Shown piece by piece: positions 1 through 64,000 of a stretch of 64,000 bases of DNA. The notes below the pieces were generated by a model. The model searched no databases and had not been told where the DNA came from. It was given only the letters and a program-made list of their open reading frames with translations. Within the stretch, counting starts at the first letter, position 1. Every line of letters begins with the position of its first letter. Origin of the DNA: Mytilus californianus (Eukaryota). Made by a program: the position numbers and the translations under genes. The stretch is from assembly GCF_021869535.1 (NCBI RefSeq), contig NW_026262701.1, positions 34,906,001 through 34,970,000 of the forward strand. The letters run 5' to 3'.

Positions 1-471
1 CAAAAATGTGTCTGGGTGGTGTGACATGTCTTCCGGTAGAGTATTGTCTTATGAACTACCGCGTAAAAATAAATCCGGCATACATGTAATATATGCTGCT
101 GGACGTAAATCATTTTATTAATCTATCTAACTTGTTTTGTATTGCCTTAAATTTTGACCTGGGGCAACACCAAAGATGCAGTTTTTATCGAAATGCATTT
201 TTTTTTACCAAAATAGAAAACGAAGAGTGTTATTCATAACTAAAAAAGCTCAAACCGGTATCTGTTATATTTTTCTTAACATATCATGATATAACCTGTG
301 ATCTAAACATTACATTTTGATAGTTTTGTTCTATGTTCTAATGCTGCAGTGCCATAAGAAAATTACAAGAGCATTCAATGGAATTACTGTAAAAGAGTCA
401 CAACTAGGCTAATATATTCATATTTGTTAAATGGATGTTTTGAAACATGAACAATTGCTCGGCTTGACTAG

Positions 472-714
472 ATTGGTTGATTGATTGGTGTTAAACGCCA
501 CTTTCAACACCATTGTGCTATTTCGTATTGGTCAGTGAAGCCGGAGTGCCCGGAGAGAACCACTGACCTTCGGTAGGAAAACTAGCAATCCTAGTCAATT
601 AAGATTGGAGTCGAGTGCACCTGCCACGTGTAGGATTCGAACTCACAACATCAGTGTTGATAGGCTAGTGATACAGTAGTTCGACTACTTAGACCACTTG
701 ACCACCAAGCCCAG
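472..714 (-). mobile_element. tRNA-derived SINE with 11-bp target-site duplication
   Basis: Minus strand has A box GGTGGTCAAGTGG, B box GAGTTCGAATCC and an (ATCA)n-like tail. GGCTTGACTAG is duplicated at 461-471 and 715-725. The paralogous site near 12000-12025 lacks the insertion. Confidence 0.8.
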
Positions 715-1727
715 GGCTTGACTAGAAAGGGACACCCTAATATCATTCAATATAAATATATGGAGATGTGGTTTGATAACCAATTCTACAATTATCCACC
801 AGAGACCAATGGACAAGGGTGTAAACACATTTAGGTGACCGTACGGTAAGTCAACTAATAACTTACAGGTCAAACAATCAGACTACTTTCTGTCCTTATC
901 TTTACTAGAGCCCATATATCATGACCTGTCCGTTTTAACTTATATATGGGTCAACCTCACAATAAGTAATAGCTTAATCATGATAAGGGTCCATTATTTC
1001 AATTGAAGATTATCAAAGAAAAAAAGGCGTAAAATAGACCTTTACTCATTTACAGACATATGATACTAGTATACAGACATGTATAGCATGATTTACTATT
1101 AAGAATTTTAAGTACGAGTATATTTGTTATTGAGGCAGCAATCATAAGACATTGAAATCTGAATAAATCTAAATATTTATCTAATTCTATCTTACTATCT
1201 ACAAAAAGATTTTGTGTGATTCCGTATCACCGTGTATGATCCTTTCAGACCACATCAATTCACTCCGGGTTTTTTTCTTCGCGTTCTTGTTGCGCAATCT
1301 TAAGTTTCCGAATGTTATTTGCCACGTTTTTTTTTTCACTTTTTTTTTATCTTTTTCATTTCGTCATGGTGTTGACTGTCTTTCTCTGATGTGTGGTTTT
1401 GAATTGCCTCATGTTATTTTTCTTTTTTTTTTACATAGGACAAAAGAGATTATAAGGTATACTCAAAATCCTGTCGTAGGAATATTTACTAATGATTGAA
1501 GTTTATTACCATTTTGATGTGAAATTTTTGTGAAAATCAATTAATGCATTTTTTAAATCTTTTGTTATATTTATTCTAGTGTACACTTTCGTATATTGTT
1601 TAGAAAAGAAAATAAAACAAAAAGACATGCACAGTACCGTGATAGTTTCTTGTAGCAAATTTATGTTTAAACGTTTTGTAATATACCATACAAACACAGG
1701 TCAGGGGGAGGGTTGGTGCCTTCAAAC

Positions 1728-2032
1728 GAGGTTTACCTGCCATATTCTGTATGGGCCTATCCCAAGTCAGGAGCCTGTAATTCAGTGGTTGTCGTTTGTT
1801 GCTGTGTAGCATATTTGTTTTTCGTTCATTATTTTGTACATAAATTAGGACGTTAGTTTTCTCTTTTGAATTGGTTTACATTTGTCATTTCGGGGCCTTT
1901 TATAGCTGACTATGCGGTATGGACTTTGCTCATTGTTTAAGGCCGTACGGTGACCTATAGTTGTTAATTTCTGTGTCGTTTGTTCTCTTGTGGAGAGTTG
2001 TCTCATTGACAATCACACCACATCTTAGTTTT
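1728..2032 (-). repeat. Abundant ~300-bp interspersed repeat family
   Basis: Same sequence (GATGTGGTATGATTGCCAATGAGACAACT...CAGGCTCCTGACTTGGG) recurs at ~2330-2465, 13205-13492, 19748-20125 and 26255-26535, with fragments elsewhere. Confidence 0.8.
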
Positions 2033-3194
2033 ATACAATCAAATTATTCATACAGCAAAACAGAAGAAAAGAACCAAACTCACTTCCCAAAAGATTCTGT
2101 CGCTATAAAACATAAGTTTAAATAACAATAACGTATCCTTTATATCAAGAACCAAACAGGGCTTTTACAAATATATATTGTGTTTTTTATATACGTTTAC
2201 ATCTATAGTGTATACCTTTTTAAAATGAAATACATGCATGTCTATGGAAATATTAGCTACGTATATTTATTCCGTTAACGAGGTACGGTTACAGTTTCAA
2301 GTTGCATGCATAATTTCTGAAAAATCGTTGAAATCGCCTTTTTCGGTGTGAGCCAAGGCTCCATGTTGAAGACCGTACTTTGACCTATAATGGTTTACTT
2401 TTATAAATTTTGACTTGGATGGAGAGTTGTCTCATTGGCACTCATACCACATCTTCTTATATCTTTTTACCTAACGCACTAGCTTATTTGTCATCATTTT
2501 TATATGAGAGAAAGCAATGCAGAACAACATAAATCGGCCAGAAAATGAACTGAATTTAACTAATAATCAGTGAAAAAAATCGTAATTATTTATGATATTT
2601 TTGCAGTAGACTTACTTGGAACTATTAGAGTATTCATCGTGTCGCTGTCGTTAGGATACAGTCGTCTAGTGTGTGAAGTTATCTCGACACGTTTCTTATC
2701 ACAAGTTCATATAGTATAAACTATAGAGTACACGATAAGACACAAGTATTATGTAACATTGTCCATTTCTTTTCTGCAGGTCACATTAATTCTCTATTAC
2801 CATGATTATAAAGCTAAATATTTATAATTCGGTTTCCATGTATAGATAAGGACTCTTACAGTGTCATTGTGATCATTATGGACGAATTTAGAACGACATA
2901 GGTCAGTAGATGAATCAAAGAGACTCGGAACAAAATGTAATTTAAAATAAAAATCTTTTCATTTCATCTCATTATACCATAATAAGACGTTCTGAAACTC
3001 GGTAAGAAATGTCATGCGTTCGACTGTGCCCACGTGATAGTCACTGTAACAAATAGACAAAATGGTTATGCTCGGTTTAAATAACTTAAAGTCAGTCTAT
3101 GAAAGGAGAAGGTAGGATACGGCCACATATTTACCCACACTTAAATGTCATTAATCTATTAAATGATTGCCATACAATATAGTTTGTGAGGATG

Positions 3195-3435
3195 ATGCTG
3201 GATGGCTGCTTAACGTCCAGCGGCAAATTAAGTGCATATTCAACCCTGCTTTGTACTAGACCGACACGCTACCCGGACTCATTATTCTGAGTTGCGAGCC
3301 GACCAGTCTTTGCTATTACTCCTTGGTGTTGTGTGCTAAGGGGAACAGCAAATACAAATTTTAAAGTCTTTGATTTTACCCTGCCGGGGTTCAAACCCAC
3401 GACCTCTTGTAACTTGAGGTGAACGCGCAACCACG
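3195..3435 (-). mobile_element. Second SINE-like family, decayed
   Basis: B-box-like GGGTTTGAACCCC on the minus strand; related segments near 32460-32660. Confidence 0.45.
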
Positions 3436-4559
3436 AATCCTTTTATATCCTTTTATCAATTATGTTTTTTTTTTAATCAAACAGATATGTTGTTTATTTA
3501 CTTCTTTCTAGATTGTTTGTTTATTTCTTTTTCTTAGAAAAATATGTCCAATTCCGTCTGTACCTGTTTCATTCATAATAGGTATCGAAAAGTGTAGAAT
3601 GTGAAACGTAGTTTAATTTAAACATTAAAGAACACAAAAATATATTTCAAAAGATTTCTCACATCTTTTCAATTGATCCTTAAAATTAAAGAACTTCACA
3701 TATGATATTAATGTTTTTGTTGTTGATGAAATCTTGTTGGATTCACGCTGTTTTATCATATTCGGACTGCGATGTGAAATACCTCATGTCTCTTTTTCTA
3801 TATTGGAATAAAAAGAATCATTAGAATTAAATTGTAAGAATTTTGTTTCTGACTCTGTTCACGGTTTTAATTATATCTTAATTCATTTTTTGCCATAATT
3901 TATTATTTTACATTTATTCTCAGTTATTGTATGTATAGCTAGACGTGGGAGGGTTAAACACTTAAGATATTGTAATGACATAATATTTGTCCATTGTTAA
4001 AGACCATATATATAGATTGAACATTAGAAGTAATAGTTTGGTGTGTCGATTAATTGGGTTGATGTCTTAATTATTTATGTATAATACTTCACATCTCCTT
4101 TATAGACATCAAGTGAACATATGTTAACATGCATAAATGATTCTTTTATCGTCTGAGCTTGGTTTTCTTCTTATTATTATTTTCCCCTTTGGATAATTTT
4201 TCGTCTTATGATCTTCACATTCTACTATTTTAGTAGAGATAGCTAGACATCGTCTAACCCAGTCCAAACCCTCCTCTAGATTACCCGTGTTAATTCAATA
4301 ACTGATTTGGTTATCTCCGTTTTTCGATTTATCTGTTGCCTTTAGATTATCTAATTAAGTAACAATATTTATAACCTAACTAAAAAGCATACGCGGTGTG
4401 TTCCTATGTTTTCATATCTAATCAAATGAACATTCGCGTTTTGGACGTAAATGCACAGTGCATGTAGTTTGCTGAAAAAACATGGATCATCTGGCTATCT
4501 TTAAATATGGATATTGTGGCAAAAAGTGGATTAGATTCGAACAGATGTTTATGTAGAAA

Positions 4560-7060
4560 AGCAGGGCAAATACAAATAACGAACAACTGTACATTGCCGG
4601 CTCATCTGAATGTTCTACAAAGAAATTGTCCATTAGATTGACAAAAATTCTGTCTTCAGAAATACTACGAAACTGTTTACTCGCGTAGTGGTATTAACCA
4701 TATGTGGATTCTAAAAATACTCTAAAGAACTTCTTGATAATTTTAAATCTCGATCTTTCTCTGAAATCAATTCTATCAAAACTTTATAACAATCCTGTAT
4801 ACCACCATTCCCCATGTGAAATGGAAGAATCGTCTAAAAGGAATAATCCACACTGCTTTTCAAAATATAAAAATGGTAGCATAGTACGGTATACATGTAT
4901 TGCTTTGGGATACCATACGGCATATTTTGTCAATAGTGAACAAAAAGGTAAAAAATACTACACAGAGGAACAAGTGATTAGTATGTTGGAGCATGGAAGT
5001 AATATTTAAAAGGAATAACAACGACTAATTAGCATGTACTAACAGCCTGCAGAGCTCTGTACTAAAGTCATATGATTTTATCCAATTATAGTCTCAGCGG
5101 CAAGACCGCTTTGGTTACTATCTGTGATACCGCGGTTGTAAAATGGCATCTGGAATTTCTTATCAGTCACGTGATTTTATCGAGTCCGGTAATTATAAAG
5201 CACCTGTGTGAAATCCGAGGTTTATTAATAAGAAGGTGGCGCTGTATCATATAAAACCTCTACCTTCAGAAAGAAGTCGTATGATGTAAAAAACTTGAAA
5301 AACGGACGAGAATTGTTCAACCTACAACAGTTTAGCTTGGAAAATTGTATTTAATTTAGCATATTTTTGCTTTTTACCGTTTGTTTTAAACTGTTCTAAA
5401 AGTATTTTTCCGGTTAAAAGCGGATCCCGAGTAAAACAGTTAAATACCGATGAATCGATCAGGTTTCACATGATGTTGAACAAAATAATGTAGACAGATG
5501 TAGACATAGAATATTTTACTGTTGAAATGTGCCAAGTTTATCGAGATTTATAAAAATATTTACTTTCAAGTAATTGATTACGTTATTGAAACTGGACAAT
5601 GAAAATCGGGATCAAAAGTTCGTAAACATGTTAAATTTATATCTATTTTAAAAAAAGTGTTTACAATTGAATACTAATATTAATGTAGCACGTTACAGCA
5701 AAAAGAAAATCAACCATACAAAACGAGCTTGACGCTATCGGTCTAACCGCAAATTTATTTTATATGAATTTGTTTATGTACAAATTAAAGAATAGAAACG
5801 TTTAAAATTGTGAATATTTAATTTGCCTGGTATACACGGAAGACTTGGATTATTCGTATTTAATAAAAGGGGGTCGAAACATATTTTTTGTACAATCATC
5901 TTCTTAACTTTCAGAAATGTCTTCTTAATTAACTGCATGGTTTTAAGTATTGAAAATGATCCACCCGTTTTCTTAAATTCAATATGTGATAACTGTCGGC
6001 CTAAACTATTAAGATCGAAAAAGACATAAATAGGAAAAATAGACTAAAATCAACATTGAATGACTGACTCTATTCGGTAGCGTACAGCAGCGGAATGTAA
6101 CGAGTGAACTATTCGGGTTACTTCGTACGTACATACGACAACAACTGGTCTATTCGTAAATTTCCGGGAACACGAAAATGACCGAAAAGTGTCAGTGATT
6201 TGATCTATCACATGCCGAGAGTCAATTACCATGCCATATATTAAACCAATTAACGAGTTATCGAAAGATGGGCGGTAACGCAGATGAAACCTTTGAAGTG
6301 ACGACGTTGTTATTCCTTTCAATATTACTTCCATGGTTGGAGTTTCTTATTGACAACTTATTTGTTGAATTTGGAGGTAGACTTTTTCAAAAAAAAATTC
6401 GGCATTCCTATGGGAACGAACTGTGCACCTCTCCTTGCCGACCTCTTCTTATTTTCATATGAGTCGGAGTTCCTTCAGACGCCTGTCAAAACAAGAAGAT
6501 CAAAGAAGCAAGATCATTTAATTTCACATTCAGATATATTGATGATGTTCTTTCCATTAACAATCCACACTTTTCTGATTGGGATCCATTAATAGATCCT
6601 CCAGATTTCGAAATTAAAGAAACAAGTCTCATTTTTAGACTTATACCTCGAATTTGACATAAGCGGTCATCTCAGTACCAGACTCTATGACTAACGAGAC
6701 GATTTTAATTTTGAAATTATACATTTCCCCCACCTTAGCAGCAATATACCAACTTCACCTGCATATGGGCTATACATTTCCTAAATCATTCGGCATCCAA
6801 GAGCTTGCAGCTGTCACTCAAACTTTATAAAACGTAACCAGTATCTGAGCAGATAGTCGATGAGCCAAAGTTATGTCAAAGAACGTCTGGTCCTTTTTCT
6901 AAAAAAGTTTATTGGAAGATACCAAGACCTTGTTGATAAATATTCCGTATCAACTTCACAAATGATACATGACGGTCTTGAAGTATAGATTCTAGGTACA
7001 TAAGTCAGAAGAGCATTAGTTAAAGAACAAAATAAGCTAAAAATATTGATAGAATATAGA
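4560..7060 (+). mobile_element. Decayed Penelope-like (Naiad-type) RT fragment, split by a TIR element
   Basis: ORF pieces ...TEEQVISMLE | FLIDN...GIPMGTNCAPLLADLFLFSYESEFLQ and a FRYIDD region, homologous to 45700-47550 (-). Confidence 0.85.
4992..6335. mobile_element. Non-autonomous DNA transposon, ~31-bp imperfect TIRs, 7-bp TSD (P-element-like)
   Basis: Left end CATGGAAGTAATATTTAAAAGGAATAACAACG; right end reverse complement CATGGAAGTAATATTGAAAGGAATAACAACG. TSD GTTGGAG at 4985-4991 and 6336-6342. Removal restores the host codons MLEFLIDN. Confidence 0.85.
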
Positions 7061-9557
7061 ACTCCTGTTTGAGATATTTGATTTTTTTTCAAACGGCGGG
7101 AAAAGGCTGACTCGGACTTTTACCTTATATTTAGCATTTGCATTATTTGGGTCTCAAATCGTAAGAAAAAAAATCTAGAATCTGCTTAAATTTTGGTAAT
7201 GACCTTTTTATGAGCTATTATAATCTTCTATGAAAAGAAAATTGGGTGATATTGGGCAAAATATTTAACCCTGTAACGTAGGAAAAAACCTAAGGAGTCC
7301 GAACATTTGACAAAATTTCATAAACAAGACCTGAGTACATCCAACACTTGGATTTTTTTCTTGGTTTCCCATTTAGATAATCATGCCCCTTGTGAGTAGA
7401 TTATCAATTTGAAAACAGACTAAGATGATAACACAAACGGATTTATATAATTATCAGGTTATATCGTATATCGATTTCCTCTTTCAATATTTCGTTATTT
7501 TACCTAAATATGCAAAGAGACTATGCAACGCCATTAGTCAATGACGTCAAAAAATTTGCATGAAAGGTCCAGGAAGATATCCAAACAAAAATTATAAGTC
7601 CAATAACTGACAATAACACAAAAAAAATGAAATAAACAATAAGACAAACAACAACTACAGAGCACAACGCAGAAAGCTAAAGATTGAGTGACACGAACCC
7701 TACACAAAAACCTTTTTTTGTGGGACCGCAGGTGCTCCGGAAGGGTTATATGCATCAGTTGCTGCTGAACTAGTGACATCTGGTGTGACGTGATTGTTAT
7801 TCAGGTGGAGCATATCCGCGATCATGTGTGACAAAAGATAACAATCGGTCTAGATCTTTAATGAAATGTGCAAATTTCGAGAGTAGTATGTAATTCATGT
7901 GTAAGACTTTTCGTGTTAATATAGAAAATTATGTGTTTTTTTATCATATTTACGGCTGTATTTTACAAAAATACAGAATTTTATTGTTTGATTAACTTTT
8001 TTTCAACTATGCCACATAAGGGAAGGTAACTCAGATATAAAGGGAGAAAACTCAGATAAAGTAATTTTTATTTTTATAATAGAATGTGTTGTGAATTTAC
8101 CTATTTTATTGTGTAGCAAGAAAACGAGTCCGGTGACCCCATTTTTTTTTTTTTTTTTTATCTGAAAGCATATTATTAGTGCTATCTTCTCATAATTTAT
8201 CTTTAAATTCTATGGTGAAGTTTTCTTTTTATCACACAAAATTGGGTTTTCTATGCATAATCTATACAAAATCTGACAATTTTGCACAAGCCGTAGCATG
8301 AAAAAAAGCCTGGTGACCAGTTCTTTTTATTATATTTTTGAAAAAGCATGATATAAACTACATTTTGACAAATTATTAAAAAATTCTATGGATTTCAATT
8401 TAGACACACCATCTACCTTAAGATAGAAAAAACATATTGCCATTATTTGTTGATTTAAAATAGATTGTATCATTGTGTAGAATATAGATTTTATTCGTTG
8501 TTTGATTTTGAACCGTAAATGACCAATATGTAATTCATATTAAGGACGATACCATTAACAAATTAAAGTTCAAGTTGACGGAGAGGGTTTGATCATTTTA
8601 AATGTTATGTTTAATAGTCGTTTTTGTCTAGTTGCATACATTTTTTTATTAAAGTTTTTGTCTTGCATTGTTATGTTGAGATATTTTGGAACATGTGTTA
8701 TCTACTGTGTATTTTCATTTTTGCATGTTTACGTTGCAGTACATAAACCTTCTTAAGTATAGTTTGGCCTATTTTTTGAAAAAGGTTTTCAATTCATATT
8801 TGGTAAGCAGAAAATGCAAAAATTGTCAGTCTGGTTTCAATTCTTTGTGGTTGGATGCATGTATGTTTAACATCCAGCAAGCAATATTTTAATCGTATTC
8901 ATGTTAATAAAATGTTAGAATCATATGAAAATACACTTCTTTGGACTGGCCTGAAATGATGACGGATATTAAGGTGTGATCTCACCAGGGTACATTTCGT
9001 AGGACGACATGTCACATGGCCGTATTAGACTTTCCTTCTCTCCGTAATTTTTTTTATCTTATTTCTAAATTCAGAAGACAATCATCAAATTCCATTTCCT
9101 TTTTTTTTTTCTTTGACCCGACAAAACTTAATAAACACCCTCCCCGGATATATGCGAAAACCATTCCACAAAACTTAATTTCCAGGTGATCTTTTAATTG
9201 GCAGGTAATTTGTATTTCTATCATTGTGTAACTTTATACCATTTGCCGATTTATTTTATAAGATCAAGAACATAAATTGTTACAAATAATGGTATGGGTG
9301 AAAAAGGATGTTACAAAAGTAACTACAATACGACAATCTAAGTCAAATCTGAAAACCTTCCTCCCTTCCGAAAAAGGAAAATGACTCTAACAAATTGAAT
9401 TCTTTCGAAAAATGTTGCTGAGCAAATATAATAACTCTTTTAGTTCTGTAATGAAATCATGGTAAATAAAGCAAATAAAAAATCTAAACAGAACAATGGC
9501 AATAAATTAATATTCAATAAGTATAAAGTAAATCATACGGATAAACATCGAATATGC

Positions 9558-10664
9558 TCAAGGTCCTTTACACGTTGACGAAATACCAACATATGCCTTT
9601 AAATTATCGTAAAATTTTATTTGTACTGGACATGGTCTGGTATACACACCACTTGGGGCACAAGTAAATGGCAGGAAAAGGCTGACTCGGACTTTTACCT
9701 TATATTTAGCATTTGCATTTTTTGGGTCTCGGATCGTAAGAAAAAAAATCTAGAATCTGCTTTAATTTTGGTAATAACCTATTTATGAACTGTTAAAATC
9801 TTCTATGAAAAGAAAATTTGGTGATATTGGGCAAAATATTTAACCCTGTAACGTAGGAAAAAACCTAAGGAGTCCGAACATTTGACAAAATTTCATAAAC
9901 AAGACCTGAGTACATCCAACACTTGGATTTTTTTCTTGGTTTCCCATTTAGATAATCATGCCCCTTGTGAGTAAATTATCAATTTGAAAACAGACTAAGA
10001 TGATAACACAAACGGATTTATATAATTATCAGGTTATATCGTATATCGATTTCCTCTTTCAATATTTCATTATTTTACCTAAATATGCGAAAAAGACTAT
10101 GCAACGCCATTAGTCAATGACGTCAAAACATTTGCATGAAAGTTCCAGGAAGATAACTAAACAAAAATTATAAGTCCAATAACTGACAATAACACAAAAA
10201 AATGAAATAAACAATAAGACAAACAACAACTACAGAGCACAACGCAGAAAGCTAAAGATTGAGTGACACGAACCCTACACAAAAACCTTTTTTTGTGGGA
10301 CCGCAGGTGCTCCGGAAGGTATACACACCACTTGGGGCACAAGTAACGTAATAATTGCACCCCTTGTAAGACTGGTGTTAGTAATCCTTTTTTCATGCAA
10401 ATGTCCGTTCCATTTCCACATCCGTCTGGAAAAAACATAAGAGTATTAAAATGTGGCCATCATAAATAACATAGAAATAGTTTCAAAATGTAATCAATTA
10501 AAACTGCTTTTCAATTAATAATAAATTACAGATACAACACCATATAAAGAGTATGAAAACCCAAACATCTGTAAAAAGTCAAAATCGCTGAAATGTAAAG
10601 AAGTTATTTCCTATTGTTAAACATTGACCACCAATTGGACACGGCAAATTCATACCACCTGGTT
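9558..10664 (-). pseudogene. Pseudogenised copy of the last two exons (chitin-binding region) of the mosaic lectin gene
   Basis: Homologous to 19124-19195 and 18752-18942. Donor site lost, 2-bp deletion, two Cys>Tyr changes and a ~650-bp insertion inside the last exon. Confidence 0.85.
9668..10319 (+). repeat. Local duplicate of 7092-7745 inserted with a 27-29-bp flanking duplication
   Basis: Near-identical to 7092-7745. GGTATACACACCACTTGGGGCACAAGTAA occurs at 9639-9667 and 10318-10346. Confidence 0.85.
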
Positions 10665-12354
10665 CTGAAAGAAAACAATTAAGTGTTGCTAAATCTATGA
10701 CAACCAAGTTGTGATCATATAAACCATATATAAATTGTGATATACTTGTAGTGATGTACGTCCATTTTCTGCGTGTTTGCATGTACACCTGAAAAATTAA
10801 ACGAACGCGTGTTATATCAGCAATATGGGTCATGACTGATCCTTGTCTGATTGATCAATGCCCTATATTCAAAGATCTGCGAGCGGCAAATCAAACAAAT
10901 TGATAAAAAGAGTGGTACATTTGTCTCCTATTAGAATGCAAATGAAATATGTTCGCCCAAATGAAATGAATATGTTTGAGATAAGAAAAAATAATCAACA
11001 ACATTTTTTTTGTGGGATCTTTCGTCATAAAATAACGATGTTATAGCATGTTTTGTCATTATTTGTTCCGAACAACCCTGTAAATTTAACATTTTCTGAC
11101 AAACGACGTTTAAACCAATCACTTAGTTGCTTAATAGGTTGCACTTGCCTAAATTGTGAAGTCCGCCAGTAACATCAAATAATAATGCATTGGTACTAGC
11201 AATCAAAATACAAATATTTGAAATTACATCAAATATAATTCATGATTCTATACATTGAAATGTATACCATAAATGAGTTGCACATATCTTAGGGTTATGA
11301 AATAATCTTGTTCTTTGTTACACTCATCATAGTAACACATTAAAACACTCATAAACTTGTTATGGAACATATACAAAATTGTAGTTTCATGTATTGATGC
11401 CATTGTCTTCAAGGCAGACCCGACCGATAGATTCAAACGAAAAAACTTATAAATGGATACTTGATGTTCTCCCGCTAAGGACGGTACATTTTGGACTAAG
11501 AGAATAAGAACTAGTCAGCTCCGATTACGAATAATGTGTCCGGATGGGGTAACATGTCTTCTTGTAGAGTGTTGTTCCACGAACTAACGCGTAAAAAAAT
11601 CCGACATACATGTAATATTTGCTGCTGAACGTTTACAAACATTTATTAATCTGTCCTTATTTGTTTTGTCTTTTTTTTCATACATTTTGTCTTAGGTAAG
11701 CACAAAAGAGGCAGTAGTTATGCAAATTTGCTGCATCAAAATAGAAACCGTACAAAATTATTCATAATCGCAAAAAACTCAAATCGGTATCCGTTCTTTT
11801 TTTCTGAACATAGTCATAATAACTGACATAAAATGTTGATAGCTTTCTTATATGTACAATTCCTGAAATGACATAATTCAGAAAAGTTTGCAATCAATTA
11901 AAGTTTCAAAAGAGCAAACGAGGCCAAACTCAATGGTTTATTTTATCACAACTATGCTAGTATATTCATGTTACTGGATGTTTTGAAAACATGAACATTA
12001 TTGCTCAACTTGAATAGAAAGGGACAATTCAATATCAATTAATATAAAAAAAGGAGATGAGACATGATTGCCAATGAGACTTTCCACCAGAGACCAAAGG
12101 ACGAAGATATAAACAACTGTAGATGACCGTTAAAAACTTACAGGTCAAACAATCAGACAACTTTCTGTCCTTATCTTTATCAGAGACCATGCATCATGAC
12201 CTGTCCGTTTTAACTTGTATATGGGTCAATCTCACGGTAAGGAATACCTAAGCATGATAAGGATTCGTTATTGCTATTGAAAATTATCATAGAAAACAGG
12301 TGGAAGATGGGCCTTAACTCATTTACTGACACAATGCACAGACATATATATATA

Positions 12355-13198
12355 TTATTGTTTTCTGTTTGGTATTAAATTTATAGTTAAGATTAATTTA
12401 TTAAACCTTGTGATCCGTTTATTAGGCAATCGCCAATGGCAGTCAGCAGGATTTAAGAACATTTGTTGTTCGACCTGTTAGTCAAATGCGTTTTGTTAAA
12501 ATATACTTTTTCACTTTTTTGGTCTTTTGGAAAATGTTGTTTGTGCTGTATTTAGACCCCTCTAACAAGAAATTTGTTTTGCATGCACACGTATAAAAAT
12601 TGCGGTTTTTATCCCACGCAATCATAGGTTTAATCGTTGTTTTTGATTTAGACTTGTTTATATTTTTTCGTTTTGGGCTTGTATTATATTTGCCTTCGGG
12701 TATATATGATCCGTTCATCTTATTTTGACTCCTCAAAATTCAAGAGTCTATCCTAAATTGAGGTAAATTTTGTGGCCTTCCAATAACCGTTTCGATACCT
12801 AACATCACTGAAGAGACATTCATTGTCGAAATCCGGATATGGTGTACAAAAAATCTTTGCACCTTTGTTTGCGGTATACCATCTTTGCCGCAAGTTTATT
12901 GTTTTCTGTTTGGTATTAAATTTATGGTTAAGATTAATTTATTACACCTTGTGATCCGTTTATTAGGCAATCGCCAATGGCAGTCAGCAGGATTTAAGAA
13001 CATTTGTTGTTCGACCTGTTAGTCAAATGCGTTTTGTTAAAATATACTTTTTCACTTTTTTTGTCTTTTGGAAAATGTTGTTTGTGCTGTATTTAGACCC
13101 CTCTAACAAGAAATTTGTTTTGCATGCACACGTATAAAAATTGCGGTTTTTATCCAACGCAGTCATAGGTTTGAACGTTGTTTTCAATTTAGACTTGT
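12355..13198 (+). mobile_element. Non-coding direct-repeat element with hammerhead ribozyme (retrozyme / non-autonomous PLE-like), copy 1
   Basis: 303-bp direct repeats (12355-12657, 12896-13198), period 541 bp, TA-rich runs on both sides, hammerhead in the unique middle. Confidence 0.8.
12802..12845 (+). ncRNA. Minimal type-I hammerhead ribozyme
   Basis: ACAUCA-CUGAAGA-GACA(UUCAU)UGUC-GAAA-UCCGGA-UA/UGGUGU. Core CUGANGA and GAAA intact, 4-bp stem II, palindromic AUCCGGAU stem III, 6-bp stem I with one G-U pair. Confidence 0.85.
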
Positions 13199-14784
13199 AT
13201 AAATATATATAAAGGAAATTTGGTATGATTGCCAAAAGACAACTATCCACCAAAGTTCAAATGAAGTTGATGTAAGCAATATAGTCAACCGTATGGCCTT
13301 CAACAATGAGAAAACCCAATACCGTATAGTCGGCTATATAAAGCCCCGACATGGAAAATATGAAACAATTCAGTTGAAAAACTTATGGCCTAATTTATCA
13401 CAAAACAATTTACGAAAAACAAATATGACAGACATGAACCAACGACAACGACTGAATTACAGGCTCCTGACTTGGGATAAGCACATAAAGAATGATTTAC
13501 AATTAATTTAAGAATTATATATATGAAAATACTTATTATTGAGGTAGCAATTGAATGTCGTTTTCTTCTTTCATCTTACAGTGTATGTAATCGTATAGTG
13601 TGTTAGAAAAGGCAACAATGGGACATAAGAAACGTCACACTATCATGAGAGAATTCTTGTTTAGACGTTTTATATACAATTCAGAACTTCAAATTATTTA
13701 CAAAAAGGATTCCCTTCGCCAATAGCTTCTGTTGCTACATAATAATAACAATAAAATATCACTTGGTGAATATGTTTTTTTATGGTATTATGAACATAAT
13801 AAGATGATAAGTAAAAAATCGCGAATTTTCTCTTTAATACACTTAATTCATATGACAGGCTTTTTAATTGAATATCGTTTGTTTGTTTTTTTTTGTCTAT
13901 ACTACCGCGGATAAGTTTACACCTAGAGTTCACTATTTTAAATCAAATACACGAATGTCTTTCGATATAAGTCATCTATACATATTTGTTTTTCGTTATT
14001 GAGATACAGTTAGTTTCAAGTTTCATGCAAATTTTGTTTTTAAATCTTTGGATCACCCATTTACCCAGGCCTTAGCTAAAGAGCGTTGGGTTTTAGTTTA
14101 GCATAAGCATAATCATACACTATGCAAAGTTGGATATGTATATAACAATACAACATAAGCTCTGTAGAGCTTTTAGTCGTCACTTTGATAAAAAAAAGTG
14201 CTTCAAACCACCGTGTGCGTAGACCATATAAAAGAAAGCAACGTAGAAATGAATTATTCAGCCAGAAAATGAACGGTACTAGAATCAGTGAAAAAATACT
14301 AACACAATTTTTCTCAAATATCTAATATATGTTTTGTAGCATACCTTCTTGAAACTAGAAGAACATTCATGGTGTCGCTGTCGTCAGGATACAGTCGTCT
14401 GGTGACACTTGTCTTATCAATTTTTTTCTTTTCTGTTCACATCAACTCTCTAGTGCCATGAGTATAAACCTAAATATTTATAATTTGGTTTCCAGGTTTC
14501 GAAAGGGACTAGAGTATAACAGTTTCATTGTGATCATTATGATCGAATTTATAACGGCATTGGTCAATATGTGATTCAGAGAGCCTCGGAAGGAATTAAC
14601 AAAAGTAAAATGTAATTGAAAATAAGTATCATATTTTGGAATCATAAGAAGTCTAAAAAAGTATATTCTTGGGGTTCTTAACTTCTGTCAGAAATGTCGG
14701 CCGTTCGACTGTGTCAACGTGATAGACTGAGAAAGTAGCATTTAGTTTTTGTCACTGTAATAAATAGACAAATGGAGGCGAAAG

Positions 14785-15085
14785 ATACCAAAGGGACATT
14801 CAAACTCATAAGTCGAAAATAAACTGACAACGCCATGGCTAAAAAAGAAAAGGACCAACAGGCAAACAATAGTACACAAAACACAACATAGAAAACTAAA
14901 GACTGAGCAACACGAACCCCACCAAAAACTAGGGTGATCTCAGGTGCTCCGGAAGGGTAAACAGATTTGTGGCACCCGTCGTGTTGCTCATGTTAGTTCA
15001 AACCCGGAATATGTATAATTCGGAAGGTCACATTCTGGGAAAAGGGGACGGGATTGTAGTTAAGATATTTGGAACATATCTGCTA
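14785..15085 (-). mobile_element. 5'-truncated Naiad-type PLE 3' end
   Basis: Homologous to 32130-32455 (end of RT ORF plus 3' tail). Confidence 0.75.
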
Positions 15086-17029
15086 CAAAAAAAACGTCAT
15101 GCTTGGTTTAAATGATTTGAGGTCAGTTTATGAAAGTAAAAGTTATAATAAGGCCTCCGTTTTAGATTTTCTAAATATTCTTAAATATCAAATAAATATT
15201 CAATAAAGTTTGTGTGATATTGATATAGTTTTGTTTTCGTTTGCTTTAGGATTTGAAAAGCTTCATATTTACAATGCTGAAGAGTAAAACAGTCTACTTT
15301 TGGAATTTCTTTTCATCAGAACACATCTACAGATAAAGGTAAAAGTCTGACCAAAGATATAATTTGAAACCATTTAGATATCTCATGAAAGATGTTGACG
15401 TGAGCACCAATATACTTTGATATGAAATGTGTCTTCAAATATGTATACAAAAATAATTGCTTAATAACGCATTTGATAATAAACGAGATGTATATCAAAT
15501 TATGAACACAATGCTCAATGCATACACTCCTTTGACATTAAGACAAGTGATTGTTTTTTTCTATATTTTTTTTTTTTATTTTTCATTGTTGGTCAAGGTA
15601 TTAAATTTTCAAATACCAACTTAATCATTCAATCAATTTTTTAAAGTTTTAATTTTTATACGTAACATGGACCTTTCACTTGCATGAGAATAATTTTTTG
15701 GATCGGTGATTATAACTTATTTATTATAATTGCGTAGAATTACTTGGTGGCGATATTTCTTCTATTGCATTTCGATTCAATGAACTAATCAATATTTTCG
15801 TTGATGTGTCCCGATTTCAAATGAATATTCACCTACCACAATAGAATTGCAACTTTGTTGCAGTTTTTCCTCTGTCATCAAGTTGGTATACAAGTTCCGT
15901 AATATGTCATATATTAACTTATTAGGTCTCTCCAACTTTCAGTGGAAAACCTTTTTTATTTTATTCTGACTTTTTAAAACCGTAAGTAGCAAATGAGCCC
16001 CCTTATTTCGAACCTTAATCCATAGAAACCATATATTTTAGGAATCAGTGTAAAATAAGCTATCATACGACACCGAAAGAAAGTTTGAAACCAGAAATCA
16101 CAAATAAGTACAAAAAGATGGTGTCGTATCATTATTTATTGAAGACAAGTTTTCAGTTATTACCTACTTATTGTCCATCATTAACAGAATAAAAATGTAA
16201 GTGATTAGAATATTTTTGATTACGAGCTATAATCCCAGAGTGTTAACAATTTGTCAGTGATCTATTTGAGGTTTAAAAAATAAAAAAAAAATTGTATAAA
16301 ACTACTAATTATAGGATAAAGATCAAGTCAGAGTATTTTTGTTTCGGTCTAGTGGTTACGAAACCTAACACCTACTATATATCATACACTAATTGACTGA
16401 GGTATTGGCAAAGCTGTCGTCCCTCAGACGAGGACAGCTGTTGACATCGGAGTACAATACATTTGATATTACCAACATAAGCTGTTGTTAAGTATTTTAC
16501 TTTCGATGAAACCTACATACATCACCTATAAAAAAATAGCCACTTAAACATGTACATGAAGTAGAAGCAGGCTTTTTCGGTGTTGTTCTTGTGTTATTAT
16601 AAATATTTCAGTTAATATACTCAAAACCAGAGATGGAAAACTATCATGCAAATGACGACAAACCAAGAAACATTTGTTATGTTGTAGCTTTTTAAAATGT
16701 CTTTTTATTTGGATTTTTCTCTGGTTTCCTTTTTAAACATTACTCCTGGTGAGTAAGTTATCAATTTGAAAACAGATAAGTTGCTAACATCTACGTCAGT
16801 TGCTTACATCTACCTTCATTTGGTCTCTGGTTGATTGTTGTCTCATTGGCAAACATTCAACATCTCCTTATTTTATATCATAAGATGACGACATAGACGG
16901 GCTCATAAAGTTATCAGTTTAAACTGTATATTTATTTCCTGTTTTCCATATTTTATCAAGCGAAAAAGTTCATGCAACGGAATAGTCAATGACGTCAAGA
17001 AAAATATGTATTACAGGTCCAAGAAGATA

Positions 17030-17520
17030 TCCAGGGGTCAATCAAAAATCATAAGTCCAATAAAAACAGACAACACCACGGAAAAAAGGAAAGAAACGAA
17101 GAAAAGACAAACAACAATAACAGAACATTACACAGAAAACTACACAGAACACTACACAGAAAACTAAAGATTGAGTTACACGAACCTATTTTAAATCTTG
17201 TGTGTACTTTGGTGCTCCGGAACGGTAAGCAGTTCCTTCTCAACCAGTGGCACTTTACGTATTACTCATTGCAAGTAAAAATACGGCGATAAGTCGGTTA
17301 TGCGACAATCGAGGACAAAAGGACGTGATTGCTGTTACAAGTGAACATATCCATGGTCATCAGTGACACATATATTTCGTAAGACAACAAAATCATGATG
17401 ACGTCCGTAAAATATTCAAAAGGATGTTTTCAACTTTACAATGTGTATCCCTTGATGCAATAGCTTCTTTCTAAGTAGTAACACTTGATCAAGAAAATCT
17501 CCATGGGAAATACAAGCACA
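17030..17520 (-). mobile_element. 5'-truncated Naiad-type PLE 3' end
   Basis: Minus strand encodes ACISHGDFLDQVLLLRKKLLHQG...FYGRHHD, followed by the same 3' tail as 32160-32455. Confidence 0.7.
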
Positions 17521-18751
17521 TATAATATTTTATTTTTTCAAGTTAGAAAAACATACTGCTGTTTTATGATAAATTGTATAACTGTGTAGTATTTTAGATT
17601 TGGTTCGTCGTTTGTTTTTGAACAGTAAATGATAAATATTAGGGACGAGATCGTTAACAATAAAACATTTAAGAAATGCAGTTGTCAGAGTGAAGGGATT
17701 GGTAATTTCAAATGTTATGTTTAATAGTGCGGGTTTTGTCTGGTTGTTCATTTTTTTTTATTGGAGTTTTTGTCTTGCATTATTATGTTGAAATACTTAG
17801 GAACACGTGTAATCTATTGTGTATTTCCATTTTTTATGTTCCATCTTAAAAGAAACCTTGACCAGAGTCGCTTACGTTATTTATGAGATAACTCGTATCA
17901 TAGACAGCCTCCCATGGTATAGTTTTTGCATTTCAGTATATAAACTGTCTGAAATATAGTTTTGCTTCATTTGTTTTACATATTCGTTAAGTAAAAAAAT
18001 GCAAAACTAAAATAGTAAGATCTGGTTTCGTCTCTTTTTGGTTGGGTGGATGTATTTTTAACATCCAGCAAGTAGTATTTCAATTGTATTCATGTTTATA
18101 AAATGTTAGAATTATATCAAAATGAACTATTTTTTGCACTGGACTCACATAATGACGGATGTTAACGTGCTATCTCACAATGTAACATTTCGTGGGACGA
18201 CATGTCACATGACTGTATTAGACTTTCCTGCTCTCGGTAATTCGCTCTCATTTCTAAATGCTGGATGAAAGCATCAAATTCTATTTTCATTTTTTTCTTT
18301 GATCCAACATGACTTTTTAACGTCCTTCCGGAAGATAAGAGAGAATCATGCCACACAATATTCCAGTTGGTTTTTTTAATTGGAAGGTGATTTGTATTTT
18401 TCTCACTGTGTAACTTTATACCAATTACCGATTTATTTTTTGAGATCAAGAACAATTGTTACAAAAAAATGGTATGATTGAAAAAGGATGTTACAAAAGT
18501 AAGTGCAATACGCCTATCCATGTCAAAAACTAAAACAGACCTTCTTCCCTTCCGGAAAAGGGAAATTACTCACGAATTGAATTCCTTTGAAAAATATTGC
18601 TGAAGACATCTAATAACTCTTTTAGTTTTTTAATGAAATCTTCGTAAATAAAGAAAATCAAAAATCGGAACAAAACAATGGTAATAAATTAATATTCAAT
18701 GAGTACATATAATATATGAAATAAAGTCAAACGGATAAACATCGAATATGC

Positions 18752-21700
18752 TCAAGGTCCTTTACAAGTTGACGAAATACCAACACATGCCTTTAAATTA
18801 TCGTCAAATTTCAGTTGTACTGGACATGGTCTGGTAAACACACCACTTGGAGCACACGTAAGGTAGTAATGGCACCCTTTGCAAGACTGGTGGTCTCCTA
18901 ATCCTTTGTTCATGCAAGTATCCGTTCCATTTCCACATCCGTCTGGAAAAAAAACGAGTATGAATATGTGGCAAACATAAATACAGTAAAAACTATTTGA
19001 AAATCAATCGATAAAAACTGTTTTCAAATGAATCGAAAATTACAGATTAACATTTTTCACCACACCATACCAATGTTTTTGAAAAACCAAAACAACTTTG
19101 AAATGGTTGGAATCTCTACTTACTTGTAAAAAAGTTATTTCCTATTGTTAAACATTGACCACCAATTGGACACGGCAAATTCATACCTCCTGGTTCTGAA
19201 ATAAAAAAACCAGTTAAGTGTTGCAAAATATATGACCATCATGTTGTAATTATAAACTAGTTATCCATACATAAACTGGATATACTTGTAGTGATCGATG
19301 TACATCTGTTTCTCTCTGTGTGTGTGTGTAAAAATTAAACGTGTTATGTCGCTGTTATATACGCGAAGTCACTTATCTATTTTTTAGTTTTAGAAGAAAT
19401 CTTGTATTTCTACTGCAAATCGACAATCGTCCAGAATATGCCTGAAATATTTGCCATTGGATGTTATGCAACCAACAATCATTCAACAAATATTACTACA
19501 GCGCTTATGTTTAAATTTTTATTTTCCCATAATTTTACAAATTCTTACACAAAAAAAGAATTATCAGTCATATTAAATGAATTATACGTTTGACAGATAC
19601 ACAAGTAAAGTTATGTCGCTTTTTTCAATACTTCCCATTCAATATGGGTCATGATAAATCCTTGTCTGACTGACCAAAGCCTTGTATTTAAAACATAAAA
19701 TTAAACAATTTAACTTTTGGAAATCGGTCATTTCTTAAGACTTAACATAAAAATAAGAAGATGTGGTATGATTGCAAATGATTGATTGATTGATTATTTG
19801 GTGTTTAATGCCACTTTCAACACTATTGTGCTATATCGTGGCGGTCAGTTTTTATTGGTGGAGGAAGCCGGAGCGCCCGGAGAGAACCACCGAACTTCGG
19901 TAGGAAAACTGACAATCCTAGTCAATTAAGATTTGAGTCGAGCGCACCTGTCACTTGCCGAAGATTGCCAATGAGACAACTCTCCATCAGAAACCAAATA
20001 ATACAGAAGTTATCATCTATAGGCCTGATTTATGTACAAAACAATAACGAAAACAAATATGCTAAACAGCAACAAACGACAGCCACTGAATTACAGTCTC
20101 CTGACTTGAGACAGGCACATACCTTATTTAATCATCAAACTTGTTTAATGTTTATTATTGACAAAAACGTATACTGTACAGCCTTCATCAAAATCGTCTA
20201 TTAAAACTTAAAATTAAACAATTAACTTTTGAAAATCGGTAAATTCTTGATAGTTAATACCAACAAAAAGATTATTTACAATTCAATTGCTTGGTGAAAT
20301 CAAAAATCAAAAATTAAATATATTATAGTAAAATATGTTTCCCTTTTCAAGAAGTTATGGTTTCTTTCTTTTTTTTCTTTCTTTCTGATCCATAGTATAT
20401 TTTTGTCACGTTAGTAAAGTTCACTTGCTTCAATTTTTAAACTAAAATATATATTCAGATTCAATTATAGAATTATAAGCACACTTAACCAAAAGTAACA
20501 TTACTGGTTTTTTTCAAACTGTTTTCTTTTTTTAGAAAATGTGCCAACTTACTCTTAGTTGGGACAATTTGTTTCAATGTAGCTGGAATGAGATTTGATG
20601 GAGGTGTAATGAGACCACCATTTCCGCTACCAGTTCCGGTTCCGGGTCCGCCAGGTCCTGTCCCTCCAGGGGTAGGACAGCCAGCTCCAACAAGTCCATG
20701 ACCAGAACCATTTATATTGTTATTGTTGTTGTTATTATTGTTGTTGCTGTATATTGCGTTCGCAGGTGGTGTCCAGTCTACATATAAAAACATTGAAGGA
20801 TATATGTCCTTATTACCAAATTCTTTTTTCATGAATGCCTTATCTTTTTTTTTACTCAGTTATTTTACATGTCAACGAGTTTTTCGTAGAAAATTAAAAA
20901 AAAACAATACTTCAGAGTCAAATTAGTTTTATCGAAGCAATGCACGTATATCTTACTTTTTGCCATTAAAAGTAGACATATTAACTTGTCCTTTTATGTA
21001 CAAATTTGATTTGTAAAAAGTATTGAAAGTCAGATTTTATCTGCACTATATCTATAGAAATGTCAATTAAAAGGAATTACTTTTGTAAAATTATCTGGAT
21101 TGTTGCTAATTATTATTATCTCTTTGAAACTTACATTTCTTTTTCTCACATACATATGGTAAAGGGGCAAAACAATTGACATCATTCAGTTCGGAGTTGA
21201 CAAATTCACCGCAGTGTTCACTACCAGCATAATTGTCTGGATTTCCCTTCTTCCATGGTCTAAAAAACAAATTCTGGTTTGGTTACATTCCAATAATCGC
21301 ATAGTATTTTCTTATTATTGTAATAAAATAAATCTGGCAGATTTATTATTACATTTCGAAAAACGGGAAAACATACAGGTCAATTTTTTCAAGTTGGAGA
21401 TCATGAACTATTTTTATTTTTTTTATTTAAATACTTTTGTCACAATTTTCAACGCGGTATGTAGCTAACATTAAAAAAATGAAACATGAAATAGATGTTC
21501 GTTAACTTTTAGAAAAGTTGTCTTAGGGAAATCTATGAACGTAACACTTACAACAAAGAAAGATCATGTGGTGTTCCATCTGTCCATACATATTTACTGG
21601 AGTCTTTTCTTGGTCGATTGTTCAAACCGATCCATACCTGATATAGTTGGTTGCTTGCAAATTTAGAATGTTGTATTTGTGATAATCGCGTCGTCAGCCA

Positions 21701-24700
21701 ACTCTACAAAATGGTAATATGTTTTGAAATTATGATTTACATATCAATTTTTTGTACAGTGTAGTACTATGAAATAAAATATAGTTAGCAGAAAATCTAA
21801 ATTTCTTCGCCTCTCAACGTCTGGCAGAAGTTTTTATTTAGATTTCTCAGTGTCCAAAATCGCTGAATCCATCTTACATCTATGTTTATGACTAACCGCG
21901 CGTGATGATTGTCAAGCATACATGAGGGACTGAATGGGGGTCCTTCATTTCTGTATTCTTTATTTTTTTAGGTCATTTTTCTCTATTCTTTATATTTTAG
22001 CACCTCATTCTTCTCTTTTCATTATTTTCTGGTCCATTTTTCTCTATTCTTTATAATTTTTGCCCATTATTCTCTATTCTGTAAACCCCCATCCACACCA
22101 TCATCCATGTAAAACGTTATTCAGTCTCTGATAGCTCATATTCCTTAAAGACTTACATATAATCATATCCAGATTGAAGATATGTATACCCCAAATATCT
22201 AATATTTTTATCTTTTATACAATTCATATGTACTAGAGCACATTGGTAAAATAAAAGAAATATTACTGTATTGTTCGAAAATGGTTGACGAACAGGGTCT
22301 TTCAAATGATTTGAATCCGTTTGCTTTTGTCATCAAATTATTTGTTATGTCACCTATAACCATATCATTAGAGAGCAGACAACCCTTAATTCCATGGGGG
22401 GGGGGGGGGATTTTATTCTTATCCATTCAAAATCAACACGATCTACATACAATCTTCAACAAGTTCAAGAACAGGCCGTGATCAGGGGTATTTCCCGTAG
22501 TGATAAATTCTAGTTGCTTGAGTTTTTGATCGTCCATAAACCTGTATTTTTACCTCACATGAACTACTCCGAAAATAATAAATTAAATTCTAATCTTTTT
22601 TCAGAAGGAAATCATCATTAGATTTCTTTCATTTGGTCGCTGTTATTCCTACAACCAAACAAGGGTTTAACATTTCGTCTATTCGTCACTATGGTTTACT
22701 AGTTACATATCTAACCATTTGCCATGAACGGATGCGACATAATTTTTCTACAACAAACTTGAGTCGAACTTTTGATTAATCCTTAGAACTTTTTTCATAT
22801 ACAGTGTATGGTTGCAAAATACTTGATGCATTTAGTTAAGAATTTGTTTGTCAATGGTAGAAACTTATGTATCTTTCGCCTCTCTTTTAGCTGTATGTGG
22901 CTAAACTTTTAAGAATTTTGAGACTTCAATGCTCTTCAACTTCGAACTATATTTGGCCTTTTTAACTTTTTATGTGAGTGTCACCAATGAGTCATTTGTA
23001 GACGAAACATGCGTCTGGCGTCTGGCGTAGAAAATTTTAATCCTGGTATCTATGATGAGTTTATTTACCGGTGTTATCTACGTGCAATATATTACTGCAA
23101 TACGTCTGAATAAATATTATTTAAACAATTTTATTACCTTTTCGGCTTGACTGTCTATTTTAAGCAAGTCTCCTTGATTGTTTAGACAGTCTTGCCTTGC
23201 TTCCATCCAAGATTTTGTCTTTTTAGATGTGATTATGTAGCAATCATCTGTACCAGGTCTTCCCTCCCAACCCGTGGGACATTTCCCTAGTGGATCTGTA
23301 AGAAAAATGAATACATCTTATTCTTTTATTCTTTTTTTTTAATTTTAAAGACATTGCAGAAAGAACTATTATAAAAATCCCAAGCGAAAACTCTTTGTGT
23401 TATTTTGAGAGAAAAAAAAATGATTTTTAATATCACTTTACCAAATTATGCACTGAATATCTAGGAACAACATAACAATCTTCAAATATATATATATATA
23501 TAAACGAACTCGTCTTAACATCAACCCAACAATGTTAGATCTGTTTTGTTCTTCCCTCGCCGGGATTCGAACTCATGCTACTGAGATATCGTGACACCAA
23601 ATCGCCTGCACTGTATCCGACGCGCTAGACCACTCGACCACCTAGGCTTCAAAAATAAAGCTTTCGGTGGCCGGGTGTTACCTTTCATCGTCAGTTTTAG
23701 TCTAGCGTCGTAATACAGTACATGATATATAAGGCATGAAGATGGGATTGTTACAGATCAGCTGAAATATATATTGTGAAGGATCTTACAAATTAATGCA
23801 AGATACAGTCACAGAAATAATTATATTTATAAGGACGTCTGAACCAGTGACAACTCTACAACAAATTTATCCATCGGATCACAGCAGTATATATATATAT
23901 ACAAGTCTAAATTGAAAACAACGTTCTAACCTATGATTGCGTTGGATAAAAACCGCAATTTTCATACGTGTGCATGCAAAACAAATTTCTTGGAAGAGGG
24001 GTACAGCACAAACAAAATTTTCCAAAAGACCAAAAAGTGAAAAAGTATATTTTAACAAAACGCATTTGACTAACAGGTCGAACAACTGATGTTCTTAAAC
24101 CCTGCTGACTGTCATTGGCGATTGCCAAATAAACGTATTACCAGATGTAAAAAATGGATCTTAATTATACCCCACGCAAATGTTTTGCGAAGGGTATAAT
24201 GTTTTTGACCCGTCCGTCCGTCTGTCTTTCCGTCCGTGCGTCCGTCTGTCCGTCAGTCCGTCATTCCTGTTTCTTGTCATTGCAACTCCTCTCAAACCAC
24301 ACAACAGAATTTCATGAAACCTTTTTAGATAATAAGGACATACTATGTAAATCTGCATATCGACAGCAATTTACGAATCAAGTTTTTTCCCAGGAGTTAC
24401 GCCCCTTTGAACTTATTTGCCCAATATACTACTGCAACCTTTTGTCATCGCAACTCCTCTGAAACCACACCACAGAATTTCATGAAACTTTGTAGATATT
24501 AAGGACATACTATGTAGATGTGCATATCGACAGGAAATTACGATTCATTTTTTTTTTCTAGGAGTTACGCCCCTTTGAACTTATTTGCTTCAATGTACTT
24601 CTGCAACAGTTTGTCATCGCATCTCCTCTGAAACCACACAGCAGAATTTCATGAAACTTTGTAGATAATAAGGATATGCTATGTAGATGTGCATATTGAC

Positions 24701-25343
24701 AGGAAATTATGATTCAATTTTTTTTTCTTACACTTATTTTATTTCTCCAATGACAATGTGGGGACGTGGGGTATGTGAGCGCGCTCACTATGGTTCTTTA
24801 ATTATTAATTTGATACCAAACAGAAAACAATAAACTTGCGGAAAAGATGGTATACCGCAAACATGAGGTGCAAAAATTTGTACACCATATCCGGATTTCG
24901 ACAATGAATGTCTCTTCAGTGATGTTAGGAATCGAAACGGCCATATAATTTACCTCAATTTAGGATAAACTCTTGAATTTTGAAGAGTCGTAATAGGATG
25001 AACGGATCATATAAGCCCGAAGGAAAATATAATATAAGCCCAAATGAAAAAAATATAAACAAGTCTAAATTGAAAACAACGTTCAAACCTATGATTGCGT
25101 TGGATAAAAACCGCAATTTTTATACGTGTGCATGCAAAACAAATTTCTTGGTAGAGGGGTCTAAATACAGCAGAAACAACATTTTCCAAAAGACCAAAAA
25201 AAGTATATTTTAACAAAAAGTATTTGACTTACAGGTCGTACAACTGATGTTCTTAAACCCTGCCGACTGCCATTGGCGATTGCCAAATAAACGTATCACC
25301 AGATGTAAAAAATGGATCTTAATTATTAATTCAATACCAAACA

Positions 25344-25381
<38 letters not shown>

Positions 25382-28300
25382 AGTCAAGCACAAGTCAAGT
25401 ATATATATATATACCAAGAAATTTGTTTTGCATAAAAATTGCGGTTTTTATCCAACGCAATCATAGGTTTGAACGTTGTTTTCAATTTATATATATATTG
25501 CATACAATACCTGAATCAGTTGGACAGCCAATTAGGTCAAAACGCATGGAGATATGTGATAGCCAGTTGATTGGATGGATTCTGACGTACTGAGCAATGA
25601 TTGGACATCCTAACATGTTTGTAACTACTGATTCCTCATCTTTTAAGTTTCCCGTAAACTCCTACAAAGTGGAGTATAAATGCATGTGTTATGAAATTCT
25701 CTTCATATTTAATATGAATGAATTTGACAATATTGTGATCAATGTTTAGTTTTCTAAGTTTGATTATATTTTTCGTATAAGTTCTTTTTTTATTGCTATG
25801 TATTTTACAGTGTTATTGTCTATTGCAGTCAATTTTCACAAACAAAAATGTGTGTTATTCTCCTAATAAATGTGTTTACATACCTGCTTATTCCCTTGTG
25901 GGTCTTTAATGAATTCATATTTTGCACCATCAATACTGTATGAAACAGCAAATTTCGTCACTCTCTCATGACAACACTTGGTGACTATATCTACATTTCG
26001 TCCTTGTGTCACTACGCCTCGAATAGTACTCACTTTGTTTAGTTCTACCTACATGCAAAATCATGAAACTTAATACTCCCGTATCAGTTTTGGGGCATAT
26101 TAAGCAATAAAAACATAAATAAAGGAACATAGGTCCTTATGAAATAAAAAATACATATCTAGTGTTCACCTTATGTCCATCAACAATGATAAAGCAACTT
26201 CACTATATGACAAGATTTTTGGTACAACAATATAACGCAAATGCATTCAATTTATCATTCTGTCTGTGACTGTCCAAAGTCAGGAGCTGGTAATTCAGTG
26301 TTTGTCGTTTGTAGCTGTATATCATATTTGTTTTTCGTTCATGATTTTGTACATAAATCAGGTCGTTAATTTGATCGTTTGAATTCTTTTGCAATTATCA
26401 TTTCGGGGCCTTTAATAGCTGATTATGCGGTATGGGTTTTGCTCATTTTTGAAGACCGATAGCTGTTAACTTCTTTGTCATTTGGTCTCTGGTGGATAGT
26501 TGTCTGATGGCAATTATACCACATCTTCTTATTTCTATATTAATTCAAAACTTTAAACCTGATACAGGACGGACGAACGGACGGATGGTCACAGATAGGA
26601 AAACAGTACGCCCCTTACTTTCGAAAGCTGGTCATGAAAAATTCAAATTTCTTAGAATTACCTGAATGAATTGATTTTTATCATTAATTGCTGCAGACCA
26701 TCCACCTCCTAGTACTGTACCATTCTGAAAGTCTATTGTTGGTGTATGTAATCGTGCTCGATCAGCTCTAAAGTTGTTAGAGGATCCATTTGTAAAGAAT
26801 GTGGACGCCTGGATTTGTGTGTTGGTCACTCCTTTCGGACCGGAGACAAGGTACTGGTGACACACTTGATGACCTGTTAATTACTCCAAATTGTTAAGTT
26901 TTTTCATAATGAGGCTGTTAAAAGTTAAATAAGCAAACTATGCGTCTTTAGTTCGTCATTTCAGGAACTACGTGTGTTAAAAACTTGATGGAGAACATTA
27001 AATTGGGATATTCCTTTCATATATTGTTATTTCTTTATAGTTTATTCATGACAATTTTATCTTGTGTAGATACATTTCCACATCATGTGTTCATCTACCC
27101 CGTATCCTTCCTTTAAAAAAAATCAAAGTTACGACGGGTGCCACATGTGGAGCAGGATATTCTTACCTTCCGGAGCACCTGAGATCACTCTCGGTTTTTG
27201 GTGGGGTTAGTGTTTGCTCAGTCTTTAGTTTTCTATGTTGTGTTTTGTGTACTATTGTTTTTCTTGTCGTCGTTTTTCCCTTAAATTATCAGTTTGTTTT
27301 TTTTCTACTTATGAGTTTGAATATCCCTAGGGTATCTTTCGCCTCTCTTTTACAATAAAGATGCATACATGTGTATGTTAAGATAAAATTGATGGTATTT
27401 TACCAATAAATGTCCAACAACGGATCTTTTGTGCCTATAAATGCCGAAACACTACTCCCATATGGTATTTCTTTCATTCATCACCTTTTTTCAAAAAACA
27501 ATATTAACTTTGCTGTGTTCTTACCTGTTATTGTTTTGGCTGTAGGTATATGAGTGGTTGGTCTTACCTGTAAGTAGTTTGACTGTAGTATAGTAGGTAT
27601 GCTTACCTGTAAGTGGTATTTGACTGTAGTATAGTAGGTGTGCTTACCTGTAAGTGGTTTGACTGTAGTATAGTTGGTGTGCTTACCCGTAAGTGGTTTT
27701 ACTGTCGGTTTGACTGTAGTAGCAGGTGTGGTTGTAGTTGTGGTGGTGGTAGTAGTTGTTGGGACTGGATCACAATCATATATGATATCTAAATATTTGG
27801 GTACATTCTGACATGGATCTTCACCAAGAAATTGTGTGGACGCAGTGAGTTGACAGACATCCTTATTATTACACGCCTGTGCTATTTTCCCGGTTACCCT
27901 TCCGGATGAATAGCAATTTACTGATTGATGACTTCTGCACACTCTCGTTGATGTTCTTCCAAAATTAACACTTCTAATTTGTATAACTTCTCCTGACTGG
28001 CAGGAAATTGATTTTGTTTGAAAGTCACATATAATTGAGTTCACTAAAATATAGAAAATTCAGAAGTTTAAAACCAACCTTTAATGAGACGGGGCCATAA
28101 GAAAGAAAATGTGCGTTTGCCTCAGTTATGGTTTACCAAAATTAAAACAATGAATGACACTTGTAATTTTAATGATACAAAACGTGGTTCTGTCAGTAGT
28201 TCTCGTTTTTATTATTAACCATATGCTTTTCGTCTGAGTTGCATGTGCGCACAAATGATCTGGATGGTACACAGTTTCTATGTCGATATTCTTAAAGTTT

Positions 28301-29428
28301 GATATTTTGGCGCTTATAAGCTACTCATGTTCAATCAAATACAAATGTAAATTCCAGTCTGAGTTTGCTACATGTGCTCTCAAATAATCTTGATTCATAA
28401 ACAGTTTCTGTGTCGACGTTCTCAATGTTTAATATTTGCCGCTTATGTTTAAAGTATATGACGCATTTCATTAGAAGATACAGTACATAGATATTCCTCG
28501 ATATTAAGGAAAAATAAAGAATTTTAAGGTTAAGTGACCTGTCACCTTACTTTTGTCGTCTGGTCTCTTAATGCCCATTTGGACTTTCTGCACGGTTAAA
28601 TGTTTCAAAGCTTTTCAAACTTTTACAAGCGTACCTGATGATGTCTGTAAACTCTAGAACTACAAATGTGATGATTGGGAAATTATGATTTTGAATTTAT
28701 TTGAATACTTACATGAGTATACAAAGGTTGGAAGACAAACTGAAAAAGAATAAAGCAAGTCAATTAGAATTAATAATTTTTCAGTGGATTGATGTTACTG
28801 AAACTCTTATCTCCATTATCTTGCGTCGATTGTAATTCTTTTTTTTTAATTGCTTTTTTTGCAGAAACACATTAAATATGACATTGAATGGCTCTGATCG
28901 CGTATGATGAAGTTACTCCAAACTTCTCAGAGTGAAAAATGGTCGATATTACACTTCGGAACATGTGCTGAGGCACTGAGTTATATTCTGATGAATTTTA
29001 GTTAAGTTTTGCCATTCTTATTATATAGAAATGGTTAACACAGCCTTAAATAATTATGTCTGTTCTTTAAATTTCTTGTTTTTCTGCTATTACGTTTTTA
29101 CTTCCTTTTTTGTCCCTCTCGGTGTTAATAACGAAGATAAAAATTAAAAAGCGCTTCGGGCTGTCTGGTTCTATTTACAACTGAAGCATCGTCATTCTAA
29201 CAGATTTTTTTGTCTTGCCTGAATTCATATATATTATTCGAAGTAACCTCTTATTATGACAAATATATAAATTCGTTGTTTGGAATTTAAAGAAATTTGA
29301 GATATATTTGATATGATCGTTATTGAAAAAAAACACAGCATTGTGTATTTCACGATATTCTTTCTAAAACAAAATATATTTAGAATTTCATAATTGTTGT
29401 ACTTACCAAAAATTAAAAAAAATTTCAT
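18752..29428 (-). CDS. Secreted multi-lectin mosaic protein (signal peptide, SUEL lectin, Thr stalk, F5/8 type C, C-type lectin, Asn/Gly-rich linker, chitin-binding type 2), 618 aa
   Basis: 12 GT-AG coding exons with matching phases: 29407-29428, 28713-28739, 27687-28043, 26662-26873, 25884-26048, 25511-25661, 23138-23295, 21552-21703, 21135-21259, 20553-20777, 19124-19195, 18752-18942 (1857 nt). Motifs: MKFFLIFVCLPTFVYS; FGRT...DPCQNVPKYL; GWSA...IRGVVTQGR...YVRIHP...MRFDLIGC; CPTGW...WIGL...NPDN...EHC...LNDVNC; CHYYLTC...RPCPVQLKFDDNLKAC. Confidence 0.88.
19790..19965 (-). mobile_element. 5'-truncated copy of the 472-714 SINE, nested in the ~300-bp repeat
   Basis: Homologous to 472-640, with an (ATTG)n tail and near-duplicated GATTGC(A/C)AATGA on both sides. 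Confidence 0.75.
22978..23020 (+). ncRNA. Degenerate type-I hammerhead, second family
   Basis: GUGUCA-CCAAUGA-GUC(AUUUGUA)GAC-GAAA-CAUGCG-UC/UGGCG. Core CUGA mutated and stem III palindrome broken. Confidence 0.55.
23502..23887 (-). mobile_element. (TA)n-flanked element with internal tRNA(Leu/Ser)-like Pol III module
   Basis: A box at 23630-23642 and B box at 23562-23574 (minus strand); (TA)n on both sides. Confidence 0.6.
24167..24797 (+). mobile_element. Non-autonomous element with internal tandem subunits (Helentron/HINE-like)
   Basis: 5' hairpin TATACCC...CGCAA..TTGCG...GGGTATA, (CCGT)n-like stretch, about 3 internal subunits of ~140-150 bp, 3' palindrome GTGAGCGCGCTCAC. Removal restores the host repeat. 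Confidence 0.65.
24882..24925 (-). ncRNA. Minimal type-I hammerhead ribozyme (identical to 12802-12845)
   Basis: Exact reverse complement of the 44-nt motif at 12802-12845. Confidence 0.85.
27125..27352 (+). mobile_element. Orphan Naiad-type 3' tail in a lectin intron
   Basis: Matches 32230-32455. Confidence 0.75.
27560..27720 (-). repeat. 39-41-bp tandem repeat, each unit containing a 5' splice site
   Basis: Donor-like C(A/G)G|GTAAG junctions with exon ends at 27687, 27648, 27607 and 27568. Confidence 0.85.
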
Positions 29429-30499
29429 GTTGATTATATAACAAGGAAACTAAGTTAAATCCACAAAGTATATTGTAAAAAGTTCGATCCTCTAAGTTGG
29501 TATTTTGTCACTTTTGTACGGTCATATCAAACCAGTGTTCACAGCCTTCTTGTCTCCGAACGTTCTAACTTAAGTTCTGATCACAGAAGAATTTATCCTC
29601 GTTTTATTTGTGACAAACCTACTTACCTTGGGCTATTTTTGTCAGGGGATGTGACTCGGGTGTTGTTTGTTTACACAACTTTAGGGGTCTATCTGGTAGG
29701 TAGTTTTATCAATCGCACTAGATTTGTAATGTGTTTAACATGAAAATCATTTGCAAAACAACACGATATTTTGTGTACTCCCCCGCACTACAGTAAATTA
29801 TTGTAAATTACGCAAATATGAATTATTGTGGTACACGTGGACCATGCAAAGTAATGCGGGTGGTCATTCTTTCGTGTAAATACGTGCCTGTTTTGCCATA
29901 ACTTTCATCTTTTTCAGATAACAGTTCAACTTCAATTGGTCCTCGAATGGCTTTGTTTTCGTATAAACTAATTATTTTAGTTTTAAACATCAAAACAAAC
30001 GGATTACGCTTTTAACCTCAAAAGAATGTTGTCATATTTGAAATGTTCAAATACGATAACTTTTACTTCGAACCTTCTGGTTTCATTCTTACATAAATAT
30101 CAACTCATAATGTACCATTGTCAAATATTTAAAAAACGTGAATTCTATTTTATATTTAAAATGAATGTTACAGTTACAGTGAAGGACACTATGCTTTCTA
30201 TGTCAGCAGGTGTAAGCACACTGGACTTACATTCAATAACAGTGCGATATTTTCTATATTATAGAGCATTCTTCTCTTCCTCTGACTGTGATTGGAAAGG
30301 GGATGGCTGGGTGCTCAAACAAACCTTGTAAGCATTGGTAAATGTTCGCGGGACTGTCCCAAGTTAGGAACCACGTCAGTAGTTGTCTATAGTTATGTCA
30401 TCATTTTTTTTATTTGTCCTTGAAGAAATTTGGTTTTGATGGCAAATATGTGTTAATCTGAGTATTATCTATTCACAGCTTTTCTAAGTTGGACGATTT

Positions 30500-30580
30500 A
30501 GAGACTGACGTATTGTATAGTTATTTAGACTGACGTATTGTATAGTTATTTAGAGACTGACGTATTGTATAGTTATTTAG
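30500..30580. repeat. ~25-27-bp minisatellite, 3 units
   Basis: Repeated TGACGTATTGTATAGTTATTTAGA(GA)C. Confidence 0.8.
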
Positions 30581-30994
30581 ATATCGTGATGATCTCTAGA
30601 TGTCTATATTCTATTTGCTTGTTTAACACTGTCACATTCTTTATGTGTCTGTCCCAAGTCGGGAACCTGGAATCAGTTTCACAAAAAAACTTTCGACTAA
30701 GATTGATCGTATGTATACTAAATTGTTCATAACTTACGATCAATCTTAGTCGTAAGTTTTTTTTTTGTGAAACCGACTCCTGTAGTTCAGAGGTTGTCGC
30801 TGGTTGCCGTCTACCAGAATTGTTGTTCGTTTATTGTTATAAGCTATAATCTGATCGTTATTTTTCTCTTTAAAACTGTTTTTCATTTTGTTAACCCTAG
30901 GCCTAGAAAGTTGGTCGTTGCTTTTCTCCGCTAAGCACACGACATTTAGAAATCCTGGATAATCATAGGTCTGTTCTATGTTCTTTTGGAATTT

Positions 30995-32455
30995 CAACCA
31001 AAGATGAAGAACTGGATCTTCCATCACTGTATTGGATACCTAAACTACATAAGTGTCCTTACAAACAACGGTATATTGCTGGGTCTTCCAAGTGCTCCAC
31101 GAAACCTCTTTCTAAATTATTAACATCTATTTTATCAGCAATCAAAGCCGGGTTCCAAAGTTATTGTGAAACTGCCTATTCTAGAGGTGGCGTGAATAAG
31201 ATGTGGATACTAAAAAATTCCAAAAGATCTTTTAGAGTACATACAATCTAAGACTCTCTCATCTTTCAATAGTATTAAAACATTTGACTTTTCTACACTT
31301 TACACAAGTATTCCCCATTCCAAACTAAAAGACAAATTGAAAGAGTTGCTATTACTTTGTTTCATTAAAAAGAATGGCGAACGTAGATACAAGTATCTTG
31401 TCTTGGGAGGGATAAATCCTACTTTGTAAGGAATCACTCTGATTTAAACAAAAAATTCTCTGAAACTGACATTATCAAGATGCTTGATTTCTTGATTGAC
31501 AACATATTTGTTACGTTTGGAGGACGCGTTTTTCAACAGACTGTCGGAATTCCAATGGGAACCAATTGTGCCCCTCTTCTTGCCGACTTGTTTCTTTATT
31601 ATTATGAGGCTGACCTCATACAGGAACTTCTTAGGAAGAAAGATAAAAAGTTAGCAATATCCGTTAACTTTACGTTCCGCTATATAGATGATGTTCTCTC
31701 ACTAAATGATACAAAATTTGGTGACTATGTTGAACGAATCTATCCCATCGAACTAGAGATAAAGGATACTACAGATACAGTTAAGTCTGCCTCATATCTT
31801 GACTTACATCTAGAAATTGACAATGAGGGTCGGTTGAAAACAAGACTTTACGACAAAAGAGATGATTTCAGCTTCCCAATTGTGAACTTTCTATTTCTAT
31901 GTAGCAACATTCCAGCAGCGCCTGCATACGGAGTATATATCTCCCAATTGATACGATATTCCCGTGCTTGTATTTCCTTTCATGATTTCCTTGATAGAGG
32001 ATTGCTGCTCACAAGGAAGCTATTAAACCAAGAGTTCCAAATGGTGAAGTTGAAATCATCCCTTCGTAAATTTTACGGACGCCATCACGAGTTGGTTGAC
32101 CGTTATGGAATAACCGTTTCACAGATGATATCGGATATGTTCCTTATGTCGTAACTACAATGCCCTTCCCTTTTCACGAATGTGACCTACTGAATTAGAC
32201 TATTTACCGGATTTGTAATAACATAAGCAACACGACGGGTGCCACATGTGGAGCAGTATCTGCTTACCCTTCCGGAGCACCTGAGATCATCCCCAGTTTT
32301 TGGTGGGGTTCGTGTTGCTTAGTCTTTAGTTTTCTATGTTGTGTCATCTGTACTATTATTTGTCTGTTTGTCTTTTTATTTTTGGCCATGGCGTTGTCAG
32401 TTTGTTTTCGATCTATGAGTTTGACTGTCCCTCTGGTATCTTTCGTCCCTCTTTT
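30995..32455 (+). mobile_element. 5'-truncated Naiad-type Penelope-like element (RT plus 3' UTR)
   Basis: LPSLYWIPKLHK...YIAGSSKCSTKP, GIPMGTNCAPLLADLFL and FRYIDD motifs; ORF 31480-32154; frameshifts upstream. Confidence 0.9.
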
Positions 32456-33580
32456 AGAAGTAAGACTTGTCGGTTCGGAGTCAGAATTATGAGTCTGGGT
32501 AGGGTGACATGACTTCCTGTTGACTCTTACATTGTGAACCAGCATGTCAAAAATCCGACTCAGAGTATCGGTCTAGTACAAAGCAGGGATTATTTTCTTA
32601 TCACATTAGCATGTTCCTCGTCCTGAATATGCATTTAATTTGCCACTGGACATTAAAAGCCATCCAGCCATCCATTATTTTTGGCTCACCTGGAATATTG
32701 GCTATGTGAGGTATTGCTATCACTTGGCGTTTGTCGTCGTCGTTGTCTTCCGTCGTTTGTTTTGAACTTTATAAAAAATATTCTTCTCTGAAACTACTGA
32801 ACCAATAAATACTAGTCATAGTCTGAAAGATCCTTGGGGTATCACCAAGTCTAATTTAGATAAGGGGGTTGTGCTCTGCATCTTGCAAAAGAGGATATCC
32901 AATTGTGTCGATTTGAACAAGAAAGGTCAGCAAATATCTGAACCGTTTTAATGAATAAAAAGTATTGCAAAGAATGTACTGTCACAGATAAAAGAGATAT
33001 TTAAAGGACCAAGTTTGCATACATTAACTATACATGAAATAGTAGAACACTCGCGCAATGCATCAGGATTCCGTTAAAATTTTAAACTTGTACTCGACTT
33101 CTGTTTGAGCTTTTGACAGGTGATCTTTCGTAACCTAGATTGTTCAACTGTTCACTTACAACTAGCGCATTGCAAGGATAATTATTTTGTCACCTGAAAT
33201 GTTATAATTTCAAAGTTTTCTAAAAAACGACTTGGTAGTAACATTGGGGACGATGATTTGTGTGTGACGGGGGTTGTGATTGTTATGTTAATTTGGTCCT
33301 AAGTTATCTATATTATAGTCTTATTACATTTATAAATAATGCAATTAAATTTATTTATCATCGCTTATGGCAACATTATTCTCAATGTTACATATTTTGT
33401 AATTCCGAACTTCAAAACAGAGCCTATCAATCACTTTTGTTTCAATGAAACAAGACATCAAATGCACCTGTTGAAGTACGAATTTGTTACATCATGACAC
33501 ATGACAACGATAAAATTTTGTCTGTATGTCTTGGATTATAATCTAAGTCACATAAAAGATACCAGGCTTATAATTTGGTA

Positions 33581-33616
33581 CGCCAGACGCGAGTTTCGTC
33601 TACACAAGACTCGTCA
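33581..33616 (-). ncRNA. Near-intact type-I hammerhead, second family, 5'-truncated
   Basis: (A)UGACGA-GUCU(UGUGU)AGAC-GAAA-CUCGCG-UC/UGGCG. First core C and the 5' strand of stem I are missing. Confidence 0.55.
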
Positions 33617-34429
33617 TTGGTTAAATCAATCTGTTTGTTAAATAAGCGTGTAGCTACCACTTGCAATATTGACAAAAACAAATGTGTTCGGATTTAAATA
33701 AAAAAAAAAAAAAACCGAACTCCAAGGAAAATTCAAAACGGAAAGTCCCTTATCAAATGGCAAAATCAAAAGCTCAAACACATCAGACGAATGGAAAACA
33801 ACGGTCATATTCCTGATCATCATTTGGAACACAAGCACAAAACATGTCATATTCCCTATTGTGACATATTAAATGAGTTTGGATTCGCATGGCTGATGAC
33901 TTATAAACAGAAGTAGGCGCCCACCTAGTTGACATATGTGTCTTCACTTCATTTATTCTAGTGATTATATTTTTAATGAATTAACGAAAGTTGAAATTCG
34001 ATTACTACTGTTGCCTCTGCTATATATATGTTATACACGTGCTAAAGATTGATGTATGAGGTGTTGCTTGCTCAACCTCCAGTAACTCTCAGGACGAGAA
34101 ACATTGACCCCTTACAGAATTGTTGAAGGGGGCCTATAACGCGTCGAGACAGCGTGACAATCACCAAACACGAGGCATCGAATTTTACGTCATATTCCGA
34201 CCGAGCGTGAATGTGTATTTATACATCCCACGCCGATGGAAACGGACCGTCCCGCTTTAGCGAGGGTTTTACTGCCTGTGAAGGAAACCACATGTCTATA
34301 CCACATTCAAACTATCGAGTAACGTACTAACAATGTTGATGTGCAAATATATAAATTTGAATAAAGACATTATATCTTTGCTAAAGGCAGGAATGAAACA
34401 AAACATATTAGGCATTAAGAAAGTTTGGT

Positions 34430-36340
34430 CTACAAAATTCTATTATAAATTGGATACAGACTTTATATACAAATATTAAAGAATGTGTAACAAATGATAG
34501 TTTGATCTCTGCGCCCTCTGACATTCATAGAGGGATTAGACAAGGCTGTCCGGTCAGCGCGATTATTTTCGTGATGGCAGTAGAAATCTTAGCATGTAGA
34601 TTGAGACAAGACAACAATATAAAAGGCATACAAATCAAATTAGATAATAAAACACATAGTTTAGAATTAAGTCAGCTAGCAGATGACACAACAATTTTTT
34701 GTTAAATCTAAGCAAGAAATTAAAGTAGCCCTAAATATAATTGAGATATTTGGTTCTTTATCTGGTCTTAAACTAAATAGAGATAAACCAGAAGGTTATT
34801 GGCTAGGGAATCTGAAAAGCAGTAGAGATAAATATGAAAATATAAACTGGTCAACAAAGCCAATAAAATGCTTGGGAGTATACTTTGGACATAACATGAT
34901 TGAATGTAAAAAACTAAACTTAGAAAAACAGCTAACTAAATCAGAGAAAATTATCAAAGACTGGTCTGGACGACTTACTATCTTAGGCAGAATACGTAAC
35001 TGTTGTAAAGTCTTTAATAGTTCCAAACTTAAACTTTTTAGCATCAATAATCAATATTAATAAAGACTACATATTAAAGTTTTAAAAAATAATATTAAAC
35101 TTTATCTGGGATAATAAAAGAGAAAAGGTTAAAAGACCTGTTGTTTGTACAAAGTATGCTAACGGAGGATCAAACATGATTGATGTAGATAAATATATTG
35201 AATCATTAAAAATAAATTGAATTAAAAGATTAGTTAACAATGATAATATGTTGCCAAACTGGAAAGTTATTAAAATAAGAAAAAATTATTTAATTTTCTA
35301 TATGAACATAGATAAAACACAAGATATAGAGAATTTAAAAAACAATGTAACACCCTTTTACTTCGAAATAATTAAAACTTGGGTGAAATTGAAAAAACAG
35401 TAGAACAGAAAAAAATCCCAAATATTTTTATTGAAATAAGAAAACAAATAATATGGTGAAACACATACAAAAAATTGAATGGTAAATGTCTAATCTATAA
35501 TCAATGGATTAAGAATAATATACTATATATTAATGATCTCCTGGATGATAATGGAGATATTTCTCATAATTTGATATTAAACAAACTATCATCTCATTGT
35601 AATCGGTTCGCAGAATATACAAAATTATGAAAGGCATTACCAAACCAATGGTTAAATTTACTTAAAGAAGAAATATCAAAGCGAACAAAAATTTACTTTT
35701 AAAAAAAAATTGGAAATAGTATGTAAAAATCATACAAAGTATGAGTTACAAAAAGTAACAACAAAAGATATATATAATATACTACTACAATCTAACATAG
35801 AAACACCAATAGGTTTTGTAAAGTGGAAAAATATTTTGCAAGTTGAAGATATTAATTTGAAAATAAAACACAATATACTGTTTATTTTTAGATATTTAAA
35901 AGATAATAAATTGAAAATATTGAGGTATAAATTGTTGCATTGGATACTGCCCTGTAAACAAATACTAGAAACTTGGAAAATAGTAGATACTCCTTTATGT
36001 AATATATGCAATATTAAAGAGAATTATGAACATTTCTTTATCACCTGCAAATATTTTAAAACTTTTTGGGAAAGTATTAGATTAATTCTTAATAAACTCA
36101 AAATTGGATATCACATTATAAGTTTAGAAAACCTAATATTTTGATATAAAATAACTGATGATGAGTATTATGAAATTAATTTTTTTATAACAGAGTAATA
36201 TTTAGTATAAATAAAGCATACTACTTATAAAAAGAAAAAGATGTAAATGTGTTCGCTATATTTAAGTATGAATGTCTGTCAAGAGTAAACCACTACAAAG
36301 CAATGAAACAAGAAGTAAGCTTTACGCTGAAGCAAAATGA
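34430..36340 (+). mobile_element. Decayed L1/Tx1-clade LINE (RT C-terminal half plus Cys-rich domain)
   Basis: GIRQGCPVS, QLADDTT, FGSLSGLKLN, IKCLGV and LCNICNIKENYEHFFITC across frameshifted ORFs. Confidence 0.85.
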
Positions 36341-38923
36341 AAGTGTTTTTAAAAAATCTCTTTTTACTTCTTAGCTAAAACTTGTATAATTGTTTAATAC
36401 CACATGTTACAGTGACACTAAAGAGCAAAAGCCAAAACCAATAGTGATATACTCACAAATTGTAAAATTAAATCCCAACTGCATGTTTTTGTTATACATG
36501 TTATAGTAGTATTGTATTATATAAGACGATTTATTAGTAAATTAAAATATACGAAAAAACACTGTAATGTAAAGGCATACAAGATGTTATATTTCCGGAA
36601 AATTTTAAATTGTAATTTATACTTATGTTATAGTATAAGTATCAATAGGTAACCCTAAACCTATTATTTATAGTATTTAGGGCTTCTAAGGAGAAAGCTG
36701 TATCCTTAAAAGATTTATGCACAGCTTTAATGAAATAAAGTATATGTTTAAAAAAAAAAGAAAAAAAAAAGAGTAAGAACAGAAAAGTCGTCCCGTATAT
36801 CATAAAAATGGTATGAAGATTTACCATGAGAAGTTATAATATCAAAGACCAAAATGTTATCGATCTCTATGTATGTTTGTTTAAGTAAGGACAGTTTATT
36901 TGCTATATAATAGTATCCTATATCATGATTATAATATTGCCAAATAAAGGACAGTCCTACAAGGTTACCCTTTATTTGGCATATTTGTTAGAGTTCATGT
37001 ACTAGAAATATTGTTTCTATTTAAGTAGCCGAAATAAAACGTTTATAAAATTTAATTTTCAGAAAGTCAGGTGAAATAAAATTTACAACGTTTAAAAAAA
37101 AAAACATATTTGGCTGATGCAAATTGTGTAACCTAAGCCTATATCAAATTTGTGTTATATTCACCATGTTACTCGGATTGATCCTTTCACGCATTAGAAT
37201 TTCCTCTTTCATAGTGCTTGTCATGATTATATGTAAAGGCATACAAGATATCTGTACCCGACGAGAATATGTATATATTTTGCACATCAACATCATTAGC
37301 ATGTGGTAAGGGTTGATTGGGGTATAGAAATATGACAGTAAAACCTGTGCTAAAGCGAGTCGTCAATTGAATGTGCTGGATGTATAAATACGCAGCCACG
37401 TCCGTTGAGAATGGGATGTTAAATCCGATTCAATTGCCTTCTTTTGGGAGTTATTGTCTTATAAGTTAAAACTATAGTTTTAAACCGATTTTCATGTGAT
37501 TTGCCTGTAATCTGGAAAATAGTTATAGATAAAACTGTAAAAACATTCACGGTATCAATTTTAATGCACCATAAGCGCGCCAATCTTTCTGCAGTGATGC
37601 TCGAGGCAAAAATATTCAATAATCTTATACAAACGTAAAAGAGGTGATAAAACCTGAAAGGAATAACAGTAAAGGCAAACAGTGTTAAACAATATAAATG
37701 ATTGTCAAGGGATTATCTACAAAATTGCTAATATAACTAACACCATCAATTGACGGCTTATAGGAGTTATTACCCGTTTAAGCAAATGTTGAATTATTTT
37801 CAATATTAAAGTGAAGGCCTGCTATCTAGGAAACTATACTATATAATCAGAAACTGAAAACAGTAGAAATTGTCATCAAGGCTAGATAATCAAAGAAGTC
37901 ACAAAATAAAAACTGTCAGTTGATTTTTATTAGGGTTATTGCCCTATAATGAAGGATCATGAAGATTTTAATGAACTTTGATATTTATTAGATTTTATCC
38001 AGAAAACAATAAAGAATAAGAAGAAACCGTAATAGGCGAAATTGAAAAAAACAAGCAAATTGAGATCTAAAAATAATTCCATTGGTCCTCTTAGTTAAGG
38101 ACAAATGATTTAAGGAAAGGTTGTGTGGGGGTTGGAGAATTTTACGAAAATAAAATGTTATCACGAATTTTACTTAAAGAACTAATGTGATCCTAATACT
38201 GGAGAAAGCACAAATTATTCGCTTTAATGTTACTTGAGTGCTTACAAAAAGATGCATAAAAAATATTTGTGAATAAGTTATCTGATTGTATTCTAATACA
38301 AAACAATACTGCGAAAAAAAGTCAAAATAAAAATATCATTTCAGTATATTTTTGTCCGGTGAGCGATTCAGGGGTTTGAGTCTCTTGTCATAATGATAAT
38401 TTGTCAAAATGTACTGCATTTGCAGAACAAATAAAAACAACTATCATCATGGTTATATCTTTTTCTTTGTTTGTTAAAAACGTTCATTAATCGATATTCG
38501 AATGAAGGTCGCTAAAAAGAGAGGACATAGTTTCCTTATGTAGCGTGTTTCGTCGAGTATGCATTCTTGGTGGAATAGATTAAAGTTAAAAAAAATGTGT
38601 CCCATAAAAGCACGTTTTCATATATATACATCGTAAGAAAGCATTCAACTGATATATTTATTAAAGGTATTGGTCACATGACGTAGTTACGGTCAAGTGA
38701 TTGTTTACTATAAACACGTGTGTGTGTTTACATCAAGCACATGGTGTGTGTTTATGTTCTATTTGATTGGATGGCATATACCCGCAATGCGGTTTTTACG
38801 GGTATATGCGCTCATGAGATTCGTGAAAAGCATGATTAAGTATTACTTAAGGGGTTCGTTTGAGAAAATAAAGTTATTCGAAGTTTGCCTATAGTTAACG
38901 TAGCAGCAGTTCGTTATTGTGGT

Positions 38924-39688
38924 ATGTCTGACTACGAGAAACTTCTAGATTCTGACCATGAATCTTTGCCTGGTCCTAGTGTACATTCGTTGCCTGATGG
39001 TAGTTCTGCACATCATACTGGTAATAACGACTTGGTTGATACATTCTCGCTGTTTAAAACCTATCTTGACGGGAAGATCGCTACTCTTCACAAAGACTTG
39101 GCCGTTGGCAATGAGAACTTCGCTACCAAACTCAAGCAAGAAGTGTCAGTTAAACTTAAAGGTGAGGGTAACCAGATACAGTTCAATTTCAATTGTGAAA
39201 TTATGGCCGACCTTGTTAAGCTTCAGAAGCGTATTCCTGATGAAGATGCAGCATGTCTTAAATTGGTATCTGGTGCTATCCTCAAAGTTAAGAAGCGTAA
39301 TAAACTCATCCGCATTGCAGACAAATCTCCCGCAGGCTGGAAAACCGTCCGCGAATATGAGAGTGACGACCTTGCCTCCGACTCAGAAGATGAGAAACGC
39401 ATTCGTTCTGCAGAAAGCCGTGCCATTAGGAGTATCAAGGAAAAGAAAAGACCTCATCCTTATAGAACCGTTACAGCTACTGTTTCTGCTCCTCCTGCTC
39501 CAATGCCCAATCAACACAATGTTCGACAAAACAATTATCAACAGCCGCCCTTTCGGACCAGCAGACGGAGGGAACCCTCATCTCATGACATCTGTTACAA
39601 CTGCAACCAGCTTGGTCACTGGCGAACTCAGTGCCCCCTTTTCAGTACAAAACCAGCTGTCCCAGGGACATCAAGGCAACAGAGTTAA
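38924..39688 (+). CDS. Gag-like ORF1 with CCHC zinc knuckle
   Basis: First ATG at 38924 (MSDYEKLL); CYNCNQLGHWRTQC near the C terminus. Confidence 0.85.
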   Translation: MSDYEKLLDSDHESLPGPSVHSLPDGSSAHHTGNNDLVDTFSLFKTYLDGKIATLHKDLAVGNENFATKLKQEVSVKLKGEGNQIQFNFNCEIMADLVKLQKRIPDEDAACLKLVSGAILKVKKRNKLIRIADKSPAGWKTVREYESDDLASDSEDEKRIRSAESRAIRSIKEKKRPHPYRTVTATVSAPPAPMPNQHNVRQNNYQQPPFRTSRRREPSSHDICYNCNQLGHWRTQCPLFSTKPAVPGTSRQQS

Positions 39689-41702
39689 TGATAAGTATTT
39701 TGATACTACTTTTTTAGATGAAAGCAATCTTTACGGACAGTTTGAACTGGTTCTGTCACATGCTAAATATTTTGATAATATTGATATTTCATCTGTTGCA
39801 AAAGGGGTAAAATATAGTTTACGCAAGCATATACAATTCTGGAAACATATAGGTGCAAATGAATTTGTTATCAATACTATCCAACATGGTTACGTTATTC
39901 CATTTTTGCAGACTCCTACATCTATGTCATTTAAGAATAACAAATCTGCAAATGTTCATTCTAAATTTGTAAATGAAGCAATTTCAGAATTACTGAATAT
40001 CGGATGTGTTATTGAAACTCCATTTCAACCGTTTGTTGTAAATCCGCTAAGTGTTGCAGTTCAAAGTTCGGGCAAAAAACGTCTGATTTTAGATTTAAGT
40101 GAACTGAATGTTTTTATTAAAAAAGAAAGAATAAAATTTGAGGACTGGAAAGTGGCTTTAAATTATTTCACAAAAGATTGCTATCAATTTAAATTTGATC
40201 TTAAGTCTGGATATTTTCATTATGACGTATGTACTAAACAACAAACATATTTAGGATTTTGCTGGAACGAAAAATTTTACTGTTTTACAGTGTTAGCCTT
40301 TGGTCTATCATCTGCTCCATATCTTTTCACAAAATGTCTACGACCAATCGTAAAATATTGGCGAGAAAATGGCGTAGATATTGTACTTTACTTAGATGAT
40401 GGACTTGGAATGGGTAAAAATAAACAAGAAGCTTCCGAATGTTCATCTTTCGTGAAAACCTCCTTGTTAGAAGCAGGGTTTTTAATTAACATGGATAAAT
40501 CTATTTTTGAGCCAGTACAATGTTTAGAGTGGTTAGGTTTAGTTTGGGATTCGTCTGATTTTTCAATTAGTATATCAGATAGACGGATTGATAATACACT
40601 TACATCATTGGTTGATATTTTGAATAACTTTCCTAATTTCACAGCACGTAAATTGGCTCAGGTAACGGGAAAGGTAATTTCTATGTGTCCAGTCATGGGT
40701 AACATAACTAGTTTAATGACCCGTTATTTACACTGGGCAATTGAATACAGAGTAAAGTGGGATTTAAAGTTAATATTGGAATGTCCTGATTGTGTATTTA
40801 ATGAGCTCACATTTTGGCTGAATAACATTAAAAGATTGAACAGAAAACATTTAGCAGGTTATTCTTTTCCTCACGTGCTTGTATATTCTGATGCCAGTAA
40901 CGTAGCTGCTGGTGCTTACTCGATAGATATTGACTCTAATATTTTTCATCAGATGTGGACTTTACAAGAGTCCCTAAAGAGTTCTACATGGAGAGAACTT
41001 CAAGCTATTTTGTTGGCTTTGATGTCGTTTAAGAACCGTTTAAGAAATAAATGTGTTAAATGGCATACAGATAATAATAACTGTGTTTCCATTGTTCAGA
41101 AAGGAAGTGCAAAAGTACATTTACAAGAGATAGCTATTAATATTTTTAAGTTGTGTTCTGAATTGAATATTACTTTAGATGTTGTTTGGATCCCGAGATC
41201 TAAGAATACAAAAGCTGATTATATTTCTAAAATGATTGATATAGAAGACTGGGGAACAAATAAAGAATTTTTTAAATTAGTAGATAATATGTGGGGTCCG
41301 CATACTGTGGACAGGTTTGCGAGTAATTTGAATAAAAAATTACCAAGATTTAATTCCAAATTCTGGAATCCAGGTGTTGAAGCAGTTGATGCGTTCACGC
41401 AAAATTGGAAAAATGAAGTAAATTGGATTGTTCCTCCAATTTCCGTTGTCTGTAGAGCAATCAAACATTTGATTTTATGTAAGGCTAGAGGCACTTTGAT
41501 AGTTCCAAAGTGGCCTTCCTCGTCATATTGGACAATGATTTTTAAAAAAGGTTCGCATTTGCAACCCTATGTAACTGATGTTTTAGAATTTCAACCAAAT
41601 CAGAACATTTTTATTCATGGTATGAATAATAAGTCCTTGTTGGGATTTTCTGAATTCGTTTCTAGTGTTTTAGCTATTAGATTGAACGCTCAGTTCATGT
41701 AA
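38958..41702 (+). CDS. Pol: reverse transcriptase, RNase H and methyltransferase-like domain (true start uncertain, overlaps gag)
   Basis: FDLKSGYFH, AFGLSSAP, YLDD; RNase H YSDAS/RELQAI/TDN/ADYISK; C-terminal VDRFAS...NWIVPP...GTLIVPKW. Confidence 0.9.
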   Translation: MNLCLVLVYIRCLMVVLHIILVITTWLIHSRCLKPILTGRSLLFTKTWPLAMRTSLPNSSKKCQLNLKVRVTRYSSISIVKLWPTLLSFRSVFLMKMQHVLNWYLVLSSKLRSVINSSALQTNLPQAGKPSANMRVTTLPPTQKMRNAFVLQKAVPLGVSRKRKDLILIEPLQLLFLLLLLQCPINTMFDKTIINSRPFGPADGGNPHLMTSVTTATSLVTGELSAPFSVQNQLSQGHQGNRVNDKYFDTTFLDESNLYGQFELVLSHAKYFDNIDISSVAKGVKYSLRKHIQFWKHIGANEFVINTIQHGYVIPFLQTPTSMSFKNNKSANVHSKFVNEAISELLNIGCVIETPFQPFVVNPLSVAVQSSGKKRLILDLSELNVFIKKERIKFEDWKVALNYFTKDCYQFKFDLKSGYFHYDVCTKQQTYLGFCWNEKFYCFTVLAFGLSSAPYLFTKCLRPIVKYWRENGVDIVLYLDDGLGMGKNKQEASECSSFVKTSLLEAGFLINMDKSIFEPVQCLEWLGLVWDSSDFSISISDRRIDNTLTSLVDILNNFPNFTARKLAQVTGKVISMCPVMGNITSLMTRYLHWAIEYRVKWDLKLILECPDCVFNELTFWLNNIKRLNRKHLAGYSFPHVLVYSDASNVAAGAYSIDIDSNIFHQMWTLQESLKSSTWRELQAILLALMSFKNRLRNKCVKWHTDNNNCVSIVQKGSAKVHLQEIAINIFKLCSELNITLDVVWIPRSKNTKADYISKMIDIEDWGTNKEFFKLVDNMWGPHTVDRFASNLNKKLPRFNSKFWNPGVEAVDAFTQNWKNEVNWIVPPISVVCRAIKHLILCKARGTLIVPKWPSSSYWTMIFKKGSHLQPYVTDVLEFQPNQNIFIHGMNNKSLLGFSEFVSSVLAIRLNAQFM

Positions 41703-41946
41703 GAATTTACGACAAGGCTGTTGAGCAAGGTCGTATGGTAAAGACAAGGCCAATCTAATGGCAAGGTCGTATGCTGATGACAAGGCCAAATTAAATAGGC
41801 AAGGTCTCACCTGACATGGCCAGTGTGAAAAATAAATCTGGCAAGGTCATTTAAATATATTGTAAGCTAGTAGTAGTATAGTAGATTATATTTCTATTTG
41901 ATATGCACGTTTTTCAGATATTTTTTCATGTGGAGTCTGGAAATCC

Positions 41947-42933
41947 TTGCCTAAGCCAGTTGACCAAGATTTATCATCTTTATCTAACTGCCTACCTGAG
42001 TTCTGTCTCTATTCGAAAGCCGAGAATACCAAAAGAAAATACTCTTATGCATTTAACAATTTCTGTAAGTGGTGTAATAAATATTCTTATGTTAAACCTT
42101 TACCAGCTTCAGATTTTTATGTTTCATTGTACTTAATACACATATCAAAGACATTTAACTCGTATGCTAAGGTTGAAGAAGCATATTATTCAATAAGCTG
42201 GGCTCACAAACTAGCTGGCTTTTCTAATCCGTGTAATTCACAGTTGTGTATATCGGTTAAAGAAGGAGCTCATAGAAAGATTGGACATATTATTGTAAAT
42301 AAAAAAGAACCAATTACGCCAGATATTTTAAAGAAAATTGTTAATAAATATGGTAAAGAATGTAACAATCTTATAGAAATTAGAATTTGTTGTATGTGTC
42401 TTATTAGTTACGCAGGCTTTTTAAGATTTTCTGAAATGGTAAATTTAAAAAGATCTGATTTAAGATTTGCTGATACACATGTCTCTTTGCTCATACAGAA
42501 AAGCAAAACTGATCGTTATAGAGAAGGCACACAAGTTTTAATTGCTAGAACAGATACACAAACATGCCCTGTTAGTATGTTGGAGAAATATTTGTTATTA
42601 TCCAATATAGATGCATCATCTTCAGATTATATATTTAGATCCATGTATTTATGTAAAAAATCTAGATCTTATAGACTGAGAGGTTTTAAACCTTTGTCAT
42701 ATACTAGAGTTAGAGAAATTATATTATCAGCTCTGGAATCTATCGGTTTAGATAAGTCAAAATTTGGATTACATAGCTTGAGATCAGGTGGAGCTACTGC
42801 AGCTGCATCAGCTGGCATTCATGATAGATTATTTAAGAAGCATGGTAGATGGGCTTCAGATAAAGCAAAAGATGGCTATGTAAGAGAAAATGTTAAAGAA
42901 AAACTGATAGTGTCTAAAAGTTTGGGAATTTAA
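41947..42933 (+). CDS. Tyrosine recombinase (no AUG start)
   Basis: RFSE, SKTD, HSLRSGGAT, HGRW and GYV catalytic motifs all present. Confidence 0.92.
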   Translation: MPKPVDQDLSSLSNCLPEFCLYSKAENTKRKYSYAFNNFCKWCNKYSYVKPLPASDFYVSLYLIHISKTFNSYAKVEEAYYSISWAHKLAGFSNPCNSQLCISVKEGAHRKIGHIIVNKKEPITPDILKKIVNKYGKECNNLIEIRICCMCLISYAGFLRFSEMVNLKRSDLRFADTHVSLLIQKSKTDRYREGTQVLIARTDTQTCPVSMLEKYLLLSNIDASSSDYIFRSMYLCKKSRSYRLRGFKPLSYTRVREIILSALESIGLDKSKFGLHSLRSGGATAAASAGIHDRLFKKHGRWASDKAKDGYVRENVKEKLIVSKSLGI

Positions 42934-44859
42934 TTTTTATAGATATACTATATATGTGTATTATTCTTTGCTCAGATCTGCTTGGCTTTCTTTGTCTTTC
43001 GAAAGGCTGCTACACCTGTAGGCACACTTATCCTATTTATGTTTTGTTTTATTTATTAAATAATTTATATTCGTTTGAGCTGGCGAATTAGAATATAAAT
43101 ATATTTATTAAAGGTATTGGTCACATGACGTAGTTACGGTCAAGTGATTGTTTACTATAAACACGTGTGTGTGTTTACATCAAGCACATGGTGTGTGTTT
43201 ATGTTCTATTTGATTGGATGGCATATACCCGCAATGCGGTTTTTACGGGTATATGCGCTCATGAGATTCGTGAAAAGCATGATTAAGTATTACTTAAGGG
43301 GTTCGTTTGAGAAAATAAAGTTATTCGAAGTTTGCCTATAGTTAACGTAGCAGCAGTTCGTTATATGTTTACCCACCCACCCACCCCTTTTATGAGTTGG
43401 GTATTGTTAACGTGGGCATATACATATATTACACTATATTAATATGAATTTTTCCTCTTTTGTAGATAGTTTTTGATTGTGTTACTGTATATTCTATTAT
43501 ATGATTGGATTGGTAGTGTGCTTGTCTGAATTATAGTGAAGGACTTTAGTTTGAAGAATTGTGAATGTAAATAATATTAAAGACTGCTACACCTGTAGGC
43601 ACACTTATCCTATTTATGTTTTGTTTTATTTATTAAATAATTTATATTCGTTTGAGCTGGCGAATTAGAATATAATTGGTATTTTTATCAGAGAGCATTC
43701 TTTGATACGATATGTCGATAAACCCGGTCTCGCCCTTTTTTGAGATTCCCTAAGTTTTCGTTGTTTCCTTGATTTGTCTCTTCTTCATCGATTTACGAGA
43801 TTTTGAACATCGGAAAACTACTGTCGCTTTAAATAATTCACTTGTACCTTTTTGGTGTTTTATTTTATACCAGTTTTAAAGAGTTGAGTGATTTTTTTTC
43901 TGGACTGGTTTTTATTTTATGAATTTCTTTAACATCTGAATTGTGCTAAATGCGCGAATGAAGGTCGCTAAAAAAGGAGGCCATAGTGTCCTTATGTAGC
44001 GTGTTTCGTCGAGTATGCATAATTGGCGGAATAGATTAAAGTTTTAAAAAATGTGTCCCAAAAAAGAACGTTTTCATATATATACATGGTAAGAAAGCAT
44101 TCAACTGTTGGTATTTTATCAGCGAGCATTCTTTGATACGATATGTCGATAAACCCGGTCACGCCCCTTTTTGAGATTCCCTAAGTTTTCGTTGTTTCCT
44201 TGATTTGTCTCTTAATCGATTTACGAGATTTGAACATTGGAAAACTACTGTCGCTTTAAATAATTCACTCGTACCTTTTTTGTGTTTTATTTTATACCAG
44301 TTTAGAGAGTTGAATTATTTTTTTCTGGACTTTTTTATTTTATGTATTTCTATATACCTTTTATCATTCCACTAATCGAGATTTAAAGGTAGAAGGTTGA
44401 CTGCTAAAAAACAGGTATTACACAGCCAAATGTGCTTCTCCTAGGTAAGAAACCTCTTCGGTGGTTTTCTTTACTCATATCTTAATGTTTTGTCGTTTAG
44501 GGAATTTGATGTTGATTGTTATTTTTGAGCCTCTTTTTGATTTATTCACAGCATTCCTATGTATACCTTCGTAGATTTGCAGTTTGACATATTACGTAAA
44601 CATTTGTCGATTGTTATGTTTCTAGATTTACATCCAAAGTATTTCTGTTCTTTAACACATTTCAAAGAATGTAAGTAAGTAAGTGAGTAAATCATTTATT
44701 ATAGTGACATGTGTAAATATGTACAAATTTTAACGATAAAACATAAGGAAATATGAATACACTCGGCCAAATGAAACAATAAATCATCTTAGATAATATT
44801 AAACATGTTTTTTCACGTTCTTGCAAATAACAAATTATTCATGAATTTATCTTCAATAC

Positions 44860-45240
44860 TGTTAATTAAAGTTAATTATTTTAGATATCTTTTTGTAAAA
44901 TAAATTACGTCTTTTGGGGTATGCCTGGACAATCATGTATTTGGCCAATTTTCGGGTACGATTCAACATTAACAATTTAACTTTTTCGTTACTGTTCATA
45001 GATAAGAGAGAAGACGTTATCAAAAGTTCACCAAACAAATGTACTCGGATACCATTATAGAATGAACAGTCCAATAAAAAATTCGTCTCGGATTCGGTCA
45101 CTTCATCGGCGCAAAATCTACAGTCTTTCTGTTGGTCATTCACCGATATAGCGTCCAGCTTCTATCCTCAAAGACAATATTCCACATCTGATTTTTTCTA
45201 AATGTGAACGATCTACATGTGTTTGGTAATTGAATTGACT
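44860..45240 (-). mobile_element. LINE C-terminal zinc-finger fragment (CR1/L2-like)
   Basis: CRFCADEVTESETNFLLDCSFYNGIR resembles the C-terminal C-x2-C...E.E.HFLL.C..Y motif of LINE ORF2 proteins. Confidence 0.6.
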
Positions 45241-45289
45241 ACAAATCTGATTTCTTTGAATGCCTAATCACGCTCACTATAATTAAAAA

Positions 45290-48200
45290 AAAACCAAAAT
45301 ACCGAACTCCAAGGAAAATTCAAATCGGAAAATTCCTTATCAAATGGCAAAAAAAAAAAGCTCAAACACAGCAAACGAATGGAAAACAACTGTCATATTC
45401 CTGACTTGGTACAGGCATTTCCTTATGTAGAAAATGGTGGATTAAACCTAGTTTTATAGCTAGCTAAACCTCTCACTTGTATGACAGTCGCATAAAATTC
45501 CATTATATTGACAACAATGTGTGAACAAAACAAACAGACATAATAGGTAAAATACAAAAAATGACCACAGTACAACACATTGGCGGGATGCTTAAGTACC
45601 GAGCCACGCCAAAAGGATATTACCAAAATTGGACTAAACAGTAAAGGTTAATAATTTACAAAGGCAAATAAATTAACACTATAACACGTAATTAAGATGA
45701 TAAACAAGGTCAGTAGAATCTATACATTTGTGAAGTTGATACGGAATATTTGTCAACAAGGTTGGTATCTTCCGATGAACATTTTTTTAGAAAAAGGACG
45801 AGACGTTCTTTGACATAGGTAGCAATACACAGTTAGAAGTTTAGTTTCGCATTATGGCCATGGTGAATTTTTTAAATATGAAAGTTTTTGTACAATAAAA
45901 TTGATTTTTAGATAATTTAAGAATAATATAGCCTTCTTAGTGGGTTTATATGAACATTTAGATTGTTTTTAGCATGTTTTATAGGCCATTTTTCTGTTTG
46001 ACAGTCCGTATTTTCCTATCCGTACCGCCCATAGGTCCATAAATTATTGTAGTGTTTATCAACAAAGATTTTGCGCTCGATCTTTTCAATTCAATTTTAT
46101 AGAAAAACGAGCAGAAATGCATATGATTTTTTTTGGACCTCTTGATAGATATACGTCTATGGATTCAGGAAAGGTATCACTGTAATTGATTGAAATTTTC
46201 CTTTGGACCAAATTTTGTAGACTTTTGTGACATGTTCACCCCCTTTCTTTGCAATATTTTGTATCAAAGAAATGCAGATTGTTGCCATGGTTACACCCAA
46301 AAGAGATTATATTTCACCATTATAACCATTAGAAATCAAATCTATGGAAGATTTTCTTTCTATAAATATACACATGCATAACACAAATATTAAGCCTTAT
46401 TTGTTAGAAAGGAAGGGAAAGAGGGTGTTTAAAAATTATGAGTGTCAATTTTAAGTTTTTTTCCTAACTGTGTATTGCTACCATAACCCTGGTTCATCAA
46501 CTTTCTGCTCAGACACTGTTGACGTTTTATAAAGTCTGGGTAGCAGCTGCAAGCTCTTGAATACCGAATGAGTTGGGAAATGTATATCCCATATGCAGGT
46601 GAAGTTGGTTTATTGCTGCTAAGTTGGGGGGAATTGATAATTTCAAAATAAAATAGTCTCGTTTGTCATAGATTCTGGAACTGAGACGACCGCTTATGTC
46701 ATATTCGAGGTATAAGTCTAAAAAAGAGGCAGAGGAAGCCGTGTCTGTTGTTTCTTTAATTTCTAGTTCTGGAGGATACATTTGTGAAACCCAATCAGAA
46801 AAGATTGGACTGTTAAAGGAAAGAAAATCATCAATATATCTGAATGTGAAATCAAATGATCTGTCTTCTTTGATCTTCTTGATTTTTACAAGTGTCTGAA
46901 GGAACTCTGACTCATATGAAAATAAGAAGAGGTCGGCAAGGAGAGGCGCACAATTCGTTCCCATAGGAATGTCGACAATTTGTTGAAAAAGTCTACCTCC
47001 AATTTCAACAAATATGTTGTCAATAAGAAACTCCAGCATACTGATCACTTGTTCCTCTATGTAGCATGTTTTACCTTTTTGTTCACTTTTAACAAAATAT
47101 GCCGTATGGTATGCCAAAGTAATAAATTTATAGCGTATGCTACCATTTTTATATTGAAAAGCATTGTGGATTATTTCTTTTAGACGATTGTTCAATTTCA
47201 CATGGGAAATAGTGGTATACAGGGTTGAAAAATCAAAAGGTTTGAAAGCATTAATTTCAGAGAAAGATCGAGATTTAAAATTATCCAGAAGTTCTTTAGG
47301 GTTTTTTTAGAATCCACATATGGTTAATACCAATACGCGAGTAAACAGTTTACAGTATTTCTGAAGACCCTCTTTCACAGCGGACAGAATTTTTGTCAAT
47401 CTAATTGACAATTCCTTTGTAGAACATGCAGATGAGCCGGCAATGTACCGTTGTTTATACGGAATTTTGTGAAGCTTTGGTATCCAATACAAACAAGGTA
47501 AGTCCTCAGATTTGCTGTTCAATGTAATGTTCATTGAAGCCATGATTAGGACTTATGATTCACCAAAATCTCATCCTTGTCAAATGATATGTTTTTGTAT
47601 GTGGATTACCTGAGTGTTTTTTTACTCCTAATTCTTTTACAAGATATTCGTAGTAGTACGATTTACATACAAAGACAATATTATTTGAAGCTTTGTCCAT
47701 CGGAACAACAACATATTTATCGTGTAGAGATGATAGACATTTTACAGCTTCTTTGTCTCTGAAAACGGACTTTGGTCGATCATTTACACAGTTTTTCAAC
47801 TTATAAATTCGACGTTTTATCAGAGACCTGATTGTTTTGACCCATTCTGACAAAGTGTCCAGTTCAACTTCTTCTCGTTTAGCCCTTGCTCTGGCGTAGT
47901 CCTCAATGGAATCCATGCGTATTTTTGAAGTTATGGTTCCAATTGATGTGTTGGGGTTCCTTCGGAGATGTTCTTGTTGAATTATGTTAGATCCCCAGTA
48001 ATATCATGGCCAGAGGGGCTGTAAATATAAGGCGAGTGGGAACAGTCACATGTCAGAGGGTTTTTTCTTCTTCTAAATCAAGGTCCTGCAATGCTTGCTT
48101 ATAGCTAAATACTTTAGGTGCAATGGTTTTGGTGTAACTGTAGGATACAATAGGAACAGACTGGTTTTGAAAATAAAGTGGAATTTTAGATGTTGCCTCC

Positions 48201-49230
48201 TTGTGATGAAAAACGTTGCTGATGTTGATTGCATCAATTCCTTTATTCAAAAACTGAACTGGAAGGAATTACCTCTTTTCATCATTTAAAGGTTCCGATC
48301 TTACTGGTTTAAAAAGACGGAAAAGAGCTTCATCACAAATTATACTGACCCGTCTGTATATTGGAGAAAATGTATTTATGCATCCCTTTTCAAGTGCATA
48401 ATCTCTCAAACATTTTAGAAAATTAACAGGCAGTGAAAAAAAGAATAGTTCTAATGTAATGTAACCCTAGCGGATGGTGAAGGTGTGAAAAAGGTCATCA
48501 AAGCCCCCAGAGGGCGATCTAGATTTGGAAGTATTTTTTACATTGGGCCGATAGTAATGTTTTTGCCCATGACTACGCTGGTGTTTTAAAGTGGTATTAA
48601 ATAAGCTCATTACATTTACATCACTGCAGGCTGGACTTGACAAATGTCCTACTCCTTTGATGTTATCATTGCAACTATTCGGCATTGCAGTACCTAGTTC
48701 CCTTATCCAGAAATTTTCTCTATCTTTTCGGAAAGGAGTACTTAGTATAGGGCTATTGGTGTGGTGATAAATTTTCTCGATGATGCGTACTTTCATAGAT
48801 AAAGGATCATGGTCCGGTTGATTAAAATGGTTATAAAGAACCCTAAATTGCGGATCTTTATTATCAGACGGTGTTGATTCATCCTTTTACGCAAAGTGTG
48901 TCGAGTTTCACCAACATAAAGTAGTCCACACAAAGAACATTCAATTCTGTAAACGACATTGTCCGTGGAACAGTCCAGAGGTTCAAAAGATTTTGTAAAA
49001 TAAGCTTTTCCTGTTAAGTTACTAGTGAAATCTGGAGTCGTGATTAACATTCTACATGTCTTACACGTGCTCCTCTTTCCTTTTAATATATGTTTATAAG
49101 TAGAAAGGATAGTTGATTCACTTGTAGCAGGTGTCTTTAAACAGTCGAAAATATTAACGGTACATGGTTTTAATTTTTGAAAAGTATCTGAATTTTTTAA
49201 AGTAATAATTATCTTCTGGCTGTACATAAG
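45290..49230 (-). mobile_element. Near full-length decayed Naiad-type PLE (N-terminal GIY-YIG, CxC linker, RT, 3' UTR)
   Basis: CKTC...NVVYRIECSLCGLLYVGET...RMNQHR...RENFWIREL at 48650-49100; CDC motif at 48042-48050; LYWIPKLHK, IPMGTNCAPLLADL and FRYIDD downstream; multiple frameshifts. Confidence 0.9.
45818..46482. mobile_element. MITE, 19-bp TIR, 3-bp TSD (PIF/Harbinger-like)
   Basis: TIR GGTAGCAATACACAGTTAG; TSD ATA. Empty site visible in the paralogous PLE near 6870. Confidence 0.88.
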
Positions 49231-51050
49231 TCAAATTAGGGGTATCCCAGAGGATATTCCGTGGAACATACAAATCACAGTGTTCCGTGTAGCAGAAGAA
49301 CAAGAAACCTCCCTACTGTTCCTCCTATGCTCTTCCCACGAGGATCAATTGAAAAAATGTTCCCCAAAAAGTAGCCAGTTTTTTTTAAATATACATTCAA
49401 ATTAAGTACAATTGTTATTTTCTATGCTTGGCAATTTTTCTGAATCATGAATACACATATAAAGGGTTATTTTAATAGAAACACACAATCTCAATTACCT
49501 AAGAATCAGGCCTGGGCAGTGGTGAAAACATGGCACAAAAAAAACGATCAAGTTTACATTAAATTTTAGTTAAAAATGTATAATGGTGCACTAATATAAC
49601 ATTCGTTATACCTTTCCTGTTCTGGTATTTCGAGATATAATTTGGTTGAAGTGCACTAGAATTTACAAATTAAGGGGAGCTAACGCCGTAATTTGCAATC
49701 ATTCTAACCAAAAATTTTCTAGAGATTACTCAAATTACCAGACATGCAGAAAAGAAAGACCTACTATTTCTAACTCAAGATAAGGGTAACTTCAAAATAC
49801 GATGGTTAGGTCAGCTGGTTTTTTTTTGCCATGTTTTGAAATTCTTCTAAAATTGCCTGATTCTTACGAAGACTGGCACTTTCAAATTTCTGATGCGTGA
49901 ACATTCATACAGGCAAACCCTTGCATTTTTACAGAATATCACTCACAAGTGGAAGGCTTTATATAAAACAAAACTGTTCTTAAGTAAGAGGTTTTTATTT
50001 CAGATTGTTTTTTCAACATAGTAAAATACATGTATATCTATCACAGATCGTTATACAATCACAGCTATTTTGGAAATTGTGTTCTTTTAGAAGCACTGAA
50101 AAATATACAAAAACTTATCAAGTAACTAAAGATGTTAGCCATAATTCAATATAGTCTAGAAACGAATATAAAAATGTAAATTCCACACATGATCAAATCA
50201 GTTTATAACATGTAAATGCTGCAAAGCATGCCGATTGGAAGAACTATAATTCTTCTCTGTTACAATGTATACATCCTTTTGTCATGGTATATATATAAGT
50301 CTTTTGTACCTTTTTTGAAATAGCATAACAACAATAAATCAAATAACAAAACATAAAACTCTACAGAATATTAAATATTAATATAAAATAATATAACAGA
50401 ACATATAATGCTTAAGATTGTCAAAAAGTCAGTGGCAAGCAAAAGTTGGATGAACAAGAACCGTGCATGGAAAATGTTACGAAAGTAAAGTTTCTAATTT
50501 TTATAATTATTTTAACTCAGTTGAGATATGCTAAAACATAAATTAATTTGATTAAGACGAAAATGACCGATTTATATGATTTGCTAAATGTTTCCGGCAG
50601 TAAGAGTATTACATTCTTTTACCCTGGTAAAAACACTCCTTCAAAACAATAACAAAACCCATTGTGATTTTCACCATCTGTCTACTGAAACTCACAATTG
50701 ACACAAAAATAAGTAGCATAGCCAATATAAACGAGAAAAACATTGACACACATGCATATAATCAAAATCAATTATAACACAAGTCACATTAGTTAGCAAA
50801 CTCAACATCAGCATTCATTACAAATGTTAATATGACAATAATGCTTTGAAATGCGTGATAATAAAACACACATTACAATTTCAATTATGATAAAAATGTT
50901 AAAAAAATAAAAATATGACGAATGAAATAAAGTTTCATATGGAATGCCAAATTAAACAAAGTAAAGAATAACAAGTTCAATAAAGTGAAAACTACTTACA
51001 CAGGATTTAGGATTAGTAAGAGTAGCTTATTCTTATAACTGAAACTAACA

Positions 51051-54000
51051 CTACTTTACAGTTATTGATGGTGGGGCTGATCCTTCACGTTCCAGCTTTA
51101 ATTTCTTTAATTCCCTTTGTAACAGAAATAATTGAGCCCTACATGGTTTAACAACAGGTTTTGTATAAGTTTGCCTATGAACTGTTCCAAAGTCTATTTC
51201 TCCATCCGTGTTTACAGGCTTGTATTCTGGTCTAAAGTCTTTTGTAGGTTCGTATTTCTTGGGTATGAAAGAGGTCTTCGTTACACTATCATGGTCAAAT
51301 TTAGTTTGAGGTGGAATATAGGGTCTGTTCTCGTGGAAATCTCCATATCTAACACGTGACTGTGGTCCCCAATTCTGGAAGAAGTGTTTAGACATAGTCC
51401 TGTCATCAAACTTGAAATCTTCTCGGCGTTGTATTTGTCCTTCTGGTGGAAAATGTCTCATCAATACCTTTGGAATTTCCTTAGGAACATAATCACGCTG
51501 AAACATAAGTTGAAGATCTTCTAGAGATTGTACACTGACATAAAATTAAGTAAAAATCTATGGAAAAAACAAGATAAAATTTCCGATATATCCTAAGATA
51601 GTTCTAATCTGGAATTATAGCTTGCTTCCTATTCAGTCCTTATAAAACATGTGCTGACAAGTTACTTGATAAAATAACTAATTTAACAAATTACGATTCA
51701 AATGAGAAACAAACTATTTCATTTACAAACACCAGATTTGGTATAGGCACATACAGATAATTGAGTAATCAATATTTATTACCTTGTTGCATGTTTGTGT
51801 TTCAAACTTGACCGTTGGTGGTTCATATTCAGCAAAATCTGTCCTAATAGCTTTAGCCATAGGATTCACCAGTACATCGTGACCTTTAAACACTTCTTTC
51901 TGTTCTGTTGTCAAACTACGTCTAAATAAAGTAAAAAAACATCATCAAAGATACAGTTAACATGGATTTACATAACATTTGTATTGCGCACAATAAGAGT
52001 TGAAATTCTTCAGTAATCTTCTGATCTGTAAAGAATTATCTTCAACAGCAATGACTAAGAATCAGATCAAATTGTGGTGGCTTTGTGACTAATAGAATGT
52101 ATACAAAATAAATTTATAAATATTCTGTACTTAGCTAACATTTTATGATAGGTAACTTCAAACAATCGTGGACTGAGGTAGCCTTATGTTCCACAAGGAA
52201 TGAAGAGGACTAAGTCAATTAAGTAAGCCAACTTCTGGCAACATTCTGGCATATGGTAACATTTTGTACAATTTCTAGTATAAGATGTTGCTACACAGTG
52301 GCGTCAATATAACCAGCAGGCATTGCCAGACAGTGGCGTCGATATCGCCATAATTGTTGCCAGACAATGGCGGCGATATAGTCATAAGATATAGCCAGAG
52401 GGTCCATATTTCAATAGGTATATGCTATCATAATCAAGAATACTATGTTTTAACAATAAATAGGATGAATCAAAGAAACTACTTACTTATTATCAAACCT
52501 TAAGTCAATGGTACATGGAGCAGGCTCAGCAGCTCTAGCTCTCTCAGGATCCAGATATCCAGGGAAGTCTCGCCTGCTCTGTGTTAATGATTCAAACTTT
52601 CCAAGAGCTTTGCCTACTTTCAGTGTTGGTGGGTGTGTTGTTCTCTTGACACGATGGTCGCCTTCATGTTTGGTAAATGTGTCATTGTTTGTGGTATTCA
52701 TAAACATATCACCTAAAAAACAATGATGTTCATGGATTTTTAAATGTATAACACGCACGAGAATTTGATTAATTTTGAAAACAAACATAAAAAAATCATA
52801 TGAAATGTCCTATGTGAGAAAAATAAGAATATGTGGTACGATTACCAGTGACATAGTTATCCATAAAGACCAATGTTCGAAGATGTGAACATTGTATAAG
52901 TATGTAAATTTCATGTCATTTCTAAATAATATTTTTTTAAAGAAAACCAGGATTTTAAACCTGTACAGAGGCGGATTTAGGGGGGCCAGGGGGCCCGGGC
53001 CCCCTCTTTTGTGGGAAAAACTTGATTATATAGGGAATCACTGAAGCATGACTGGAGCGGGCCCCCTCTTAGGCAGTCAGTGGGCCCCCACTTATGAAAA
53101 TTTCTGAATCCGCCACTGCTGTATGCAACGTATACAATTCGCCGTTTCAGAATCTAATGCAGTCTGGGTAATATTTTCAAAAGCGTACACCAAAACGCCG
53201 TAATTGGCTTACAACGTCCCAAACAATTGAAATTTAACCAATGACGTGACGTTGATTTCATTTTGGAGTATGAACAATGAAATTACCCACAGTCCTTTAG
53301 ATTCTTAAAAGGCGAATTGTTAACTATAATAGAACTGTTCCAAAAATGATTTCTATAGAGAATATCAGACATATCATATGGCTTTTTCAATATCTGCTCG
53401 AGGGATTATATTGGTTGAGGGTTGACACGGTGTGTGATATTGAAAAAGTCATATCATATACACTTTATTATATACATATACCTCACGTAGATGTTTTTTA
53501 TGTGACATGACGTCATACAGGTAAGGAGGTTTGAAATGACGTCACACAGATTATAGGTTTGACATGACGTCATACAGATAAGGGGTTTGGTAAAGCCTTT
53601 GTAACAGTGACTGCAATCGATGACGTGACGTCATACAGATTAAAGGTGTGATAAAGCCTTTGCAACCGTGCTGATATCGATATCATCACGGGTGGCTGAT
53701 ACAGCATGCTTGACAATGATTGTATTACACATACAATTTATCTGTATTTACTACTAAGTATATAATAAATGGCTTTATTATAATTAACGTGATTGATTTT
53801 ACATGATACATTATCATATGCAGAGGACGGGAAATAAACTTGGAATCAAAGGTACATTAAGTATGTGTAAGTGTTCAAGTTTGTTGTATACATGTATTTC
53901 TGTACAAAATAAAACTGCCTTTATTGTTCACTAATCAAATAACTTGTAGGTCTAGGAAATGATAGATTTATTAAACTGTTTATTGATCAAATAATGTTTA

Positions 54001-57000
54001 AATCAGTAATTTTAATACTTTTCAGTGATGTCTGACGCATACCTCAATGTTTCCTAAGTTAAAAGTCACAAAGGTCTGCTTTTATGTTTTTAATAATTAT
54101 TCGTATTCAACCTTTGTATTGAAATTTTTAGTATTTTAAACATGTAAATGTCATATTGATTTAAACACAAATACTTTATAATTGTGTTTACCTAGTAAAA
54201 AAAAAAATAATTTGCGCTTCATATAATAGTTAAAGGTATTATTTGCTTAAAATAATGAATAGATCTAAGCTAGTGTTATAGATTCTAATGTCTGTAAAAA
54301 CGTACTATATCATTTTGAAGTTATCCAGTTTTCATATAATACGTCTATTCGTATCCCTATACTTGTATTCAATATAGACGCTCATTGCTAGAGACAATAA
54401 AACATGCGGCAAGATTTAAACGTTTGTTTGCTTTCACTATATATATGTATATGAGATGTCACGGCCAGCTGACAGATTGTTCCGGTGGTCTAGGGTTTGA
54501 TTCCATATATGGCAATATGGTAATTTTGGAAGAAAACTCGTACAAAATAAAAGCCAGATAAATAAAGTATATGTACCTTCCATTTTAATATTAGACTCAG
54601 AAAGTCGAATAGCGTCTGGTCGTTTGACAAACTCTCCTTTAAAGGAATCCTGGGTACATGTTTCTGGTAACTTTTCTTTCATTTCAGGATACAATATTGA
54701 ACCTGTAATAATTATTCAAATGTGAACTATTTCGTCTGAAGCTTGTTACGTTAATATAATCATAGAGTTTTGCTAATTCGCAAGGTAACAGTTCTCAGGA
54801 AAACATGACCTCTCGAACGGACACATTATGACTGGACCAGTTTTTACAATTTCTCCTAAATGTCATATGCGGTGTAAATACTGGAACATATTATTCTTAC
54901 TTTAAAAGTTTGTTTGACACGACCGGAGATCGAATGCATGGCCTTTGACTGCAACGGACAAGAGCACGCTATAACGATTCCGCCGCAGTGGTAATGTCAT
55001 ACGTCATACTTTGGGTCTTTTTTGAATGAGTGTAGCTTGCATCCACCATAATTCAATATAAGTGTGAAAATTCAAAAATTCTATTTGCTTTTCCAAACTA
55101 TAGATGTTAAATTATCGTTAATATATTATTTTTTATATGCGATTTAAGGTTATTTTTTTTCGTGTGATTTACCTGTGAAGCTCGGCATTTCTCCAAATTG
55201 GACTTGTTTGGAAGGAACCCACTTTTTATAGTGTTCCTTGTTTGTTGTTCTGTTTTCAAACTTAGCATCTGACAGGACGTAATTAGGTCTGGGTTCCATT
55301 CGTCTGAACTCTGGTTGCAATTGTTTGGGAATAAATTCCGTGGTATATGAAGTGATACCTTCAATCTTAGCAGACGATGGTTCGAATTTTTCCTCCTGTG
55401 GTGATAAAGAGTTTCAAATTTAAATTTTAAAAGATTTAACCTTGGAAATACAAAGTTGGTTATTTCATTGTGTATGATGATTAATTTAGAACTTCATATA
55501 GCACGATGCACTCGACTGTCATTGGGGTGATATACAGGTTAGAAAGTGCTCTGTACTCAAATTAACAAATCCACAAATAGGTGCAGAAAAAACCAATTGG
55601 TAAAACAGGAAATATTCTTTAAGATAAATCTGAAATCGTTATGGTGGACAGAAAAAATGGAATAATTATTCAAAGAAAGAAGAGCAAGATTTTTATTAGT
55701 TTTAAAGGTTCCGGGTCACCGCTTTTCATAATTGAAAACGGAATTTCATTTTTAACAATGACAAAGTTCTTAAAACAACAATAAAGAATGTTAGTAAAAT
55801 ACATGCATAGTTGAGTACATTTAAAGTTCAAAAGATTAATTTAAGACAGTTTTAAAGGTTCTGAGTAGAGAGATAAATTAAGATAGCATGCATTGTTGTC
55901 TAATTAGTTTAAAAGCAAAGTCAAGAAATTCGTTGAAATCTTGAAAGTTTTTTTTCCACAAAAGCAAAACTCAACTTCCTTTATTTATGTGGTTGAATAT
56001 ATAGTTTATTTAGTATCAGCGGACGTTATATGTTATATGGCCACCGATGAAAGAAATGTTATTTTTGGTAGACTTATATGCAGAGACTATATATTACTTG
56101 TGTATATGAATTCAATACATATTATATATTGACACAATGAACATGTATTTTATTGTGAGTATTTCGACTCATTTATAAAAACGACTCGCAGATAATAAAT
56201 AAGTATAGCATTGTTGGTAGCGTTTTCGAATTTACCATCTTTGGTAATTAGTGGCTGGCCTGGCTTGAGACATTTTAATGGTTTTCAAGTGAGAGTTTAT
56301 TTACATTGTGTATATAAAAGGCGTAGGATTTGACTTTGAACAAATATTTAACTCTCGGTAATCCTTACCAAGTCAAACATTTTTATATATTTAGTCAACA
56401 AAGCCGACATAACTTAAAAAGGCTACCGTTTAACGATGTTTGTTCCTATCAAAGGTTCAAGGACAAACATATATTTATAACTAACAAACAAATTTAAACT
56501 AACAATTAACAAATGGATGTGACGTTACTTACACAAAATATTGTTAGTTGTTTTGCAACTTAAATTTCGACAATAAATTAGATCCGTTTGAAAAAAATCT
56601 TATATCTAACAAGCAGCATAATCAATAACATTTCTTCTTGACTGGTGGTGTTGTAAGAGCACATATTGAAAGATGTGCCACATATATGAAAATAATTTCA
56701 ATTGTTTGAAAATTGTTACAACGTTCATGTTAAGTGAACTTTTTAGAGTAGTATGATGCCTTTGACGCATAGCTGCTTAATGTTGAGGTCATTTTCAAGC
56801 GGCAGGGTTCTCTCATAATAATATTTGTTTTATGTTTAATTTCTATCATTTAACAGTTTCAACAATAACAATGCAACCATGGAGATTTATTCGTAGATTA
56901 TCTTTCCAGACAAAAAAAAATGTCTTTACGAATCATTGTTTTGTTACTTATATATCGCCAAGATTGTTCCAGAAAAAAAACGATAAACATTACCGAAAAC

Positions 57001-60000
57001 TGAAACAAATAATTTGATTTAAGAATTTTAAGATGAATACACAAGTAAACACACACACATAATGAGAATCGATGAAAGACGATGAGAGATGATACTTATA
57101 ACATACTGTATAATTCTTTTCAGCAAAAGCGTAGATAAAGTACAAGTAAGAATTGTTTCTTTTCATAAATATTACAATGAACAAGGATGATCCATTTTAT
57201 CAAACTTTTAGTAAAGGGGACAAAATAGAGCAAGGAAGGCTGTTTGAAGGTCAAATCCAGCTTAAGGGTAAATTGAACAAAATATAGATAAAACTCCAAA
57301 AATAAGAATTGCGATAAAAGTATGTTGAATTAAAAATCAAGGACGTAACAAAACAAACAAACAAAAATATCTCTGTTTCCTCAGAAAGATATATTAAACA
57401 ACTTCATTGCCCTCTTAAAATGATTAATTCAAAGGTTGGTGTTTATTGATAAAGTGAAAAATTAGTAATTGCAAGAAGTTAAAAATGAGCTAGTTATATT
57501 CGTAGTTATATATCAATAAAACTGAAAAATACTGTATTTTTAGTTATCTTGTACATTTGATATTTCAACAAAAAGACACCGGATCATCATTTCTCATTTG
57601 ACAGAAATTATATTATTTTGATAGAATATTTGTTATACTCGTCACCTAGAAATAAAGTTCTAATATAGTTAAGATAAACCAAATCCTAGTTTTATTGCAC
57701 TACATCTTACACTTTTACTGACACGGCGGCCATGTTGAATTTGTCTGCTTGCTGTTGGAAAAATGGCACTCCCATATAAATCCTACAATTGTTATCGTGC
57801 AAAATACTATAGCATGTGAACATAAGTAAATTCTACATATAAATATTAAAAGAATCATTTAATCACTCATGATACAAAGCATCCAAAAACTACGCAACCA
57901 GCTAATCCATCTACTTAGTAAAATCTTGACACAGAGATAAAAAATTATTTCTCGCCTGTCAGCATAAAATTCAGAAAAAGACAATCGGGTGGACAGCAAC
58001 ATTGCCAGTAATTAATTCAAAGTCGCTGGATCATAAACTAGTGGACAGGGCCTCGAAATGGTCAACAAACGGAGATGTACGGACAGTAATGTAACTTTAT
58101 AGAAAAACATAATTGTATATTGTAAGTAGTTCCTATCAAACGAACTAAAGCAGAAAATTTAACATTGAAAATTGTAATTAATTTAAAGTCACTGGACCAT
58201 GACCTAGGGGAAGGGCCTTAAAATAGTCGTCAAACTGATATGTACTGATAGTAATGCAACTTCATACAAAATGTCATTGATCTATTACAAGTAGCTCCTA
58301 TCAAACTAAGCAGAAAACTTAACAACTGTTCATCATCGTCGTCAGCGGAATAGCAATCCCTATGTCCTGCGAGACAAAAATCATCGCAATTTCCACACGT
58401 GCACAGCCTGTTGATTTCAAAAATGAAAATGACGTCTGAGATCAACAAACACCTTTATTATATGTCAAGACAAATGCCAGTGGCCATGGTTATAAACAAG
58501 CAATGAGCTGTACAACAAACATAACGGTAGACAAATTTAATTATAATGGATTGAACAAAAAGTATGTATTGAACCACTTATACATGAAACTATGAATAAT
58601 ATTTCAAAAGACTTTTTCACTTGAAGCAACCGATTGTAAATATATGAGATAGGAGAAATTTTAACAAAAATAAAAAACAAATACGTTATGTAAATGAAAA
58701 ATGAAGCGACAGGATATGGTTATTGTCTTCACTATTGCATCTTATAATAATTATCAATGAAGAAAGTTATGCTACACTTACTTTAATATATCATTCATGT
58801 TTAAGGTTTTTTAATATAGCTATTTAATATATCATTCATGCTTAATGGTTTTAAATATAGCTAAACTTAAAAAGCTTTTAAATCTTTATTAGACATCAAA
58901 GTCGGAAGCAGGTCATACATGTGAAAAAGGTACAATTACATTGTCATACTGATATTTATTCTCGGGTATTAATTTGTGTCACTGTAAATAAAACAATTCA
59001 TTATCTGTTTAAACTTTTCTTTCCAATTCAAAATTAAAACTAACTTTTCAATTTACTATGTTTACGTGAATCAAATTGCCAACCACCAAAACTATCAGGT
59101 GAAAACCACAACACCACAATAACCACTAAATTCCAATATTTTCAATAGAGAAAACTATTCAATACATAAATTCGCCGTTTCAAAATCTAGTGCATTCTGG
59201 GTAAGTGTTTCAAAAGCGTACACCGTGGGCAAAACGCCGTGATGAGTTAAACAATGGATATCAAATTAATGGCGAAACACTATTTTGATGTATGAATAAG
59301 GAAATTAAATTTCCCCCAATCTTCTAGATTCTGAAACGGTGAACTGCCAAAACATTAGCCATGAGCTAAAATAAAGGAAATATGTCAACCTACTGGAATA
59401 ATCGGTTTTGTTCTTTCAATATGACCATGTGATCTGAAATCCGATCTCTGGTTGGTATCTAACATCATAGGCTCTCTGGGAATCCTCGCGAACGGAACTT
59501 CCGTCATCGGTCTCTTGCTGGATCGTGGACGCTGAGTTATTCCTTTGAATGTAGCCATGTAATCGGAATCAGGACATGGTCCAGATTTTCTGGGAAATGG
59601 CGGTCCTCCTTGATTCCGCCTCTTGTGTTTCCTGGATGTGAAAATAACAAAATAATAATCATTTTTAGCCAAACATGTTATTATGATGAAAACATGATCA
59701 ATGCCATTCAAAGATTGATGGTCCCATGTTAAATTGGATTTTTGCTTCATCAAATTTCAATAGGCACCGTATGAAGCGACAGCCGTTTCAACACTTTACA
59801 AATGGATGCTTAAATTTTTAGCCTGGGATCCTGGCTCAGTGCTCGACAGTAGACGTACGCGAAGGGGAGGTTTGACCAGGATGACAAGCTATTAAATCTT
59901 GAGACACCTCAACATTGTAGTTAAATTACGCTCAGTACGATCGCTTTTTTAATCTCATAACACTTTTTGTGATGATGTAAATGGTTTTTACAAAGTATAT

Positions 60001-61548
60001 AATTTCAATAAATAAAGTCCTTCGATGTGTGGAAAGTTTAAAGAATTTCAAAAGTTAATCTATTAGATATTTCCAACTTATGAAATTAACAAGAACGTTC
60101 GAACCGATGCAACACTGAGGACTGCTACTTTTCCAATATTTGTCACACCGTTTTCAAAATCAAACTATATTTTGTAGAAGCTATTGAGAATAATACAAAT
60201 CTTTTATCGTCAGGGTGAAGTCTAAGCTAAGCTAGATGGTTGACTGAACTTCAATTAACTTTTTAACAAAAAATCGAAAAACCTTTGGATTTTTTAATAA
60301 CCTTTCGCTTTTGATAATAAACAACATTAATATGTTATCACCAGGGAGAATTTTGTAGCCGCAGGCTTAGCTAAACGATTTGCCGGTAATTTTAATTAAT
60401 CTTGCGACAAGTTGAGAAGCATTTAGATGTGTTTGCTGTTGTTTGACCCAAGTCGGTCATTCAGTAACACAGAAAGTAATGCTGATTTGTTAAAATTCCT
60501 ATAATTATTGTTTCTTTTTATCATTTGTATTGATAAATAATTTTTAATTTACTATTTCATATGATTATGTTCAATTTGTCTTGGGCGAATATCCAATAAA
60601 AATACGAATGTTATGCCCTGTTGTGATAAAACATAAGCCAAGGATGTTACTAAGTTTTTTGTTATTGGTGGTGGAACTGTTCTACATACATCATGTGATT
60701 GTATGGTTATCCTATAAAGGTTTAAAGATCAAGAGAAGAAGAAGATGACATGGTGCCTCATCTCGATTTCATGAAATAAGAATTTATACAATTTATGTTT
60801 GCACATTTTTACCAGTCAAAAGACGGTGGTGACATTTTATCTACATATAAGCTAAAATAAATAAATTAGGATTTAAAGTTTATACATATATCTATTGAAA
60901 TCTAATCTGCTTCTAGTGGTAGATTACTTATATTATTGTGTTGTATACAATACCTTTGTCAACCCTTAAATCTTCGATTAAATAACCGGTTTTAATGACA
61001 TTATTGGTAATTAAATGGGTATAGTTCAGCTAACTTTAGTGTTGCATTCAAAATAACGGAATTTACATGAAAATAAATGGTAGTATTCACAATTTATTCA
61101 TATATATGTATCGAAGAATTGATCCGTACCTATTTTTTATATTCAGTATGCAATGATTATATTTAAACACATAAATTAAATTCAGAATAATATTTAAAAA
61201 ATATTTCATGTTTTACTTTTATGAATCTCTGTTGGGGAAGTCAGAAAATTATAACAACTTCACAAGGGATCGTGAAAAACAAGTACAAAGCAAAGAAAAG
61301 AAAAGCCTGCATTAACAGAGCTTAAATTTGGAGGTATAATCAGTAGTTTTAGATAAGGGAAAAGGGCATAGCTTGACATTTCTAAATATTGATTAAACAC
61401 TTGACAATTTCACACTTGAAATGCAAACAATAACTCTACAAACACAGCACTTGAAAGATAAAAAACCTTACCCACAATCACATAAGTCACTGATAGAAAC
61501 ATTATCCGGAAACTGTTCCTTCAAAATATCATCCGGATTCAACGCCAT
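51051..61548 (-). CDS. SAXO/FAM154-like stabilizer of axonemal microtubules, 491 aa
   Basis: 7 GT-AG exons with matching phases: 61472-61548, 59394-59631, 55173-55395, 54577-54702, 52487-52712, 51783-51921, 51051-51497 (1476 nt). N-terminal SDLCDCGKH resembles the SAXO CELCxCGRH motif; repeated T-x-x-x-x-(D/E)-(F/Y) microtubule-binding-type motifs. Confidence 0.8.
52966..53118. mobile_element. 153-bp GC-rich MITE with 5-bp TSD
   Basis: TIR CAG(A/T)GGCGGATT; CTGTA duplicated at 52961-52965 and 53119-53123. Confidence 0.8.
53500..53660. repeat. Degenerate ~30-bp minisatellite
   Basis: Repeated TGAC(A)TGACGTCATACAGAT...GGTTTG core. Confidence 0.65.
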
Positions 61549-62729
61549 AACTATCTATCTGTGAAAAGTTTGTCAGCAAATAAATACTACATTTCCGGTC
61601 GCTATGTTGTATTTTTTTCTCTTTAACGTATCAAACAAGCATGTATTAATTAAGGACACAAAGGTATTAATGGAACAAATAGCCTAATCACGTATCCAAT
61701 CCGGAACGACTTATCCCTAGCGACGTTGATAGTTACGGCTGTTCCGTTTACTCCCTCCCACGTTATAGGTTATTCACTTTTTCTTTTAAGATATTACATT
61801 GTTTGCGTAAATCCTGCATTTTGAAGAGAGATATGACTACATCCTGGTTTATTTTTTTGGGGTTTAATAGGGGAACTGATTTAAATTATGTTCTGGGTAT
61901 TTTTTTACTGACAAAATTAAAGGAAATTTACAGAGGAGGTTAATATATGCGCACAGTATAGCTGTAATCCCAAAGTCCTTTAAACTGATACAGCAGCAAA
62001 TGGTCCATTATTTCTAAGGCGCTCTTGTGTTGCCTGTGTGTTTAATAGGCACTGTTTAACGGATTCTTTGTCACAATTTAATTGCAACCAGTTCAGGTTT
62101 CAAACTAAAAACAAATTAGTTATTTCCAGAAACCGTGATGTCTTTAGATATTTTTACTGAGAGAACAGTTGACACCTACTGTTCTCTTCAATAAAGAACA
62201 GTAAATCCTAGTAGCTATGTTAATAGTTTTAATTACTTGTTCATGTCAGTATTTATTTTTGGCACTATTCTTTTTTGCAAATTGTCTATCCTTATCCTAC
62301 GAACTTGAAGCATGTGCAGCAGTTAGTAATCACGAAAGATCTGATGGATAACCGTGGATACCATTAATTATAAGAGAAGAGGAAATCTTCCCATGACATT
62401 TGCGAGTAGTAGTGACTGAAGGATTAACTGATTTGGGAAAAGTAAGAATCCATAAAAAATATATAAAACGTTTTCTTATGATTGAATACATCTACAGAGA
62501 TATACAATGTCAGGCTTAAAATGGGATTTTTTAATTAGGAATATGTTTATGAATGATTAACGCCATTTGAAACCTAGATCTCGTTTTTTTCTCAACTGAT
62601 TTTTTCTATATTAAAGATTATTTGAACTGACACTAGTATTGTAAGAAAGATTCTGGTATGAAATATAGGCTTTAAATTCGGGATCCTTGAGCCGAAGATA
62701 AATAATCCCATGACATGATCTGTTTGACT

Positions 62730-62950
62730 GTATTTTGATATAACTGAATCATCAACTACTGTAACAACTAATTTGATTGGTATGTTTCGAGTTAACCATA
62801 TGCAGGCGAATTCTGATAAGTTTCAGGCAATTGCAGTTTTAAAATAGAATACTGAAATAGCACCATTGTTTTCTATTGGTAGTGCAAACATCCCTTGTGA
62901 CGAAAATGTTAAACTTTTGGGTGAATTAGATATTGATTACATGTTTATAC
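62730..62950 (+). mobile_element. CR1/L2-type LINE RT C-terminal fragment
   Basis: NHMQANSDKFQAIAV...IPCDENVKLLG. Confidence 0.7.
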
Positions 62951-62999
62951 TGATATTGATTACGCGATATTCCAGGGCTTTTCTTCCTATCATATGATT

Positions 63000-64000
63000 T
63001 CCTTGATATAAGGTTACTTCTCATAATGAAGCTTTTAAACCAAGAGTTTCAAGTGGTGAAGTTGAAATCATCCCTTCGTAAATTTTATGGACGCCATCAT
63101 AAGTTGGTTGACCGTTCTGGTATATCTGTTTCACAGATGACGACTGATATATTCCTGAACTACAATACCGTCCCCTTTTCTCCGAATGTAACTTATCAAA
63201 GGGTTTGTACTTAATTGAGGTAGCAATACATAGTTAGGAAAAAAACTTTAAATTGACACTCATAATTTTTAACCACCCGCTTTCCCTTGCTTTCTAACAG
63301 ATAAGACTTAATGTTTGTGTTATATATAAATGCATATGTATGGAAAAAAGCATCTTCCATAGATTTGATTTCCAATAGTTAAAATGGCGAAATATAGTCT
63401 CTTTTTTTTTGTGTAACCATTGCAACAATCTGCATTTATTTGATACAAAATATTGCAAAAAGGGGGTGATTATGTCACAAAAGTCCCCAAAATTTGGTCC
63501 AAAGTAGAATTTCAACCCATTAGAGTGATACCTTTTCTGAAATCATTGACATTTATCTATCTATAGGTAAAATAAAAATCATATGCATTTCACCTAGTTT
63601 TTCCATAAAACTGAATTGAAAAGTTCGAGGGTCAAATATTTGTTGGAAAACACTACAATAATTTCTGGACCTATGGGCGGTACTGATGTGAAAATACGGA
63701 CAGTCAAACAGCAAATGGCCTTTAAAACATGCAAAAAAAATCTTGATGTTCATATTAACCCACTTTGAAGGAAATATTAATCTTCAACTATCTAAAAATC
63801 AATTTTATTTTACAATAACTTTCATATTTAAAAAAATTCACCCGGATCCAAAATGCGAAACCAAAACTCCGATCCAAAATGCGAAACCAAAACTCCTATC
63901 TGTGTATTGCTAACTGAGCAACACGACGGGTGCCACATGTGAAGCAGGATCTGCTTACCCTTCCAGAGCACCTGAGATCACCCCAAGTTTTTGGTGGGTT
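63000..64000 (+). mobile_element. Naiad-type PLE 3' fragment interrupted by a MITE
   Basis: KLLNQEFQVVKLKSSLRKFYGRHH matches 32020-32150; the 3' tail resumes at 63915. Confidence 0.85.
63219..63914. mobile_element. Second copy of the 45818-46482 MITE family
   Basis: Same TIRs (right end GCTAAC); TSD TGA at 63216-63218 and 63915-63917. Confidence 0.82.

What the first reader, a model, noticed from the sequence alone, without database searches (positions are those of the whole stretch)
38652..43675. Young intact YR retrotransposon whose circle junction and empty target are both readable in the window
Seen: A and B repeat pairs look identical and all three ORFs are open. The internal B1-A2 junction (GAATATAA|ATATATTTATT, 43098/43099) is exactly right end joined to left end. 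The neighbouring tandem unit shows the unoccupied site CAACTG|TTGGTA, giving zero TSD and no target loss. Established: split-direct-repeat YR elements are thought to integrate via a circular DNA. Inference: a very recent, potentially active and polymorphic insertion.
Basis: partly seen in the sequence, partly recalled or inferred. Interest (0 to 1): 0.7.

Follow-up and report, generated by a model that had tools for sequence, protein, structure and literature searches.

The report
Polymorphic retrotransposon with AT-AC spliced recombinase
A young jumping gene in a mussel-type genome is present at this spot on some chromosomes and absent on others, and its whole copying-enzyme gene lies between very rare AT and AC splice ends, whose removal likely produces the enzyme that inserts it into DNA.

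Summary
The element is real (38652-43675): a PAT-like tyrosine-recombinase (YR) retrotransposon, A1-gag-pol(RT/RH/MT)-YR-B1A2-B2. A1=A2 (266/266), but B1/B2 is 96/97. DNA contigs from two studies skip exactly these 5024 bases, so the site is polymorphic, with no duplication or loss. No circle is shown: the B1|A2 junction is standard PAT/Ngaro anatomy. The target is atypical, since 13 of 29 family sites end in TAA and this one matches 0/3.

The larger result: the YR frame has no start codon, and pol lies in a U2-type AT-AC intron (39691-41908). The same 2218 bases are missing from one run's contig and from an old, two-ended genomic copy. Both intron ends are kept, in phase, in 8 of 8 families of this clade, and RefSeq models of a sister family use them. 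A gag UUU_CGN motif (18 of 21 loci) likely gives +1-frameshifted Gag-Pol and Gag-YR. No raw RNA read spans the junction. The scan found this intron before on other mussel DNA (e1-9103881); my paper searches did not find it in print.

The parts
38652..43675 (+). Whole PAT-like YR retrotransposon, 5024 bp
   Evidence: empty allele
38652..38917 (+). Repeat A1 (266 bp)
   Evidence: identical to A2
38924..39688 (+). gag, 254 aa from ATG, CCHC zinc knuckle near the end
   Evidence: PF00098 E 1.7e-6
38949..41702 (+). +1 frame: 246 codons overlapping gag, then pol (RT YLDD 40389; RNase H D-E-D at 40884/40989/41064; MT-like domain about 41220-41699)
39548..39556 (+). CCC TTT CGG in the gag frame: predicted +1 ribosomal frameshift site of the UUU_CGN kind
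   Evidence: in-frame TTT CGN in 18 of 21 loci, 40-58 codons before the gag stop; function inferred
39691..41908 (+). 2218-nt AT-AC intron (ends ATAAGT ... TGCAC) that holds all of RT/RH/MT
   Evidence: joint in X17; intronless genomic copy L172/L224; conservation; RefSeq model P0021 on L133
41703..41860 (+). Pol-YR spacer inside the intron, with repeated CAAGG units that fold as hairpins
   Evidence: 36-bp tandem repeat; fold z -3.39 for 41700-41870; role not tested
41909..42933 (+). YR exon (R 42424, H-x-x-R 42772, H-x-x-W 42841, Y 42877); no start codon of its own; second acceptor-like TTTTCAG at 41911-41917
   Evidence: PF00589 E 1.4e-11
43002..43098 (+). Repeat B1 (97 bp)
43099..43364 (+). 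Repeat A2; the B1|A2 junction is at 43098|43099
43579..43675 (+). Repeat B2 (one mismatch to B1 at 43583); ends in TAA
38499..38651 (.). Left half of the interrupted host tandem unit (target flank ends CTG)
43676..43931 (.). Right half of the interrupted host tandem unit
43955..44340 (.). Neighbouring uninterrupted unit; paralogous empty site at 44107|44108

Best explanation
This is a young, polymorphic PAT-like retrotransposon whose entire pol region lies between conserved AT and AC splice ends, and it likely makes its recombinase by splicing that intron out, with a predicted +1 ribosomal frameshift in gag feeding both enzymes. Shown: the anatomy; the empty allele with no duplication or loss; copies lacking exactly 39691-41908; conservation of both intron ends and of the TTT CGN motif. 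Inferred: unspliced RNA gives Gag, Gag-Pol (about 925 aa) and the template for reverse transcription. Spliced RNA gives Gag and Gag-YR (about 596 aa). The weak AT-AC pair, read by the major (U2) spliceosome, keeps most RNA unspliced. The ends are rebuilt from the B1|A2 junction. The YR then joins the element at exactly that junction, most likely by exchanging only the minus strand, which would explain why targets tend to end in TAA while the element's own ends never vary.
For: Anatomy. Empty allele. Intron: (a) a contig of run X17 skips 39691-41908, ends AT..AC, no ambiguity. (b) L172/L224 is an old (~80% alike) genomic copy with both ends and the internal junction but no pol; the best of 900 junction pairs scored is 39690|41909. 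(c) 12 of 12 loci examined, 8 families on the tree, have G|ATAAGT in the +1 frame, phase 1, and YAC| at the same place before the YR. The acceptor lies in non-coding DNA; GAT AAG is expected in about 21% of Asp-Lys pairs from pol codon use. (d) RefSeq protein P0021 maps 100% and 99.7% onto sister locus L133 across the same AT-AC intron; 10 of the 15 listed members of its cluster (16 in all) are 481-aa models like it (only P0021 was mapped). (e) 31 of 37 ab initio translated homologues read [VLITA][RH] just before F-S-D, as a YAC|RT acceptor would give. Frameshift: 18 of 21 loci; UUU_CGN is a published +1 motif (PMC5052127 abstract; PMC3498833 listing). Integration: 23 of 23 two-ended insertions end in GAATATAA; 13 of 29 left flanks end in TAA (background 3%, p 9e-13); 11 of 11 non-TAA sites keep TAA on the right; same in a sister family, 15 of 15.
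Against: No raw RNA read spans the junction: X22 gave 14 reads, and X15 and X19 show no such joint. X17 is only guessed to be RNA, and it is one contig with 30 letters on the short side; it may come from a genomic processed copy. I could not see whether the RefSeq models rest on reads. Other models of the same and other families splice GT donors to the AG nine bases further on (P0121, P0122, P0042). The frameshift is untested; 3 of 21 loci (one family) lack the motif. In this family the +1 frame is open for 244 codons from its own ATG at 38958 (0 of 2000 recodings as open), so leaky scanning could also serve. The strand-bias reading is not separable from a blunt joining with a sequence preference. 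No circle or cDNA was observed.
Confidence: 0.75

Rival explanations
1. YR is made mainly by ordinary GT-AG splicing to the TTTTCAG acceptor at 41917 from donors in gag or pol; the AT-AC junction is a minor side product.
For: TTTTCAG or a near variant is conserved before the YR. In-phase GT donors exist at 39021, 39162 and 41479. RefSeq isoform P0121 uses a GTAAG donor in RT with this acceptor.
Against: No run shows a joint to 41918 (not all joints were shown). The only processed genomic copy found uses AT-AC. Both AT-AC ends are invariant in 8 families, which a side product would not need.
Confidence: 0.13
2. The AT-AC junction is a DNA-level deletion or template jump of reverse transcriptase, not splicing.
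For: DNA runs hold other internal deletions, such as 39335 to 41851. L224 carries further plain deletions. X17 may be DNA.
Against: There is no microhomology at the joint (both=0). The same base-exact junction occurs in a run of another species label and in an old genomic copy. It restores the YR frame and falls on ends conserved across families at 50-64% YR identity.
Confidence: 0.04
3. Splicing is as described, but Pol and YR start at their own AUG in the +1 frame (38958) by leaky scanning, not by frameshift from Gag.
For: 244 open codons against 13.4 stops expected; RefSeq models start at a +1-frame ATG.
Against: The open length differs between families (about 100, 127, 246 codons in intact-looking copies), while TTT CGN stays 40-58 codons before the gag stop, also in the GT-AG clade. 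Openness of the last 90 codons was not significant in any of 8 loci.
Confidence: 0.2
4. For integration only: a double-stranded circle recombines by two strand exchanges over a 3-bp TAA core (the published DIRS1 model), and mismatches are always repaired towards the element, or the joint is blunt with a TAA binding preference.
For: TAA enrichment fits the 3-bp junction model (PMC3266345 section 3; PMC7192593 passages).
Against: The model asks for an identical triplet; 16 of 29 sites here and 15 of 18 in the sister family lack it. None of 26 mismatched two-ended sites shows the reciprocal product.
Confidence: 0.45
5. The insertion is an assembly artefact or a fixed old copy.
For: No listed contig piece spans an element-flank junction of this site (most records not shown).
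Against: Both ends are base-exact as in 22 other insertions. The copy has its own 14 private sites, not those of another assembled copy. Empty alleles exist.
Confidence: 0.03

Closest known systems
PAT-like (echinoderm-form Pat1-like) YR retrotransposons, order DIRS (PMC4157794 section 7 and passages; PMC3266345 section 3)
   Same: Split direct repeats A1-B1A2-B2 with the internal pair after YR; Gag zinc knuckle; RT/RH/MT; YR on the same strand; no target duplication. Already reported from a mollusc (Lottia).
   Different: No splice or frameshift route to YR was found in the passages I read. Here pol is an AT-AC intron and YR does not overlap pol.
Ngaro-like elements
   Same: Same repeat layout and gene order
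   Different: Ngaro lack MT; an MT-like domain is present here. For Ngaro, YR is proposed to be reached by a -1 frameshift from pol (review quoted in PMC13003380); here YR is 200 nt downstream of the pol stop.
U2-type AT-AC introns (SCN4A/SCN5A, TAF2; PMC1557818 section 20 and table passage)
   Same: AT and AC ends with an otherwise U2-like 5' site, no ATATCC
   Different: 24 of 610,067 introns in five genomes, all in host genes; here the intron is in a mobile element, contains a whole gene, and must often be retained.
UUU_CGN +1 frameshift of influenza PA-X and amalgaviruses (PMC3498833 listing; PMC5052127 abstract)
   Same: In-frame UUU followed by CGN, downstream ORF in +1
   Different: Predicted here in a retrotransposon gag, upstream of the zinc knuckle; untested.
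One-strand YR integration of integron cassettes and CTX phage (PMC3458562, PMC3442271; abstract starts only)
   Same: One strand exchange on a single-stranded donor would give the one-sided outcome seen
   Different: Analogy only; no folded site was identified here. DIRS-1 cDNA is mostly linear and single-stranded (PMC7192593 abstract).

Membership tests
PAT-like YR retrotransposon | Split direct repeats A1-B1-A2-B2 | tested here: met
   also in most sister loci
PAT-like YR retrotransposon | RT and RNase H | tested here: met
   RVT_1 E 1.7e-14; RNase H families weak (E 0.004-0.08) with D-E-D motifs present
PAT-like YR retrotransposon | MT domain after RNase H | tested here: met
   Pfam Dam E 1.3e-5 here and 2e-4 to 2e-6 in 3 of 3 sister loci, all slightly below the curated cut-off of 28.1 bits
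PAT-like YR retrotransposon | Tyrosine recombinase with catalytic residues, same strand | tested here: met
Pat1-like, echinoderm form | Gag zinc finger; internal repeats downstream of YR | tested here: met
   definition from PMC4157794
PAT-like YR retrotransposon | RT/RH tree position with reference PAT elements | not tested
   no reference PAT or Ngaro sequences were fetched; the tree holds only own-genome loci and four homologues
PAT-like YR retrotransposon | No target-site duplication | tested here: met
   empty allele; paralogous site, (one site only)
PAT-like YR retrotransposon | Circular DNA intermediate | not testable with these tools
   the circle junction has the same sequence as the internal B1|A2 junction
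Ngaro-like | Absence of MT | tested here: not met
DIRS1-like | Inverted terminal repeats and ICR | tested here: not met
   no long inverted pair at the ends
U2-type AT-AC intron | AT..AC ends with U2-like 5' site (ATAAGT, not ATATCC) | tested here: met
U2-type AT-AC intron | Removed from RNA | tested here: inconclusive
   contig joint, processed genomic copy and RefSeq models agree, but no raw RNA read
U2-type AT-AC intron | Dependence on the major spliceosome | not testable with these tools
   needs snRNA knock-down
UUU_CGN +1 frameshift site | Conserved in-frame UUU CGN with an open +1 frame behind it | tested here: met
   18 of 21 loci; shifting itself not testable here

The most novel reading that the evidence does not exclude
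A widespread clade of mollusc PAT-like retrotransposons treats its whole pol gene as a retained U2-type AT-AC intron, changed from or to a GT-AG intron in the sister clade. One +1 frameshift in gag then yields either Gag-Pol or Gag-recombinase according to splicing, and the recombinase integrates minus-strand cDNA by a single strand exchange, as integrons do.
Probability: 0.35. Interest if true: 0.85.

Novelty: new variant of a known kind. Interest (0 to 1): 0.7.

Why it matters
How PAT/DIRS elements express their third gene and how their recombinase picks a target are open questions with little experimental work. This family gives base-exact, testable answers: a splice junction, a shift site, a target rule and a polymorphic site with its empty allele. 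U2-type AT-AC introns are among the rarest known (24 of 610,067 in one survey). A conserved one that gates a mobile element's copying against its integration, with a GT-AG counterpart in the sister clade, would be a natural experiment on intron-end switching. Without the splice result, the finding is an ordinary young PAT-like insertion.

Tried and rejected
GT-AG splice from gag donors to 41918: in phase, but no joint in 8 runs as far as joints were shown; kept as a rival. Pol-end donor 41699: out of phase with YR. Targeting of a host repeat family: the unit is a local duplication, and other insertions have unrelated flanks. A separately amplifying 577-bp non-autonomous element: 11 short copies aligned share no variant set of their own and carry more private changes (2-29) than the 7 youngest full copies (0-3), so solos left by A1 x A2 recombination are likelier. 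Nuclear-receptor binding sites in the pol-YR spacer (motif recalled): not tested; the stretch folds better than shuffles. Second intron in gag from L224: the jump 39028 to 39433 has no splice ends, a plain deletion. Search for ext-YR fusion proteins in other species: 8 hits, all Mytilus; the only fusions were RefSeq models of the same sister family. Expression: X22 gave 14 reads, and lack of cover shows nothing. A GT donor for L148/L150 was not found, and L145's is out of phase. Poulter and Butler 2015 and Goodwin and Poulter 2004 are not held, so a remark on splicing there cannot be excluded. No supplements were read.
Full report
1. Observation. The element spans 38652-43675. A1 and A2 are identical over 266 bp; B1 and B2 match at 96 of 97. 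The other aligned copies show that B is 97 bp and that the odd base at 43583 is private to this copy. The junction 43098|43099 is right end plus left end, and the neighbouring 432-bp unit shows the empty site. The frames encode a zinc-knuckle Gag, RT/RNase H with a Dam-like MT domain, and a tyrosine recombinase. The YR frame has no ATG before 42394. The host is a mussel-type genome: the closest named proteins are from Mytilus.

2. Family and age. Searches scored 40 of 313 and 40 of 234 candidates, so counts are lower bounds. Of 20 stretches fetched, 10 hold further full copies (two are one locally duplicated copy), 8 a 577-bp A-spacer-B form, one A-ORFs-B and one only a 5' part. Eight copies lie 0.49-0.73% from the window copy, in a near star; 5 of 12 aligned copies have all frames open. 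The window copy has 14 private sites; of the 10 in ORFs, 6 change a residue. One private change is shared by B1 (43043) and B2 (43620), as expected if one repeat is rebuilt from the other (inference from one site). So the copy is young, but nothing dates it to recent generations.

3. Empty allele. Four DNA runs were laid; X1 and X2, from two studies, have a contig joining 38651 to 43676 with no shared letters. This shows polymorphism with no duplication or loss at this very site. Contigs cannot tell whether those animals are heterozygous or lack the insertion, and X1 may be the source sample.

4. Target rule. Among 29 left flanks, 13 end in TAA, the last bases of B (background 3%, p 9e-13); the window's CTG is one of 3 with no match. 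All 23 two-ended insertions keep GAATATAA at the right, including 11 of 11 with a non-TAA target. I left out L072 (broken right end), L039 (duplicate) and one-ended loci. In a sister family, 20 of 20 right ends are fixed and only 3 of 18 recovered left flanks end in TAA (counted by eye). The published DIRS1 model asks for an identical triplet (PMC3266345, section 3 read). Two strand exchanges over a mismatched core should sometimes move the target triplet to the right end; 0 of 26 do. A single exchange on the minus strand fits, and DIRS-1 cDNA is mostly linear and single-stranded, with no circle junction amplified (PMC7192593, abstract and passages). A blunt joint or biased repair fits too. 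No circle is shown.

5. The intron. Run X17 (guessed RNA, another species label) has one contig skipping 39691-41908, ends AT..AC. RefSeq protein P0021 has the same junction and maps onto sister locus L133 at 100% and 99.7%, across an intron with ATAAGT and TTAC ends. Of 20 diverged loci fetched, 12 (YR 50-64% alike) have YAC at the same place. Eleven of them, plus the window, have G|ATAAGT 5-53 bases after the gag stop, always phase 1 of the +1 frame; L139, whose gag end is displaced, was left out. These form 8 families. With GAT at 109 of 137 Asp codons and AAG at 54 of 209 Lys codons in pol, eight chance GAT AAG pairs have a probability near 3e-6 if families are independent. In 31 of 37 ab initio homologues the residues before F-S-D read [VLITA][RH] (47 of 120 homologues matched the motif, 10 spliced or truncated models were set aside). 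Among the loci, 21 gave the donor anchor; one, L172/L224, runs straight into the YR exon. It is an old copy with both ends and the internal junction, and the best of 900 junction pairs is 39690|41909. It reads as a reverse-transcribed spliced RNA. The other 8 loci lie across a 95/94 branch; 5 of them show in-phase AG|GTA and YAG| at the same places, with no RNA evidence, and the tree is not rooted. The 5' site is U2-like; such introns were 24 of 610,067 in PMC1557818 (section 20 and table passage read).

6. Against this. The one raw RNA run gave 14 reads of 10.3 million (6% of the run) and no junction; X15 and X19 show none. RefSeq also has GT-AG isoforms into the AG nine bases downstream, and I could not see the read support of any model.

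7. Entry into the +1 frame. After reading note e1-9103881 I tested for a shift site. In-frame TTT CGN stands 40-58 codons before the gag stop in 18 of 21 loci, here at 39551. It matches the UUU_CGN +1 motif (PMC5052127 abstract; PMC3498833 listing). The shift is inferred. This family also keeps the +1 frame open for 244 codons from an ATG (0 of 2000 recodings), so leaky scanning remains possible.

8. Classification and print. All PAT-like features tested are met, in the echinoderm form (PMC4157794, section 7 and passages); Ngaro and DIRS1 fail on MT and on repeats. Searches returned no paper whose listing describes an AT-AC intron or a spliced YR in such elements. Term look-ups found no 'splic' or 'intron' in PMC9210276 and PMC3266345 and nothing relevant in the passages of PMC6681497, PMC9341512, PMC8226300, PMC9940879 and PMC13003380. 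The two main reviews are not held, and no supplements were read. The scan's own notes report the same intron and a slippery site on other mussel DNA (e1-9103881, unreviewed). I had reached the intron before reading them (notes), and I do not count them as evidence.

9. Verdict. Its gene-expression design is the notable part. Interest 0.7; new variant of a known kind.

Noticed in passing
L133/L134 family, e.g. G000:C2:48663200-48671200: A sister PAT-like family (YR 60% alike) has dozens of near-identical copies: 40 of 40 scored hits are 100% over the 200-bp B-A junction. It looks much younger than the window's family and is annotated in RefSeq as 'integrase/recombinase xerD homolog' genes.
   Followed up: partly
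L224 (G000:C79:7299500-7306500): Old two-ended genomic copy lacking exactly the AT-AC intron; spliced RNA can be reverse-transcribed and integrated in trans, but rarely (1 of 21 donor loci).
   Followed up: yes
L143-L150: More distant PAT-like families show AG|GTA donors and YAG| acceptors at the equivalent places (5 of 8 in phase): a GT-AG version of the same intron.
   Followed up: partly
window 41703-41860: About eight CAAGG-containing units between pol and YR fold into hairpins (z -3.39); several sister loci have their own short repeats at the same place.
   Followed up: partly
L041-L049, L045: 577-bp A-spacer-B solos are about as common as full copies among young hits; one reciprocal A-ORFs-B form exists.
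   Followed up: partly
window 39335 to 41851: DNA runs X1 and X8 hold an internally deleted copy with three extra letters at the joint.
   Followed up: no
L038/L039 (G000:C68:3104600-3118500): One insertion duplicated with its flanks at a period of about 5.57 kb.
   Followed up: no
window 43575-43581: ATTAAA lies at the start of B2 but not of B1, a possible poly(A) signal that would end the RNA inside B2.
   Followed up: no
window 31387-32154 and 46527-49230: Fragments of reverse-transcriptase and GIY-YIG-like frames, Penelope-like by recalled motifs.
   Followed up: no
window 27481-28059 (-): Frame resembling a rhamnose-binding (SUEL-type) lectin domain followed by a Thr-rich repeat, by recalled motif.
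   Followed up: no
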